Below are positions 1-64,000 of a DNA stretch of 64,000 nucleotides, one piece after another (within the stretch, counting starts at the first letter, position 1; every line of letters starts with the position of its first letter). The notes under the pieces were generated by a model. That model saw nothing but the letters and a program-made list of their open reading frames with translations, was not told the DNA's origin and did no database searches. The translations under genes were made by a program, and so were the position numbers. The stretch is from a virus: the IMG/VR virus record IMGVR_UViG_3300032268_001078, positions 64,001 to 128,000 of that record; one strand, 5' to 3'.

Positions 1-1
1 C

Positions 2-646
2 TTTACCCACTGCTGATTTGTTTACAGATAGTATTTCTTTTACAATGTTAGCAGAAAAAGCCATTGGTTCAATACCTATTGTATATTCACTTGGTTGAAT
101 CATTTTGATTTTATTTGCAAAAGTAGCAGAATCACCTACAGTTAATTCAACATATTTAATACTATCAATATTTTTACATCCAATTTCAAATCTGTTTGGT
201 TTATCTAAAGCTGAATATGCTTTAGTAAAGTTTTTAATAAAATCTTCATCAATTGAAAATTTTACATCATATTCTTCGGGTTCAGTAATATTAGGAACTG
301 AAGGAATTAAATCTTCACTAGATAAATAAAAATCTAAATCAAAATCATTGTCTTTAACTTTTAATTGATATGGAATACCCTGATTTCCAGTAATTACATC
401 AATATTGACCATAGCTATATCCATAATTCCCAACAACTTATTAAATTGAGATGTTGAATAAATACTTATGTTATTTGCGCCGAGTCCTAGATCTTTTGTA
501 GTAGATACCGAACCAGCACAGTCTTTAGTTGGAGTAACAAATTCTACGCGTATTCCGTCGTTTTCTGTACTATTCCATGTAACGGATTCTATTAAACCAT
601 TTAAATGATATTTATCAATAATTTGAGTTAAATTTTTCTTTTCCAT
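2..646 (-). CDS. gp45: DNA polymerase sliding clamp (T4 gp45-like), 3'-truncated by the window edge
   Basis: Not in the ORF track. Manual translation from the ATG at 646 gives MEKKNLTQIIDKYHLNGLIESVTWN...FSANIVKEILSVNKSAVGK, open to position 2. It resembles phage clamp sequences, lies near polB and follows a TTGGTT-17-TATATT promoter. Confidence 0.65.
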   Translation of the reverse strand, partial: MEKKNLTQIIDKYHLNGLIESVTWNSTENDGIRVEFVTPTKDCAGSVSTTKDLGLGANNISIYSTSQFNKLLGIMDIAMVNIDVITGNQGIPYQLKVKDNDFDLDFYLSSEDLIPSVPNITEPEEYDVKFSIDEDFIKNFTKAYSALDKPNRFEIGCKNIDSIKYVELTVGDSATFANKIKMIQPSEYTIGIEPMAFSANIVKEILSVNKSAVGK

Positions 647-659
647 AACTTATATTAAT

Positions 660-693
660 AATATAATAAAAAAGGCTTGGAAAACCAAGCCTC
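660..693 (-). promoter_or_regulatory. Composite terminator hairpin and promoter (TTGGTT-17 bp-TATATT)
   Basis: Sense strand GAGGCTTGG-TTTT-CCAAGCC-TTTTTT-ATTATATT; -35 at 683-688, -10 at 660-665. Confidence 0.75.
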
Positions 694-698
694 TTATT

Positions 699-2060
699 TT
701 ATCTTACTACTTTTCCAGCTTTTGTGTCTGGTTTTGGTTTGAGATTTGTTCCAGATAAACTCAAAATTCCTGTTACTGTTAAATTATCAGGTAATTCTCT
801 TAGTTTTGAATTTGTTAAATCCAAGTCTCCATTAATTGTCATATTAGCTGGTAAAGAACTAATATCGGAATCAGATAAATTTAAAGAAGGAACATTTGGA
901 ATTACAGTACCTGCAGGAATGTCTAAATTTAATAATAATCTATATAATGCTGGTATTTTCTTACCTTGAGTATAAGCAAATTTTACTAAGTCCATATAAG
1001 GTAATCTAACTATAACTTTAGTACCAGCGTCTTTACCATCTTGGGTTTTTAATTTATTTGTGTCTTCATCATAGTAAAACAATTTATTTTTTGTTTCATC
1101 ACCAAAATCCATATAAAGTTTATCACCAATTTCATAAACAGGATAACCATTTGGAGATTGACCCTTTTGAAATTTACTTAAATCTAAGCTAAAATTAAAA
1201 CTTGCTGGTGGGATACGACCTTCTTTATCTAATAAGAATTGTAAAAATTTATTTTCTAAGTCTTTATCGTATCTTCCTAATGGAGTGTCAGATTCATCCA
1301 TAAATTGGCCTGATTCATAGTGAAGTTGATATTGTCTTCTTTTATCCCAGTTTTTAAATATATAGTAAGGACCATTTGTTAAATAACTATTAAACATACC
1401 AGTATTTCTAGTACACCACTGTACTCTATAACCAGCATTTGGTGCTTCTTCTCCTGCTCTACTTGGTTCAAAACGTTGTGTTAGATCACCACAACCAGTT
1501 AATGCTTGATATTCTGCTTCACATTCTTTATTGTTTTTACAACTTTGTGGAACTCTATATACAACAAATCCATCTACACTACCAATGGCTTTGATGTTTT
1601 TCATAAATTTGAACTTTTCCGGTCCTAAATTTTCTCCACCACCTTCTCCTTCAATTTTTGCTTTAACAGCTCCTAACATATTTTCAAAATCATTTAAAGA
1701 TTTGAATTGATTGATGTCTTTAGGAATACTTGGATCAACTTTTGCTATTCTTTGTTTAAATCTATCGAAAAATGTTAATAATTCTTTAACTGATTCATTA
1801 TGACCATCTTGAATAAATCTTTTTCTTTCATTACGATCAAGAGCAGTGTATCTAGTTAACATCCATTGTAAGTAGTTTCCATTTGCTGTAGGATCACTAT
1901 CTACTAGAGTTTTAAATTCTCTTTCACTAATTTTTCTTGGATCACCAGCATTCATTCCCATAGGGTCATCTTTAGAAGCTGGAGGGTTAACAAATTTTGC
2001 TTTTAATGCTGCTTCTTTTTCGGCGTTCAAAGCTTCTGCTAAAAGATCTAATAATTTCAT
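699..2060 (-). CDS. Hypothetical 453-aa protein, probably virion-associated, with C-terminal leucine-rich-repeat-like units
   Basis: ORF track. N-terminus MKLLDLLAE; central QWCT...YLTNGPYYIF; C-terminal SLPANMTINGDLDLTNSKLRELPDNLTVTGILSLSGT repeats. ATATTTAT motif upstream. Confidence 0.5.
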   Translation of the reverse strand: MKLLDLLAEALNAEKEAALKAKFVNPPASKDDPMGMNAGDPRKISEREFKTLVDSDPTANGNYLQWMLTRYTALDRNERKRFIQDGHNESVKELLTFFDRFKQRIAKVDPSIPKDINQFKSLNDFENMLGAVKAKIEGEGGGENLGPEKFKFMKNIKAIGSVDGFVVYRVPQSCKNNKECEAEYQALTGCGDLTQRFEPSRAGEEAPNAGYRVQWCTRNTGMFNSYLTNGPYYIFKNWDKRRQYQLHYESGQFMDESDTPLGRYDKDLENKFLQFLLDKEGRIPPASFNFSLDLSKFQKGQSPNGYPVYEIGDKLYMDFGDETKNKLFYYDEDTNKLKTQDGKDAGTKVIVRLPYMDLVKFAYTQGKKIPALYRLLLNLDIPAGTVIPNVPSLNLSDSDISSLPANMTINGDLDLTNSKLRELPDNLTVTGILSLSGTNLKPKPDTKAGKVVR

Positions 2061-2077
2061 AATATAATATAAATATA

Positions 2078-4675
2078 TTAAAAGCTGAAGAATCGCTCAA
2101 CATTTGGGTTTAAAGAAGGAAAACTGTTTGGTCCATATATATCATCATAAATACCTTCTAATTTATTTAACAATACATTATTAAATCCGATGTCAGTATC
2201 TGCAAACTTATCAAGAAATTCAAAAATAAATGGAGGACTATCATTTGTAAACGCTAACACTTCAATTCCATATGGGTTCTTTTTAAGAGGAATAAATTTA
2301 ATTTTATCTCCTTCAGTAATACAAGAGTATTCTTTATCTAAGCCTTTAAATCTTAATAAATCATTATACCAAATACTTGCTTTTGTATTAATAGGACATT
2401 TTAATGCTAATTTACTAAATATTTGACCCGAAGCTGGTGGGCTTGCTATGTAGTTTCTAATTTGTTTTACTCCTGTAGGTTTAGCTAATTTACTATAGTG
2501 AGTTGCTTTGATTTCTTTTCTAAAGTCTTGAATTTTCTTATCAATTTCTTTTTTAGGTTTACCATACATTATATCCATCAATAAACCTTCACCAAATTTT
2601 GAAAACATTGGTGTCATATTTGATTTCATAATGTCCATTCCTTTAATATCTAATTCTTCTGTAGGAACACCTTCTTTATTTACAATAAATTGTGCGTATC
2701 TGCGTTTACCGGCAAAATAACCTCGTTCAAGTACAACTTCTTGTTTTAATTCAAAATAAACATTGTCACAATTAAATTGAGATTTACATAAGTTTTGTAA
2801 GAATGGAGCAGTTTTGTCTTGATATTCTTTAGTAATGTCTAAAGCTACAGGAACTACTTGTTCTCTTGATTTAATGTCAATATCTGGTCTTCTGTGTTTG
2901 ATCAAGTCTTTCATTTCAAAAAACAATGAGTCTGTGTCAGCAGTAACAACATAGTCTTTGTCTGTTTGTAATTCTGTGTTGATTTCTTTGTTTACAAACT
3001 TAATTGATTCTTGGTCTAATCGTTGGCCTGTTAAAGTAATTGCTTTACTAATAAACAAGTTTCCATCACTGTATCTCCAACCATTTTGAGCATAACAACC
3101 ATATAGATCATTAAGCTTAATTTTCATAGCGTGTTGTCTTTTATTATAAAACTCACCAAGTTCCGGGTCTTTCAGCACTTTATATGCTTCCTTCATCTTG
3201 TTTTTATATTCTTTACGTTTTCCAAACCAATCATTTAATACATCAGCTACAATACTATTTTTGTCTGTTCTAAAAATAGTTCCATTTGCTGAAATGACCA
3301 TATTTTTTGTTTCAACAAATTTAATAAGATCACCTACATTCATTTCCATTTGTTGGACTCTACGGTCTGCTGTTACTCGTTCAATTGTTAAGATTTTAGT
3401 TGGGTTTAATTGTTTTAAATCTTCTAAACCCCACTGATTATCATATTTATCCCTATTTTGAATGCAAGCTACAAGTGTTTCAATTCCCATATTAAGATTT
3501 CTAATAATACTAGGATAAAGAGACGTAAAATCTAAATCACTTACCCACTCGTATAAACCAGGCACAGGATCTTTTAAATAACCACCAGCATATTCTTCAT
3601 TTCCTTCCTTCAATGCTGGGTTCATTGTTGTGGGTTTGTTAGGGCTTACGATGTCTTTACGGCGTAAGTATGTTAATATGGCACCTTCATTGAGAGCAGT
3701 ACTATAATAAATATTCTCGTACGAAGTATGGCAAAGATGACAAATATTTTTGGTTAGTTCTATAAACTGAAGCTTATCATCCAATGCTACTAAAATTTCA
3801 ACGTCTCGTAAGTTATAATCAATAAACTTATTGACGTCTTCTTTAAACAAACGATCTAAGCTGCCTTCATATTCTATTTTTCCTAATTTAACATATTTTT
3901 CACCAATTGCTGCTAAAGCATAACTAGGTTCTTGTTTCATAATAAATTTCTTATGAAGCAACATATAATCTAAATGATTTACTCCACAAACTTTAACTGT
4001 AGATTCATCTTGTTGAGTTTTCTTATTGAAAAAATCTTTAATTTGAACGCGTTTTAAGGGAGACAATCGTTTTGCTTGTTGATCTCCTATTACTTGACAC
4101 ATTCTGTGATATAAATAAGGCATATCAAAAAACTGACTATTCCACCCGCTGATTATTGTAGGATCACATTCTTCCCATTTTGATAAAAATCCCATTAATA
4201 ATTCTCTTTCATTATTATATGGAATAATTTCCTTGTTTGGTTCTTCTATGTGTTTTAATTGTTTCTTTTCATCTAAAACCAAACAATAGTATTTTTTTAG
4301 TATAAAATCATAAAGAGCTACTGAAGTGATTTTCATTGGTGCTCGTTTGATGTATTCTGTTGTTAAAGCTCCACCAATTTCACACTCAATATCTAAAAAT
4401 ATTACATTATGCCATTCCGGTACATCATCTTCTTCTTTATAAATGTCTACTAATGCATTTGTTTCAAGAGGAATGTCTATTTCAAAAAATTCTGTTGGTC
4501 TTGTTTTGTCAAAATCTTTACAAGGACTTACTCGTTTTCCATCAATTGTAAAAAACTCACCTTCCTTATCTAATTTATAATAAGTTGGTTTATAATCTAT
4601 TTCTTGCCAACCTAACTTGTCGTCTCTAATAATAATCTTTTTAGTTGTAAAATTAGAATCTATAACTTGATACAT
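2078..4675 (-). CDS. gp43: Family B DNA polymerase (T4 gp43-like) with 3'-5' exonuclease
   Basis: Exonuclease motifs FLDIECE, GWNSQFFDMPY and YNLRDV; polymerase motifs DFTSLYPSII, KIKLNDLYG, TADTDS and KRRYA. Confidence 0.95.
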   Translation of the reverse strand: MYQVIDSNFTTKKIIIRDDKLGWQEIDYKPTYYKLDKEGEFFTIDGKRVSPCKDFDKTRPTEFFEIDIPLETNALVDIYKEEDDVPEWHNVIFLDIECEIGGALTTEYIKRAPMKITSVALYDFILKKYYCLVLDEKKQLKHIEEPNKEIIPYNNERELLMGFLSKWEECDPTIISGWNSQFFDMPYLYHRMCQVIGDQQAKRLSPLKRVQIKDFFNKKTQQDESTVKVCGVNHLDYMLLHKKFIMKQEPSYALAAIGEKYVKLGKIEYEGSLDRLFKEDVNKFIDYNLRDVEILVALDDKLQFIELTKNICHLCHTSYENIYYSTALNEGAILTYLRRKDIVSPNKPTTMNPALKEGNEEYAGGYLKDPVPGLYEWVSDLDFTSLYPSIIRNLNMGIETLVACIQNRDKYDNQWGLEDLKQLNPTKILTIERVTADRRVQQMEMNVGDLIKFVETKNMVISANGTIFRTDKNSIVADVLNDWFGKRKEYKNKMKEAYKVLKDPELGEFYNKRQHAMKIKLNDLYGCYAQNGWRYSDGNLFISKAITLTGQRLDQESIKFVNKEINTELQTDKDYVVTADTDSLFFEMKDLIKHRRPDIDIKSREQVVPVALDITKEYQDKTAPFLQNLCKSQFNCDNVYFELKQEVVLERGYFAGKRRYAQFIVNKEGVPTEELDIKGMDIMKSNMTPMFSKFGEGLLMDIMYGKPKKEIDKKIQDFRKEIKATHYSKLAKPTGVKQIRNYIASPPASGQIFSKLALKCPINTKASIWYNDLLRFKGLDKEYSCITEGDKIKFIPLKKNPYGIEVLAFTNDSPPFIFEFLDKFADTDIGFNNVLLNKLEGIYDDIYGPNSFPSLNPNVERFFSF

Positions 4676-4682
4676 CTGTTAT

Positions 4683-4716
4683 AGTATAAGAAAGGGTTGA
4701 CAAAATGCCAACCCTC
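4683..4716 (-). promoter_or_regulatory. Composite terminator hairpin and promoter (TTGGCA-17 bp-TATACT) for polB
   Basis: Sense GAGGGTTGGCATTTTGTCAACCCTTTCTTATACT; the stem contains a G-U pair; -35 at 4706-4711, -10 at 4683-4688. Confidence 0.75.
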
Positions 4717-4742
4717 TTTAAATATTTTTATTAATTTTATTA

Positions 4743-7733
4743 TTAAACTATTCTTATAACTTTAGCTCCACTTACAATATCTGTATATAAGTCACCTGAA
4801 CTTAGATTAGGAAAATCTGCACTTGTTGGTAAGTTTTTAATATTAACTATTGTTGCTCTATTAGCTGCTATTAATGTTGAATTTGTACTTCTATAAACAC
4901 TAAATCCACTTACTCTAGTTAAGCTAGTTCCTGTACCTACAATAAAGGCTGCTGTTAAATTACTTTCAGTATTATATTGACCTACAACTGTAGTATAACT
5001 TCCACTTGCAATTGTAGCTAAACCTTCTGCATGAGTTGCTGTTCCTTTGGCTGTTGTTTGATAACCTTCAGCGTGTGAATACATTCCTAAAGCTCTAGTT
5101 TGGTAACCTTCACTATGTGAACCACTAGCTAATGTTTCAGTGACAGTTTGAATACCTTCAGCGTGTGAAGCATTTCCTTTAGCTGTACTATAATAACCTT
5201 CAGCATGTGTATTTTCTCCATAAGCATTAGCAGCTCTACCTTCAGCATGTGAGTAGTCTCCGTCTGTTCGTGTACTACCCCCTTCAGCATGTGACCAAGC
5301 TCCATTAGCAAATGTACTAACACCTTCAACATGTGATGCATAAGCAGCTGCTACAGTGTCACACCCTTCTGAGTGTGAATGTTCACCACCAGCTGTTGTT
5401 CTATCTCCTTCAGCATGGCTATCATTACCTTCAGCATATGAACCTGTTCCTTCTGCATGTGAATAGTTTCCTCCTGCTGTATTAGCTCTACCTTCCGCAT
5501 GTGAATAGTTTCCTTTTGCTGTATTACCTAAACCTTCAGCATGAGAATAAGCTCCTGCTGCTTCATTTCCTAAACCTTGAGCGTATGAAAATATTCCACT
5601 TGCTGTTAGACGAAGACCATGTGTCATAGTAGCTCCTAAAGTAAATGAACCTGTTTTATTTCTTATTCCACCTTGTGAAGCCGGTAAACTTACATCTAAA
5701 CTACATGAAGTATGATTATCTCTTGTTGTAACTGATTGCCAATTTTCAATTGGTGGTGTAGATCCAGTATTTACTGTTACTAATACTCCATCTGAACCAC
5801 TTAATATTACATTTACTCCACTGCCTGTAAAATTCCAAACTGTAGTAGTAAGATTAACTAATGATCCACTATAATAAACACTACTTGTATTATTATAATA
5901 ATAAGATTGAGTTACATTTGTAATAGAACTAGTATAAGATTGAGTTACATTTGTAATAGAACTAGTATAAGATTGAGTTACATTTGTAATAGAACTAGTA
6001 TAAGATTGAGTTACATTTGTAATAGAACTACTGTAAATATTATTTACTACACTACTTGTATTATTAGTAATAATAATAGAACTTGTATAAAATGATTGAG
6101 ATACTGAAGATGTATAATTATTAATTGTTGTTCCTCCACCACTTCCACTAGTAACTAAAGAACTAGTAGGCATGTAAAACAATTGACCATTTGTTGGGTT
6201 TATACTAATTACATTTGGTAATACATTTACAGTTAAATCAGGCATATAAATACTTTGACTTAATCCAATAAATGTTTTATTAAAAATAGCTAAGTCTCTT
6301 CTAGCTCCACTACTTCCACTTCCATTACCAATAATAAATAAATCATTATCTTGTGGTCTATCTAAATTATAATGACCTACTACGTTCACATATGAACTAG
6401 ATGCTATTGTAAACCAACCAGCAGTGTGAGAACCATCTCCTATAGTTGTAGTATTAACACCTTCAGCATGTGAATACTGTGCTAATGTAGTTGTTCCTAA
6501 ACCTTCAGCATGAGATGAATCTGCTAATGTAGTTGTATTGTATCCTTCTGCGTGTGAATAGTTACCTGCTCCGTCTGTGCCAGATAATATTTCACCGGCT
6601 AATGTGCCATATCCTTCAGCATGAGCCCAACGTCCACTACCTCCAGTGGTTGTTTGATAACCTTCAGCATGTGAGTATTCTCCTATAGATATTGTACTGT
6701 CTCCTTCAGTGTGTGACCATGAACCTGATGATATTGTATTATATCCTTCAGCATGTGAAATACTTTTTGCTTTAGTATTTTGACCTTCAGCATGAGAATA
6801 AGCTCCTATTGCTGTAGTTTGTCTACCTTCAGCATGTGAGTAATTTCCTATAGCTGTTGTTTGATAACCTTCAGTGTGACTTGCTTCTCCTTTTGTTAAT
6901 GTTCCATAACCTTCAGCATGTGAATATTGAAAAGCTGCTGTTGTAAATGCTCCTTCAGTGTGTGAGCTTGTTGCTCCTAAAGCTACAGTTGTACCATAAC
7001 CTTCTGAGTGTCCACCATATCCTATTACTGTGGTACCTCTACCTTCAGCATGACCTTTACCACCATTTCCATGTCCACTCGGACCTCCATTTCCATCTGT
7101 TACTGTTCTATATCCTTCTGTGTGTGACCTCCAACCACCAGCAGTTGTTTCAAAGCCTTCAGCATGTGATCCATTACCTAATGCTTTAGTGGATACACCT
7201 TCAGCATGAGTTGAATCTCCCTGAGCATACGTGCTAAATCCTTTTGCGTGTGAATAATCTCCTTTTGCTTCAGTTCCACCACCTTCAGCGTGTGAATTAT
7301 CTCCTGATGCTATTGTTGAACTACCTTCAGCATGTGAATAATCTCCTGATGATACTGTTGAATTGCCTTCAGCATGACTATATTGACCACTTGCATCATT
7401 ATTATTTTTTCCATTCACCATACTTCCGGTAATAGATACAAATCCATTTTGGTTGAATGGTCCTGTATTATCTAAAGTATTACTACTTGAAATATACAAG
7501 GATCCTGAGATGATAACAGTACTGCCAGAAACAGTAAAAATGTCTCCTAATGAAAAACTACTTGTATTAAAATTAACATCTCCTATAAAAGTAGTACTTC
7601 CTGATAAAGTTATTGTAGAACCTGTAATATTAACAGCACTACCAGACATGGTAGTTGACAGGTATTGAAGATTACCGTCAGCTTCTTCCCAAGTAAGAGC
7701 ACGGTTTAGATTTTCTCTATAAATTAGTGGCAT
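4743..7733 (-). CDS. Adhesin or fibre-like virion protein with two arrays of ~14-aa SHAEG repeats (YadA-head-like beta-roll)
   Basis: About 22 plus 14 S-H-A-E-G-type repeats separated by a Ser/Thr-rich stalk. The N-terminal LTWEEADGNLQYL resembles phage fibre attachment segments. Confidence 0.7.
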   Translation of the reverse strand: MPLIYRENLNRALTWEEADGNLQYLSTTMSGSAVNITGSTITLSGSTTFIGDVNFNTSSFSLGDIFTVSGSTVIISGSLYISSSNTLDNTGPFNQNGFVSITGSMVNGKNNNDASGQYSHAEGNSTVSSGDYSHAEGSSTIASGDNSHAEGGGTEAKGDYSHAKGFSTYAQGDSTHAEGVSTKALGNGSHAEGFETTAGGWRSHTEGYRTVTDGNGGPSGHGNGGKGHAEGRGTTVIGYGGHSEGYGTTVALGATSSHTEGAFTTAAFQYSHAEGYGTLTKGEASHTEGYQTTAIGNYSHAEGRQTTAIGAYSHAEGQNTKAKSISHAEGYNTISSGSWSHTEGDSTISIGEYSHAEGYQTTTGGSGRWAHAEGYGTLAGEILSGTDGAGNYSHAEGYNTTTLADSSHAEGLGTTTLAQYSHAEGVNTTTIGDGSHTAGWFTIASSSYVNVVGHYNLDRPQDNDLFIIGNGSGSSGARRDLAIFNKTFIGLSQSIYMPDLTVNVLPNVISINPTNGQLFYMPTSSLVTSGSGGGTTINNYTSSVSQSFYTSSIIITNNTSSVVNNIYSSSITNVTQSYTSSITNVTQSYTSSITNVTQSYTSSITNVTQSYYYNNTSSVYYSGSLVNLTTTVWNFTGSGVNVILSGSDGVLVTVNTGSTPPIENWQSVTTRDNHTSCSLDVSLPASQGGIRNKTGSFTLGATMTHGLRLTASGIFSYAQGLGNEAAGAYSHAEGLGNTAKGNYSHAEGRANTAGGNYSHAEGTGSYAEGNDSHAEGDRTTAGGEHSHSEGCDTVAAAYASHVEGVSTFANGAWSHAEGGSTRTDGDYSHAEGRAANAYGENTHAEGYYSTAKGNASHAEGIQTVTETLASGSHSEGYQTRALGMYSHAEGYQTTAKGTATHAEGLATIASGSYTTVVGQYNTESNLTAAFIVGTGTSLTRVSGFSVYRSTNSTLIAANRATIVNIKNLPTSADFPNLSSGDLYTDIVSGAKVIRIV
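5901..6030. repeat. 33-bp perfect tandem repeat, about 4 copies, coding (SSITNVTQSYT)n
   Basis: Unit ATAAGATTGAGTTACATTTGTAATAGAACTAGT at 5901, 5934, 5967 and partially at 6000. Confidence 0.95.
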
Positions 7734-7771
7734 AGTCAGTAATAAATATACCCATAATTAATTAGACTAAT

Positions 7772-7945
7772 TTAAAACTGAAATTTTTTGTTTAAAGTTT
7801 TTTTTCTACGAGTACATCCACAGTCTCGTTTTAAGATTTTTGTAAAAAACCAAGTAGTTAGAAGATCTAGTTTAGTATAATAAGTAATTAAAGCAACTAA
7901 GTCGCCTAAACCTTCTAACTTTTGTCCTGGTTGATAACGTTCCAT
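7772..7945 (-). CDS. Small conserved-looking phage protein, 57 aa (GLGD...DCGC..R motif)
   Basis: The track ORF 7772..8020 overlaps dcd. The ATG at 7945 (MERYQPGQKLEGLGD) follows an ATATTTAT motif and is the likelier start. Confidence 0.6.
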   Translation of the reverse strand: MERYQPGQKLEGLGDLVALITYYTKLDLLTTWFFTKILKRDCGCTRRKKTLNKKFQF

Positions 7946-7956
7946 GTTAATAAATA

Positions 7957-8460
7957 TTAACGTTGTTTGTCGTTTTGGAATTGTCCGTTGTAAAGTTTGT
8001 CTTCTGTTACTGGAGTACAATCGTGGAAATACATTTGAGCTACTCTACTATTTTCTTCAATGAATATAGGATAATTTACAAACATATATGTTCCTACATT
8101 ATTTGTTTGAAATCCTGGATCAAAAATACTTGATTGGATTAATGCTCCATTTCTCATCAATGAACTTCTTTGACGAATTAAACCTACTCTATTTGGTGCT
8201 ATATTACAACCTTCATTCATGATTACATCATAAACTCCAGCATATAATAACCATCCAAAACGACCATCAATCATTTGTTTTTCTACTCCAACGTGTTGAT
8301 TTACTTCAGTTTTGTCTTTCAAAACTTTACCTACTCTTCCACCAACTTGATTGATTGCTTTAATTGATAAGTCAAAGCCTACTTGAGCTGGTTTACCATG
8401 TGAATTACTATCTAAAGTAATTAGACCTTCTTCTAATATTTGATCTGCGTTTAATATCAT
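7957..8460 (-). CDS. dcd: dCTP deaminase / dUTPase superfamily protein
   Basis: Motifs GFDLS, RQRSSLMRNG, FDPGF and RVAQM. Confidence 0.8.
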   Translation of the reverse strand: MILNADQILEEGLITLDSNSHGKPAQVGFDLSIKAINQVGGRVGKVLKDKTEVNQHVGVEKQMIDGRFGWLLYAGVYDVIMNEGCNIAPNRVGLIRQRSSLMRNGALIQSSIFDPGFQTNNVGTYMFVNYPIFIEENSRVAQMYFHDCTPVTEDKLYNGQFQNDKQR

Positions 8461-9188
8461 ATTTCTTTATTTTTGTTTTTATAATAATTTTTATTTAGAT
8501 ATTTGTAATCACTTTTTTCATCTTTAAGTAATTTGAACATTTTAGTGATACCTATATTATTACTTAATCTACATTCTTTAACTGAGTTATAAGTAGTGTT
8601 AGTACTTATTTTTAAAACTTGGTTTCCTGTTTTTGGACCAGCTCCTAATTTTGGTATTCCTTTTCCACCAGCTCCTGGTTTTGGTTTTCCTTTTTGTTTT
8701 AAATCAGGTTTTCCTTTTCTTTTACTGGGGATTCCTGTTTTTACTATGCTTAGATTTTTACAATGTTCTTCAGTTTTTTTCTTTCCGGTTAATTTTTTAC
8801 TTACATTAGGTTTTTTAGAGTTTCTTTGAGCAATACTAGCCGCGTCTGAATGTGTTCCTGTTCTAGATTCAGTTATTTTTGATCCTCTATTTAAGTATTT
8901 TTCTGTTTTTGTAGGTCCATTAATACTTCCAAAACTTTTATTAGTTTTATTGTAAAACAAACCATTATTAGCCGCGTCGTAATACTCTAACCAATAAATT
9001 TCTCTTTCATTTAAATGTTTCAAATCGATACAATGTTCTAATATTTCTTTTTTAAAATTATGTTTACCAATTTTTTTTAAAGCTTTTTTAAACTCCGTAC
9101 CACCACCATAATAAGAAGAAATATTGTTTCTGTCTTTTCCTAGGTATTTCATACCATCAATCAAATTAGTTGTTATGTAAATAATCAT
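8457..9188 (-). CDS. GIY-YIG homing endonuclease (Seg-like) with NUMOD3-like basic repeats
   Basis: N-terminal IIYITTNLIDGMKYLGK...YYGGG, E-x-YW and YN; Lys/Gly/Pro-rich repeats; overlaps the dcd start by ATGA. Confidence 0.85.
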   Translation of the reverse strand: MIIYITTNLIDGMKYLGKDRNNISSYYGGGTEFKKALKKIGKHNFKKEILEHCIDLKHLNEREIYWLEYYDAANNGLFYNKTNKSFGSINGPTKTEKYLNRGSKITESRTGTHSDAASIAQRNSKKPNVSKKLTGKKKTEEHCKNLSIVKTGIPSKRKGKPDLKQKGKPKPGAGGKGIPKLGAGPKTGNQVLKISTNTTYNSVKECRLSNNIGITKMFKLLKDEKSDYKYLNKNYYKNKNKEI

Positions 9189-9229
9189 ACATTAATAAAT
9201 ATGAAACACCTAGTAGAGTGACAAAAATA

Positions 9230-9925
9230 TTAGTAAAGAAGTTTATGAGAAGAAGCCATGTCAATTGATTTAAAATATTCAGCTCTAACTTCTGCTTTAT
9301 CCATAAATACTCCTGTTAAGTGATTAGTAACCATTGCTGAACCTACATGATTTGTTCCTCTACAACTAACACATTGGTGTTCTCCAACAATAGTTACTGC
9401 TACCCCAATATTACCCTCACATACATTATCAACAGCATTGTGAATAGCCATTGTAAGTTGTTCTTGAATAGCACCTCTTCTCCCAAAATGCTCTACAAGA
9501 CGATTTAGTTTACTTAAACCAATTACTTTAGCATCTGGTCCAGGAATGTAAGCGATATGTACTCTTCCTAAAATAGTTTCATGATGATGTGAACACATTG
9601 ATGTTAATGGTATGTTTGTTTGAACTACCATTCCTTGGTATCCATCACTTGGAAAAGCAGTTATTGATGGAGGAGCATCATATCTTCCTCTCCATTGTTC
9701 AAAAACATACTTTTTCGCGATACGACGAGGAGTGTCACTACTATTAGGATCGTTTTCCCAATCACAACCTAATGCTGTCAAAAATTGACCATAAGCTTCT
9801 GCTGCTTTATCTACCATAGCCCATTTTTCTTTTTCAGTAAATGGAAAGCCGGGCGCTATTCCATTTGCATAACCTTGTTTTACTACTTCTAAATCAAGTG
9901 TAAAAGTTTTCTTATTATTTGTCAT
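9230..9925 (-). CDS. folE: GTP cyclohydrolase I
   Basis: Motifs DTPRRIAK, SMCSHH, GLSKLNRLV, IQEQLT and HQCVSCRG. Confidence 0.95.
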   Translation of the reverse strand: MTNNKKTFTLDLEVVKQGYANGIAPGFPFTEKEKWAMVDKAAEAYGQFLTALGCDWENDPNSSDTPRRIAKKYVFEQWRGRYDAPPSITAFPSDGYQGMVVQTNIPLTSMCSHHHETILGRVHIAYIPGPDAKVIGLSKLNRLVEHFGRRGAIQEQLTMAIHNAVDNVCEGNIGVAVTIVGEHQCVSCRGTNHVGSAMVTNHLTGVFMDKAEVRAEYFKSIDMASSHKLLY

Positions 9926-10100
9926 TGTTTTTGATTTTTTTTTCTGTTTCTAAAATTCGTTTTGATGTTGTTGATGCTAAAGTAAATATTTGTATCCACA
10001 ATTTATCAATTTCTCTTCTTTGTTTATCTATAATATAACCAAAATAACATAAAATCCCAAAAATTACTGCTAAAATTATATATAAGATTGTTAATGTCAT
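9915..10100 (-). CDS. Small membrane-anchored hypothetical protein
   Basis: N-terminal hydrophobic helix followed by a coiled-coil-like tail; overlaps both neighbours. Confidence 0.6.
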   Translation of the reverse strand: MTLTILYIILAVIFGILCYFGYIIDKQRREIDKLWIQIFTLASTTSKRILETEKKIKNNDK

Positions 10101-10498
10101 AATTTTTCTGGTGGTGTGTTAAATATTCTTTTTACTTGTTCTGATATTGAAATAGGCTGTCCTTCATTATCAACTCTAACAAAAGTCATCTTAGTGGCTA
10201 ATAATACAACTTCATCTGCTCTAAAAACATTGTATGCTCTTGCTTCTACTTTAAATGTAGCTGATGTATTTCCTATTTTAGATAATTCAGCATATATCTT
10301 AACTAGATTGTTTTCTTTAGCTGGTTTTTTAAATACACATTCATCAATAGCCATTGTGATCATATTTTGTGTTCGACATTTTTCCATAGCATAAGCAGCT
10401 ACAGCAGAGTCTAACCATGCTAAAAGTACTCCTCCAAATAAATTACCGTGGAAACCTAAGTCTGATTTTTTAACTGGGTGTGTTGATAGTAAATCCAT
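10097..10498 (-). CDS. Hotdog-fold acyl-CoA thioesterase (YciA-like)
   Basis: DLGFHGNLFGGVLLAWLDSA, FKKP, GNTS and TFVRVD..G.P pattern. Confidence 0.85.
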   Translation of the reverse strand: MDLLSTHPVKKSDLGFHGNLFGGVLLAWLDSAVAAYAMEKCRTQNMITMAIDECVFKKPAKENNLVKIYAELSKIGNTSATFKVEARAYNVFRADEVVLLATKMTFVRVDNEGQPISISEQVKRIFNTPPEKL

Positions 10499-11292
10499 TA
10501 AACTGCTCTTTTAGTATCGTATGATATAATATGATCTCTACCAGTCCAATTGTATCCCATTTCAAATGCTTTTTCTAAACTAATTGGATACTGTTTAATC
10601 AATTCTTCTCTGTTATCACCAGCTGGCATTAACCATGTTTTATTTTTAGGAATGTTGTGTTTTATTCTAAACTCTTCAATTTCTTGAATATTTTCTTCTG
10701 TTCCGTCGTAAACTGGTTTGTAATGATAATCTGAATGGTAAGCTAGAGTTTTACTAATTGCGTCATGATTTAAACGTAATTTGTTATGTTGGTCAATCAT
10801 CTTTTGATCAACGAGTTTACCCATTGGTGTAGTGACGTCAATTTTAGGTACAGAGTTACTAAACTTAGGGCTAAGAGATACCAACCCAAATGGATAATCT
10901 GTTTCAATAAAATGGCTGCCTTCTGTTTCAATAGTTATAAATATACCTCTTTCGTTAGCAAAGTGAGTTAATTCATTACAAAGATCAGGTTGCATTGTTG
11001 GTGAACCACCCGTTAACATCATTTCAGTAATTGTTGGATTTTCATCATAAATTTTGATGATATCATTAAATGTGTAAGTTCCTTTACCTGGATGAATACT
11101 TGTGTACCAAGAATCACACCAGCCTCCAGCACCAAACCAACAACGATGTGTACATCCAGTTGTTCTAATAGCTACTGTTGGTCTACCTTGTCTTGAACCC
11201 TCACTTTGAATACAAGTGTAGAGTTCAAGAATTGGTAAAGTTTTATTATAATCAGTAATTCTACCTGGTTTTTTAATTTCTGTCATAAGCAT
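10498..11292 (-). CDS. queE: 7-carboxy-7-deazaguanine synthase (radical SAM)
   Basis: ELYTCIQSEG, RTTGCTHRC...WCDSWY (CX3CX7C), LTGGSP, TIETEG and SLSPK. Confidence 0.9.
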   Translation of the reverse strand: MLMTEIKKPGRITDYNKTLPILELYTCIQSEGSRQGRPTVAIRTTGCTHRCWFGAGGWCDSWYTSIHPGKGTYTFNDIIKIYDENPTITEMMLTGGSPTMQPDLCNELTHFANERGIFITIETEGSHFIETDYPFGLVSLSPKFSNSVPKIDVTTPMGKLVDQKMIDQHNKLRLNHDAISKTLAYHSDYHYKPVYDGTEENIQEIEEFRIKHNIPKNKTWLMPAGDNREELIKQYPISLEKAFEMGYNWTGRDHIISYDTKRAV

Positions 11293-11515
11293 CTTGTAGT
11301 GTCTGTAATGTTGTTATTCCAACGTTTTTCCATACTTCTACTCCATCTTTTAACAAGATAGTTGTAGGTACAGCTTTTATTCCATATGATACCGCTGTAT
11401 CTATATCGATAGTTATATCTATTTTTTCAACAGGTACATTTAATGTACTGATTATTGGTCCGTAAGTCCTACAAGGTCCACATGTAGGAGATGTAAAATA
11501 TATAAATTTTTTCAT
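11273..11515 (-). CDS. trxA: Thioredoxin
   Basis: CGPC active site and cis-Pro motif AVPT. Confidence 0.9.
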   Translation of the reverse strand: MKKFIYFTSPTCGPCRTYGPIISTLNVPVEKIDITIDIDTAVSYGIKAVPTTILLKDGVEVWKNVGITTLQTLQDAYDRN

Positions 11516-11522
11516 TTTCTAT

Positions 11523-11551
11523 AATATAATTAATTTTGTTTAAATTTCCAA
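11523..11551 (-). promoter_or_regulatory. Promoter TTGGAA-17 bp-TATATT upstream of trx-queE-thioesterase-folE
   Basis: -35 at 11546-11551, inside the 3' end of the endonuclease gene; -10 at 11523-11528. Confidence 0.6.
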
Positions 11552-12096
11552 ATAAAACCATATGCTGTTGGTTGTTTTCCTCTACAAACAGCCCCAACAC
11601 CATCACTATTAGGTTTTTTCATAAATACTTGTGCTTGAATTTGTGATTCAAATTCTCTAATAAAAGTTCCATTTAAATCATATTGTATGACTGGTGTTTG
11701 TGACCATGTATTTTTTCTTTCTTTTAAATGACTTCGTTTTAATTTTATTTTACTTTTATGTTCATCACTAAATAATTTTCCTTTATGAGATTTTGATTTA
11801 CCTTTAGTTTTTTTACTAATTTTTTGATTTCGTTCATTAGTGAATGTAATAGTAGTTGATCCTCCACCACCAAAATTTTTATTTTCTAAAATAAATCCCC
11901 AACTTCTATATAAAAATATATAATGACTTTCCCAAAATTTCCATTCATTTAATGATACTTCATCTATTATTTCAAATTGAATGTTTTTACCAAATTTTTT
12001 ACGATGATCTCCTTTTCTACCTTGAATAGAATTGGTTTTACCTATGTAAAATGGTATTTTATTTCCATTATGTAAATAGTAGATAAAGGTGTTCAT
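11530..12096 (-). CDS. GIY-YIG homing endonuclease with C-terminal NUMOD1-like DNA-binding domain
   Basis: FIYYL...FYIGKT...R..H, E..WI and N; C-terminal PVIQYDLNGTFIREFES...TAYGFIWKF. Confidence 0.85.
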   Translation of the reverse strand: MNTFIYYLHNGNKIPFYIGKTNSIQGRKGDHRKKFGKNIQFEIIDEVSLNEWKFWESHYIFLYRSWGFILENKNFGGGGSTTITFTNERNQKISKKTKGKSKSHKGKLFSDEHKSKIKLKRSHLKERKNTWSQTPVIQYDLNGTFIREFESQIQAQVFMKKPNSDGVGAVCRGKQPTAYGFIWKFKQN

Positions 12097-12098
12097 AA

Positions 12099-12563
12099 TT
12101 ATCCTTTGTAAATTGCTGTATTTTTTTCGTGTTCTCTAAATTCAACTTGAGTTACTTTAACTCTACCTTCTGTTTCTAGTTGAACAAAATTATTTAGTTT
12201 ATTGTAAAAATATTCAGCAAAACGTTCTGCTCCTACTGATGGAATAATTCTTAATTGGATTATACCAGACTCGTGCATTTGCATAAATAGAGGTAAGTAA
12301 GGATCATCTTCAGCTACAATAGTTGTATGATCAAGCATATAATCCATCCATACTTTAGGATTCATACCATCAATAGTACCTTTAGCTCTTTTCATTCCTC
12401 CGAAGTCCCAAACCCAATTACGCTCATCAAGTTCACCTTCAAACCATACTCTAAAACTTACTGCATAACCATGCAAAAATTTACAGTGAGTATCTTCTGC
12501 TTTCCATTGTCTAAAACAAGCAGAATATCCATCAAATAACTTTGTTGATTTAAATGTTTTCAT
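12099..12563 (-). CDS. queD: 6-carboxy-5,6,7,8-tetrahydropterin synthase
   Basis: HCKFLHGY, VWDFG, LDHT, AERFA and VEFREHEKNTAIY. Confidence 0.9.
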   Translation of the reverse strand: MKTFKSTKLFDGYSACFRQWKAEDTHCKFLHGYAVSFRVWFEGELDERNWVWDFGGMKRAKGTIDGMNPKVWMDYMLDHTTIVAEDDPYLPLFMQMHESGIIQLRIIPSVGAERFAEYFYNKLNNFVQLETEGRVKVTQVEFREHEKNTAIYKG

Positions 12564-12569
12564 ATTAAT

Positions 12570-12598
12570 AATATAATAAAATTTATTTTAAAAACCAA
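12570..12598 (-). promoter_or_regulatory. Promoter TTGGTT-17 bp-TATATT upstream of queD
   Basis: -35 at 12593-12598, -10 at 12570-12575. Confidence 0.65.
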
Positions 12599-13232
12599 AA
12601 GCTTTAATAGTATAATCAAAAGGATTTCCTTCAATGTTTTTAACTTGATCTAACATCATTTGTGCTAATTCTCTTACTTCAACTTGAGCGTGTTCACTGT
12701 TTCTTAACTGTTGAAAATGCGCAAAACTACGCCAGTTAAACATAATATCCATTGTTATTTGACTATTAAATGTCTTAAAAAACCTAGCTGATTCTTTCGC
12801 GCGTTTTCTACCTAGTATAGGAGTTAAATCTTTTAAACAATCATGATATAATTTATTAGCTCTTTTTGTATGAGTAGATAAAATATACAACCATTTATCT
12901 TCAACTTCTGTAGTTTTTATATCTTCCCAATCTTCAGGTAAATAAAAATTATCTTCTTTTAGCTCTTTATATCTAGCACTTTCACCATTAATACTAACTC
13001 CAATTCTGTGTTTTAGTAAATGAATATGAGTTGCTTGATCTACTGTAACTAAAAAATGTAAACTAGACTTTTCAAAAGGTGTGTGATGACCTTCTTTAGC
13101 TAACATCTCCAATAATTTAGGAACTCTATTTATTTTATCTTCATTTAAATCTCTAGATGTACTAGTCCATGCCGAACATGCATGAACTAAATCGTCTCCA
13201 TAATGTCCCAATAATTCTACTTTGTTTTTCAT
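12588..13232 (-). CDS. thyX: FAD-dependent thymidylate synthase
   Basis: GHHTPFE, KHRIGVSINGESARY, NWRSFAHF and LRNSEHAQVEVR. Confidence 0.92.
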   Translation of the reverse strand: MKNKVELLGHYGDDLVHACSAWTSTSRDLNEDKINRVPKLLEMLAKEGHHTPFEKSSLHFLVTVDQATHIHLLKHRIGVSINGESARYKELKEDNFYLPEDWEDIKTTEVEDKWLYILSTHTKRANKLYHDCLKDLTPILGRKRAKESARFFKTFNSQITMDIMFNWRSFAHFQQLRNSEHAQVEVRELAQMMLDQVKNIEGNPFDYTIKAFGF

Positions 13233-13236
13233 AATT

Positions 13237-13455
13237 TTAACCTTGTTTTGTTCCTAATGCCCAAACTGATTGTGGAAATAATTCTTTTCTCAGTTTTAAT
13301 ATAATGTCTCTTTTTTCTTGAAATTTATCCCCATAATAAGGATGATATCCATTTAAAACTTCTTTTGTTATTTCATAATCTAATTTAGCTATTAAAGCCA
13401 TTTTTTCTATTCTTTCTTTATCCATTATTATAGTAATATCTTTAAAAATAACCAA
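13237..13455 (-). CDS. Hypothetical protein (true start may be the Met at 13425)
   Basis: Fills the gap in the operon between GT2 and thyX; no motif recognised. Confidence 0.5.
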   Translation of the reverse strand: MVIFKDITIIMDKERIEKMALIAKLDYEITKEVLNGYHPYYGDKFQEKRDIILKLRKELFPQSVWALGTKQG

Positions 13456-14149
13456 CGTCTTTATAAAAGTAATTAAGATTTTTTCTATTTTTATAGTTAT
13501 TTAATAATAATTTTATCATTTTTCCATAACCATATCTTTTAAATCTTCTATTATTTTGAGTAATTAAATCTGGTATTAATAAAAATCTTGATGGTTTTAC
13601 TTGACGACTTAAAAGCCAATCTTCAGATTGAGTTGCTTTTTCATCATATCCTCCTAGTTTTTTAAAAACATCTTTTTTAACTAATGTGAAACCACCAATA
13701 GCAAATGGTTGGGTTTTAGAAAGATACCAAGTTATTAATAAGTTTATACGAAATAATAGCCAAGCTCTAACATCAAATTCTCCTTTATACCATGGAGTAG
13801 TACCCACCATGTCAATTGGTCTATTATATATACTATCAAACGCTGTTTTGATTGACTGTCTATCTGTAAAAGTGATATCTGCATCTAAAAATAAGATATA
13901 AGGTGTTTTTACTAATTTAGCTCCTGCATTTCTTCCTATTGCTGGAAGTCCTCCATCTATTATTTTTAAATTTAAATCAAGTTCAAAAGCATAAGTATTA
14001 GCTAATACTCTAGTTCTATCTGTAGATTTAGCATCAGCAAGAATAATTAAAGTATTTCCAATATTTTGTTGTTTTAATTCTAAAAATAATTGTTTAATGT
14101 TTTCTTCTTCGTTTTTACAAGGAATAACAATAGTTAAGATTTTTTCCAT
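13442..14149 (-). CDS. Glycosyltransferase family 2
   Basis: TIVIPCKNEE, DAKSTDRT, GRNAGA, FLDAD (DxD), GGYDE and ED. Confidence 0.9.
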   Translation of the reverse strand: MEKILTIVIPCKNEEENIKQLFLELKQQNIGNTLIILADAKSTDRTRVLANTYAFELDLNLKIIDGGLPAIGRNAGAKLVKTPYILFLDADITFTDRQSIKTAFDSIYNRPIDMVGTTPWYKGEFDVRAWLLFRINLLITWYLSKTQPFAIGGFTLVKKDVFKKLGGYDEKATQSEDWLLSRQVKPSRFLLIPDLITQNNRRFKRYGYGKMIKLLLNNYKNRKNLNYFYKDVGYF

Positions 14150-14820
14150 AATTTTAAAGTATTATATTCTGAGTAGTATGTTATATGAGAACAATTTTCA
14201 ACCCAATCTCCACAATTCATATAACGAATACCATCAATCACTTTATCAGAAGGTGAATGAATATGACCACAAACTACTGTATGACAGTTTCTTTTTTTAG
14301 CTTGTCTTACCATTTCATTTTCAAAATCAACCATAAATGAAATAGCAGCTTTAATATTGTCTTTTAAAAACTTAGATAAACTTTTTTTCTTACCGAATTT
14401 TTTTAAGAATCTATCAATTACAATTGCAAGATCATACCCTAAAGATCCAAGCATACCAAGCCAATGCATTTGAACAATACCGTCGTACTTATCCCCATGA
14501 CAGAACCAGATTCCATCTTCTACATACTCATCTACAACTGTAATATTACCAATTTCTAAAGGTGTGTATTTTCTTAAAAATTCATCATGGTTTCCAGAAA
14601 TCCAAATAATTTGTTTGTCTTTTGAAAGTTTTAGAAATCTTCGAATAACTCTAGTTTGATTATAATCAAACTTTTTGTATTTTTTAAATAACCATCCGTC
14701 GATAATATCACCAACTAAAATGTATCTTTCATAACTTTCATCTTCAAGTAAACGTAGAACGTTTTCTGCTTGACATCCTTTTGATCCAACATGGATGTCT
14801 GATATTACTAGTGTTTTCAT
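14134..14820 (-). CDS. Calcineurin-like metallophosphoesterase (LpxH-like, UDP-2,3-diacylglucosamine hydrolase family)
   Basis: SDIHVG, VGDIIDGW, SGNHDE, HGD, CGHIH and NCGDWVE. Confidence 0.85.
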   Translation of the reverse strand: MKTLVISDIHVGSKGCQAENVLRLLEDESYERYILVGDIIDGWLFKKYKKFDYNQTRVIRRFLKLSKDKQIIWISGNHDEFLRKYTPLEIGNITVVDEYVEDGIWFCHGDKYDGIVQMHWLGMLGSLGYDLAIVIDRFLKKFGKKKSLSKFLKDNIKAAISFMVDFENEMVRQAKKRNCHTVVCGHIHSPSDKVIDGIRYMNCGDWVENCSHITYYSEYNTLKLWKKS

Positions 14821-15326
14821 TTATAATAAATAGCTTTTAAATGTCGTGAACCACCATTTTCGTCGTCCATTCCATAACCAATATACCAAAAATCATTATT
14901 TTCTTTAGGAACACTCATAATACACATTTCTTCTCTGTATTTGTCATCATATTTTTTTAATGCAAAAATACCTTCAACACTTTTTGCTCCTTTGTACTCA
15001 TAGTGAATTTTTAAGTACTCATAAGTAATTCCACTGTCTAAAATATCATCAATAAGATAAACGTGTTTGTCTGTCACGTCTACCCTACTGTCTAACAACA
15101 TTTTAAATCCAGTGTTTTCTGTTCCTGTGTATGAAGCACAATTTACAAAATCACAAATAATATTCATACGTTGGAGTTCTTGCATCAAATCCGCGTAAAA
15201 CATAAAACCTCCACGCATTACTCCAATCATTACAATTGGTTCGTCTACGTTGTGTCTCATCATAATTTTCTCAACAATTTTGAGAACACCCATACGAATT
15301 TGATGTGGATTTAATAATACTTGCAT
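14817..15326 (-). CDS. hpt: Hypoxanthine/guanine-type phosphoribosyltransferase
   Basis: VMRGGFMFYADL, SY.G, PRPP-binding LIDDILDSGIT and IGYGMD. Confidence 0.85.
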   Translation of the reverse strand: MQVLLNPHQIRMGVLKIVEKIMMRHNVDEPIVMIGVMRGGFMFYADLMQELQRMNIICDFVNCASYTGTENTGFKMLLDSRVDVTDKHVYLIDDILDSGITYEYLKIHYEYKGAKSVEGIFALKKYDDKYREEMCIMSVPKENNDFWYIGYGMDDENGGSRHLKAIYYK

Positions 15327-15481
15327 TATACTAGTTCCTCTACAATACCTACTAATTCTGATATGATTAAAATAATTGCTCCAAGGCTAATGCTCCAGAA
15401 TAAAGCAACATAGCCAGAGATTCTAACAGCTGATTTTAAAAAGCTGACTGACTGATGTAGTTTAGGATCTGGATGTTTCAT
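15326..15481 (-). CDS. Small membrane protein, 51 aa (below the track cutoff)
   Basis: Manual translation MKHPDPKLHQSVSFLKSAVRISGYVALFWSISLGAIILIISELVGIVEELV; its stop overlaps the hpt start (TAATG). Confidence 0.7.
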   Translation of the reverse strand: MKHPDPKLHQSVSFLKSAVRISGYVALFWSISLGAIILIISELVGIVEELV

Positions 15482-16334
15482 GTTTGTCTAAAACTTGTTT
15501 TACGTATTCTACAACATATTCCCAACTTACAGGACCAAATTCATCAGCATATTGAACTGGATCTTTACGACCTAATTTCAAAAATGCTTCTACTCTTTCT
15601 ACACTTGATGCTGATTTAAAATCACTAAACCATTCTTTTTCATAACAAACATTGTCTCCAACTGTATATTCAATACTATGTTGAATTGGTTTATAAGATG
15701 TGTTTGTTTTGCTGTAAACTTTATCAAAGTTCAAATGTAAAAAAGTGCAACATTCTTCTCCATCTTTTAAAATATCAAATTTATCTCCTAACAAATATGG
15801 AGTATAATATGCTACTTTTTCAGCACCCCAGTTACCCATTTTAAAAGCAAATTCATCTGCATCTCTAAATTCTTGTCTGCAATCTGGATAGATACTATGA
15901 TCACCTGCGTGGATGCCCATAGCAATTTCAACATTACAATTTTTAGATTCTGCAATTGATAAAGCTACTGCTTGAATAATTGAACTAAAGATTTTGTTTC
16001 TGTTTGGTACTACTGTTGCTTTCATATTTTCTTCAGCATAGTGACCTTCAGGAACTTCTGCTCCTCCTGTTACTAGAGCTGAATTGAGTAGTTGGCTTAG
16101 TCCATCTAATTTAATTACTTGATACTTAACTTTTGGATAATAATACTCATCTTCATAACGAGAATGTGCATTAACATATCTTACTAAAGCTTGAGCACGT
16201 TCAAGTTCAATTGAGTGTTTTTGCCCATAGTCAAAAGACAGTGCGGTTACTTCATAGCCCTTGGCGAGTAGATGAAGTAACAATGTGGAGCTGTCCATAC
16301 CTCCACTTAATGATAGTACTGCTTGTTTATTCAT
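15462..16334 (-). CDS. queC: 7-cyano-7-deazaguanine (preQ0) synthase, variant lacking the C-terminal Zn-cysteine cluster
   Basis: SGGMDS, FDYGQKH..E, TVVPNRN and HAGDH..YPDCR. Confidence 0.92.
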   Translation of the reverse strand: MNKQAVLSLSGGMDSSTLLLHLLAKGYEVTALSFDYGQKHSIELERAQALVRYVNAHSRYEDEYYYPKVKYQVIKLDGLSQLLNSALVTGGAEVPEGHYAEENMKATVVPNRNKIFSSIIQAVALSIAESKNCNVEIAMGIHAGDHSIYPDCRQEFRDADEFAFKMGNWGAEKVAYYTPYLLGDKFDILKDGEECCTFLHLNFDKVYSKTNTSYKPIQHSIEYTVGDNVCYEKEWFSDFKSASSVERVEAFLKLGRKDPVQYADEFGPVSWEYVVEYVKQVLDKHETSRS

Positions 16335-16750
16335 TATAACTTTATTGTTCTTAGTGTTTTAATAATAATTTCTTCTGGTTCAAATTTACTTACTTCTGGG
16401 TCTTTACTTGCGGCATATTCAATACTTCCTTGGCTTAATGTTTCAACCCAAAATGTTTTGATCATTTTAGATCTAATGATTTTACCATCTTGATTTCTAG
16501 TCACTTTTATTACAGCAATTTCATGTTGCCATGAACTTCCAATCGTACTATCACCTAAATCATGAATTAATTGTCCCTTAATAATCATATTAGGTTCATA
16601 ACTTTGTGGATTGTAAATAGTATTAGTAAGTGTTCCCCAAGAAGTACCTGATGTTGATGTTAATATACCTGTAGCTGTAGCACTTGAGGGCAAAGTAGTG
16701 GATGTAGTAGTTGCTGTAGCACTTGATGGTATAGTAGAGGTTGTTGTCAT
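16334..16750 (-). CDS. Hypothetical protein with Ser/Thr low-complexity N-terminus
   Basis: Duplicated TxPSSATAT segment; its stop overlaps the queC start. Confidence 0.55.
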   Translation of the reverse strand: MTTTSTIPSSATATTTSTTLPSSATATGILTSTSGTSWGTLTNTIYNPQSYEPNMIIKGQLIHDLGDSTIGSSWQHEIAVIKVTRNQDGKIIRSKMIKTFWVETLSQGSIEYAASKDPEVSKFEPEEIIIKTLRTIKL

Positions 16751-16763
16751 CTTATTTATTTTA

Positions 16764-17021
16764 TTAAATATATTCGTTACCGTTTTGTTTACTTAAAGCT
16801 GTAAAATAATGGTGTACAAGTTTTCCTTTATCTTCTGTTGGAATTGTTGTTGCCATAACTAAATGCATATTATCTTCAAAAGTTTCCATTTGGTCTTTAT
16901 TAGTATAATCAATGTTTTCTAAAAAACCAAATGCTAAATTTCTAGTAGACCCATCAGGAGACGACAACATACCAAGTATATTATCCCACATATCAGTATC
17001 AAATTTTAGTAATTCTTCCAT
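16764..17021 (-). CDS. Hypothetical protein (start moved to MEELLKFD)
   Basis: The longer track start at 17057 lies inside the promoter hairpin, so the ATG at 17021 is preferred. Confidence 0.55.
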   Translation of the reverse strand: MEELLKFDTDMWDNILGMLSSPDGSTRNLAFGFLENIDYTNKDQMETFEDNMHLVMATTIPTEDKGKLVHHYFTALSKQNGNEYI

Positions 17022-17036
17022 ATTGCTATTTATTAT

Positions 17037-17070
17037 AATATAAGAAAGGGTTGGCAAAATACCAACCCTC
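17037..17070 (-). promoter_or_regulatory. Composite terminator hairpin and promoter (TTGGTA-17 bp-TATATT) heading the queC-hpt-thyX operon
   Basis: Sense GAGGGTTGGTATTTTGCCAACCCTTTCTTATATT. Confidence 0.75.
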
Positions 17071-17092
17071 TTAATAGATTTTTTAAAATAAA

Positions 17093-17290
17093 TTAAAAAT
17101 CTTGTTTTGCAATTCCAGCTTCGATAGCTGCTAATGCTTTAGCTTCAGACAAAATAGCTGTCATTTTGTTTCCTGCTGCGTTTGTTCCTTTAGCGATAAA
17201 ACCACCACGTGATGTTTTGCTAATTGTTACTTCTACGAAAGCTACTCCTTTTTGTTTTGCTTTCAAATCGTATGCTACTAGTTGTTCCAT
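17093..17290 (-). CDS. Small basic protein, possibly a cysteine-less DUF5679-like protein
   Basis: AYDLKAK...ISKTSRGGFIAKG...KM pattern; family assignment is from recall only. Confidence 0.45.
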   Translation of the reverse strand: MEQLVAYDLKAKQKGVAFVEVTISKTSRGGFIAKGTNAAGNKMTAILSEAKALAAIEAGIAKQDF

Positions 17291-17293
17291 ATT

Positions 17294-17503
17294 CTATATT
17301 TCTGTTATTTGTTGTGTATTGTTAAAGTATGTTTCTAAAAAACTTTTAGGATAAAGTATTATTTTTCCTCTATAAACTGGATTAGATACTTCTCTTATTT
17401 TTGTTTGTACATTAAATTTTATTGCTTCGTTATTTACTTCTTTTCCTAATTCTCGTCCAGCGGCTTTTCCTAAAAAATCGTATAATGATAAATACTCGTC
17501 CAT
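17294..17503 (-). CDS. Small conserved-looking phage protein
   Basis: LSLYDFLGKAAG..LG..V and YRGKIILYP..FL; translationally coupled to the TGT-like gene. Confidence 0.6.
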   Translation of the reverse strand: MDEYLSLYDFLGKAAGRELGKEVNNEAIKFNVQTKIREVSNPVYRGKIILYPKSFLETYFNNTQQITEI

Positions 17504-18279
17504 TATTGCATAAATTGTTTAAATGTTTCTATATTTTTTAAAGCTAAATCTAATTTTTCTTGATCTTGAGATTCAAATACATTTTCTACTTTAGTTTTAG
17601 GCTTAAAGTTGATTCCTAAGTGTTCTGTGTAATCAATCATTTCAAATCCTAATGTAACGGGATTTGAAGTATCACAAGATTTAATTTCAGGATAAAAAAC
17701 TGATGGATAGTGTTTGAATTCTGATGCAAAATTAGTTCCTAATAAATGATGATGAACTTTAGAACTCAATCTACCTGTAGCTTTTAAATAAGTAATAAAC
17801 TCTACTCTACCTAGTGTTTTTCTTGTTTCAAAGTGTTCGTGAGTTGAAAAATCATCATAAAACTGACCTAAATGATTAAAACCAATGTATTTTACTCCAT
17901 CTGCTACGAGTTTTTCATATAACTCTTCAGCTTCAAACATATTGTTTGCTTGTAATACAACCATAATTTTATCACTGTCGATTTTTGTTCTCCAGTGTTT
18001 ATAGTTTTCATATGTTTTATCTGCATCATTCCAAGCATCAGGAACAATAAATGCATTAGGTTTAATTTTTACATAAAGATCTATTAATGTTTTGTCGTCT
18101 TTCAAGTCATCTTCAAAAAGACCATTATCCATCATAATAAATCTGCCATTTTCTCTTGCTTTCAAAAAATGATTCATATAATCTTCATCGTGAGCAAACG
18201 ATGGTAAGAAATAATCAAAATCATTAAATTCAAAACTTTTTTCTAAAAGTGCTTTTGGGCATTCGTGACTAACTTTCAT
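17503..18279 (-). CDS. Divergent tRNA-guanine-transglycosylase-fold protein, candidate DNA deazaguanine transglycosylase (DpdA-like)
   Basis: TGT-like motif order MDNG..E, VPD, VLQ, IGF, HHLLG and SCDTSNP; no Zn domain; adjacent to the preQ0 genes. Confidence 0.65.
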   Translation of the reverse strand: MKVSHECPKALLEKSFEFNDFDYFLPSFAHDEDYMNHFLKARENGRFIMMDNGLFEDDLKDDKTLIDLYVKIKPNAFIVPDAWNDADKTYENYKHWRTKIDSDKIMVVLQANNMFEAEELYEKLVADGVKYIGFNHLGQFYDDFSTHEHFETRKTLGRVEFITYLKATGRLSSKVHHHLLGTNFASEFKHYPSVFYPEIKSCDTSNPVTLGFEMIDYTEHLGINFKPKTKVENVFESQDQEKLDLALKNIETFKQFMQ

Positions 18280-18285
18280 AACTAT

Positions 18286-18319
18286 AATATAAGAAAAAGG
18301 GCTTGGAAAACCAAGCCCT
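18286..18319 (-). promoter_or_regulatory. Composite terminator hairpin and promoter (TTGGTT-17 bp-TATATT) for the TGT-like gene
   Basis: Sense AGGGCTTGGTTTTCCAAGCCCTTTTTCTTATATT. Confidence 0.75.
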
Positions 18320-18333
18320 ATTAAAGTGTTTTA

Positions 18334-18615
18334 TTAAAACGCATATGGGTTAGGTACAATATCTGCTGAACCAGAATAAATTATAGCTACACCAGATGAT
18401 TGAGTTACTTGATAAATATAACCATATACACCCGCACCCGCTGAAAAACTAACATTATTTAAATTTCCACTTAAATTACCAATTTTAACGTTTGCTATAG
18501 TATTAGTTACTGGGTAGTACCAAAATCCATCAGTAGATGCTGATACAGATCCTGATAAAACTGTTCCGCCCCCAAATCCATATGGGTGTTTCGAAATATC
18601 TATTTGTCCTTGCAT
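18334..18615 (-). CDS. Hypothetical beta-rich small protein, probably late or virion-associated
   Basis: Gly/Ser-rich SGS composition like the structural genes; ATATTTAT motif upstream. Confidence 0.55.
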   Translation of the reverse strand: MQGQIDISKHPYGFGGGTVLSGSVSASTDGFWYYPVTNTIANVKIGNLSGNLNNVSFSAGAGVYGYIYQVTQSSGVAIIYSGSADIVPNPYAF

Positions 18616-18636
18616 TTTATTTGTTTATAATAAATA

Positions 18637-20487
18637 TTATACAATTTCGCAAGCTCCACCAGCACACGCTGCTTGATCCATTAAGTTTGTCATATCACTC
18701 ATTTCTACTACATTTCTCAAATCAATATTATGTAAATGTTGTACCATTTCATTGTATTGTTCTTCTGTAATTGTTTCAAACGGAGTTTGTTTATAACTTC
18801 CTAAGTCTTCAGGTAAACAAGACATTGCTGTGTAGTCTTCTCTGTGTTTCCACATCCATTCACCTACTTGTTTCCACTCACCTGCTTTGATATTGATAGT
18901 AACAGATACGTTATTGAAATTTTGACCGCTTCTATGACCTGGTCTTACCCATTCCATATTAAATCTGCGAGTTCTTTCTAATAAATCAAATGTTGATTCT
19001 GCTCTTGTTGTAGCTCCTACTGGTGCTGCTTGAGGAACAGAAATAACTGCTTGTTGACTTGGATTAAAGAAATCGTCTTCAACTAGTTCTGGGTGATTAA
19101 TAGATAAATAAGTGTAAATAGCTTCATTTTTACCTACTCTAATTCTACGAATATAGAAATTGTCGTGCCAAGCGTGAATTCCACTTGAACTTCCTAATAC
19201 TAAACTTGAAGTTCCACTTGGTTTTACAGTGGTTGAACGAGCTGCTTTTCTAATTCCTAAAAGTTTTGCTACTCTTTCGTTTTCTTCTTTAACTACTTTA
19301 GCACCTTCTTCTAAGTTGATGTTATCTAATTTTCCAGATGCAATTCCTGTAATACCTACACCTACTAAAGCGTCTTTTTCAGTTGTTTTTTTCCAAATGT
19401 CTCTTAAGTAGTGGAAGTCTGTGTAACTAGCTTGTAAAGTTCCTAAGAATGAAGCTGCTTTTGAACGAGCATTGAAATCTGCTTGATCTACTACATCTGT
19501 AGCGTTGATTTCACACAAGTTACAGAATTGGTATGGTCTTAAAGCAATTTCAGCACAAGGGTTAGTACCATAGTCTTTATCATTACTGAATATAAATCCT
19601 GGTTCACCTGCATTTGATGCTTCAACTTTAGCCCACAATCCCATAAATTCGCTTTCTGTAATTTTATGGCGCAAGATTACTGCTGAGTTGTTAGCTCTTC
19701 CACGTTGAGGATTAGTTTCCCACCAGTTTCCAAATTTACAAGTTAACATATCTTCATCATCAAAATCAAACAATGAAATCAATGCTGCTCTTCTAATTCC
19801 TCCACTTAATACTGCGTCAGCTAAGTGACAAGCAATATCGTGACATTCTACAGATGTTAATTTATCTCCTGCTTTTTTACGATCAAGAATTTTTTGGACT
19901 TGAAATAATACTTCTTTTAATGGTTCTGGTCCTGGAGCTTTTCCTCCTGCAGTAACTAATTGTTCTCCTTTTGCTCTAATGTCTCTAAAGTCAAATTTTG
20001 GTCTAGCTCCACCTTTCAAATAAGCTTTCATTAAAACATGTACTGCATCAGCCCATCCTTCAATAGAGTCGTTGATAAGATAGCGTTTTTCGCGTGTTGG
20101 AATTGTTATTTCAGGTAGTTTATCGATATGATGGCCTTGTACACTAAATCCAACGCCACATCCACTAAGAAGCAAAAACATAATTTCACTAAAACTCTTC
20201 ATATTGTCAATAGGAAGGAAACTACAATTGAACATTCTAGCATTGTTAATGTCTGCTGGTTTTCCAGCAAACTGCAATGATCTCATTGATGGTAAAACTT
20301 TTTTGTTGTAAACCATTTTGTAAACTTCATTGATTTCATCAGCTAATTCTGGGAATTTAGCTAAATGCATTTCTTTATTTCTGTCCACGATTTCTTCCCA
20401 GGTTTCGCGGCGAGATTTTTCGGGGATATGGCGAGCATACTTCATGTATGTCGTGATATCCGACAATATATTTTGTGTTGTGTTCAT
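18637..20487 (-). CDS. nrdJ: Class II (adenosylcobalamin-dependent) ribonucleotide reductase
   Basis: PSMRS, FNCSF, TNPCAEI, FCNLCE, TTVKPSGT and C-terminal CAGGACEI; no C-terminal Tyr pair. Confidence 0.85.
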   Translation of the reverse strand: MNTTQNILSDITTYMKYARHIPEKSRRETWEEIVDRNKEMHLAKFPELADEINEVYKMVYNKKVLPSMRSLQFAGKPADINNARMFNCSFLPIDNMKSFSEIMFLLLSGCGVGFSVQGHHIDKLPEITIPTREKRYLINDSIEGWADAVHVLMKAYLKGGARPKFDFRDIRAKGEQLVTAGGKAPGPEPLKEVLFQVQKILDRKKAGDKLTSVECHDIACHLADAVLSGGIRRAALISLFDFDDEDMLTCKFGNWWETNPQRGRANNSAVILRHKITESEFMGLWAKVEASNAGEPGFIFSNDKDYGTNPCAEIALRPYQFCNLCEINATDVVDQADFNARSKAASFLGTLQASYTDFHYLRDIWKKTTEKDALVGVGITGIASGKLDNINLEEGAKVVKEENERVAKLLGIRKAARSTTVKPSGTSSLVLGSSSGIHAWHDNFYIRRIRVGKNEAIYTYLSINHPELVEDDFFNPSQQAVISVPQAAPVGATTRAESTFDLLERTRRFNMEWVRPGHRSGQNFNNVSVTINIKAGEWKQVGEWMWKHREDYTAMSCLPEDLGSYKQTPFETITEEQYNEMVQHLHNIDLRNVVEMSDMTNLMDQAACAGGACEIV

Positions 20488-20541
20488 AATCTAATTGTGG
20501 GTTAATAAATATTATATAGTAGTTTGTAAATGTAGATTTTT

Positions 20542-21891
20542 TTAAACAGATTTTGCCATATTTAGTAAATCACTATTATTCCATCCTTCATCAAGTAAAG
20601 AAGATTTTACTTTAATTTTTTCTTCAACTTCATCTTCTCCTCCACTTAATAAAACGTGTCCTGTTGTAGTATCTACTTGAGCATTGTAAGTCATACCATC
20701 CATTCCATAACGATTTTTCATAATATGAATTCTACCAGTTCCTGCTACTTTGTCTTCCTTTTTACGACTCAATGACATACAAAAATCTGAAATCATAATT
20801 TTATCATAACTTCCTGCTGCTTTATCACCTTGAATAATATCATCTTGAGCACCTGAACGATTTACTTGGCTTACTGACCAAATAGGTGTATTCAGTTCAC
20901 GAGCCATACCTTTAATAGCGATATAAACATCATCTATTTCATCTTTCCTATCACTATTTCTTTTAGGAGAACGCAACAAATCAATGTAATCAATAATAAT
21001 TAAATCGGGTTTAATGTCCATGTCTCTAAGTTTTGAAACATGAGATTCTAATGTTTGAACAGTTGCTTTACCCATACTAAATTCTTTAACAATTAGTTTA
21101 CCTTCTAAACGATTAATTTCATTTTCAACTTTTTTCCTATGTAAATGAATTTGATTTACAGATTCATCTACAAAAAAAGCATCAAATCGTTTACCTACAT
21201 AAACTTCTCCTAATTCTAGTGTGTAATAAACAACATTAAATCCTTGTTGTACAGCATGTCCTGCTATAGCAACCATCATCCATGATTTACCTCCACCAGG
21301 ATTACCAAAAACAAGACCCAAATCTCCTCCACCTAAACCACCCATTAAAAGTTTATTGATATCTGCCCAAGGCGTAGGAATAATTACTCTTGCATCTGGT
21401 CTGTATCTTGATTCTACATCTTTAGAGTACTCATGACCAATGTTTTTGTCCATTCCTGCTTTTAACGCAGAATCAATTAAACTTCTAATATCATCATACA
21501 TTCCTGAATTTAATAAATCTACTGATGTAAGTAAAGCTGATTTTAGTTGTTGATTTTTACAAAAATTACTAAATTCTTCTCTAACATAGTCAGCATCATT
21601 GTTATCAATTCTATAAGATTCACGAAGTTGTTCAACTACTGCTGTTTTTAATACTTCATTGTCTAATTTCTTAACCTCAATATGTAATGATTCAAGTGTA
21701 GGAGATGTGTGATACTTGTCGAAATATTTTAATGTTTGAGTTACAATCCACTGTAAACTTTGATTATCAAAGTATTCATTTTGAATGGTATCTCTAATAC
21801 TCAATAAAAACTCTTTATTTGTTAATAATTGGTTAATTACCTTGAGTTGAAAAGGTAGACCATACAAACTTAATTTATTAAAACTTACCAT
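20542..21891 (-). CDS. gp41: Replicative DnaB-like helicase (T4 gp41-like)
   Basis: Walker A GNPGGGKS, YTLEL, IIIDYIDLL, SQVNR and KNRYG. Confidence 0.9.
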   Translation of the reverse strand: MVSFNKLSLYGLPFQLKVINQLLTNKEFLLSIRDTIQNEYFDNQSLQWIVTQTLKYFDKYHTSPTLESLHIEVKKLDNEVLKTAVVEQLRESYRIDNNDADYVREEFSNFCKNQQLKSALLTSVDLLNSGMYDDIRSLIDSALKAGMDKNIGHEYSKDVESRYRPDARVIIPTPWADINKLLMGGLGGGDLGLVFGNPGGGKSWMMVAIAGHAVQQGFNVVYYTLELGEVYVGKRFDAFFVDESVNQIHLHRKKVENEINRLEGKLIVKEFSMGKATVQTLESHVSKLRDMDIKPDLIIIDYIDLLRSPKRNSDRKDEIDDVYIAIKGMARELNTPIWSVSQVNRSGAQDDIIQGDKAAGSYDKIMISDFCMSLSRKKEDKVAGTGRIHIMKNRYGMDGMTYNAQVDTTTGHVLLSGGEDEVEEKIKVKSSLLDEGWNNSDLLNMAKSV

Positions 21892-21905
21892 AACTTATTT
21901 TTTAT

Positions 21906-21934
21906 AATATAAAAATTTATTTTTTAGATGCCAA
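21906..21934 (-). promoter_or_regulatory. Promoter TTGGCA-17 bp-TATATT upstream of the helicase
   Basis: -35 at 21929-21934, -10 at 21906-21911. Confidence 0.65.
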
Positions 21935-22942
21935 AAGATGAGTAAAAACATTTATTAACCATCCTTCAACATTAGGAATTGAATTTCCTAATAAATCTTG
22001 GGTGTACATTGTTACAAACTTTGATTTATCCATTGTTGACTTAGGTTGTTGGAATATATCATCTGCTTCTAATTTCATCATTGCTGATAAATTTGGATTG
22101 TGTAAATCCATTAATTTTTCATTAATAAGGAGTTGATGTTTAAAATTATGAACATTAGAATACATCCCTGTGTTTTCTTTTTCTGATTTTTCAAGAATTT
22201 CATTTAATGTTACTTTTTCTTCTTCAACTAATTCTGGAAAGTTTTTGATTAGTTTTTTAGGACCTAATTTAGGAACACCAGGAACATTATCAGAACTATC
22301 ACCTAATAATATTTTCATTTGAAGATAGTTTTGAGGTGGCAGTCCATATTCTTCTTTTACGCGTTCTGGTGTGTAAAATTTCTTTTTAGTTGGAGAATAT
22401 ATTGTAATTTTATCGTTTACTAATTGAAGAAAATCTTGGTCTGAGGACATTATTACCACCTCTTTAGTTTCTGCGAATTTCGTTGCAAGATACCCGATAG
22501 TATCGTCAGCCTCTGCTCTGTCAATAGAGCATATGTCTATTGGAAGACATTGTAAATACTCAACGAGTCTTAACAACTGGTTTTCTATTGATTCAGATTC
22601 TTCTGCTTGATTAGCAAATCCATCAAAGTTAGTAATTCGTTTTAGTTTACGATTACCTTTATAATCAGGATACAAGTTTTTCTTATTTTGAGTAGAACCA
22701 GATCCTTCAAAAACAATAATTACTCTTGTTGGGTTAGTATGTTTAATAGCATAACCCATTGATTTTAAAAAACCAGTAAGTCCCCCAATATGATTTCCTT
22801 TGGGATTTATGTGATTAATTATTGCAAAACTTCGTAAAAAAGTATTCATAGCGTCAACCAAAAGCACCTTTTGGGTGCTTTCTGGTTGTGCTTGTCTTGA
22901 TTTGGATAATTTATCAATAATCGCTTGAAAATCTTTATCCAT
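21917..22942 (-). CDS. 5'-3' exonuclease / flap endonuclease (Pol I N-terminal domain or T4 RNase H-like)
   Basis: LLVDAMN, YKGNR, EADD, SSDQDFLQL and GDSSDNVPGV..LGPK. Confidence 0.92.
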   Translation of the reverse strand: MDKDFQAIIDKLSKSRQAQPESTQKVLLVDAMNTFLRSFAIINHINPKGNHIGGLTGFLKSMGYAIKHTNPTRVIIVFEGSGSTQNKKNLYPDYKGNRKLKRITNFDGFANQAEESESIENQLLRLVEYLQCLPIDICSIDRAEADDTIGYLATKFAETKEVVIMSSDQDFLQLVNDKITIYSPTKKKFYTPERVKEEYGLPPQNYLQMKILLGDSSDNVPGVPKLGPKKLIKNFPELVEEEKVTLNEILEKSEKENTGMYSNVHNFKHQLLINEKLMDLHNPNLSAMMKLEADDIFQQPKSTMDKSKFVTMYTQDLLGNSIPNVEGWLINVFTHLLASKK

Positions 22943-24020
22943 TATCGTCGTCTCCTACTAAAGGAATATTATTTGTTTCTTCCCAATCTGATTTGTCTTC
23001 TACTACAGAGAAATCACCTGATCCTAAAACAGTTAACCATTCGTCTTTGTGTTCTTTTTTGTATGTTTCTACAGCTTTTGGGTCATCATCTATAAAACCA
23101 TGAACTGTAACCATAACTGTTCCTTTAGTTGTTACACCTGTAATATGGTTTTTATCACACATAATGCGAGTACGTTTAGCAAATTCAACATCTTTACCAC
23201 TTTTAGTAGCTTTTATTTTTGTTGTTCCGCTATTTGTAACATTACCAAACGTAATTACTAAAGTAGAGTCAAAGAACATAGTATCTCCACCTTTATTTCT
23301 CATTTTTGGTTGAGACATTGGTGTTTCTGCGGGGCTAACCCATACTTTATTTACTGCTACTAATGTATTAGTATAAGGTAAATTAGCTTTACGAGATAAT
23401 ACAATTTTCTGATTAATGAAATTACCAAACTGTTGGGAAATAGCACCAGCATTCCATTGTGGATTGTTTTTATTTGAATCTACAGACATTCTAGAAGGAA
23501 TTGAACCAACAGAATCCCATAAAAATAATAAATCATATGGTAATCGACCTTTAGCTTGTTCATCCAACATATCTGCAATAAAACTAGCAACATCTTCAAT
23601 AGTTGTCAAGCTACCCCTATCAACATAAACAAATTGACCTTTGTAATCAATTATTTCACCTGTTGTTTCATCTACAACTTCTTCCATTTCAAAACCCATT
23701 TGACGGGCATGATCCCAGTTCCATTTCATTTCAGTAATAATGAATACTGGTAAAATGCCCATCTTTTGAGCTGACACAGCAGCTTCAATTAAAGCTGTTG
23801 TTTTTCCTGTGTCTGAATGGCCTCGAAGTAACGTAATGTGACCCATAGGAATGCCTGGTAGAGTTAACACATCTTGAAATGCTGTGCTAAGTGGAATCCA
23901 TCTTTGTTCCTTAAACGTAACTGATGAGTTACTTAGATACTTTGACTTTTTAAATGATTCTAGGTCAAAATTTCCTTTTACTGCATTAGATACAGTTTCT
24001 GTTAACTTCTTTTTTGTCAT
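22935..24020 (-). CDS. uvsX: RecA/UvsX-like recombinase
   Basis: GHSDTGKT Walker A, LFLWDSVG and GG..MFF..T. Confidence 0.85.
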   Translation of the reverse strand: MTKKKLTETVSNAVKGNFDLESFKKSKYLSNSSVTFKEQRWIPLSTAFQDVLTLPGIPMGHITLLRGHSDTGKTTALIEAAVSAQKMGILPVFIITEMKWNWDHARQMGFEMEEVVDETTGEIIDYKGQFVYVDRGSLTTIEDVASFIADMLDEQAKGRLPYDLLFLWDSVGSIPSRMSVDSNKNNPQWNAGAISQQFGNFINQKIVLSRKANLPYTNTLVAVNKVWVSPAETPMSQPKMRNKGGDTMFFDSTLVITFGNVTNSGTTKIKATKSGKDVEFAKRTRIMCDKNHITGVTTKGTVMVTVHGFIDDDPKAVETYKKEHKDEWLTVLGSGDFSVVEDKSDWEETNNIPLVGDDDNG

Positions 24021-24027
24021 AATTTAA

Positions 24028-24891
24028 TTAGTTTTCCCAAGGAAGATCACTGTTGTCTTCGTCTTCTTTAAATGGTGATTTAAGAGTTGATTCTGTGAAA
24101 AGAGCATCAAATTCATCTTCATTGAAATTTGATTTTTTCTTTACTGGAGTAGCATAATCAGTAACTACTGAATTTGTTGTTTCAACAGCTGTTTCAGCAG
24201 TTGCTTCTTCAGTTGCTTCTTCTGGGTTCATCCAATTTAATAAAATAGTTTTCATTTCTTCATAATCCATTTTCTTATATAAAGATAAAAGATCATTTTG
24301 TTCAGAAATCCATTGTTTTACTTTGGTTGAATCTTCACTTAATGGAGTTTGTTTAGTACGAGGACGAACAGTTGACTTATTAAATTTAGTTCCAGTTACA
24401 TCTGGTCCTACAGTTTCAATAGTAATGTCACGACCTTCATAGATGTCTGAAAAATCCCCAATGTCTTCATCAGCAGCCATACTTAATAATTCTTGATAAA
24501 TTTCTTTACCAAACTCCCAATAACGAACACCTTTTTCTTCTTCACCTCTTACAATAACAGGAACGAAGACACGCATTTTAGGTTCAATTTTTTTAGCTAG
24601 TAACCAATTTTCTTTGTCACCAGATTTACGAAGTTGACCAGCAAACTCAACAATTGGATCTTTTTCACCCCAGTTAGTTAAAGCAACCATAGAACGGTTA
24701 GCTACACCATAGTGAAAATACACCTCTTTAAATGGGTTTGTTTTGTCAAATTTAGAAGGAACAATACGAATTAATTGTTTACCAATTGTTGGTTTCCAAT
24801 AATTTTTTGCTCGTTCTTCTTTGTTGTTGTTACCACCTTTACCTTTATTTTGTAAGGTATTCAAGCGATTTTTGATTTGATTAATATCCAT
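24028..24891 (-). CDS. gp32: Single-stranded DNA-binding protein (T4 gp32-like)
   Basis: YWKP..GKQLIRIVP, DPIVEF, PVIVRGEE, EGRDITI and an acidic C-terminal tail ending DLPWEN. Confidence 0.85.
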   Translation of the reverse strand: MDINQIKNRLNTLQNKGKGGNNNKEERAKNYWKPTIGKQLIRIVPSKFDKTNPFKEVYFHYGVANRSMVALTNWGEKDPIVEFAGQLRKSGDKENWLLAKKIEPKMRVFVPVIVRGEEEKGVRYWEFGKEIYQELLSMAADEDIGDFSDIYEGRDITIETVGPDVTGTKFNKSTVRPRTKQTPLSEDSTKVKQWISEQNDLLSLYKKMDYEEMKTILLNWMNPEEATEEATAETAVETTNSVVTDYATPVKKKSNFNEDEFDALFTESTLKSPFKEDEDNSDLPWEN

Positions 24892-24912
24892 AACTTTCTT
24901 AATTTCTAATAT

Positions 24913-24941
24913 AGTATAATAAAACTCTTATATAAAACCAA
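24913..24941 (-). promoter_or_regulatory. Promoter TTGGTT-17 bp-TATACT upstream of gp32-uvsX-exonuclease
   Basis: -35 at 24936-24941, -10 at 24913-24918. Confidence 0.65.
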
Positions 24942-24943
24942 AG

Positions 24944-25333
24944 TTATATATAAATTATTTTATAAATTTTTGTATTTATTATTCTTAAATCGTCGCCTTG
25001 TGTTAATAATACACTATTTTGATAATCAGGCCAATTTACTTTAAAATTAGAATCTATTTTTCCTTCATTTAAAGATTTTATTAATGTGTTTAAAGCATTT
25101 ATTGTGTAAAGGGTGTTAGACTCTTTTTTTCTGTGTAATAAAATTGTATTATCAGGAATTGTATCTAAAGGCTTATCCATATCAATATTATATGTAATTA
25201 AATATTCTGTAGTTTGGGAACTTTCTAAAATAAATAATTTATTATATAATATAGAATAACGAGAAGTTATCATCGCTATTGTTTCAGGTAAAAAATCATG
25301 TGCAGTAAAACTACAAAATAGCTTATTCTTCAT
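24944..25333 (-). CDS. Conserved-looking hypothetical protein
   Basis: KLFCSFT...LLHRKKESNTLYTINALN; start reassigned to MKNKLF (the track begins at 25381). Confidence 0.6.
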   Translation of the reverse strand: MKNKLFCSFTAHDFLPETIAMITSRYSILYNKLFILESSQTTEYLITYNIDMDKPLDTIPDNTILLHRKKESNTLYTINALNTLIKSLNEGKIDSNFKVNWPDYQNSVLLTQGDDLRIINTKIYKIIYI

Positions 25334-25370
25334 ATCAATCTCAGTATTACCCATAAATATTGAAGATAAA

Positions 25371-26657
25371 TTAAAATGCATAGTTATTTCCCCTTTTCAT
25401 TTTTGTTATAAACCCGGTTGATTCTAATATTTGTTTTATTTCTTTTACTGTTTCTATTCCATCTTCTTTATTAAAATCAAGAAGAATACTGTCATATGTG
25501 TATAATATAATAGATGATTGTTTATTTTCCAAATATTTTAAAACTTTTTTTAAGAGTTCTACATTTGATTTAGTTTCTAAAGACTGAATATAATAGTTAA
25601 ATATTTTAGTTGGAGATAAATCATCTTGTTTATGTAATATTCTACCAGTGGCAAGTTTTACTTTTCCTTCTTGTTGGTAAATATTCCATAGTTTTTTGAT
25701 TAATCCATTAATTTGTCCAAAGAATGGTTTGTCTCTGTTTTCTTGTTTAACACCTCCATAGATGTTTTTGAACGTAATCTCCTTTGCTTCTTCAACTGAT
25801 ACGCCGAGTAATTGCGATAAATGATCATAAGGAGTGGAAGTCCAGCGAAAACCAATAATTGAAGCGATAAGAGAAGGATGGTAGGCAGTGAAGTCATATT
25901 CTATAAAATAGTCGTTTGATGGTATTAAAGCCGTTCTAGCACCAGTATCTTTAGGTAAAGCAGCAAAATTAATATTATTAAATGTATTACTAGGACGAGT
26001 TGTTAAATTATAAAGATTGTATGAAGTATGTATTTTATTTTTACTGATAGAATAATCTTCAAACTGTGGTTCAAAATGATTATTAAATTTAATAGGTGTA
26101 AATTTTATTCCAATTTGTTCGATTTGTCTAAATACGCCTGTGTAAGTATTATCAAACCAAGTATTTATTTTTCCATCTAAATATGGTTTTATGTGTTCAA
26201 ATACTTTTTCCCACTTTTCAAGGTGTTTAACCACTGGGATAATATTGTTAATATTGTTTCTAAAATAATGTTCTCGATAAAAATGGGTATGAGCAGGTGT
26301 ATCATGTTCAGATGGTTTAATGGTTTTATTTGTTTTATTTAAAGCTTTAAATTGAATGTCACTTACTGTTAAAGTTGATGGTAAAAAATAATCATGAAAT
26401 TTTTTATCTAGTACATAAATTATATTATGTTTTTTTAAAAATTCTAAAACATCTTCAATATCTAAATTGAATGTTTCTGAATGATTAATGGGAAATATGT
26501 ATCCTTTTGAATTAAGACATCTATAGTATATAGAACTTACATTTGTAAGTTTGGGATGATAATTATCATTTCCTGGGATTATTTGAATAAAACAACTATC
26601 AGTACAATGTTCATGTAATCTAAATAATTGTTCTTTTGTTTCTATAATTGCGTGCAT
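25371..26657 (-). CDS. Short, divergent family A DNA polymerase
   Basis: YNLYNLTTRPSN, motif A EYDFTAYHPSL, motif B AKEITFKNIYG and motif C YTYDSILLD. Confidence 0.75.
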   Translation of the reverse strand: MHAIIETKEQLFRLHEHCTDSCFIQIIPGNDNYHPKLTNVSSIYYRCLNSKGYIFPINHSETFNLDIEDVLEFLKKHNIIYVLDKKFHDYFLPSTLTVSDIQFKALNKTNKTIKPSEHDTPAHTHFYREHYFRNNINNIIPVVKHLEKWEKVFEHIKPYLDGKINTWFDNTYTGVFRQIEQIGIKFTPIKFNNHFEPQFEDYSISKNKIHTSYNLYNLTTRPSNTFNNINFAALPKDTGARTALIPSNDYFIEYDFTAYHPSLIASIIGFRWTSTPYDHLSQLLGVSVEEAKEITFKNIYGGVKQENRDKPFFGQINGLIKKLWNIYQQEGKVKLATGRILHKQDDLSPTKIFNYYIQSLETKSNVELLKKVLKYLENKQSSIILYTYDSILLDFNKEDGIETVKEIKQILESTGFITKMKRGNNYAF

Positions 26658-26669
26658 AACCTTTCATAT

Positions 26670-26703
26670 AATATAATAAAAAAGGCTTGGAAAACCAAGC
26701 CTC
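26670..26703 (-). promoter_or_regulatory. Composite terminator hairpin and promoter (TTGGTT-17 bp-TATATT) for the family A polymerase
   Basis: Identical over 34 bp to the element at 660-693. Confidence 0.75.
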
Positions 26704-26710
26704 TTTAATA

Positions 26711-28591
26711 TTATGATAATCCACCTGGCCTTTTGGCTGGATCTTTGTCTCGATCTGCTACAAATTTATCTATTTTACTTGCAGCTGCAAAAATAATATT
26801 TGCTAGTTTATTTCTGTCTTGAGTTATTTTTCCGTTTGGATCAATAAATGGTAAGATACTAAAAATTAAATCAGCAAATTCTCTTCTATCGTTGATGTTT
26901 TGTAAATGTTGTGCTAAAGACTTAGTTGCTTCAATAGCATTAGCTGAAAAATTAGTATCAGGTGTAAAAGTTGAATAGTCTTCTTGTACTGTTGTTTGTG
27001 CTGCTTTTGCTGCTTGTTTTTGTTTACCTTTTAACATATTAGCAATAGCAAACAATGCTGATTTTAAACTTGCTTTGTCTTTTCTTAAATTAGCACTAAC
27101 AAATTGACTCATTTGTAAAATTAAATCTCTAAAATCATCAGCAGTATCAATCTTTCCTAATGCTGTTTTTACAGGTGTTGATTGTTCAATATCATTTTTA
27201 ACTGTTTTTACATCAGGAGGAAGTGGTTTTCCATCTACTCCGGTTGGTACTTCTGGTTTTTTGTCTTTATCAGCTGTTGGTTCAGTTGTGTTTATTGGTT
27301 CATCTATAATAGCTGGGTTTTCTTTGGTAGATTCAACATCTTTTAATGATTGATAAAGATCATTCAATGTAGCTGCTCTTGAACTTTTTCTTCCTTTTAG
27401 TCTAGCTAATGCTGTTACAGCACTACCTGCTACTAAAGCAACACCTAATCCACTAGCAACAGTTCCTAACCAACTTCCTGCTGCTGTTGCGCCTTTTTTC
27501 AATAAAATTTTTCCTAAAGATCTAGTTACTAACATGTCTCCAGGACTAGCACCAGTTCCAGCAAATTTACCTTTAAAGAAATCTCCTAAAGTTTTGCTTC
27601 CATCTGCTTTAGTTAATGCTGCTAGAGCTTGACGACCTTGATCTGGATCTTTAAACATTCCATTGTCTGCTGTTAGTCTATCTAGTCCTTCTTTATAGTT
27701 TCCTTCACCAATTTTAGTAATGTGTTCTTTTACATCATCTAAAGAAGCATTTGGACCTAATTGAGGTAAATTCCAATTTTTAGCGGCATTAATTCTATTT
27801 AAAGTTTGAGTTAATCCTTCACCTTTTAATACAGATATTAAATCAGCTTTGTCTTTAAGTAAATCTAATAACCAACTTACTCCACCTAGTGCTCCACCAA
27901 CACCAAATAAAGCTAAAGGTAAATTCCAAGAACGAAGTGTTTTCATTCTATAAGAATCAAATTTTTCTTCACCTTTTCTTCTTTGTAGTAGTTTTTTAGC
28001 ATCTCCTTTACTGTAATTGTCAGTGTCTCCAATTTTTTCTCTTTCTGCTTCGTTTGTTACTGAATATGCTGCTTTTACTTGTCTATCTAATATATCTTTT
28101 ACATATTCTCTTAAATCGGCAATAACAACATTTGCAGCATCAACAGGCATATATTCTTTATCTTCAGGATCTTTTTCAGTAGCATCTACAATACTGTCAT
28201 ATATTTTAGCAATTTCTAAACAACTTTTTAAAAAATCTCGTGCTGATTCATTATTTGGGAATTCAGAATTATATTGTTTAATTCCAGCATCAATTTTTCT
28301 AATAATATCGTTACCTTCTTTTGCTAAAATATCATCGATTTTTTTAATAGCTTCTTGATCTACTTTACCTTTACCAAAAATCTTTCCATTAGCTTTATAT
28401 CTACCTAATTTACTTAAATAGTATTTTGCTTTTTCCCATAAACTTTCATTTAAAGTACCTTCTTTTAATAAAGGATAGCTTTCATTTAACCAAACAATAA
28501 AATCTTCTTTAACAGTTTCAAGAGTTTCTTCTTTCTTAAGACCTGCTAACTTTTGCATTTTTATTACGTCTTCGTTTAATAATTTTTTCAT
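26711..28591 (-). CDS. Candidate internal head or ejection protein, 626 aa
   Basis: N-terminal MQKLAGLK motif shared with the scaffold C-terminus; several L-x-E sites; two hydrophobic Gly/Ala segments; late motif upstream. Confidence 0.5.
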   Translation of the reverse strand: MKKLLNEDVIKMQKLAGLKKEETLETVKEDFIVWLNESYPLLKEGTLNESLWEKAKYYLSKLGRYKANGKIFGKGKVDQEAIKKIDDILAKEGNDIIRKIDAGIKQYNSEFPNNESARDFLKSCLEIAKIYDSIVDATEKDPEDKEYMPVDAANVVIADLREYVKDILDRQVKAAYSVTNEAEREKIGDTDNYSKGDAKKLLQRRKGEEKFDSYRMKTLRSWNLPLALFGVGGALGGVSWLLDLLKDKADLISVLKGEGLTQTLNRINAAKNWNLPQLGPNASLDDVKEHITKIGEGNYKEGLDRLTADNGMFKDPDQGRQALAALTKADGSKTLGDFFKGKFAGTGASPGDMLVTRSLGKILLKKGATAAGSWLGTVASGLGVALVAGSAVTALARLKGRKSSRAATLNDLYQSLKDVESTKENPAIIDEPINTTEPTADKDKKPEVPTGVDGKPLPPDVKTVKNDIEQSTPVKTALGKIDTADDFRDLILQMSQFVSANLRKDKASLKSALFAIANMLKGKQKQAAKAAQTTVQEDYSTFTPDTNFSANAIEATKSLAQHLQNINDRREFADLIFSILPFIDPNGKITQDRNKLANIIFAAASKIDKFVADRDKDPAKRPGGLS

Positions 28592-28614
28592 GATATTATA
28601 ATGATAAATATGTA

Positions 28615-29232
28615 TTATCTTTCAACTTCAGCATATAAAAGCAAATCAGTTAAATAACTTGATAGTCCAGGTATTGATTGTTCGGCTTGTTGTATTGATC
28701 TTTTATTTGAGTCTATAATACCCCCTCTTATAAGAATATTATTTTGTTTTTCATCAAATAAGGGTCCTCGTATTTTCCACAATACTTCACTAAACCAATA
28801 ATAGTCTTTATCTATAGAATTAACAATACTAAAATACTCATTTTTACTGGTTTCTCCAAATGTTAAACCACTTGAAAGTTTATATCTAAAAATATATCTT
28901 GTATAGTAACTTATATTATAATCGTCTTGAGATGGAGGTAAACTATTATTTTTTGGAAGTTTAATAGTATTTATAGAACTTCTAGTTTTTTTTAATAAAT
29001 CATCATATTCTGCTGGTGTAGCTTCATAAGTGTTTATTGAAGGATCTATAGTTGTGTTGGGTGGTTGACTTAAACTTAGTGAGTTTATTGTGTGAGTTTT
29101 TTCAGTCCATATACCACCGTATAAATCTCTATGATAATAACCAACATAATTTATTCCTGTAGATTGAATTATAAATTCTCCACCATCTGTGTAGTAAACT
29201 GTTGGGTCTAGTTTGCCTAAAGGAATATACAT
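28615..29232 (-). CDS. Hypothetical baseplate-region protein
   Basis: Coupled to the hub gene; YYTDGGEF...YVGYYH and DSNKRSI; assignment mainly from position. Confidence 0.5.
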   Translation of the reverse strand: MYIPLGKLDPTVYYTDGGEFIIQSTGINYVGYYHRDLYGGIWTEKTHTINSLSLSQPPNTTIDPSINTYEATPAEYDDLLKKTRSSINTIKLPKNNSLPPSQDDYNISYYTRYIFRYKLSSGLTFGETSKNEYFSIVNSIDKDYYWFSEVLWKIRGPLFDEKQNNILIRGGIIDSNKRSIQQAEQSIPGLSSYLTDLLLYAEVER

Positions 29233-32200
29233 TATTTTATATTAAATGTTCTTTTAATAAAGTTATTTTTTAAAGTTTGATCTCTTTTATTATCATTTAA
29301 ATCAACCGTGAATGTATTCATCCAACTTTTATAAATATTAATTTGATTAGCAGCATCCGATGCAAATAGATTATTTCCAGTTTGTTTTACTTTATAGTGA
29401 AACATCATAGATTTAGAAGCACTAATGTCAAAAGCTGAACCATTGAAAATAGGTGTAAATGATGTTAATGGTGTTCTATTAGGTAACAACAAACCATAGT
29501 ATGTACTTTTTAATTGATTTCCTATATTCCTACCTCCAATAATACTTTCAAGATTTTTTCTAAGTAATATATAATCTATTACATCAGCTGTTGTTCCTGT
29601 TCGTTTTTTTATTACATTTCCTCCTATAAAAAATGGATAATAATAAAATATATCAATATTTTGTGCTATTTTTTGTTGAATATCAACTATTGTATTAAAA
29701 TATTTATTGCTTGAATCTGTTTTAGCTAATTCTTTTAAAACATTAATATAAGTTGTGTCTGATGTTATTTTTGTATTTAATATATTTGTACTTCTATTAA
29801 CTTCTTCTCGTTCAACCCATTTTTGAAAAAAACCAAAAAACTGATCTATTCCATAGTTTTTAGTAAGTACAGTTCCATTATCTTGAGAAAACCCTATTGC
29901 TGTGTCTCCACTTCCTATTCTTGTGTAGTTATATTCAAAGTGTTCTTTAGTTAGTAGTGATTTCCATGAAGTATAACCAAAATACGGATCTAAAGTAGCG
30001 GATGTTTGATTTGGTCGTGAAAAACTTTCTAAAATTGCTGAAAATGAACTTCCTTCCTGACTTACTGAGAATAATAATAATGATTTAAATGCTTGATATT
30101 CAAGAAAATCTATAAGTACTGGGTATAATAATGCTAATTTTATACCTTCTCCTACAAATGATTCAAATCCTTTTCTAGTGATATTATTTGATAAAACATG
30201 TTTTCCATCAGCATTATAAAATTTACTATCATCTAAAATACAAATTTGAGTTTCTAAACTAGTTTCCCAATCATTTTTAGTTAAAGTATGACTAATATCT
30301 GTAATAACAAAACCTAAATTTTTATCAATATAATTTTTAGGTAAAACATTAGGATTAACTTTGAATATTTGACCTACTACAATTCCTCCAATTCCATCTA
30401 ATGTTATTTTTAATTTAAAGGGAATTAGTGCTTTAAAATTTAATTCTCCATCAAATCTTAATAAAAACTGTTTTAAAAATGTGTATGGAATAGTTCCATT
30501 AGTTTGAGTCTCAATTTCAAACTTTTTAGTTGAATCTCCAATTACATAATCCTTTAAATAAAGCAAAAAATCAAATGTTTTTTGATAAATAGGATCAGTT
30601 GCACTTCCATCTGGTTGGGTAATTTCTTCTCCTTGCCATTTTTGTAAAGCTATTCTATCTGTTAAACCAGCATTTAAATAAACTTGTGTAGAGTTATAAA
30701 CATCTCCTAAATTTGCACGACTTTGTGCAGCAATTGCTATAATAGTTGATTGTTCGGGGAATATTTGTGATTCTATTGATACATTTCTACAAATACTTCC
30801 TAATCCCATTAAATCAAACTCATATTTAGGTTTAGCATTTCTTTCTAAATAATAAAGATCTATTAGTTTTATTTGATTTTGATCTCTTCCTATAGTACTT
30901 AAACCAAAGTTATTAAGACCACCCATAGCATTTGATATTTTTTTTAAAATACTATTAACATATGTCATAAAATTAACACCATCATCACTAGTATTATTTT
31001 TAATAGATTTATATTCACCCAATAATAAACTTAAATTAACAAAAATATTTCCAATATAACCAGCTTTTAAATTATCATCATAAAACTCAGGTAAATTTCT
31101 AGGATTTCCATTAGCATCTGTAACTTGTGGTTGAATACCTGGACCTGTATATGATCCTAAATTAAGATAACTTAATTCAGTACTAAATGCTTTTGAATTT
31201 CTTACTATACAAATACTAGGATCAGTAGATATAGTATCAGATCCTGCTAAACATAAGTCAGAATTAGTAAATGTATCATCTTTAGGAGGAATAATTTTAA
31301 TTAAATAATCAGTTTTTGTTGTTTTATTATTAGTTGTTTTAAAGTTAAAATAAGCAGCCATAATAGCAAACCAAACATCTAAACTTATATATTCATAATA
31401 TGTTCCATTATCAGAAGCATTTTCTTTAGACTCATTATTTACTATATTTTGAAGTAATGGTTGATTATCCAAATATTTAGCATACTTATCAAAATCAGCT
31501 GTTATTAATTTTGCTTTAATATCTTCAATAGGAATAGCATTTTCAGCTGCTCTCCAAGTTCCTCTATATTCGTCTTCATTAATAGCATAAACCTTATCAC
31601 CATCTGTATTATATATTTTTTCTAAATAGGGAAAGTTTTTTGTTTCTGATAAGAATTTTAATGATAATAGTATATTTTCATATTCATCATATGAGTATGA
31701 CTTAATTGATGGATCATTTATATTAAATGTACCAATATTTTTAGTATTATTTGAATTAACTGATATTTTTAAGCTATTTATAACTTCTCCCATTGAAATA
31801 AGAGTAGTTTGACATTCATAACCACCATTAGACATCATTTTCCAACTAAAGTTTTTAATGTAACCTAACATTCCATCATAGTTGTGGCGATATTTTACTC
31901 TTAAGGTTTCTAATTTATCATAAACATCTTGTTGAGATAAGTTGTCAAAAGGATTAATAGTTATACCATTAAAAACCTGAGATTTTATTTTGTCTGAGGT
32001 TAATTTTTTTACTGATTTATCATCATCATAGTCTAAATACTGAGACCATCCCCACTCAAGTAATACTGAGTATCCTGGTCTCATAAATAAAAGTTCTAAT
32101 TCATTTAGTTGGTTTATGTCCCAAGCATAGAATTTTATTGTTGTTTCAAATAAAGAACCATATGCTGATTTAGTATGCATGTTAACATCTATAATTCCAG

Positions 32201-32642
32201 GCATTGGCCTAATACCATATACTTGATAATAATCCTTATCTACTGTGTTATTTGCGCGTACATCTATATTACCACCATAGACGCTGTTTTTTTGAGCTAT
32301 TCCGTATCTTTGTGATGCTTCTACTATATTGGTTCCGTTGTTAGATTTAGTATAAAGTGTTCCACCTTCTAAAATATATTTTTTACTTAGTTGATTTCCG
32401 TTGTAGCCACCATCAGGTTTTACACCAATGTTTCCAGCACCATTAAAAGTTAGGTCTTTTCCTGAAGTGAAATTGACAAAACTAGTCATTCTTACCCAAG
32501 AATTTTTACTTAAATAAAACGGTAATAAATTATTTCTGTTGTTATTATTAATAGTACCAGATGAATTTCCTGCTATTACGTTTGTTCTAGCCTGTAACTG
32601 AGTTTGTATAGACTCTGCTATTGTTTCTTTGAATATGCTCAC
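29232..32642 (-). CDS. Large baseplate hub / tail-associated protein (GTG start)
   Basis: GIRPMPGI...G.L...IKF.AW...Q...L..LFMRPGYSVLLEWGW, YDGMLG.IKNF.W and LDGIGGI..G..F; located in the baseplate block. Confidence 0.65.
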   Translation of the reverse strand: MSIFKETIAESIQTQLQARTNVIAGNSSGTINNNNRNNLLPFYLSKNSWVRMTSFVNFTSGKDLTFNGAGNIGVKPDGGYNGNQLSKKYILEGGTLYTKSNNGTNIVEASQRYGIAQKNSVYGGNIDVRANNTVDKDYYQVYGIRPMPGIIDVNMHTKSAYGSLFETTIKFYAWDINQLNELELLFMRPGYSVLLEWGWSQYLDYDDDKSVKKLTSDKIKSQVFNGITINPFDNLSQQDVYDKLETLRVKYRHNYDGMLGYIKNFSWKMMSNGGYECQTTLISMGEVINSLKISVNSNNTKNIGTFNINDPSIKSYSYDEYENILLSLKFLSETKNFPYLEKIYNTDGDKVYAINEDEYRGTWRAAENAIPIEDIKAKLITADFDKYAKYLDNQPLLQNIVNNESKENASDNGTYYEYISLDVWFAIMAAYFNFKTTNNKTTKTDYLIKIIPPKDDTFTNSDLCLAGSDTISTDPSICIVRNSKAFSTELSYLNLGSYTGPGIQPQVTDANGNPRNLPEFYDDNLKAGYIGNIFVNLSLLLGEYKSIKNNTSDDGVNFMTYVNSILKKISNAMGGLNNFGLSTIGRDQNQIKLIDLYYLERNAKPKYEFDLMGLGSICRNVSIESQIFPEQSTIIAIAAQSRANLGDVYNSTQVYLNAGLTDRIALQKWQGEEITQPDGSATDPIYQKTFDFLLYLKDYVIGDSTKKFEIETQTNGTIPYTFLKQFLLRFDGELNFKALIPFKLKITLDGIGGIVVGQIFKVNPNVLPKNYIDKNLGFVITDISHTLTKNDWETSLETQICILDDSKFYNADGKHVLSNNITRKGFESFVGEGIKLALLYPVLIDFLEYQAFKSLLLFSVSQEGSSFSAILESFSRPNQTSATLDPYFGYTSWKSLLTKEHFEYNYTRIGSGDTAIGFSQDNGTVLTKNYGIDQFFGFFQKWVEREEVNRSTNILNTKITSDTTYINVLKELAKTDSSNKYFNTIVDIQQKIAQNIDIFYYYPFFIGGNVIKKRTGTTADVIDYILLRKNLESIIGGRNIGNQLKSTYYGLLLPNRTPLTSFTPIFNGSAFDISASKSMMFHYKVKQTGNNLFASDAANQINIYKSWMNTFTVDLNDNKRDQTLKNNFIKRTFNIK

Positions 32643-32650
32643 GACTTTTA

Positions 32651-32947
32651 TTAAGGATTAAGTTTGTCAAAATCTTGTAAAATTTTAGTTAAATCTTGTG
32701 GAATTCTTAATTGTATTCCAATAGGAGGATACAATGAATCACGATTTAACTCATTTGCTATTTGGAAAATCCAATATAATGTTGGATCTCCATAAAATTG
32801 TGTTGCTAAATTATCTAATCTGTCTCCTTGTTGTGTAATAATATACACATCATTAGTAGACTCAACAATAAAAGGATACTTTGTTGAAGCAAAATATCTT
32901 GGTCCTTTTGGTTCTTTTAAAATATTATTTAAAGGATATCTATTCAT
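32651..32947 (-). CDS. LysM-domain baseplate protein (tail X / gp53-like)
   Basis: GDRLDNLATQFYGDPTLYWI...AN...G.QLRIP. Confidence 0.8.
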   Translation of the reverse strand: MNRYPLNNILKEPKGPRYFASTKYPFIVESTNDVYIITQQGDRLDNLATQFYGDPTLYWIFQIANELNRDSLYPPIGIQLRIPQDLTKILQDFDKLNP

Positions 32948-34764
32948 TATTGAGCTGGTGTAGTGTTAATTTTTATTGTTGTGTCTTTACCATTTACAGA
33001 AACTCCATTTTCATCTGTTGATATTCTCAATCTAGTTTGAGGTAAATAACGATTTGGGAAACCTTGTCTAAAATCAGGAGTAATAAATGTTGCAGTATGG
33101 TCCTTATCTCTTTTATTTTTCTTAGGTAAGAAGCTATGAATAGGTTTAAAGGCCATTGAAATTTTCATGTATTTTGGAACTTCGTGTTGAGAAGCATCAC
33201 CTAAACTTGTAGTTCTAAGTTCAGGTTCATTTATTGCTATTTCCCAAGGTGCTGTTAATAAATCACTAACATTTAATGAAGTAAATACACCAGGTTGTTG
33301 GTAAATATAATCTCCTATTGTTAAATATGCATAATTTCCTCTCATTTGACCTTTACTGGTATAATCAGGAGCCATATTAGACATTAAGTAATTTAATTTA
33401 GTGTAAATAGCAGGCATTTCTGCTGCTGAGTGAGCATATAAATAAAAACTAAAGTTAATGTCTCTTTTAAAACCTTCATATGTGTAAAAAGGCTCACCTC
33501 TTCCCATATAATTAAATTCTTTCCAAGTAGATGAAAAATTATCTGAAATATCAGCTAAATATGCTCTAAATGCTAATACATCTGTATTTTGGGTAGGTGC
33601 TACACCATTTGTTGTTGATGTAGGCCAAACCGGTTGATCATTGTTTAAAAATTCTATTCTAAATTTAATAATGTCTCTAGCATAGTTACCAGATATTTTC
33701 TTTGCTACTTCAGTAGCATTAAATAATCCAGTGTATATTTGATTTATATCTTTAATACCAGCTTTTTTAGCTGAGTTTGAATTATTATAAAATGTAGATC
33801 TAGGAGTGATAGTTAACATGTTTATGCTATCTATAGTATTAGGACTACCAATATTTGAATTATTACTAGTAACACCTACTCTACGATGAACATTTTTAGT
33901 AATATAATTATTTCCTTTAAATTTTCCTTTATATTCGGTAAAATCAACTGGGTATTTGGCTAAATTTGATTCTTCTGTTTCAGTTAATGAATTTTTAGTA
34001 ATATATTTACTATTTTCTCGAATATCTTCATAAGACCAAGGTATAAACCCATTAGTAGAACTATTAGTTTCAGATGATGGATTATATATTTTATCTGTAG
34101 AAAAATCATTTCTATTTAAAAAATTTGATCCAGCTACTGCTTTAGTTTTTCCTAGACCTAAATAAGAATCAGGACCACCATTATATTGAGATAATGTCCA
34201 ACTTCCAGCGCCTCTATTATCATCCATCTTATCTTTATATAGAGTTAATCTAGATATAAAGTTATTATCATTATCACCTGTATTAGCATATAAATAACTA
34301 CCAGGAATAAGATCTGTATTACTAAATGTTGGTTTTAAACCATGTCTGTCAAAGTGTAGTCCAAAAGCATTTCCACCAGCTGCTGCTAATGGGCCAACAT
34401 AGTCAAAAAGTTGAGTATCTATTACTTTACTACTAGTTGTAGCTATTGTATATGAAGTATTTGGATTACTAAATTGTAGTCCACTTTGTTTTACTAAACT
34501 TAATACTCCATTAGTACTTAGTAAAAATTTACCTAGTCTTACTTCGTCTAAAGCGGTAGCGGTTATAGCATTGTATAGTCCTCCTCTAATAAGTCCATCA
34601 TCAAATTTTTCAAATGGACCATCTCCTTCAACAGGAGCAGGAATATGTGTTTGACCAGCTAAGGTAACTGTTTCTTGAGTTGTAGAGACACCAAAGACAT
34701 CATAAACTCTAGTGAATTTACCCGATAGTGATTCCTCATATAGTTCCCTTAAGCTTTTAGCCAT
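32947..34764 (-). CDS. Baseplate / tail-tube initiator-like protein
   Basis: C-terminal FRAYLADISDNFSSTW....YMGRGEPFYTY.GF.R.I.F.F...A pattern typical of contractile-tail tube initiators. Confidence 0.6.
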   Translation of the reverse strand: MAKSLRELYEESLSGKFTRVYDVFGVSTTQETVTLAGQTHIPAPVEGDGPFEKFDDGLIRGGLYNAITATALDEVRLGKFLLSTNGVLSLVKQSGLQFSNPNTSYTIATTSSKVIDTQLFDYVGPLAAAGGNAFGLHFDRHGLKPTFSNTDLIPGSYLYANTGDNDNNFISRLTLYKDKMDDNRGAGSWTLSQYNGGPDSYLGLGKTKAVAGSNFLNRNDFSTDKIYNPSSETNSSTNGFIPWSYEDIRENSKYITKNSLTETEESNLAKYPVDFTEYKGKFKGNNYITKNVHRRVGVTSNNSNIGSPNTIDSINMLTITPRSTFYNNSNSAKKAGIKDINQIYTGLFNATEVAKKISGNYARDIIKFRIEFLNNDQPVWPTSTTNGVAPTQNTDVLAFRAYLADISDNFSSTWKEFNYMGRGEPFYTYEGFKRDINFSFYLYAHSAAEMPAIYTKLNYLMSNMAPDYTSKGQMRGNYAYLTIGDYIYQQPGVFTSLNVSDLLTAPWEIAINEPELRTTSLGDASQHEVPKYMKISMAFKPIHSFLPKKNKRDKDHTATFITPDFRQGFPNRYLPQTRLRISTDENGVSVNGKDTTIKINTTPAQ

Positions 34765-35078
34765 TAATAGCGACCTTCAGCTGGACCTTTAGAACTGTAT
34801 GGACCCCAAGGAGCCGGTTTACCCGCACCACTTGAACCAAAAGCTAATTGAGTACTTCTAGTGAAATAAGCATAACCTGGAATTTGTGTTGAAACCCTAC
34901 CAGTAATCAAATCTTGAGATTTAGATAAAGTATTTGAAATAGGTAAAGTAGTTCTTGCCTGAATTTCAGATGTGTATTTTTGACCTAAATTTTCAAATGT
35001 AGGTCCTGGAATACCTAATAATCCATATCTGCTTGTATTAAGCGGGTCTAATAATCTGTCTCTTAATGAATATGCCAT
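34764..35078 (-). CDS. Hypothetical late protein
   Basis: ORF with a late motif upstream; C-terminal Y..KGP.EGRY. Confidence 0.55.
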   Translation of the reverse strand: MAYSLRDRLLDPLNTSRYGLLGIPGPTFENLGQKYTSEIQARTTLPISNTLSKSQDLITGRVSTQIPGYAYFTRSTQLAFGSSGAGKPAPWGPYSSKGPAEGRY

Positions 35079-35100
35079 AGTTAGTGTTTATTGATAAATA

Positions 35101-37419
35101 TTAAACCCAGTTAGAAGAATAACTTTGTTTTTGGTATTGAGTTGCCGATTTTCCTATTTGTTGACCGTTTTGATTAATTGTAGATTCACTCTTAACATAA
35201 ACATTAATTTCTTTATTATTATTATTTGATGTAGGAACGTTTATTCCACCAACTCCGCCACCACCACTTGGAGCAGCTATGTTTGTTTCACCTCCAGACG
35301 CTGCATTGATTGCAGCATATGCTACTCCGGCTGCTGCTAATGCTACTAATATACCAGTACCGACTGTTAAGAAAGAAGTTGTTAATGCTGCTTCAGCAGC
35401 CACACCACCAAATTGAACAAGAACTGGAGCTAATTTTAATGCCATGTCTACTAATCCTCCTACCATCTTAACAGCTATAATAGTACCTATAGCAACTATA
35501 ATTCCTTTTAAAGTATTAGCACTACTTACTAATTTAGCAAATTTATCCATCATTGTTCCTAAAGGACCATTAGCTAAAATAGCAATTCTTTCTTGAAGAT
35601 TTTCTACTAATGAATTAAAGCGTTCTTGGTTTGATATTTGAGTAGCTTGGGCTACTAATTGTTCACCGTTTTGAGCTTGAGCTAATTCTGCATTTAATTT
35701 TGAATAATCACCAGTTCTACCTGCTTCTCTAGCCATTTCTTCAAATGCTGCTTTAGATTCAAGTGTAGTTCCTGCTAAAAGTTTTTGTTGTTTTAACATA
35801 TCAGCCATTTCATCTGCTGATAATCCTATAGATTCTGCTAATGATTTTTGTTGAATTACGTTTAAATTTTGAAATTCTTCTAAACTTCCTACTTGATTTA
35901 CTAATTCTTGAGCAGCTTTAGCGGTTTCACCTCTTAAAGCTAATTCACGAGCTTGTTCAAGATTTAATGCTTTACCGGTTAATAATTCTGCTTTTAATTC
36001 ATTTTCAATACTAGTCTCGAAACTTAATAAACTATTTGCCATCTTAGCGGCTTGTTCAAAACTAAGTCCTAATTTTTGTACTTGAATTACAGCTTCAGCT
36101 ATTCTTTTAGGGTCATTGCTGTATTGAGCTGATAATTGTCCTCCAACTTTAGCTACATCTGATAAAACTTTTCTATAATCTAGTGTTATTCCTGTAGCTT
36201 TTCTTAAATTTACTACTTGATTACCTACTTCTACATTTACATCATGAGCACTTTGTTGGTTTAGTTTACCCAAACCATAAAGTTTAGCACCTTCAGCCGC
36301 TTGTAAACCCATTCCCTTAACGATCTCAATTTGATCTAAACGTGATTTAGCAGTAAATAAGGCTCCAGTTCCTAAAGCTTCATTTAATTGGTTATTTGCT
36401 TCTACCTGATTTTTTACACTTGCTAAAACACTGTCTACATTTTTGTTTATATTAGAAACATTGTCAGCTGCTGTTAAAAAACCTTCAGATACAGTTCTAG
36501 CTCCATCTTTTGATATTTGTAAACTTTTACTTAAGTTAGTTACTAAACTGTCAAATTTTAAAACATTTTCTAAAATCTTTTTAAAACTAATTCCTATGTT
36601 TTCTAATTGGTTATCAAGAAATTTAAAAGCTCCACCAAATATTGGAGAATCTCTTAATTTTTTATTGTAAAATTCTACTTTTCCTGTTAATTTATCCCAA
36701 CTACCTAAATTTTTATTTAGAGCATCAAATTCTTTACCATGATTAGTTATAATATTACGACCAATATCCATTTGTTTTTGGTATTTAGCTAATTTTTGTA
36801 ATAATAATTTATCTTCGTCTGTTATATTTTGAAGACTAGTAAAACTTCCATCGTTAATATCACTTACAGCTTTTAATTGTTCATTAAGAATATCTACTTT
36901 AGCTTGTTGTGATAAAGCATCTTCTTGAGCATTTTGTACAGCAGTTGCTGTAACGCCATTTAATCCTCTTGCTAAATCTTTTTCTAGTATTTTAGCTTCA
37001 TTTTGTTTTGCTTCTAATTCAGCAATTTCTTCTGTTATTTTATAACGAGCTGTTAAACCATCTACATATTGTTGAGCAGCTTTTTGACCATCTGTGCTAA
37101 GCTTACTTTGTATATCTTTAGATTTTTCTAAACCAACCTTATATAAATTTTGAGCTTTATTAATTTTTTCTTGTAATTCTGCAAATCTTAAACCAGATTT
37201 TTCATTATCTTTGAGTGCTTCTAATTGTTGTTTAATAACTTCTACTAAATTTTTAGAATCATTAACAGATTTTTTCATAGAATCACCAAGGGCTTGATAT
37301 TGACCTACTAAAGCTTTAGCAAGATTTTCTTGAATACCAATTTCAGTGTTTAAATCTTGGGAGTATCCTAACCGCTGTCTTTCAATACCAATGTCTTCCC
37401 TGCCAAATTGTTCAACCAT
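35101..37419 (-). CDS. Tape measure protein
   Basis: Helical Ala/Leu/Gln/Glu-rich sequence; SLLSFETSIENELKAELLTGKALNLEQARELAL; hydrophobic C-terminal helices; follows the tail chaperone. Confidence 0.85.
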   Translation of the reverse strand: MVEQFGREDIGIERQRLGYSQDLNTEIGIQENLAKALVGQYQALGDSMKKSVNDSKNLVEVIKQQLEALKDNEKSGLRFAELQEKINKAQNLYKVGLEKSKDIQSKLSTDGQKAAQQYVDGLTARYKITEEIAELEAKQNEAKILEKDLARGLNGVTATAVQNAQEDALSQQAKVDILNEQLKAVSDINDGSFTSLQNITDEDKLLLQKLAKYQKQMDIGRNIITNHGKEFDALNKNLGSWDKLTGKVEFYNKKLRDSPIFGGAFKFLDNQLENIGISFKKILENVLKFDSLVTNLSKSLQISKDGARTVSEGFLTAADNVSNINKNVDSVLASVKNQVEANNQLNEALGTGALFTAKSRLDQIEIVKGMGLQAAEGAKLYGLGKLNQQSAHDVNVEVGNQVVNLRKATGITLDYRKVLSDVAKVGGQLSAQYSNDPKRIAEAVIQVQKLGLSFEQAAKMANSLLSFETSIENELKAELLTGKALNLEQARELALRGETAKAAQELVNQVGSLEEFQNLNVIQQKSLAESIGLSADEMADMLKQQKLLAGTTLESKAAFEEMAREAGRTGDYSKLNAELAQAQNGEQLVAQATQISNQERFNSLVENLQERIAILANGPLGTMMDKFAKLVSSANTLKGIIVAIGTIIAVKMVGGLVDMALKLAPVLVQFGGVAAEAALTTSFLTVGTGILVALAAAGVAYAAINAASGGETNIAAPSGGGGVGGINVPTSNNNNKEINVYVKSESTINQNGQQIGKSATQYQKQSYSSNWV

Positions 37420-37435
37420 GTCAATAAATATTTAG

Positions 37436-37702
37436 TTATTTTTTCTTTATAGAAGATACAATATCCGGTTTAAATCGCGATATATCTGGTGTAGACTTAG
37501 AAGAATTTGATCCTTTAGCTGCAGCTTCTTCAGCTTCTGCTTTTTTCTTAAGAAATTCATTGATTTTATGAATATGATATCTTCTGTTAGATATAGGCAT
37601 GTCCCATACTTCACTCCATATGAAACCTCCTCCGCCATGATAAACTAAATCATGGACCTCATTCATAAAAATTGGTCTATAGTGTAATGTCAGGCCAAAA
37701 AA
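37436..37702 (-). CDS. C-terminal 'T' part of the tail assembly chaperone, probably expressed by frameshift
   Basis: Track ORF 37436..37666. The frame stays open up to the U7 run (FFGLTLHYRPIFMNEVHDLVYHGGGG) and is closed by a TGA one codon (GCT) before it. Confidence 0.7.
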   Translation of the reverse strand, partial: FFGLTLHYRPIFMNEVHDLVYHGGGGFIWSEVWDMPISNRRYHIHKINEFLKKKAEAEEAAAKGSNSSKSTPDISRFKPDIVSSIKKK

Positions 37703-38435
37703 AGCTCACATTCATTGGTATTGAGGCGCCCTCCACAACGTCTCCTTTACTGTCTGTATAACTAAAAGTCATATCTAGATCAGGCGTAATTTCGTTGATG
37801 AATTTGCGAAGTGCTCTAACATCCATGGAAAGCATGTTGTCCACAAAGTTTCTTATTACTTCGTCACGAGTATCGCCGTTTATTGCGGTTATAGTGTGTT
37901 TGAGGGTAGTAGTAATGTCAAAACTTTCTTGTGGTTTAACTTTTTTCAAACCTTTAATTTCATTGTCAATATTGATTTGATTAGTTTGATTTAAAAGTTT
38001 AAATTTAACACTAACTTTTGACTGAGGTAAAATAAAATCAAACTCATTTTGTCCAGCTATAAATAAGTCTTCATTGATTTTTTTATTTTTCAACTCAGAT
38101 AAATCTATATCTACAGGAATTTTAGCTCCAAATTTGTCTGTTACATCAACACGGTATTTTGCACCGTATCCTAAAATTCTAGCAGCAACTAAAATAGCAT
38201 TTTTATCTCCTGTAATTAATTCGTTGTAATCAATTTTACTTACTATTAAAGACTGTAATAACTTGTCTATTACAATTCCTTTTTCTAAGTAATTTTGGTT
38301 AGTAAGAATGTCTTCTTCACGAGCAGACATGTATTTTAATTCAATTGTACCTGATGATAGTGGACTTGATTCAGGATAGACTAAACCTTTACTTGGTAAA
38401 TCTATAACTTCTGTTGGGAAACGGAACTCGTTCAT
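37677..38435 (-). CDS. Tail assembly chaperone / T4 gp26-like baseplate assembly protein
   Basis: FPTEVIDLPSKG..YP, MSAREEDILT and D..AIL.AARILGYG; lies between the tube and tape measure genes. Confidence 0.75.
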   Translation of the reverse strand: MNEFRFPTEVIDLPSKGLVYPESSPLSSGTIELKYMSAREEDILTNQNYLEKGIVIDKLLQSLIVSKIDYNELITGDKNAILVAARILGYGAKYRVDVTDKFGAKIPVDIDLSELKNKKINEDLFIAGQNEFDFILPQSKVSVKFKLLNQTNQINIDNEIKGLKKVKPQESFDITTTLKHTITAINGDTRDEVIRNFVDNMLSMDVRALRKFINEITPDLDMTFSYTDSKGDVVEGASIPMNVSFFWPDITL

Positions 38436-39031
38436 ATTTTGATTTTATTTGATTTTTTAATATTTTCTACATGCCACATAGGACGTAAATTTGTATAATG
38501 ATTTAACTTTTTTACTTCTTCTTCTGTTTTTGCTAATGATTTAGGTTTAATATGATCAATACTCCAACTTTCTTTTGTATTACCATAATTTTCCCAACTC
38601 ATACCTTCAATCCACTGTGATTCAATGTGTTCTCTAAATTTATCCCAACTTTCCAAACCTAATATTTCTAATGTTGACTGGTTTTTGTAAATAGAATTTA
38701 TTTTTAATGATTTCCACACGGCATGCATTAATGAATTATGTAATTTTACTAATGGATCCTTTCTTTTATTTTTCATCCATTCATTTTGATATTCTTTAAG
38801 TTGTTGTTTACGAATATCTTTTGGAGTTTTTTCTTTTATAATATAATATTTTTTAAAAGTTTTTTGATGACTTTCTCTATTTTTTTCTGGGTTATTTATT
38901 TTCCATTGTTTAGAAGATATAGAGGCGCATTGTTTACAATTAGATTGTAATCCATCTTTAGAATCTTTGTGTTTACAAAAATTACTAATATCTTTTGTTT
39001 GATTACATTTAGAACAATTTTTTACACTCAT
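38432..39031 (-). CDS. HNH-type (endonuclease VII-like) homing endonuclease with N-terminal Zn finger
   Basis: CSKC...CKQC; HIESQW..GMSWENYG..WSIDHIKP...HYTNLRPMW..EN..K. Confidence 0.8.
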   Translation of the reverse strand: MSVKNCSKCNQTKDISNFCKHKDSKDGLQSNCKQCASISSKQWKINNPEKNRESHQKTFKKYYIIKEKTPKDIRKQQLKEYQNEWMKNKRKDPLVKLHNSLMHAVWKSLKINSIYKNQSTLEILGLESWDKFREHIESQWIEGMSWENYGNTKESWSIDHIKPKSLAKTEEEVKKLNHYTNLRPMWHVENIKKSNKIKI

Positions 39032-39058
39032 ATAACTTTATTTGCTATAAATATTAAA

Positions 39059-39088
39059 CAAAAAAAGAGTCTGGCAAAAACCAGACTC
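39059..39088 (-). terminator. Rho-independent terminator after the tail tube gene
   Basis: Sense GAGTCTGG-TTTTTG-CCAGACTC followed by a T-run. Confidence 0.8.
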
Positions 39089-39112
39089 CTCTTTTTATTT
39101 TTAAGACTACTA

Positions 39113-39601
39113 TTAGTAGTTCAATATGCAATAATCCATAGCAAGTGTCAACTGAATATCTTTTGTAGCTTCACCTGCTGAATAATCACCTTGTCCAAAA
39201 TCTGCATTTTTAATAAATGCACCTTTGATAATCCATTCACCTACTACATCACCAACTGGACCTAGTTCTGATAAAGTAATGTCTTTTTTATAGAAATCAC
39301 TGTAACCATCACGTCCTGTTACTGATTCGTGTGATAAACGAATCCATTCCATTGTTACTTGTTCGCCTGAAGGAGTAACTGGATCCCAAAGTGTTAAGTC
39401 CATATCTGACCATCTAGCTTTTCCTTTGATTTTACGATAAACATTAATGTGATCTAAAACAATCTCATTTAAGTTTACTGTTGGAAATTTAACTTTATGG
39501 ACCAAATACGCAGGAACACCCTGGATAGTCATTAACCAGCGATTTTGAACTTTAGGTTCGAACGCTGTGAAAAATATTTCGTTTGAATTTAATACTGGCA
39601 T
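39113..39601 (-). CDS. gp19: Tail tube protein
   Basis: FEPKVQNRW, GKARWSDM.LTLWDP, DGYSDFYKKD, EWIIKGAFI and LAMDYCILNY. Confidence 0.9.
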   Translation of the reverse strand: MPVLNSNEIFFTAFEPKVQNRWLMTIQGVPAYLVHKVKFPTVNLNEIVLDHINVYRKIKGKARWSDMDLTLWDPVTPSGEQVTMEWIRLSHESVTGRDGYSDFYKKDITLSELGPVGDVVGEWIIKGAFIKNADFGQGDYSAGEATKDIQLTLAMDYCILNY

Positions 39602-39642
39602 CTTATTTAGTTTTTATCTTGTTCTATAATAAATATGTTATA

Positions 39643-41370
39643 TTAAGAGAATGTTACACCTGTTGGAGTAATGTTGAATGTTAAATAAATAAATTCAATA
39701 GTTTTAGTAGGTTGAATGTAAATTTGTCCAACTAGTTGATTTCTATCGATTACATCTGCTGTATTATTAGTATCATCCATTACTACTTTGTAAGCATACA
39801 AACCTTGTCTTTGTTGTACACTTTCCAAATATGGATTAACTTGACTTAAAAAATTATTTCTTGTAGAAATAGTGTTTTGTTCAAACAATAAACTTTCAGC
39901 AATATTTCCAATATAACGTTTAAGAGCAATTAACAATCTACGAACATTTACTCGATCTAAAGCACTAGCTTGAGTTTGTAAGGTTTTCTGTCCGTAAGCT
40001 ACTAAACCAACACCAGGGAAACTAGCAATTGGATTAACTTTACCTTGATATAATTTGTCTCTGTCAGTTGTTTGTAGTTTTCTTTCTGCTTGTAAAGCAC
40101 CACCAATTCCACCTCTGTTTAAACCAGCTGGAGCAAACCACTCAGCACTAACTTTATCGTTAAAGCTATAAACACCTGGCATTACTGTTGAAGCCGGAAC
40201 CCATACTAATTTACCTGAAGCTTGACTTAATACTTGAACCCAAGGCCAATAAGCAGCAGCATAGTTAGTATTCATAGTAGCAGCTTGATTTACAACAGCA
40301 CCTACTGTAGCACCATAAGCATAAAGATCAGTAATATAAAAACAATCACCTCTATCTTCAGCTACATTAATAAAACTTGAAACAGCTGAACTGTGTAAAT
40401 TTTGAGTTAAACCTGGAGTAGCTAATAATTGATAATCATATTCTTCTGGATTATCTAATAAATTTGAAGCAGTAATATAATTACCTACTGTAAGTCCTTG
40501 AGTAGTAGTACTAATATTTTCAAATAAGTTTGTAACTGTACTTAAATCATTTCCTTCAGCTCCTCCAAAACTTCCTGAACCTAATACTGGAATAGAAGCA
40601 GTGTAAATACTATTAACAGCACCATTATTTAAGAAATAATTTGGAGTTGGAGTTAGTACACTGTTTACTCTTACATATCTTGAACTATTAGGATAGTTAC
40701 CAGTTTGATTTAAATAATATTGACCTGTAGTAGAATCATAAGCAACATTCACATTTCTGTCTCCAATTACTCGTGAAATATAATTAGGACTATTTGGATC
40801 TAAACTTAAGTTAGTAAAAGTTTCAAGAACAGTTTTATTTAAACTAGTATCATTACCTTGACGAATCAATAATGAAAATAAACCAGATCCTGTGTCAGAT
40901 GCGACTACTTCCCATCTTACGTTATCCACTGAACCACTAATTAAAGCTCCATTAGATAATTGAGATCCAGAACTAAAACTATTCATAATAGTACCTTGAC
41001 CAAGTGTACTTAATGTAAATGAAGCTGAATTGTTAGAAGCTGAAGTAAGATAATTAGCTATTGAACTTGTAGCAGAAGTATATGATCCTGATGTTACGCG
41101 AGTAACTAAAATTGTACTTCCACCTTGTTGAAAGTAGTTGTAAGCAGCTATTGAAGTTAAAAACTCATAATTCACAGATGCACTAGTAAATACATCTCCA
41201 TATCTTCCTTTAAAATCAGAGTATGAAGTAACAAGTGTAGGGATATTTGGTTGGCCTTTAACTGTAGGTCCAACTAAAGCTAAACCTGCTGTAATCGTTC
41301 CCTGAACGATTTGTGATGTATCATTTTCGTTTAATACAATGCCTGGTGATAATAATATTTCGTTTGCCAT
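39643..41370 (-). CDS. gp18: Tail sheath protein
   Basis: SPGIVLNEND, EWFAPAGLNRG, GQKTLQ...SALDRVNVRRLL and IYIQPTKTIEFI. Confidence 0.95.
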   Translation of the reverse strand: MANEILLSPGIVLNENDTSQIVQGTITAGLALVGPTVKGQPNIPTLVTSYSDFKGRYGDVFTSASVNYEFLTSIAAYNYFQQGGSTILVTRVTSGSYTSATSSIANYLTSASNNSASFTLSTLGQGTIMNSFSSGSQLSNGALISGSVDNVRWEVVASDTGSGLFSLLIRQGNDTSLNKTVLETFTNLSLDPNSPNYISRVIGDRNVNVAYDSTTGQYYLNQTGNYPNSSRYVRVNSVLTPTPNYFLNNGAVNSIYTASIPVLGSGSFGGAEGNDLSTVTNLFENISTTTQGLTVGNYITASNLLDNPEEYDYQLLATPGLTQNLHSSAVSSFINVAEDRGDCFYITDLYAYGATVGAVVNQAATMNTNYAAAYWPWVQVLSQASGKLVWVPASTVMPGVYSFNDKVSAEWFAPAGLNRGGIGGALQAERKLQTTDRDKLYQGKVNPIASFPGVGLVAYGQKTLQTQASALDRVNVRRLLIALKRYIGNIAESLLFEQNTISTRNNFLSQVNPYLESVQQRQGLYAYKVVMDDTNNTADVIDRNQLVGQIYIQPTKTIEFIYLTFNITPTGVTFS

Positions 41371-41420
41371 TTTATTAGGTTGTTTCTAGTAATAAATATG
41401 GACTAAAATATTAAAACACC

Positions 41421-41440
41421 AAAGGACCCATAAGGGTCCT
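41421..41440 (-). terminator. GC-rich hairpin ending the fibre operon, before the sheath promoter
   Basis: AGGACCC-TTAT-GGGTCCT followed by TTGGTGTTTT (weak U-tract). Confidence 0.55.
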
Positions 41441-41464
41441 CTAGTTAATAGTATTTTAAATTGA

Positions 41465-41713
41465 TTAAGCAGGAATAAATTCACCTTTATCAAGATCAAT
41501 GGTTCCTACACCATATTTTTCTTGGAAAAATTTACCAGTTTCTTGTTCTTTAGTTTTTAGTTCGTTAAAGTATTTTACTACTTCTTCTCTTCTAGCTTCA
41601 ATTTGTAATTTAGTAATTTCTAAACTACCTAATTCTTGTGCTACTGCTTGATTTTCTTTTTGTAACTCTTGCAATTGTTCGATTTCTTCGATTGTAAGTT
41701 TTGTGTTTTCCAT
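41465..41713 (-). CDS. Small coiled-coil protein (possible fibre chaperone)
   Basis: Heptad-rich; ends KYG.GTIDLDKGEF. Confidence 0.55.
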   Translation of the reverse strand: MENTKLTIEEIEQLQELQKENQAVAQELGSLEITKLQIEARREEVVKYFNELKTKEQETGKFFQEKYGVGTIDLDKGEFIPA

Positions 41714-41737
41714 ATAACGTTATTTTTTTTTATTTAT

Positions 41738-42076
41738 TTAAGATGGTGTTTCTTCTGTTGGAATGCCTGTGATTTCAAATGTACTAGTTGGATATGAAAT
41801 TTCCAAGCTTTCTTTTACTTTTGTTGTAACATAATAAAGACATTTGTCAACTACAGTGTATCCTGTTTCCATTTTAGGAGCCTCAGCTGTATCTACATAA
41901 AACGGCCAGCAAGCAATTGAGCCAACTCCGTCTAAAAATGCTTGTTTAGATGGATACATAAAACAGTCTACAGGTATTTGAGTTCCTGCTACTGGATAAT
42001 GTAGGGTCAAACGGAAATAAGGTTGTGTGTATGTTCCGTAGTTGTAATCTAATGTATTTGTAACTTGTATTGCCAT
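41738..42076 (-). CDS. Hypothetical virion-associated protein
   Basis: Late motif upstream; lies at the end of the fibre cluster. Confidence 0.5.
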   Translation of the reverse strand: MAIQVTNTLDYNYGTYTQPYFRLTLHYPVAGTQIPVDCFMYPSKQAFLDGVGSIACWPFYVDTAEAPKMETGYTVVDKCLYYVTTKVKESLEISYPTSTFEITGIPTEETPS

Positions 42077-42109
42077 ATAGTAATAAATATGTAGAAAAAA
42101 TGTTAAATA

Positions 42110-45007
42110 TTAAGCTATTTGCTGGATGATTAGCTGTGTATTTAAATCTCCTCTAATATATTCTCCAGATTGTGCATTGGCAGCTGGTGTAGTTCTAATT
42201 TTAATATCAGTATTTACAGCAGGTGTATAAATAAAATCTAGCGTCCCATCACTTATGTTATTACTTCCATTAGTTGATTGTACTATTTCAACTGTAGGTC
42301 CTATTTGTATATTAGTACTATCATAACAAGAATACTGTAGTAAGTAAGCAGCTGCTGCTGACCATGCTAGTCTTGAAGTAATTCTATAAACTTTCCCTCC
42401 AGTTAAAGAAGCAATTCCAGTTATTGGATTATAAGGTATTCCTTTAATAACTGCAATAGTATCAAATAAAATATCTCGATTTGTCCATGTTTGTGGAAAT
42501 GGAATTGTTTGGTTTGTATTTAAGGTAACATATAAATAATCATTAGGTAATCCGTTATATGAAGATGCTGTTACTGCTCCTACAAATTGTGTATTACCTG
42601 TTTGTAAATTCATATACAATAACCCAGCATTACTTCCTCCGGTATTACTTCCTCGTAAAACTCTAAATTGGTCTTGCCAAGTATCTAACATAGAAGCAGA
42701 TGAATACAACCCTCCAGAAGCTGCAAGTAATATCTGACCTCCTTCCCCAGTTCCTCCGGCAAATGATGGATATACATTTAATGTATTTTCTGTGGATGGT
42801 GTACTTGTAATATTACCAATTGTTACTGCTTGGTTTAAGTTATTAACAAAAGAAGCTGTTAAAGCAAATGAACTACTGATTGCATTATTAGCCCATGAAC
42901 TAGTTCCGAATAAAGATCCAGTGATTGTGGGTGCAATTAAGGATCCTGTTACTGTTAACCCGTTTGTAAATCTACCTAGACCGTCATTTCTTATAATGAG
43001 TCTTGTTAATGTACCTGTTATTATTTCTAATGAACCTGAGTTGTTATTTATGTCAATTGCATTACCTCCAGCTGCTATACTTTGAATCATTGAATGATTA
43101 GTAGCATTTGATTCCAGTTTAAGGATATTTACAGATGCTGAGATATGTAATCTATTAGTTGGACTAATAGTTCCAATACCTACATTGTTGCTTGCATCTA
43201 GAACTAATTTAGGGGTATTATCTGATCCTCTTGTAAATCCGATAACAGAACCAAAAATTCCAAGACGCATTTGAGTGCTTGATCCTCCGCCCCCGATTAT
43301 ATCCAAGTATGCACTTAACGCACCAGTATTTCTAAAGTCAGCAACTACAATTTCGTTGCTGCTGACCTCTAAAGGCCTATTATTTCCGGTTGTGTTATTT
43401 AAAATAACTTTACCTGTGGTTTTAAAAGTTCCATTTAGATCTAAGTTAGTAGTTGGATTTGCAACCCCTATACCAACATTTCCACCAACATATGCTATAT
43501 TGGAGCCAGTTTGAAACCAAGGAAATGATGATGTTAAAGCAAAAGAACTACTTAAAGCATAAGAAGAACTTAATGTATAAGATGAACTTATTGTATTTGA
43601 ACTAGAAACTGCAAATGAACTACTTAAAGCAAAAGAACTACTTACTGCTCTAGATGAAGATACAGCAAATGAACTACTTACGGCATTTAACACATAACTT
43701 GCTGTTTGTGCTGTTACAATATAAGATGCTGTCACCGCATTTGACGACCAGCTTGATGTTCCAAATAATTGACCTGTGAATGATCCGGAGAACGAACCTG
43801 TATTGCTTAGAAATTGATCTACTCTATTTGCTGTTACAATAAGTGAAGGTATGCCTGGTACTACTCCAAATGCTGATTCTGCGTGTAATCGTACGTTAGC
43901 ATCAGGTGAATACCACATTAATTGAAAGTAATCATTTGCAGCAGCATTAACAAAGAAATTCCATGCTGCGACATAATGAGCACCATTACCAACTAATTGT
44001 ATAGATGTAGCAGAATCACTTATGTTAGTTCCATTTTTTCTAATCCATACCCATATCTCATCTGTTCCACTGTCTGTTTTATCTACTTGTGCTGAGAATT
44101 GTATGTCGTAAACTCCGGGATTCTCTACCTTAATATAGGTATTGAAAGGGCTTGTTGATCCAGAGATAGATACTCCATTTGAAATATCAGTCACATTCAA
44201 AGACATTGATCTAGCAGTACTTGCTACATTCGTCTGTGTTTGTGTAGAGTAAAAACTACCGTATGAACCAGTAGCTGTATTTCCGCTTCCACCTGATCCA
44301 CCAGTTGATGTAATTGTGACTTGTCCTAAGCCATTACTTGGTGATAATGTAATATTTGCTCCTGCAAGTAACTGGGTCACTCCGCCGTTCAAAGCATAAC
44401 TTGCTGTGGTAGCTTGAGAGGAAGTTCCTGTTAAATTACCTATAATAGATCCACTTACATTTAAAGAACCTGTAAGATATAACGCATTGTTATTAAGTAA
44501 TGTAAAATTACTACTACCACTAAATAAACCTCCATTATTAAACTGTAAAGAATACAAAGGACCATTTGGAACTCCACTACCAGTACTTGCTAATATAGCA
44601 TTCACTGTTACTATTCCTGTACCTCCCACAGGAGATAAAATAACATTAGTACCCGCTATAATTTGAGTAACTCCACCATTTAATGCATAAGAACTGCTCA
44701 GAGCATAAGACGCGGTACTAGCATAAGAGGCAGATATTGGTACTAATGTACTTAAATTTCTTTCAAAAGTACTATTGTCTCCTCTAGTAGCTGTTAAAAA
44801 TGGATTTGAAAAATTTAAATCAACAACAAATGATCCTGTATTTATACTACTTCCTGTAGACCTTAAATTTATTATATTTTGATTTTTATTTTGTTGTTGT
44901 TTTATAAATGCATTTCCGTCGTATGAATTAATAAGTATGTCTCCTACATTTAATTGTTTAGTAGTAGGAGTAAAATTAGGTATTTGTGTTACTTTAATTG
45001 AAGACAT
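42110..45007 (-). CDS. Fibre-like virion protein with beta-sandwich domains
   Basis: TAS/GSF/SSS spacer repeats, GNVGIG...P...L motifs, and domains resembling C1q/TNF-like folds (by eye). Confidence 0.6.
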   Translation of the reverse strand: MSSIKVTQIPNFTPTTKQLNVGDILINSYDGNAFIKQQQNKNQNIINLRSTGSSINTGSFVVDLNFSNPFLTATRGDNSTFERNLSTLVPISASYASTASYALSSSYALNGGVTQIIAGTNVILSPVGGTGIVTVNAILASTGSGVPNGPLYSLQFNNGGLFSGSSNFTLLNNNALYLTGSLNVSGSIIGNLTGTSSQATTASYALNGGVTQLLAGANITLSPSNGLGQVTITSTGGSGGSGNTATGSYGSFYSTQTQTNVASTARSMSLNVTDISNGVSISGSTSPFNTYIKVENPGVYDIQFSAQVDKTDSGTDEIWVWIRKNGTNISDSATSIQLVGNGAHYVAAWNFFVNAAANDYFQLMWYSPDANVRLHAESAFGVVPGIPSLIVTANRVDQFLSNTGSFSGSFTGQLFGTSSWSSNAVTASYIVTAQTASYVLNAVSSSFAVSSSRAVSSSFALSSSFAVSSSNTISSSYTLSSSYALSSSFALTSSFPWFQTGSNIAYVGGNVGIGVANPTTNLDLNGTFKTTGKVILNNTTGNNRPLEVSSNEIVVADFRNTGALSAYLDIIGGGGSSTQMRLGIFGSVIGFTRGSDNTPKLVLDASNNVGIGTISPTNRLHISASVNILKLESNATNHSMIQSIAAGGNAIDINNNSGSLEIITGTLTRLIIRNDGLGRFTNGLTVTGSLIAPTITGSLFGTSSWANNAISSSFALTASFVNNLNQAVTIGNITSTPSTENTLNVYPSFAGGTGEGGQILLAASGGLYSSASMLDTWQDQFRVLRGSNTGGSNAGLLYMNLQTGNTQFVGAVTASSYNGLPNDYLYVTLNTNQTIPFPQTWTNRDILFDTIAVIKGIPYNPITGIASLTGGKVYRITSRLAWSAAAAYLLQYSCYDSTNIQIGPTVEIVQSTNGSNNISDGTLDFIYTPAVNTDIKIRTTPAANAQSGEYIRGDLNTQLIIQQIA

Positions 45008-45026
45008 GGTTTAATATAAATATAAA

Positions 45027-48000
45027 TCAATATAAAGCATTCCATACTGATCCATCCCAAAAATAAGGTTTTGGAGGAATACTTGAGGATACTGCAAAAG
45101 AACCAGCTAGTATATTCACTGTAGGTAGTGGATCTTGTGGCTGTAATGTAAAAATAGCACCAGATCCAGTAATACTTAAACTACCTGATATTGATGTAAT
45201 AGATCCACTAACTGATATTCTTTGGGTACCTTGACCATCAGCAATTATAATTCTATTATTGTAAACTCCATCAGGTAAAACAACATTTGCTCCTATTATA
45301 GTATTATTTGAACCAGAAACACCAGATCCTGATATGTTATTGTATCCAATAACTGTATTGTTAGATCCAAATCTAACTCCTTGCATTGTTCTATAACCTA
45401 AAACAACATTATTTGATCCAGTGATATTTTGTAAAGATTGAAATCCAATAGATGTGTTATTTGATGTTGCTGTAGCAGAAGTTGAAATCATAGAATCAGT
45501 TCCAATTGCTAAATTACCAGCTGCTGTAGTTATTGATGATAAAGCATTAGCACCTATTGCTAAATTATCATCACCTGTTGTAATATTTCTTAAAGCACTT
45601 GAACCTATAGCGATGCTGTCTTGAGCTCCTGAACCAGATACCATTGCTTGGTATCCAATAGCAATATTATTATTTACTGTAGTTAAGAATTTTAAGGCTT
45701 CAAATCCTATTGCTATATTATTATCTCCTGATGTGACATTTGATCCAGCATCTACTCCTATAAAAATAGAAGAACCAGCGCCTGTTGCTAATTTACCAGC
45801 TCTTAATCCTATTGCTATGTTATTACCAAAACTTGTATTTGAAAATAAAGCCTCAGTTCCTATAGCAATATTATTATCACCGGTTGTAGTTGCATAAGAA
45901 GCTGAGTTTCCTATAGCTATATTATTAGTTATTGAAGTTGTACTTGCTGTAAATACATCAAAACCAATACCTATATTATTATTAGAACCATTACTAGTGA
46001 CTAAAGGCATTATATTATTGCCTAATGCAATATTTCTAAAAGTACTAGTAGCAGATACTAATGATCCTGATCCTATTGCTATATTATTTCGACCACTTAT
46101 AGCACTAGCAGCTAAATTCAATGTAGATAATGCTCTTGGATCACCTAGTACTAAATTAGTCGTATTACTACCAGATCCTTCACTTATAAAAACTCCATTA
46201 ATTCCATTTGTAGAATTTATTGTGTCTAAGTTTGCAATAGATGAAGTTAATATACCATTAATACTTGATGTTCCATTAACTATAAAATTTCCAGTAAATG
46301 GATTTGTAAATATACCTGTTAAATTAGAACCATTTCCATAATAAGCAGATGCTGATACCGCACCAATTACATTAAAGTATGTTGTTCCATTATAATTTGT
46401 ATTAAATCCTTTTATTGGTAATGCAGTAAAATTATTATTACTATCAACAGAATAACCTTGAGCAACAAAATTTAAATCAATTATATTTAGATAAGTAGTG
46501 TCTGTTTGAAAATCTAAGTAACTTAATGTGTTAGATCCAATTGCAGATACAGGATCTTCACCGTCATAGTAAGTATAAGGAAATCCCTGGTTAAATTGTA
46601 GTCTTGTATTTAATCTATTAAAAACATCAACTCCACTTTGTGCATTTCTTGATAAATTAATAAAATTAGCATCAACAGCATAATTATTGACAAGTTTACC
46701 AAATTGTAAGTATTTCTTATCTAAGTTATTATTCCCAATTATTAATAAGTTATTAATAGATGCTGTATTAGTTATAGTTAATGGTCCTCTAAATTCACTT
46801 CCTGAAGCTAAGTAAAGTGGAGATATAATTGAACTACTTACATTTAATACACCATTAACATTAGTTGTACTATTTAAATTAATAGTACCATTATTAATAG
46901 TTGATCCTGTGTTATAGTACCTAACAGATGTATCATTATCTAAACTTGAAGTTGTGATATAAGCAGTTGCTATTACTCTATTTACTAAATAGTCAGGGTC
47001 ACCACCGGTATAATAAGTAGTTGTTCCTGTTACTATACCTAAAAATTTATAATTAGGAATATTATATCCATCTGTTTGTGTTTGACTACCACTACTGTAA
47101 AATACTTTTGTTCCTATTTGAGGAAAAGAAATACTACCAGCAAATGCATCAACATAAAAAGATGAACCGGATGTAATTGAATAACTTACTGAACCTGATC
47201 CTATATCATATAATCCATCCCACTGTTGATTAATTATAGATGGTTTGTTTGAATAAGAAGTTAAGTTTATACTTGAACTATTAAAAACACTATTTTGTAT
47301 AACAGTATCATTAGTAATATTAAAATTTTGTATATCTGAATTTAAAGGTCCGTCTAAATCTATAGAACCGGATATGCGTGCTGAACCTGTGAAAGGAAAC
47401 GCTCCACCACCACCAGTTGAACTCACTGTTACATTTCCTCCACTACCTGATGTGATTAAAATATCTGCACCACCTATGATTGTTGTTACACCACCATTTA
47501 ACGCATAAGAAGCAGTTACTGCTCTTGAACTTGTTCCTAATAATGAACCAGTAAATGAAGTTGCTATTAATGATCCTGTTAATGTTAAACTTCCACTTAT
47601 AGTTGTATTACCTCTTATAGATGTACTACCACTTACAGTTGTACTACCGGTTATAGTTGTACTTCCGCTTATTATTGTATTACCTCTTATAGATGTACTA
47701 CCGGTTATAGTTGTACTTCCACTTATTATTGTATTACCTTTTACAGTTGTACTACCATTTATAGTTGTATTACCTCCTATAGTTGTATCACCATTTACAG
47801 TTGTATCACCATTTAAATTAATAGATCCAGAACCTGGGCTTGGAACTCCATTATAAAATCTAATAGTATTAGGGTATAAGTCTGGCCATGATGTTGTAGT
47901 GTATGCAATACATACAGCATAATATTTTGAGTTAGGATCTTCACCACCAATGATTTCATTGTAACTTTGTGAAACTATACCTAAAAATTTATACTCAGGA

Positions 48001-49397
48001 ATACCGTAAAAATCACTTTCACTGCCACTTAAAAATACTAAAGTTCCTACAGGGGCATTTGGTTGTGGGGTATCAGTTGGATATTCTTTAATAAAAATAA
48101 AAGTTGAACCTTCTGTAATTGAAGTAACATTACTCTCTGTAAATGTCCACTCTCTATTAAGCGTGGATGGAACTAATGAATAAGGATTTAAATTTATAAT
48201 TGCATTCTTAGACCCAGTTTGAGTAATTGTACTATTATTAATGTTAAAATTTTGTGTATTTGAATTTAAAGGACCATTTAAATCTAAACTACCTGATATA
48301 CGCGCTGAACCTGTGAAAGGAAATGATGGTGTTGTATTTAATGCAAAAGAAGCAGTTCCAAACAATGATCCAGTAATTGAATTTGCTATTAAACTTCCGC
48401 TTATATTTGTAGTACCATTTAAATTAATAATACCTAAACCTGAACCAGTATTATAAAATCTAATACTTGGAGGGGTATCATCTAAACTTGAAGTTGTAAT
48501 ATAAGCTCTTACTGACGCGAAATAATAAAAAGTTTCACCTATTTCTGTTGAACCTGTAGTTGTAACTATACCTAAAAATTTATAATTAGGAATACCATAT
48601 CCATCTGTTTGACTACCACTAATAAATACTTTTGTTCCTATTTGTGGAGGAAGTTGTCCATAAGATTCGTCTTGTAAAACATTAAAAATTGAACCTGATG
48701 TAATTGAAGTAACAGTAAAAAGTATAGGTGCTTGATTCCAATCTCTATTAATTGTAGATACTTGATTAGAAACAGTATTTAAATTTATAATTGATGGGTT
48801 ATAAATAGCATTTTGTATAAAATTATTATTATTAATATTAAAACTTTGTGTATTTGAGTTTAAAGGTCCGTTTAAATCTAAACTACCTGATATACCCGCT
48901 GATCCTGTAAAAGGAAAAGATGATCCACCACCACCTCCTCCTGAACCTGTATTAACAGTGATTGGGAATGTTGAACCATCACCCTTGGTGAAAGTTATTG
49001 TGTTTAGATTTACAGAAGCAGTTGTTAATAATGAACCAGTATTTGTACTTCCACCTCCTCCATTTAAAGCAAAGCTTGCTGTTAGAGCGTAACTTGAAGA
49101 CAAGGCTTGAGTTGAATATGATGCTGTACCAAATAAACGTCCAGTAAATGATCCAGTAAATGAACCTGTAGTGTAAGAAGAAGTAAAATTGTTAAAACTA
49201 CTTGTAGTCACAAATGATCCTGTGTTTACAATAGTTCCTCCTCCTCCACCTAAAGCAGAAGACGCTGTAATATACAATTGTCCAGAAGCTGTATCAATTA
49301 AAACAACATTTGATTGAGAGTTAGATGTTAGTCCTCTAAAAAATATAGGTCCTGATATTGTTAATGATCCTGATACTATGGGTTGAAAAATTCTCAT
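45027..49397 (-). CDS. Large fibre protein, 1456 aa: three internal domain repeats, GxTTI hexapeptide repeats and C-terminal NIAIG (YadA-like) repeats
   Basis: FPFTGSA.ISGS.DL.GPLNS x3; KFLGIV x3; N.AIG..AL repeats. Confidence 0.7.
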   Translation of the reverse strand: MRIFQPIVSGSLTISGPIFFRGLTSNSQSNVVLIDTASGQLYITASSALGGGGGTIVNTGSFVTTSSFNNFTSSYTTGSFTGSFTGRLFGTASYSTQALSSSYALTASFALNGGGGSTNTGSLLTTASVNLNTITFTKGDGSTFPITVNTGSGGGGGGSSFPFTGSAGISGSLDLNGPLNSNTQSFNINNNNFIQNAIYNPSIINLNTVSNQVSTINRDWNQAPILFTVTSITSGSIFNVLQDESYGQLPPQIGTKVFISGSQTDGYGIPNYKFLGIVTTTGSTEIGETFYYFASVRAYITTSSLDDTPPSIRFYNTGSGLGIINLNGTTNISGSLIANSITGSLFGTASFALNTTPSFPFTGSARISGSLDLNGPLNSNTQNFNINNSTITQTGSKNAIINLNPYSLVPSTLNREWTFTESNVTSITEGSTFIFIKEYPTDTPQPNAPVGTLVFLSGSESDFYGIPEYKFLGIVSQSYNEIIGGEDPNSKYYAVCIAYTTTSWPDLYPNTIRFYNGVPSPGSGSINLNGDTTVNGDTTIGGNTTINGSTTVKGNTIISGSTTITGSTSIRGNTIISGSTTITGSTTVSGSTSIRGNTTISGSLTLTGSLIATSFTGSLLGTSSRAVTASYALNGGVTTIIGGADILITSGSGGNVTVSSTGGGGAFPFTGSARISGSIDLDGPLNSDIQNFNITNDTVIQNSVFNSSSINLTSYSNKPSIINQQWDGLYDIGSGSVSYSITSGSSFYVDAFAGSISFPQIGTKVFYSSGSQTQTDGYNIPNYKFLGIVTGTTTYYTGGDPDYLVNRVIATAYITTSSLDNDTSVRYYNTGSTINNGTINLNSTTNVNGVLNVSSSIISPLYLASGSEFRGPLTITNTASINNLLIIGNNNLDKKYLQFGKLVNNYAVDANFINLSRNAQSGVDVFNRLNTRLQFNQGFPYTYYDGEDPVSAIGSNTLSYLDFQTDTTYLNIIDLNFVAQGYSVDSNNNFTALPIKGFNTNYNGTTYFNVIGAVSASAYYGNGSNLTGIFTNPFTGNFIVNGTSSINGILTSSIANLDTINSTNGINGVFISEGSGSNTTNLVLGDPRALSTLNLAASAISGRNNIAIGSGSLVSATSTFRNIALGNNIMPLVTSNGSNNNIGIGFDVFTASTTSITNNIAIGNSASYATTTGDNNIAIGTEALFSNTSFGNNIAIGLRAGKLATGAGSSIFIGVDAGSNVTSGDNNIAIGFEALKFLTTVNNNIAIGYQAMVSGSGAQDSIAIGSSALRNITTGDDNLAIGANALSSITTAAGNLAIGTDSMISTSATATSNNTSIGFQSLQNITGSNNVVLGYRTMQGVRFGSNNTVIGYNNISGSGVSGSNNTIIGANVVLPDGVYNNRIIIADGQGTQRISVSGSITSISGSLSITGSGAIFTLQPQDPLPTVNILAGSFAVSSSIPPKPYFWDGSVWNALY
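47590..47815. repeat. Degenerate 18-bp tandem repeat (~12 units) coding G[SDN]T[TSI][IV]x
   Basis: Periodic ccNNNTAtAGTTGTAyTa pattern, with a 54-bp GNTIISGSTTITGST segment duplicated. Confidence 0.85.
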
Positions 49398-49485
49398 TTT
49401 ATTTTACTGGTTGTGTTATATGACCTACTTGAATAATAGAATTATTTATTTTTATTAATGTTAATACCATAATATATTATAAATA

Positions 49486-51555
49486 TTATATATTTGAATA
49501 ACCGTATTCAAAAGGAATTAAATAAACATCAAAAGAACCAGTTACTGTTATTCTGTTACTTATTCCGTATTGAGTAGGAGTAGTTACTTTTGCATACATT
49601 AAATTAGTATCATCATACCAAGTTGTATTAAATTTACCTCCAATTGTAGTAGTTAATGTATATAATAATTGATTGTTTATATTATCATATATATCTACGA
49701 TATAGCCTGAGCCATCTCCGGTATAGTTGTAAATTGAGCCTGATAGAGGATAGGTGTATCTACTTAAATTCATAAATCGTTCAAACCCAAGTCTTGTTCC
49801 AAGAGTTAATATTCTAAATTGTCTATTAATCCATGGATTTAAATAACTAGAAGAAGGTGCTTCAGAGTATCTAGCAAAATAATCTTTATATTCTATTATA
49901 CTATAACTAGAACCTAACTCAACATCTGTTATAACAACATCATTATAAATATTTTTATATCCTACTCCGTTTTCATTAGGTAATATTTTAGCGTCGTAAG
50001 TATAACCTTGTGGATTTTGCACTAAATTATAAAATATATTTCCATTATCTATAATATAAGTACTACTGCTAACTGTCAAAGGAATAGAACTTGTATATAA
50101 TAAAGAAGTATTATTAACAGCACTAGTAAATGTTCTATCAGAAAAAATATGAAATTTAGTACTATTATCTATACCTGTAGAAGGCACATCAGAATGATAA
50201 TTTATTATATATAATCCAGTAACATTACTAGCATTTTGAGTTGTACTAGTTGTAAATATACTTGAAGATATTTCATTTAAACCTCTTACTAGTGTAAATC
50301 CAGAACCATATTCAGCTCCACTATCTATTCTATGTTGTACATTTTTCATACCACATATAGCGCTACCAAAATCATTGTATGTTTTAAAAGAAGATTGCCC
50401 TCCAGTTTTTATCCTTAAAGTAGTAATAGTAGCAGTATCAAACCAATTTAGACGTAAAGCGCTTTGTTTTAACTCTAAATTATTATCTAATATTCTAAAT
50501 GTTTTATCAACAAATGAAGATGAAGGTTCTACTGGATATCCTAATGGTGAATTTATATATTCAGGTATTAAAATAGTATTTAATATTTTTGATGTTGTAG
50601 TTTTATCATATTCATAAGTCACATACAACGAAGGACTAATATGTCTAAAAGCAGTAGCTGTATTAGCTGCTAAATTTAAAGAATGAGTTACTGTTGTATC
50701 TGGCAAGGAAGAAGTGGGAATACTATACATAAAACGATCAAATCTATCAGATTGTAAAGCTCTTTGTATTAAACCAAATTGATACACTGAATTATAGGTT
50801 GAGGAAGTAATTGAGGAAGTTAAAAAAATGTTTATTCCAGCACCTGTGGTTTCATTTCCTTCTATTTCTATAAAATAATCTCTTATTACCACATTAGATT
50901 CTGGTAAAAAACCACCAACACCTGTTAATTGTGGTATATAATCAATAAATGATGAAGTATTTATCCCGGTAATACCTAAAGAAGATGTTGGGCTGTTAAA
51001 TGGAATAATAGCAGTTTTTATGTAAGTGTTGTTATTATTTTCATGCTCATAAGTAGCGAATAATTTCGCTGTGTAATTATAAGCAGCACTACTAGTATTT
51101 GAAGCTGAAATTGAAGAAAGTGTTCTCCAATAAATATTTAAATCAACATCGATTGAAGAAGATTGAGCAGGTATATTAGAGTTGAAATAATTAGTAAAAT
51201 CAAAAGGTCCAAGTACCATAGACCAGTTTTCTCCACTATTTCCTATAGTGTTAGCATCACCGGCGATAGTAGATAAATAATTATAAGAAGATGTTATTGA
51301 AGATCCACTTATTTGTAATGTTATATTATATCCATTTATACTTTGAACTACAGATAGCCCGTCCATCCATCCTATTTCTACTCCAACTGATTTAAAATTT
51401 CTAGATGATGTTTCAGGGAAATATAAAGTTTTTGTTCCTAAAGAAGCAGTGATTGTGTAAAATTGGTTTGCTCCAGACCCTGTTAAAGCAGCGACAGCTG
51501 AGCTAGCTGTTAAAGTAGGCCAAGCATAATATACAGTTTTCGCAACGGTTGCCAT
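49486..51555 (-). CDS. Virion structural protein, 689 aa, with a C-terminal carboxypeptidase-regulatory/Ig-like domain
   Basis: Beta-rich and Ser/Thr-rich; ends SGSIYNYTGDGSG..VDIY...T..GG.F...WYD; translationally coupled in the fibre operon. Confidence 0.5.
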   Translation of the reverse strand: MATVAKTVYYAWPTLTASSAVAALTGSGANQFYTITASLGTKTLYFPETSSRNFKSVGVEIGWMDGLSVVQSINGYNITLQISGSSITSSYNYLSTIAGDANTIGNSGENWSMVLGPFDFTNYFNSNIPAQSSSIDVDLNIYWRTLSSISASNTSSAAYNYTAKLFATYEHENNNNTYIKTAIIPFNSPTSSLGITGINTSSFIDYIPQLTGVGGFLPESNVVIRDYFIEIEGNETTGAGINIFLTSSITSSTYNSVYQFGLIQRALQSDRFDRFMYSIPTSSLPDTTVTHSLNLAANTATAFRHISPSLYVTYEYDKTTTSKILNTILIPEYINSPLGYPVEPSSSFVDKTFRILDNNLELKQSALRLNWFDTATITTLRIKTGGQSSFKTYNDFGSAICGMKNVQHRIDSGAEYGSGFTLVRGLNEISSSIFTTSTTQNASNVTGLYIINYHSDVPSTGIDNSTKFHIFSDRTFTSAVNNTSLLYTSSIPLTVSSSTYIIDNGNIFYNLVQNPQGYTYDAKILPNENGVGYKNIYNDVVITDVELGSSYSIIEYKDYFARYSEAPSSSYLNPWINRQFRILTLGTRLGFERFMNLSRYTYPLSGSIYNYTGDGSGYIVDIYDNINNQLLYTLTTTIGGKFNTTWYDDTNLMYAKVTTPTQYGISNRITVTGSFDVYLIPFEYGYSNI

Positions 51556-54353
51556 TATTTATATGTTTCTGTTATTAATTGTAAACTTAAATTTGAAGCA
51601 CTTGTATTTGTTTCAACATTTATTAAAAATACATCATTAGGACTAAATGAAGTTGTCCAATTTGATACATCATATGAACTAGTAAACTGGTTATTTATCA
51701 ATTGCGGTTTGTTTGTTGTTATAATAGTATCTGAGGATGTAGGTAGAGTGTTATTTCTTTTCCAAATATTTAATGTTGTTGTAGAACCTGTATTTGATGT
51801 TAAAATAAATCCTTTTATAGATCCTGAATACGGTGAATAAAATATACTGTTGGTTTTACTTCCTACTGTTATTGGAGTTGGAATACTACCTAAATTAAAT
51901 GTAATTGTTCTTGATTCTGTAATAGAAGTAGAAGCAGTTATAGAATAGGAACTTGTTCCTAATAAACTACCTGTAAATCCTAAAGTTGATATTATAGACC
52001 CAGTCACAGTCAAACTTCCTGTTATTATAGCTGATCCTGTAAAAGGAAATGCTCCACCACCACCAGTGTAACTTACAGTTACATCTCCTACTCCACTTCC
52101 AGGTGAAACAGATATACTTGAACCTGCTATAATTTTTGTTACAGCACCACCGCCTCCTCCTCCTGATCCTGTATTAATAGTGATTGGAAATGTTGAACCG
52201 TCACCTTTAGTGAAAGTAATTGTGTTTAGATTTACAGAAGCAGTTGTTAATAATGAACCGGTGTCTGTACTCCCACCGCCTCCTCCGTTCATAGCATAAC
52301 TAGCAGTTAAAGCATAACTTGAACTTAAGGATTGGTTTGAATAAGACGAAGTTCCTAATAAAGATCCAGTAAATCCATTAGTTGATTGTATACTACCTGT
52401 TACTACTAAATTACCTGCTATATTCTGTGATCCTGTATTTGTTAATACTTCATGCCATCCTGGTTGTGATCCAGAATTGTAGTAATAAAGTCCTTCTGTA
52501 GCAGAAGATGTAATGTAGGTTATAAGACCTTGAGCCGGACTACTTATGTTTGATGTTAGGTTTGTTCTAGGTGGTAAGAAACCTTTTGTTGTACTATTTG
52601 CCTGTAAAACTGCCGAAGGTACTTCAGATTGTCCAGATCCAAAATTACCCCAGTTTGTTATTGTTATACTATTTGTATTGATACCTTGAGCACCTGCTCC
52701 AATGATGGTATAACCATCATCTCTAACTCTAAATACTTGTGTACCACTACTATTTTGAACTAAGAGAGCATTGGTGACAGATGTTGTTCCTGATCCTTTA
52801 ACTAATAAACTATTAGTATTAGAACCTGTGATTGTTAAAGTACCTGCTATGTTCTGTGGCCCGGTATCATTTAATACTTTAGTCCATGCCTGATATGATC
52901 CTGAGTTATAATAGTAAAGTCCTTCTGTATCAGAAGATGTAATGTATGTTATTAAACCTTGAGCAGGACTGCTTATACTTGAGGTTAGGTTTGTTCTAGG
53001 TGGTAAGAATCCTTTTGTTGTAGACCGAACTTCAAATATTGCAGAGGTATTAGTAGCTCCAGCAGTTGCAGCTACGTTAATCCCTCCATTAACAGCAAAA
53101 AGTGTCATATCAAATTGCGAACTTAATTGCATACGACCACCATTACTACCATTTAGTGTTCCTCCACCATTACCATTTACGGTAAATGATGAACCTAAAT
53201 TAATTCCTCCATCGTCAGCAACTTTAAAATACTGAGTTCCTGCACTATTCTGAACTAGAAATGAAGATGACAATGAACTTGTAGTTTGGCCTACTATATG
53301 TAATGAAGCAGAAGGTATTATTGTTCCTACTCCTATAAGTCTATTATCAAGTATTGCTAGTGAAGCAGATGCGTTAGCATTTTCTATTCTTAAAGTTGTG
53401 GTAGCAGTAGTTGTACCTGCTCCTTTTACAGTTAATCGAGCAGGTGGGGTTTCAGTCGTCACGTAGGTATTTCCTACAGCCATGTAACTAGGAGCTGAGA
53501 CATGTCCGTTAAGATTTATATACAGTCCATTATTGTTGTTTGCCCTAATTCTAAAATTGTTATAATTTGTAGTTAAAAGAGCATCTGAACCTATATCTTT
53601 AAATTGAAATTCTTTACCATTTATCGCTATAACTGATTGTGATGAACCTGTCACTGTTAAAGATCCAGTGACAGTCAAACTTCCTGTTATTACTGCGCTT
53701 CCTGTATATGGAAAAGTTGAACCACCCCCACCACCTCCTGATCCTGTATTTACAGTAATTGGAAATGTAGTTCCATCTCCTTTAGTAAAAGTAATAGTAT
53801 TTAAATTAACAGATGCTGTTACTAGTAAAGATCCTGTGTCTGTATTTCCACCTCCACCTCCGCCATTTAAAGCATAACTAGCTGTTAAAGCATAAGAAGA
53901 AGTTCCTAATAATGAGCCTGTGAATCCCTGTGTTGCTGTTATTGATCCTGTAACTACTAAAGAACCAGATATTATAGCAGATCCTGTATATGGAAAAGAT
54001 GAATTTTCTTCATTTAATATTCCTCCTACTGAAGCTATAGCAAAACCACTTTCTAAAGTTGGAAAAGTTATTGTTGCACTTGAAGTACTATTTAATAATA
54101 AGTTTTGAGGAATAATTTGATTATAATTTGAATCAAAAACTGTTATAATTGGTGTTCTTGTTCCTAAATTATGATTAAATACCCAAGTATCTGAATTACT
54201 AAATGAAGATGTTATTACAGATCCAGATCCAGATCCAGAAACATATATATTTGTAGTTCCTCCGTTTAAAGCATATGAAGCAGTTCCAAATAAAGATCCT
54301 GTATATGAACCTGTTTGATTAAAGTCTATTTGATGTAATTTGATTAATGCCAT
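51555..54353 (-). CDS. Fibre-like virion protein with shared modules and an internal duplication
   Basis: W.FNHNLG..P domain; two TASVNLNTITFTKGDG modules; two STTKGFLPPRTNLTS..SSPAQGL modules. Confidence 0.65.
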   Translation of the reverse strand: MALIKLHQIDFNQTGSYTGSLFGTASYALNGGTTNIYVSGSGSGSVITSSFSNSDTWVFNHNLGTRTPIITVFDSNYNQIIPQNLLLNSTSSATITFPTLESGFAIASVGGILNEENSSFPYTGSAIISGSLVVTGSITATQGFTGSLLGTSSYALTASYALNGGGGGGNTDTGSLLVTASVNLNTITFTKGDGTTFPITVNTGSGGGGGGSTFPYTGSAVITGSLTVTGSLTVTGSSQSVIAINGKEFQFKDIGSDALLTTNYNNFRIRANNNNGLYINLNGHVSAPSYMAVGNTYVTTETPPARLTVKGAGTTTATTTLRIENANASASLAILDNRLIGVGTIIPSASLHIVGQTTSSLSSSFLVQNSAGTQYFKVADDGGINLGSSFTVNGNGGGTLNGSNGGRMQLSSQFDMTLFAVNGGINVAATAGATNTSAIFEVRSTTKGFLPPRTNLTSSISSPAQGLITYITSSDTEGLYYYNSGSYQAWTKVLNDTGPQNIAGTLTITGSNTNSLLVKGSGTTSVTNALLVQNSSGTQVFRVRDDGYTIIGAGAQGINTNSITITNWGNFGSGQSEVPSAVLQANSTTKGFLPPRTNLTSNISSPAQGLITYITSSATEGLYYYNSGSQPGWHEVLTNTGSQNIAGNLVVTGSIQSTNGFTGSLLGTSSYSNQSLSSSYALTASYAMNGGGGGSTDTGSLLTTASVNLNTITFTKGDGSTFPITINTGSGGGGGGAVTKIIAGSSISVSPGSGVGDVTVSYTGGGGAFPFTGSAIITGSLTVTGSIISTLGFTGSLLGTSSYSITASTSITESRTITFNLGSIPTPITVGSKTNSIFYSPYSGSIKGFILTSNTGSTTTLNIWKRNNTLPTSSDTIITTNKPQLINNQFTSSYDVSNWTTSFSPNDVFLINVETNTSASNLSLQLITETYK

Positions 54354-54359
54354 TTCTTA

Positions 54360-55559
54360 CTATATGTATTTTCCTATTACTATCACATAATCTCCAACAA
54401 TAACTGATGATGATCCACTAAATGTGATTTTAATATCACTTCCTTCTTGTTCAATTTCAAATAAAGTTGAGTCAATTGTTACTCCATTTACATAAACAAT
54501 AAAGTTTAATTTACTTGTAGGTGTTAATGATAATGGAGCAGTTAAAATTGTTCTATTTCTTAAATAAGCCAAGTTATTACTCACTACTTCAGCTTGACTT
54601 GTAGTATTTGTGTTTAAATAATTAATAACTAAACTATAATCTGGTGGAGTTCCTCCTCCACCGCCTCCTGGAATAACTTGTGTATCAACTCTAGTTTTAG
54701 TATTAACAGGAACAGTATACATACTTGAAATGTATCCTTCATTAAATTTAACTGTTCCTTTACTCACAAAATTCATTTCATGAGACATAAAAGCATTAAC
54801 AGTATCTGGAATTAAGTATCCATGTAGTGTTAAAGTAATTTTAGAAGTTACAGTTCTTTCTTCATCTTGTGTATATGAGTTCACTGTTGAAAAACTATTA
54901 GCATTTACGCGGAAATAATAGCGGTTCTTATCGCCCCAATAGCTGTTTTCAGCATATTGTATGCTTTCAATAACTCTGTTTAATTGCTCAACGAAATTTG
55001 TATAAATTGTTAAATCATAAGTTATGTTTACATAATCAGGATGAGCAACCATTTTAAATTCTTTAACAGGTTGTCTGTTGTTTAAAACTCCAAAATTATC
55101 ATAAGCATTTTTAGTTGTATAAGATTGTTGGAATATATGTAAATTTTGAGCTACATTACTATCAAGATTTCTACCAATTGTTCTTATTTTTTCTATATTT
55201 GTACGATTTACTACAATAACAGGAGTTAAAATTTTATTATTAACGTCTCTTAAGTATCCGTCTTTTTGCATTGCTACCCATCTTTCAGGATAAGCATAAA
55301 TAACAGGTACTTCTATTAATTCAGTATTTTGATAAATTGTAGGTTTAATGTTTTCTTTAATATGGTTTAACACAGCTGTGTCTAAGTCAATTAATCTAAC
55401 ACTAAAATCTTTAGTTCTTGAGTCTTTAGATGATACTTTAGTAGCTCTATTTTTACTTATTGCTGGTTCCTTACCATAGTCAACTAAATCATAAGGTTCA
55501 ATTTTTTCTTGAACTCTTTCAGCTGGTGTTTTTGGTATAGGTTTTCTAATTTGAGCCAT
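54360..55559 (-). CDS. gp15: Tail completion / terminator protein (T4 gp15-like) with a C-terminal extra domain
   Basis: VPVIYAYPERW...KDGYLRD, PDYVNITY and YWGDKNRYYF; position after gp14. Confidence 0.65.
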   Translation of the reverse strand: MAQIRKPIPKTPAERVQEKIEPYDLVDYGKEPAISKNRATKVSSKDSRTKDFSVRLIDLDTAVLNHIKENIKPTIYQNTELIEVPVIYAYPERWVAMQKDGYLRDVNNKILTPVIVVNRTNIEKIRTIGRNLDSNVAQNLHIFQQSYTTKNAYDNFGVLNNRQPVKEFKMVAHPDYVNITYDLTIYTNFVEQLNRVIESIQYAENSYWGDKNRYYFRVNANSFSTVNSYTQDEERTVTSKITLTLHGYLIPDTVNAFMSHEMNFVSKGTVKFNEGYISSMYTVPVNTKTRVDTQVIPGGGGGGTPPDYSLVINYLNTNTTSQAEVVSNNLAYLRNRTILTAPLSLTPTSKLNFIVYVNGVTIDSTLFEIEQEGSDIKITFSGSSSVIVGDYVIVIGKYI

Positions 55560-56161
55560 TATTGTAATTTATAAGGTATTAAATTTAAATGAGTTACTCG
55601 AGTCATATGAGCATCTAATTCATACATTAAACTTTCTCCTCGTTTAAATAAAGGATTTGATTCAAATGTTCCTTGAAGATAATACTGATCATCATTTCCA
55701 AACATAATGTGATTTTCATTTACATTATGAAGTTCATAGTATCTTTCTCTGTCTAATAAAATATCTCCTACTTCAGGAAATACTCCTATTTGAACTAACA
55801 TTTCATGAACAAACCAAAATTTACTTTGTTGAGTATTAGTAGGTCCATAATCATCTACTTGTATTCTTTCATCACCTCTATCAATATAACACTTCATCAT
55901 TACTGGTTCATAGTAGTATTTTGATAAAGATTCACCATAAATGTTCACATTAGATTGTTGGGGAATAATTTTATAGTATGCTACTTGCATAGACATAAGT
56001 CTCTTGTAACCTTCTGTAACAGAAGACACTTGAAAATCTACATCTTGTCCAGGAGCAAATGGATTAGGTCTAGCATTTCCATCAGGATTTGATGGAGTTG
56101 CTTGATAATCACCGGGTGTTGTAACCGCCTGTCCTGGCCTTCTAAAAAATGCACCAGCCAT
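55559..56161 (-). CDS. gp14: Neck / head-closure protein (T4 gp14-like)
   Basis: NIYGES..KYY..PV, PEVGDI...ERYYE..NVNEN; position between gp13 and gp15. Confidence 0.6.
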   Translation of the reverse strand: MAGAFFRRPGQAVTTPGDYQATPSNPDGNARPNPFAPGQDVDFQVSSVTEGYKRLMSMQVAYYKIIPQQSNVNIYGESLSKYYYEPVMMKCYIDRGDERIQVDDYGPTNTQQSKFWFVHEMLVQIGVFPEVGDILLDRERYYELHNVNENHIMFGNDDQYYLQGTFESNPLFKRGESLMYELDAHMTRVTHLNLIPYKLQ

Positions 56162-57669
56162 TATAATATATAAATTTGATTAGGTAATGGAATATTTTTT
56201 GAGATTGTATTAGTAAATTCAACTTCAGCAGCTTGTCTTTCTAATTGTTTTTGTCTGCTTGTTTGATCTAAAAAATCTCTTAATTGTTCTAGTAATTTAT
56301 CTTTATCATTTTGTGATTGAGACATTAAATCTCCAGAACTCATTGCTCCTATTTTAGGAACATCAGCACTTGGAAATTTACCTCTAGAAAATCCTAAAGT
56401 TTCTTTAGCTAATGCTAAAGCATAACGCATAATCCAACTTCTTCCTACTGAATTAATTTCAGAGTATGTTGGATTCATATAAGGAACTCGAGTTACATCA
56501 GTAATTATAGGTCCAGTTGGTTTAGTGTTATTATTAAGATTTTGATTTTGATTTTCTATGTCTTTTTTATTAGCATATTCAATCCAATATTTTCCTGAAT
56601 GTTCAGGTCTTGGAAATATTGTTAAATTATTATTGTTTATACTAAAACTAAATCCACTACTTCTAACGTTTCTAGCCATTTCAATTTCTTGAATTCTTTG
56701 AACGTCAAAATACACAGGCCATACAATATAATTGTTTCCTGAGTAACCATTATAAATACCCCATCCATCTGGGTAAGCACTTACACCACCTAATCCAGGA
56801 AATGGATTGTTGTATTGGGCAATAGCAGGAAGAGCTTCATAAAACACACGAGTTACTACTACATCTTCTCCTTGAGCCATCCAATTATTAACAGTTGAAA
56901 TAGTTTTTAAATCATAAACTTGTTGACCATGAACTACATCAATACTTCCACTGTATGTAGGAATACTTTTAATAAATGCTTGATCTGCAAATTTATTAGA
57001 TATTTTAATTACACCTCCTAAAGTTCTGTCTACTACACGAGTATTCATTAAATTATCTGATTTATAAGGAATATAACTTGCAGAAACATTAGAATTTGAC
57101 AAATTACATCTATAATCAGTGATTATAACAATATTTTCTCCATCTTTATGTGTAAATCTTGCTAAACTATTTCCACACCCTCCGTCTAAACTTAAACCTT
57201 GTAAACTTCCAGAGTCAGCTAAAGCTAAAGCAGGAAAGTAAGGAGCTTTATTTACATAGAAAATACTACCAGAAGCAATTGCTTGGGTAAAATATGGATC
57301 ATTATTAAAATCTGCTGCTGTTGCTGTGTGAGATGGTCCAAAATTCAACAGAGTTTGTTTGTAAGTTACGTTGTAATCACAAAGAAACATATCAGTCGGC
57401 GATCCCTCAAGACTTAAGTAATTCTCGCGTATTTTATACAAATAAACTTCATTACCATAAGTTGTAACTGCTTCTTCATAAGCAGCGTATATTTGAAAAT
57501 CTACTAATTCAACATCAACTACACCATATCCTAAACGACGAGTTATATAAAAACATGCTTTTTGAGCGTCTGTTTGAAAAACAGGATCGTTGTCATAGTA
57601 CCCCCATGGAGTATTTCCTTTTACTGGAAGTAAGTCGGTTGTGGATAGGGCATAGTTGTAGTCACTCAT
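56161..57669 (-). CDS. gp13: Neck / head-tail adaptor protein (T4 gp13-like)
   Basis: RRLGY..VDVEL, AYEEAV..Y and W..RYALALAKETLG..RGKF. Confidence 0.75.
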   Translation of the reverse strand: MSDYNYALSTTDLLPVKGNTPWGYYDNDPVFQTDAQKACFYITRRLGYGVVDVELVDFQIYAAYEEAVTTYGNEVYLYKIRENYLSLEGSPTDMFLCDYNVTYKQTLLNFGPSHTATAADFNNDPYFTQAIASGSIFYVNKAPYFPALALADSGSLQGLSLDGGCGNSLARFTHKDGENIVIITDYRCNLSNSNVSASYIPYKSDNLMNTRVVDRTLGGVIKISNKFADQAFIKSIPTYSGSIDVVHGQQVYDLKTISTVNNWMAQGEDVVVTRVFYEALPAIAQYNNPFPGLGGVSAYPDGWGIYNGYSGNNYIVWPVYFDVQRIQEIEMARNVRSSGFSFSINNNNLTIFPRPEHSGKYWIEYANKKDIENQNQNLNNNTKPTGPIITDVTRVPYMNPTYSEINSVGRSWIMRYALALAKETLGFSRGKFPSADVPKIGAMSSGDLMSQSQNDKDKLLEQLRDFLDQTSRQKQLERQAAEVEFTNTISKNIPLPNQIYIL

Positions 57670-57692
57670 AGTCAGTAATAAATATTACTTAT

Positions 57693-58400
57693 TTAATCTC
57701 TTAATTGTTTGTAAATTTCAAGTATAGGTTCAACTATAGGATGTCTGTGGTTTGTTTTTAAATGAATACTTGCTACTCCTGAAACAGCTGTAACTGCTCT
57801 ACTCATAAAAAATAAACCACTGTCTTTCTTTTGTTTTAAATCAATTTGACCTGTATCACCAACAATAGCCATTTTACTACCTTCACATAAACGAGTTACT
57901 GCTAATTCCATTTGACCATCTGTAATATTTTGTGCTTCATCTAAAATAATAAAACTATTACTAAAGTTTCTACCTCTCATAAAGGCAAATGGAATAATTT
58001 CTATTCTACCTTCTGCAATTTCTTTATCAATTTTTTCTTTATTGTATAATCGATACATGTTATCATAAATAGGTGCAATAAATGGATCTAACTTATCTTT
58101 TAAGTTTCCAGGTAAGAATCCAATTTCTTCCTTCGCTGTTACTACAGGTCTTGCTACAATGATTTTTTCAACTTCTTTGTTAAACAATAAATCTAAAGCG
58201 GCTTGACATGCTACTAATGTTTTACCACTACCAGCTAATCCTGTCAATACTGTAATAGTATTGTCTAGAATCATTTGTTTAGCTTGTTTTTGCTCTGTGT
58301 TTAAAGAAATGTTAAATTTAATTGGGTTTTTTGGCTTGCGCTTCTCTTTGAAGTTGTGATTTGCTACCGCAGTCACTACTCTATCTACATTGTTATCCAT
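57693..58400 (-). CDS. phoH: PhoH-like ATPase
   Basis: GLAGSGKT, RP, GFLPG, AFMRGR.F, DEAQN and GD..QIDL. Confidence 0.93.
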   Translation of the reverse strand: MDNNVDRVVTAVANHNFKEKRKPKNPIKFNISLNTEQKQAKQMILDNTITVLTGLAGSGKTLVACQAALDLLFNKEVEKIIVARPVVTAKEEIGFLPGNLKDKLDPFIAPIYDNMYRLYNKEKIDKEIAEGRIEIIPFAFMRGRNFSNSFIILDEAQNITDGQMELAVTRLCEGSKMAIVGDTGQIDLKQKKDSGLFFMSRAVTAVSGVASIHLKTNHRHPIVEPILEIYKQLRD

Positions 58401-58429
58401 AACGTGTGTTGATAATAAATATAAATTTA

Positions 58430-58936
58430 TTACAACAGCTTGTTGGATTTTCGTCTATTTTCTGTAATTAGTAAAGGCTGAGTATTGGTATAATGAAAAG
58501 TTCCTTTTTTACTAAGAGGAATAATATGATCTATTTCCCAATAAGTTCCCCAATTGTCCCATGACATTTCTGAAGTAAATTGATTTTCTAAATGTTGTTT
58601 GTAAACTTGAATATCACAACCTAAGTACTCGTCTGTACTTCTGTCTTTTTCGTCTTTTAAGCTATTGTAAATTCTAGCTCTTAAAGCTTCTTTTAATTTT
58701 ACTTCAGGATTTTGTCTTCGTTTTCTAGCAGCCTCAGTAAGTTGTTGAGTTCTATGTTGTTTTTGTTTAGGAGATAAATTAGCTAATCTGTTTTTATGAT
58801 AATCTCCTGTATATTTTGACTTTTCTTTTTCCTTTCTGCAGGATTTACAACCACTCAACATACCACTTTTGTGATCTTTACTTTTATAATACTCAGTAAT
58901 AGATTTATCTACACCACAGATTGTGCATTTTATCAT
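58430..58936 (-). CDS. HNH-type (endonuclease VII-like) homing endonuclease with N-terminal Zn finger
   Basis: CTIC...CKSC; HLENQF..EMSWDNWG.YWEIDHIIP...HYTNTQPL...EN..K; paralogue of 38432..39031. Confidence 0.8.
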   Translation of the reverse strand: MIKCTICGVDKSITEYYKSKDHKSGMLSGCKSCRKEKEKSKYTGDYHKNRLANLSPKQKQHRTQQLTEAARKRRQNPEVKLKEALRARIYNSLKDEKDRSTDEYLGCDIQVYKQHLENQFTSEMSWDNWGTYWEIDHIIPLSKKGTFHYTNTQPLLITENRRKSNKLL

Positions 58937-58944
58937 ATGTTATA

Positions 58945-58978
58945 AATATAAAAAAAGGCTTGGCAAAAGCCAAGCCTC
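58945..58978 (-). terminator. Capsid-operon terminator whose stem also carries a TTGGCT-17-TATATT promoter overlapping the late motif
   Basis: Sense GAGGCTTGGCTTTTGCCAAGCCTTTTTTTATATTTAT. Confidence 0.75.
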
Positions 58979-59001
58979 TTTTAAATCAGGTTTAGGTTAG
59001 A

Positions 59002-60690
59002 TTAAACTACATCTAAATCCGCTACTAAGATTTTTCCGTAGTAATCAGGACGGATCATTTTCTTAGCGTATCTTGTCATTATCCCCTTGCGTGGAGTGAA
59101 GGTTTCAGGATCGTAGATAAGAGGAGTCATAATCAATGGAACATATGGAGCATAAACTGCACCAGTTTCCAAGAATTGACCACCTTTATAACCTAATAAA
59201 ATTGTGTTATCTTTGAAGTATGGGTTTTTGTAAACTTTGTAACGACCGTTGATAGCACCAATCTTTTGAACACCAAATGCATATTTCATTGTTTCAGCAT
59301 CAGTATTGTCAGCTGCAAATCCTGGAATTGATTCCAAAATAGTAGCTACTGCTGGAGAAATAACCATGAAATTAGCACCACCACGTAAAGTTCTTTGGTG
59401 GATGATGTTAGAGATTTTTTGCAATTTGATTCCTAAAGTTTGGAACCAAGACATTTGGTTGTAGTAAACACCAGCTGTGTTACTTACAAATGCGTTTTGA
59501 GCTGCGTTGATTTGGTTACCAACTTTTGCAGACCAAAATTCAGTTGTAGCTGCACCTTGCAACAACATACCTAAAATTTCAAGATCAATTTCCATTGAAA
59601 TTTGTTCAGACAACAATGAAGTTAATTCAGCTTCAGCATCCAAGTTTTGGTATGCGTTCAAGTCTTGAGCAAATTCAGGAGTCCATTGAGCTTTCATTTT
59701 ACGAGTTTCAGCAGTAATACTGTCAGAACGTAATTTGATGTTGATTTCAGGGAAAACAATACTTGTGTTTGATTGAGCATTAGGAAAAGCTAAACCACTA
59801 TTGCCATCTTCAAAATCACCAGCATTGAATGGGTTTACTGTAGTTTCTTTAAAGAAGTAAGCAATACCAGCAGTACCGGCAGAAGCAGTAGCAGCTACAC
59901 CAGTAGCAGAAGCAGTTACATACCAATAAACATTTCCGTCAGCTTTAATATTAGTTAATTCAGCCAATACAGTATTTGGAGTAGTTCCAGAACCACTGAT
60001 GTACCAAGCAGAAATTGCAGATAAATCAGCAATAACACCAGAACCAGTAAATGCACTTGAAGCAGAAACTTCAAAGATTTGACCAGCAGCTAAAGAAGCT
60101 GTATAACGAGCATCAAAATTTAATTTAGCGAAATCACCAACTGTAGTTTGAGATAAAGTTTTAGCTTTCAAAGTAACAGAAGCTGAAAATTCGTTACGAG
60201 TGTAACCATAACGACCTTGACCATAGTAACCACCTTCAGCTAAGTTACTGAAGTTACTGTTACCAAATCCAGGTGCTGGTGTACCATATAAAGAATCACC
60301 ACTAGAGAAAGGAGCTTTATTAGTTCCATATTGGAAATCCAAATAGAAGATAAGTCCTGAAGGCATAGACATAGGTTGTACGCTAACAAATTCTTTAGCT
60401 ACAACTTGACCAAAGATCTTACGAATCATTGGTAAAGCAACACCAGCCCATTGGTAACCGTTACCAACCTGGAAACCAGATGCTGGTGAACTTTGAGGGC
60501 CTGATGTATTAGTTTCAACGATAAGTTGTTTAGCTTGGTTTTCCAACAACATAGACATATTAGTCTTGTCATATCCACTCAAACCTTCCAACAAACCAGA
60601 TTTACCCCATTTGCCTGCTAAACGAGCTGCGTCGTTTTGCAAAGACTGCCATGGGTTAGCAGATTCGAGGAGTTGATTAATTGTACTCAT
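59002..60690 (-). CDS. gp23: Major capsid protein (T4 gp23-like)
   Basis: VQPMSMPSGLIFY, TRKMKAQWTPEFAQDLNAY, EIDLEI, YAPYVPL and P.KGIMTRY. Confidence 0.97.
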   Translation of the reverse strand: MSTINQLLESANPWQSLQNDAARLAGKWGKSGLLEGLSGYDKTNMSMLLENQAKQLIVETNTSGPQSSPASGFQVGNGYQWAGVALPMIRKIFGQVVAKEFVSVQPMSMPSGLIFYLDFQYGTNKAPFSSGDSLYGTPAPGFGNSNFSNLAEGGYYGQGRYGYTRNEFSASVTLKAKTLSQTTVGDFAKLNFDARYTASLAAGQIFEVSASSAFTGSGVIADLSAISAWYISGSGTTPNTVLAELTNIKADGNVYWYVTASATGVAATASAGTAGIAYFFKETTVNPFNAGDFEDGNSGLAFPNAQSNTSIVFPEINIKLRSDSITAETRKMKAQWTPEFAQDLNAYQNLDAEAELTSLLSEQISMEIDLEILGMLLQGAATTEFWSAKVGNQINAAQNAFVSNTAGVYYNQMSWFQTLGIKLQKISNIIHQRTLRGGANFMVISPAVATILESIPGFAADNTDAETMKYAFGVQKIGAINGRYKVYKNPYFKDNTILLGYKGGQFLETGAVYAPYVPLIMTPLIYDPETFTPRKGIMTRYAKKMIRPDYYGKILVADLDVV

Positions 60691-60717
60691 TTTATTTTTT
60701 TTTGTTTTGTTTTAAGT

Positions 60718-62100
60718 TTATTTAATTCCAGCTAGTTTTTGCATTCTTGAAATTTGATCATCAGCTTTAATAATTGGTTGGCTTGCTGGGCGACCACCGA
60801 TTACTTTACTAGCAAATGATGTTTTATTTTCTGTTAAAGCTTTTTTGTTAGATGATTTTTTGATAGTTGTTTTCAAAATTTCATAAACATTTTTAGCTTC
60901 GTTTAATGATGTAGCTTTATCAAAAGAACTAACTACATTTACTTTTTGACCTTCAGTTAAACTGTTTGCTTTGAAAATACGATTAACGTAAATCAATTTA
61001 GCGTTTAATAAATTAACTTCGTTTAATTGACCACGAAGAGTTCTGATGGTACGAATGGCTTCTTTCAATTCTTCTTCTTTAGATTCATCTACATCACCTT
61101 TCATCATTTTTTTCTTTTCCATCATAGCTTTGATTTTAGATTTCATAGCTTCTTTCATGTCATCTTCTTCTTCTTTAATTACTTTAGGTCCTTTATATTT
61201 ACCTTTCATAGTAATTGCAGCAAGATTCTTTTGAGGAGCTACTCCACCTGATGTTCCAGCTTTTTTAGCTTCGTCCATTTCTTTTGGTTCACCTTTGTAA
61301 CCTTTACGTTGTTTCATAGCTTCGTAAAGAGAATAAAGTTCTTCTAATTCTTCTTCTTCAGATTTTTTCTTTTTAGGTTTAGATTTAGATTTTTTGTCTT
61401 CTTCACCTTCTTCTTCACCTTCTTCTTCAGTTTCTTCACCTTCCATTTCACCACCTTCAGCGTCAAAGTTGAAATCCATGTTCATGTCTTCTTCACCTCC
61501 CATGTCTTCCATGCCTTCTTCACCACCTAAACCAGCAGCTTCAAGTTCAGCTCTGATGATTTTTTTAAGTTCATCAACTGTAACTTCACCAATTCCTTCA
61601 CTTCCTGAAGCAGCTTCATTTTCCATGTCGAACATTTCGTTCATCATGTCTTCTTCTTCATTTACTTCTTCACCTTCTTTTTCAAGTTCACGTAAGATTT
61701 CTTCAAGATCAAAGTTTTCTTCCATTCCTTCTTCTTCGGAAAGTTCAGAATCCATTTCATACACAGAACCATCACCATCCATGTCTTCTTCTTCAAGAGC
61801 ATTAAATAATTCTTCTAAGTCGATTTCTTCTTCAAGACTAGTGTTGTCATCAGGATCATAATCCATTCCTTCTTCTACTTCATTTTCTTCATTCATAGAA
61901 ATTAGATCTAAATTACGATCTGAATTGTAAATTTCTTCCATCTCATCTTTTTCATCATCTCTCATACGTTTTTCAAACATAGCTGAAATACGTGGTGCAA
62001 ATGATTCTTCAAGAGAGGCTTTTGCATTGGCAACGGCAGCTTCACGTAGAGCTTTAGCGTCAGCAATGGCTTCTTCGAATAATTTTTTGTTATTTGACAT
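60718..62100 (-). CDS. Prohead scaffolding / core protein
   Basis: Highly acidic middle; EAIADAK..RE.A..NAK..LEE; LNEVNLLNAKL.Y.N; C-terminal RMQKLAGIK; directly upstream of the capsid gene. Confidence 0.8.
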   Translation of the reverse strand: MSNNKKLFEEAIADAKALREAAVANAKASLEESFAPRISAMFEKRMRDDEKDEMEEIYNSDRNLDLISMNEENEVEEGMDYDPDDNTSLEEEIDLEELFNALEEEDMDGDGSVYEMDSELSEEEGMEENFDLEEILRELEKEGEEVNEEEDMMNEMFDMENEAASGSEGIGEVTVDELKKIIRAELEAAGLGGEEGMEDMGGEEDMNMDFNFDAEGGEMEGEETEEEGEEEGEEDKKSKSKPKKKKSEEEELEELYSLYEAMKQRKGYKGEPKEMDEAKKAGTSGGVAPQKNLAAITMKGKYKGPKVIKEEEDDMKEAMKSKIKAMMEKKKMMKGDVDESKEEELKEAIRTIRTLRGQLNEVNLLNAKLIYVNRIFKANSLTEGQKVNVVSSFDKATSLNEAKNVYEILKTTIKKSSNKKALTENKTSFASKVIGGRPASQPIIKADDQISRMQKLAGIK

Positions 62101-62116
62101 TTAATTTTTTTGTTTT

Positions 62117-62183
62117 CGCACTGTCTATTAAAGAGACAATATAAGTATTTTTGTAATGTGCGACAGGATATTAGAGATCCTGT
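62117..62183 (-). promoter_or_regulatory. Structured 5' leader of the scaffold-capsid mRNA
   Basis: Hairpins ACAGGAT-CTCTAAT-ATCCTGT and TGTCT-CTTTAAT-AGACA, the second enclosed by a CGCAC/GTGCG helix; two ATTTAT motifs just upstream. Confidence 0.55.
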
Positions 62184-62241
62184 ATGGATATTCATAAATA
62201 TGTATAAATACCCAAAAACATGCAACTATTATAAAAACTTT

Positions 62242-62874
62242 TTATCTTATACAACAAACTCCGGTTTGGCTACAAATAATATCTGTAACTAACGAATGGA
62301 TTTTATTGTAAGGATTAGTATTTGTATTATAATTATAATTTTTAGATTCATTTAATCCACCTACTGGTCTCATATAAGCACCATGTGTAGATGGCGTACT
62401 TACAAAATCCCAACAAACTAAATCAAAATCATCTTGTACTTCAACTGTGTTTTCATTCATGGGTGTTGTTGAACCCATTCCACGAGATGAAATACCTACT
62501 GTAATATTATTTAAAAATAAATGTTTTAAAATATTTCCTGAAGGAGTATCTAAAACTTCTATGCGACCAAATAAATCATCACCGTCCCACCATAATTTTT
62601 GAATATTATGACAAACATTTTTAAGATTAATTACTGATGATTCAGGATGATCTAATTCTCCTAATGCTCTATTTTGAGCAATAGGTCCTTGAATGTATTT
62701 TGCAACTTCTCTTTCTAGAATTCCTTTAGGGTAAATACGGCCATTTTCATTTTTAGCATTAGCCCGTTGTACAATACCTTCTACAATTAAATTTTTAGAA
62801 GGATTCATCCTTGCCTCATGTAAATTTTGGGCAATAGGTTTAAAAGGAATATATTCTATTAAAATTTGAGACAT
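62242..62874 (-). CDS. gp21: Prohead core protein protease (T4 gp21-like)
   Basis: NENGRIYP, GELDHP, GISSRGMGS and DFVSTPST. Confidence 0.95.
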   Translation of the reverse strand: MSQILIEYIPFKPIAQNLHEARMNPSKNLIVEGIVQRANAKNENGRIYPKGILEREVAKYIQGPIAQNRALGELDHPESSVINLKNVCHNIQKLWWDGDDLFGRIEVLDTPSGNILKHLFLNNITVGISSRGMGSTTPMNENTVEVQDDFDLVCWDFVSTPSTHGAYMRPVGGLNESKNYNYNTNTNPYNKIHSLVTDIICSQTGVCCIR

Positions 62875-63902
62875 TAAGGAACTTGTTTAAACTTATTTTG
62901 AAAGTCAGGATCTGCAGTGATTTTATCTCCAGGTTTAGCAGATATCATAGTATTTGGATCTTTTTTACTTTGATAAAGTATTTCTTTAATCATACCTTTA
63001 ATAGCTTTTACATTTTCAGGAGTTAAACGAATAGTTCTTGAATCTTGAACTTGAACACCTTCATTGTTTTGAATGCGTCTTTTATTAGCATCATTAGTTT
63101 TACCAACATTGATAATTGGTTCACCTTTTGCTTTTTTATCTGCTTGATATTTTTCCCAAGCTGCATCAACTTCTTTATCAGATGGTCTTTTTTTACCCAT
63201 TTCACTCATTGGGTTTTTTGGATTAGCTTGAGCATGAGCTGCAACAGCCATGTTTCTTTTTTCTTTATCTGTTTTTCCTTTAAATTGAGGAGCTTTAGAT
63301 TTTTCAAAATCACTAACGTACTTACTTATTGGAGCATTTTTACGAATTCTTTCTCCTAATGAAGTATCAGGACCACTAAAATTTTCTTTTAATGCTACTT
63401 TTTTTTCTTTACCGGGCATAGCCATTACTTTAGCACCTCTTGCTTTTTTAGGTGTTTGAGTCATACTAGCTACTTTTCCAGGGTTATTAGGATTTTTAAT
63501 TTTACTGTCTTTTTTAACATTTGCTTTAACATCCTTTTTAGCTACTTTCATTTCATTAGCTTTATCTTTAGTTAAAGTATCATCTTTAGGAGTTTTAACT
63601 TCAGCTTTAACAGCTTCAGCCGATTTAGCAGTGTTACGAGTACCTGGTTTTTTGCCTGATCCCCATTCTCCTACTAACTTTACAGAGTCAGCAGCTAAAC
63701 GATTAGTATAATAAGCTGGATCTGCTTTAAGGTTTTTAATTACTTTAGCTTGTGCTTTTTTAATATTTTCTGGATTTATTTCCCCACCCATTGTGGTTAA
63801 TTCATAATCCATTCCGCTGTCGAATTCATAGACATTTACACGGTCTATTTCTTTTTGTAACGGGTTTATATATTGGTCGAAGTATTGTTGGTTGACGCCC
63901 AT
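62874..63902 (-). CDS. Hypothetical head-module protein, Lys-rich, probably internal
   Basis: Coupled to gp21; KVIKNLKADPAYYT; L-K-E sites; SKAPQFKGK...R..MAVAA module. Confidence 0.55.
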   Translation of the reverse strand: MGVNQQYFDQYINPLQKEIDRVNVYEFDSGMDYELTTMGGEINPENIKKAQAKVIKNLKADPAYYTNRLAADSVKLVGEWGSGKKPGTRNTAKSAEAVKAEVKTPKDDTLTKDKANEMKVAKKDVKANVKKDSKIKNPNNPGKVASMTQTPKKARGAKVMAMPGKEKKVALKENFSGPDTSLGERIRKNAPISKYVSDFEKSKAPQFKGKTDKEKRNMAVAAHAQANPKNPMSEMGKKRPSDKEVDAAWEKYQADKKAKGEPIINVGKTNDANKRRIQNNEGVQVQDSRTIRLTPENVKAIKGMIKEILYQSKKDPNTMISAKPGDKITADPDFQNKFKQVP

Positions 63903-63917
63903 GGTGATAAATATGTA

Positions 63918-64000
63918 TTATCCTTGTCCTATAGAAATTTTTTTATAATTTTTTGAACCTTTATTTTTAGACATTTTTGTTTTGGCATGAATACCTTTAC
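63918..64000 (-). CDS. 3' end of a small basic protein (5'-truncated by the window edge)
   Basis: Manual translation ...KGIHAKTKMSKNKGSKNYKKISIGQG followed by a stop. Confidence 0.6.
   Translation of the reverse strand, partial: KGIHAKTKMSKNKGSKNYKKISIGQG

Follow-up and report, generated by a model that had tools for sequence, protein, structure and literature searches.

A purine phosphoribosyltransferase (PRT) that adjoins FolE, or is fused to it, is a recurrent part of deazaguanine gene clusters and has gone unremarked in the literature that we searched. Phage 7-deazaguanine DNA modification has been described as four synthesis enzymes and a DpdA transglycosylase. Analysis of the HPRT encoded in one such cluster makes it probable that this protein is an active guanine (and probably also hypoxanthine) phosphoribosyltransferase, predicted to act on the supply side of DNA modification.

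The hpt gene and its deazaguanine cluster

The window analysed here, a stretch of 64,000 nucleotides, covers bases 64001-128000 of an IMG/VR phage genome. This genome is 179.7 kb long, has a G+C content of 29.7% and carries nearly all its genes on the minus strand. The source phage is large, uncultured and from water. A deazaguanine cluster encoding FolE, QueD, QueE, QueC, DpdA3, NrdJ and HPRT occupies positions 9230-20487 and lies on the minus strand throughout. By rising coordinate, its features are:

9230-9925, minus strand: folE (GTP cyclohydrolase I), which is proposed to use the salvaged guanine after its conversion to GTP
10097-10498, minus strand: hotdog (4HBT) thioesterase, recurrent in such clusters and also present in immuto
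10498-11292, minus strand: queE, 66.7% identity to QueE of Flavobacterium phage immuto
11273-11515, minus strand: thioredoxin-like protein, a recurrent member (48 of 80 loci)
12099-12563, minus strand: queD
12588-13232, minus strand: thyX
13442-14149, minus strand: family 2 glycosyltransferase, with a homologue in 0 of 80 related loci
14134-14820, minus strand: calcineurin-type metallophosphoesterase, ATGA-coupled to hpt
14817-15326, minus strand: hpt, encoding a classic 6-oxopurine phosphoribosyltransferase of the Hpt family (169 aa), whose phage clade is linked to deazaguanine genes
15030-15053, minus strand: PRPP/purine loop IDDILDSG of HPRT (residues 92-99), read directly from the sequence
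15326-15481, minus strand: 51-aa ORF with a single hydrophobic segment of transmembrane character, overlapping the start of hpt with its stop and the end of queC with its start
15462-16334, minus strand: queC, 290 aa, with the QueC domain at residues 4-216 and a C-terminal extension
17503-18279, minus strand: DpdA3-type DNA transglycosylase homologue, without a Pfam match, ~32% identity to DpdA3 of immuto and of Campylobacter phage CP220
18637-20487, minus strand: NrdJ, a class II (RTPR-type, B12-dependent) ribonucleotide reductase

A GIY-YIG endonuclease gene lies between the thioredoxin and queD genes, and small ORFs separate queC from the DpdA gene. The alignment of the DpdA3 homologue to its immuto and CP220 counterparts spans 98-99% of its length, the subfamily being taken as defined in Cui 2023. 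The genome encodes the complete preQ0 pathway (FolE, QueD, QueE and QueC), and all four enzymes as well as the thioesterase have close relatives in immuto. Comparison of the 12-kb cluster with cultured phages by megablast gave no match. QueF was not found in the genome, where the sole match was a cross-hit on FolE, and DpdN is likewise absent from this phage. Since the phage lacks QueF, the base that it inserts is probably at the preQ0 level; gene content predicts phage DNA in which a 7-deazaguanine replaces G.

The hpt gene overlaps its neighbours on both sides. Its stop codon shares the sequence ATGA (14817-14820) with the metallophosphoesterase start, and its start codon shares TAATG (15324-15328) with the stop of the 51-aa ORF. 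The start of this ORF in turn overlaps the 3' end of queC by 20 nt, and the hpt start lies 136 nt from the queC stop. Eight related contigs carry the ORF at 50-65% amino-acid identity, and its end coincides exactly with the hpt start in the seven that match it over the full length. A search of the minus strand from 17045 to 9000 turned up no terminator-like site. An earlier reading of the window from its letters (the sequence-only reading) had placed an HPRT gene within the preQ0 operon and had described it as translationally coupled in the queC operon. The intact hpt does lie in a DpdA3-type cluster with FolE, QueD, QueE and QueC and in the same transcription unit as queC, while its coupling through TAATG is to the 51-aa ORF and not to queC directly. 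On the other side of hpt, a homologue of the metallophosphoesterase went undetected in the flanks of two relatives (L004 and L014), flanks that extend past hpt to folE, and is present within the cluster of another subclade (L078).

The hpt ORF is intact, begins with ATG and encodes 169 residues. Its product matches PF00156 at 57.8 bits, above the Pfam cut-off of 26.3, and aligns end to end with the TIGR01203 HGPRTase profile (positions 1-164 of 167), scoring 96.3 bits where the NCBIfam equivalog cut-off is 150 bits. In a phmmer search of the PDB every match is an HPRT or HGPRT (top match 4pfq, 1.2e-19); archaeal purine-PRT chains match weakly (1vdm, 2.6e-5), and 4trb and 4z1o are absent from the matches. 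With classic HPRTs as its best PDB matches, the window protein falls outside the GpT-like PRT subfamily (TubE-cited structure 4Z1O). An AlphaFold (AF2) model computed from a 40-sequence alignment (pLDDT 92.7) has the type I PRT fold with hood subdomain and gives Foldseek TM values of 0.79-0.84 against the HPRTs of T. cruzi, E. coli, S. aureus and B. anthracis.

The PRPP-binding loop reads V-Y-L-I-D-D-I-L-D-S-G-I-T (residues 89-101) and agrees with the consensus, in which a hydrophobic run and two acidic residues precede x-x-D-[ST]-G-x-T. Both the canonical IDDILDSG loop and the N7-contacting Asp to which the sequence-only reading had drawn attention are in place. In alignments to HPRT structures, D93-D94 stand at the positions of human E133-D134 and D97 at that of D137 in the human and T. 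cruzi enzymes, the residue in contact with N7; the D97 equivalent is unchanged in 141 of 141 sampled HPRTs, including all 77 that are linked to deazaguanine genes. K125 corresponds to human K165, which recognizes the 6-oxo group, and D154, which is invariant, to human D193. W147 occupies the stacking position F186. In the catalytic loop S65-Y66 is conserved, and the remainder of the loop is divergent (pLDDT 74-82). Changes around the purine pocket are coordinated across the clade and comprise F186->W (75/77), Y194->D/N, L192->M, V187->Y (in half) and a one-residue insertion. From these residues the HPRT looks intact, and it retains the full catalytic inventory.

Set against classic bacterial and protozoan Hpt enzymes (TIGR01203; E. 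coli 1G9S/5KNR, T. cruzi 1TC1, B. anthracis 3KB8), the phage HPRT is alike in fold, length, PRPP loop and SY loop, and both have the Asp137, Lys165 and Asp193 equivalents and a purine-stacking aromatic. In contrast, the phage protein is 24-30% identical to them and under the equivalog cut-off, its clade carries F186->W, Y194->D, L192->M and the small insertion, and its gene lies with DNA-modification genes and not with housekeeping ones.

Viral HPRTs, a second PRT family and FolE

Sequence searches retrieved a metagenomic family at 67-96% identity to the HPRT, the next matches being at 38% and cellular HPRTs at ~31%. In cultured phages, tblastn with the HPRT returned weak matches throughout (<36% identity), none of them in a known deazaguanine phage. 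When IMG/VR was scanned with a profile, at least 259 viral contigs proved to hold HPRT relatives, and the best 80 of them were taken for analysis (32-79% identity). Deazaguanine genes lie within 10 kb of hpt in all 80 of these best loci: QueE in 72, FolE in 69, QueD in 62, QueC in 61 and DpdA3 in 59. Where one or more deazaguanine genes are missing from a locus, a contig end has in most cases cut it short. As a control set we used the 80 viral HPRTs nearest a bacterial HPRT; deazaguanine genes are nearby in 26 of them and none are nearby in 54. The sequence-only reading had staked its proposal on hpt not being distributed independently of the deazaguanine genes. This expectation was borne out by an association far beyond chance, in counts that share ancestry and are not phylogenetically independent events within a clade.

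In a FastTree of 141 HPRTs, a quick tree with many long branches, the 77 linked sequences (77/77) form a single clade with an SH-like support of 93, and three cellular and all 52 unlinked viral HPRTs lie on the other side of the tree. The linked clade diverges to ~35% identity. The window subclade (n=8) lies inside it, and its branch is long, at 1.17 substitutions per site.

Within this clade hpt keeps close company with folE. Of 69 loci, 62 have hpt immediately upstream of folE, the order in the main clade being ...queE-hpt-folE, and only in the window subclade does hpt lie between queC and thyX/queD. In other HPRT lineages, six loci have hpt directly after a diverged folE.

A PRT of a second family is found at the same gene. 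When sampling started from DpdA3 instead, at least 564 viral contigs came up and 80 were retained; in other DpdA3 loci bearing a GpT/Gpt-type PRT, its gene is directly downstream of folE in 16 of 16. In the cultured phage immuto a GpT-type PRT (gp211) is encoded directly upstream of folE, and its best PDB matches are Sulfolobus GpT-1, GpT-2 and E. coli XGPRT, with 4trb and 4z1o at the top. In phiST, also cultured, a homologue of the GpT-type PRT (CGPG_00045) is encoded near a ribonucleotide reductase gene. PRT and FolE are fused in Vibrio phage VpKK5 (Queuovirinae) and in a Stenotrophomonas siphovirus, in proteins of ~300 aa annotated as 'GTP cyclohydrolase I'. The first ~115 residues of these proteins align with the GpT-type PRT and retain the RGG, VDDIxDSGxT and WxVFPWE motifs, so that a PRT domain with intact PRPP loop stands at the FolE N-terminus. 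For further Vibrio, Stenotrophomonas, Pseudomonas and Sphingomonas phages the fusion is suggested by tblastn matches beneath their annotated folE.

The association with folE involves two PRT families and takes at least five forms. The use of two families in one genomic role points to an activity that they share, 6-oxopurine salvage. The PRT is at the same time accessory: CP220 has no PF00156 match and hence no PRT, and no PRT was found in the fetched DNA of 15 of 38 DpdA3-centred loci that include folE. This pattern fits a helper that the host Hpt can replace rather than an obligatory step.

Compared with the DpdA3 systems of immuto and phiST (Cui 2023, PMC10516641), FolE, QueD, QueE, QueC, thioesterase and DpdA3 are homologous and both sides have a purine PRT, of GpT/Gpt type there and a classic Hpt here; the published descriptions name no PRT component. 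Hutinet 2019 and Cui 2023 mention no phosphoribosyltransferase, and a full-text search, whose scope was the literature outside subscription journals, found no work linking purine PRTs to phage deazaguanine systems.

Probable guanine recycling and the alternative readings

FolE is the GTP-consuming entry enzyme of the deazaguanine pathway, and base exchange in the TGT family frees one guanine per swap. We consider it likely that the phage HPRT recycles excised guanine through GMP, GTP and FolE into new deazaguanine. In this mechanism, DpdA3 would put a preQ0-level base in the place of guanine in phage DNA, each time freeing one guanine, and the HPRT would combine the freed guanine with PRPP to give GMP. 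Host guanylate kinase and nucleoside-diphosphate kinase, whose part we assume, would raise GMP to GTP, from which the next deazaguanine base would be made through FolE, QueD, QueE and QueC. Recycling would approximately halve the amount of guanine that is needed when a genome has all its G replaced. By clearing free guanine, which would be both product and competing substrate of the exchange, the HPRT may also help replacement to reach completion. The sequence-only reading had called such a loop carbon-neutral, a description that we do not retain: GTP cyclohydrolase I releases C8 as formate and each turn spends one PRPP, so that the guanine ring would be conserved and carbon would not.

The PRPP/purine loop bears on the choice of guanine as substrate. 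In HPRTs the Asp of the D[T/S]G motif hydrogen-bonds the purine N7-H. A 7-deazaguanine has no N7, and its substituent sits exactly at that place, where it would press against the Asp carboxylate; a 7-deazaguanine substrate is thereby disfavoured. The invariance of D97 across a clade that has diverged to ~35% identity and includes relatives with different end products favours guanine over deazaguanine as the substrate. According to Cui 2023, the DpdA3 subfamily accompanies complete replacement of G, and neither in vitro work nor experiments in E. coli have shown it to act on DNA; we therefore infer the source of free guanine for DpdA3 by analogy. Guanine recycling was favoured from the letters of the window for its retained Asp. 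It is now the best-supported reading, through the invariant Asp, the adjacency or fusion of FolE and PRT in two families and the accessory distribution of the PRT, and keeps the standing of a prediction. The TIGR01203 score of 96 bits against a cut-off of 150 and the coordinated pocket changes in the clade count against it, as does a demonstrated PRT, TubE, whose substrate is the deazapurine itself (PMC6112128). In the window subclade, the move of hpt from folE to queC together with the long branch could reflect a change of function.

A general purine-salvage gene, whose HPRT would raise GMP and GTP for FolE, RNA and DNA from any free purine, unlinked to DpdA-excised guanine, is an unlikely alternative that would use chemistry identical to that of the recycling model. 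Viral HPRTs do occur apart from deazaguanine genes, as in the 54 of 80 control loci, but the window clade is always accompanied by them in our sample (77/77), and the tight adjacency or fusion to folE is specific. Base exchange would moreover give stoichiometric free guanine, whereas breakdown of host DNA by nucleases yields nucleotides rather than free bases.

Quite unlikely, in our estimate, is a route in which the HPRT couples preQ0, CDG or ADG to PRPP and the resulting nucleotide is phosphorylated, reduced by NrdJ and incorporated by a polymerase, so that modification would be pre-replicative, alone or beside DpdA3. The sequence-only reading had given this as its second option. It has a biochemical precedent that was not cited there: TubE has been proven to be a CDG-PRPP transferase, and a corresponding role on preQ0 is proposed for ToyH (PMC6112128). 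Both are purine-type PRTs encoded with FolE, QueD and QueE (and with QueC for ToyH) in the tubercidin and toyocamycin clusters (PMC6112128), and the PDB chain with which TubE is aligned in Figure S2 of that paper (printed '4Z10', taken as 4Z1O) is among the top matches of the immuto-type PRT. TubE is, however, of the GpT-like type and acts on CDG, not guanine, and its cluster has GMP-reductase and Nudix tailoring enzymes instead of a transglycosylase (PMC6112128); the window protein is a classic Hpt, not of the GpT/TubE type, and its N7-contacting Asp is invariant even though a 7-substituent would face it.

What is reported of DpdA3 phages bears on this route from both sides. Replacement of G reaches 100%, DpdA3 is unreconstituted, and an ADG nucleoside is reported from cells infected with CP220, whose DNA has 100% dADG (Cui 2023); but CP220 reaches complete replacement without a PRT, and all known deazaguanine phages still encode a DpdA (Cui 2023). 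Gene order is similarly divided. NrdJ is encoded near DpdA3 in 42 of 80 loci, and the hpt of the window subclade follows queC on a long branch with pocket changes, yet the conserved neighbour of hpt is folE and not queC or queE. PRT-FolE fusions, moreover, also occur in siphoviruses with other DpdA types, in which complete G replacement is unreported. It is improbable that the clade, and chiefly its fast-evolving queC-adjacent subclade, has been retuned by W for F186, D for Y194 and changes in the catalytic loop so as to phosphoribosylate preQ0 or ADG.

The pre-replicative route draws on an analogy with the PurZ/DatZ/MazZ Z-genome phages and with the dCTPase, dCMP hydroxymethylase and dNMP kinase of T4, in which one base is also completely replaced. 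Such systems both make the new dNTP and destroy the canonical one, whereas no dGTP-removing enzyme was identified in this phage and a DNA transglycosylase homologue is present. A search for guanylate kinase (PF00625) gave no match, and a search for HD dNTPases gave one weak match far from the cluster; neither a guanylate kinase nor a clear dGTP-removing enzyme was thus found to serve such a route. An AAA_28 kinase gene adjoins DpdA3 in immuto and CP220 and has a homologue in this genome outside the window. We rejected it as a general marker of a nucleotide route, as none of 80 metagenomic loci has it within 10 kb of DpdA3.

That the HPRT is a non-catalytic or regulatory protein of PRT fold, for instance a sensor of guanine, PRPP or (p)ppGpp that modulates FolE, is highly improbable: HPRT-family proteins are known (p)ppGpp binders and the PRT-FolE fusions could be regulatory, but the catalytic residues are all conserved across the clade, which is unexpected for a pure sensor.

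Consequences for deazaguanine phages

The PRT has been recruited from two families and occurs in at least five arrangements; it adds a new accessory component to a known system and does not make a new kind of system. If guanine recycling holds, it would explain how phages can afford to replace every G, each swap otherwise costing two guanine nucleotides, and it would suggest how free guanine is stopped from reversing the exchange; the PRT would then be a marker gene for heavy-replacement systems. If the PRT instead acts on deazaguanines, complete G replacement in DpdA3 phages would be at least partly pre-replicative, and the enzyme would open the first natural viral route to a 7-deazapurine dNTP. 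The finding bears on whether 100% replacement by DpdA3 is truly post-replicative, and the cultured PRT-bearing phages immuto and phiST make this question testable.

The queC-hpt junction and the protein beside queC

The following genes surround the junction between queC and hpt in the window:

15326-15481 (-): 51-aa ORF with one hydrophobic helix, between queC and hpt
15462-16334 (-): QueC, 290 aa, with the QueC domain at residues 4-216 only
16334-16750 (-): 138-aa protein, directly downstream of queC

In the window, the start of the 51-aa ORF overlaps the end of queC, and its end forms a TAATG junction with hpt. The ORF is conserved on eight related contigs at 50-65% identity, and its end coincides with the start of hpt in all full-length matches (7/7). 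QueC extends ~70 aa past its domain at the C-terminus, and this extension could influence which base is made, preQ0 or ADG. The 138-aa protein matched no family; its N-terminus is Thr/Ser-rich and repeated (TTSTxPSSATAT, twice), and homologues follow queC both in the cultured Flavobacterium phage immuto (gp029) and in the close relatives.

Other genes in and beyond the cluster

Further genes lie on the other side of hpt, within the deazaguanine cluster and past folE:

13442-14820 (-): gene pair of a GT2 and a metallophosphoesterase
11530-12096 (-): GIY-YIG-like ORF between queD and thioredoxin
10097-10498 (-): hotdog (4HBT) thioesterase
8457-9188 (-): GIY-YIG-like ORF after folE
7957-8460 (-): dCTP-deaminase/dUTPase-like gene, downstream of folE past the GIY-YIG ORF
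2078-4675: family B DNA polymerase

The flanking DNA fetched for the closest relatives yielded no homologue of the GT2-metallophosphoesterase pair; in two of these relatives (L004 and L014) hpt is followed directly by thyX/queD. A homologue of the phosphoesterase (E ~1e-64) lies inside the cluster in a different subclade, as in locus L078, where the gene order is queE, metallophosphoesterase, thioesterase, hpt and folE. The thioesterase is a recurrent cluster member: immuto has it (E 8.5e-52), as do 19 of the 80 loci centred on HPRT; to our knowledge, it is part of no described deazaguanine pathway. Both GIY-YIG-like ORFs, which were read from the sequence itself, are insertions into the cluster, and comparison of gene orders revealed gaps without any ORF at both positions in the closest relatives.

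A small-molecule kinase of the AAA_28 (NadR-like) type, annotated as 'thymidylate kinase', adjoins DpdA3 or lies one gene away in immuto and Campylobacter phage CP220. In the genome studied here its homologue is located elsewhere, outside the window, and the kinase neighbours DpdA3 in none of the 80 DpdA3-centred metagenomic loci.

G000:C1:133977-134498: kinase homologue in this phage genome
L002:16478-17002 and L003:15819-16361: kinase in the immuto and CP220 records

Phosphoribosyltransferase-FolE fusions in other phages

Two phage proteins of ~300 aa are annotated as 'GTP cyclohydrolase I':

L091:5998-6900: Vibrio phage VpKK5
L092:5754-6647: Stenotrophomonas phage vB_SM_ytsc_ply2008005c

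In both, the N-terminal part is a phosphoribosyltransferase domain of the GpT/Gpt type whose PRPP loop is intact. They are therefore phosphoribosyltransferase-FolE fusions, and their genes adjoin queD and the DpdA gene. Matches of tblastn under annotated folE genes suggest that other Vibrio, Stenotrophomonas, Pseudomonas and Sphingomonas phages may encode the same fusion.
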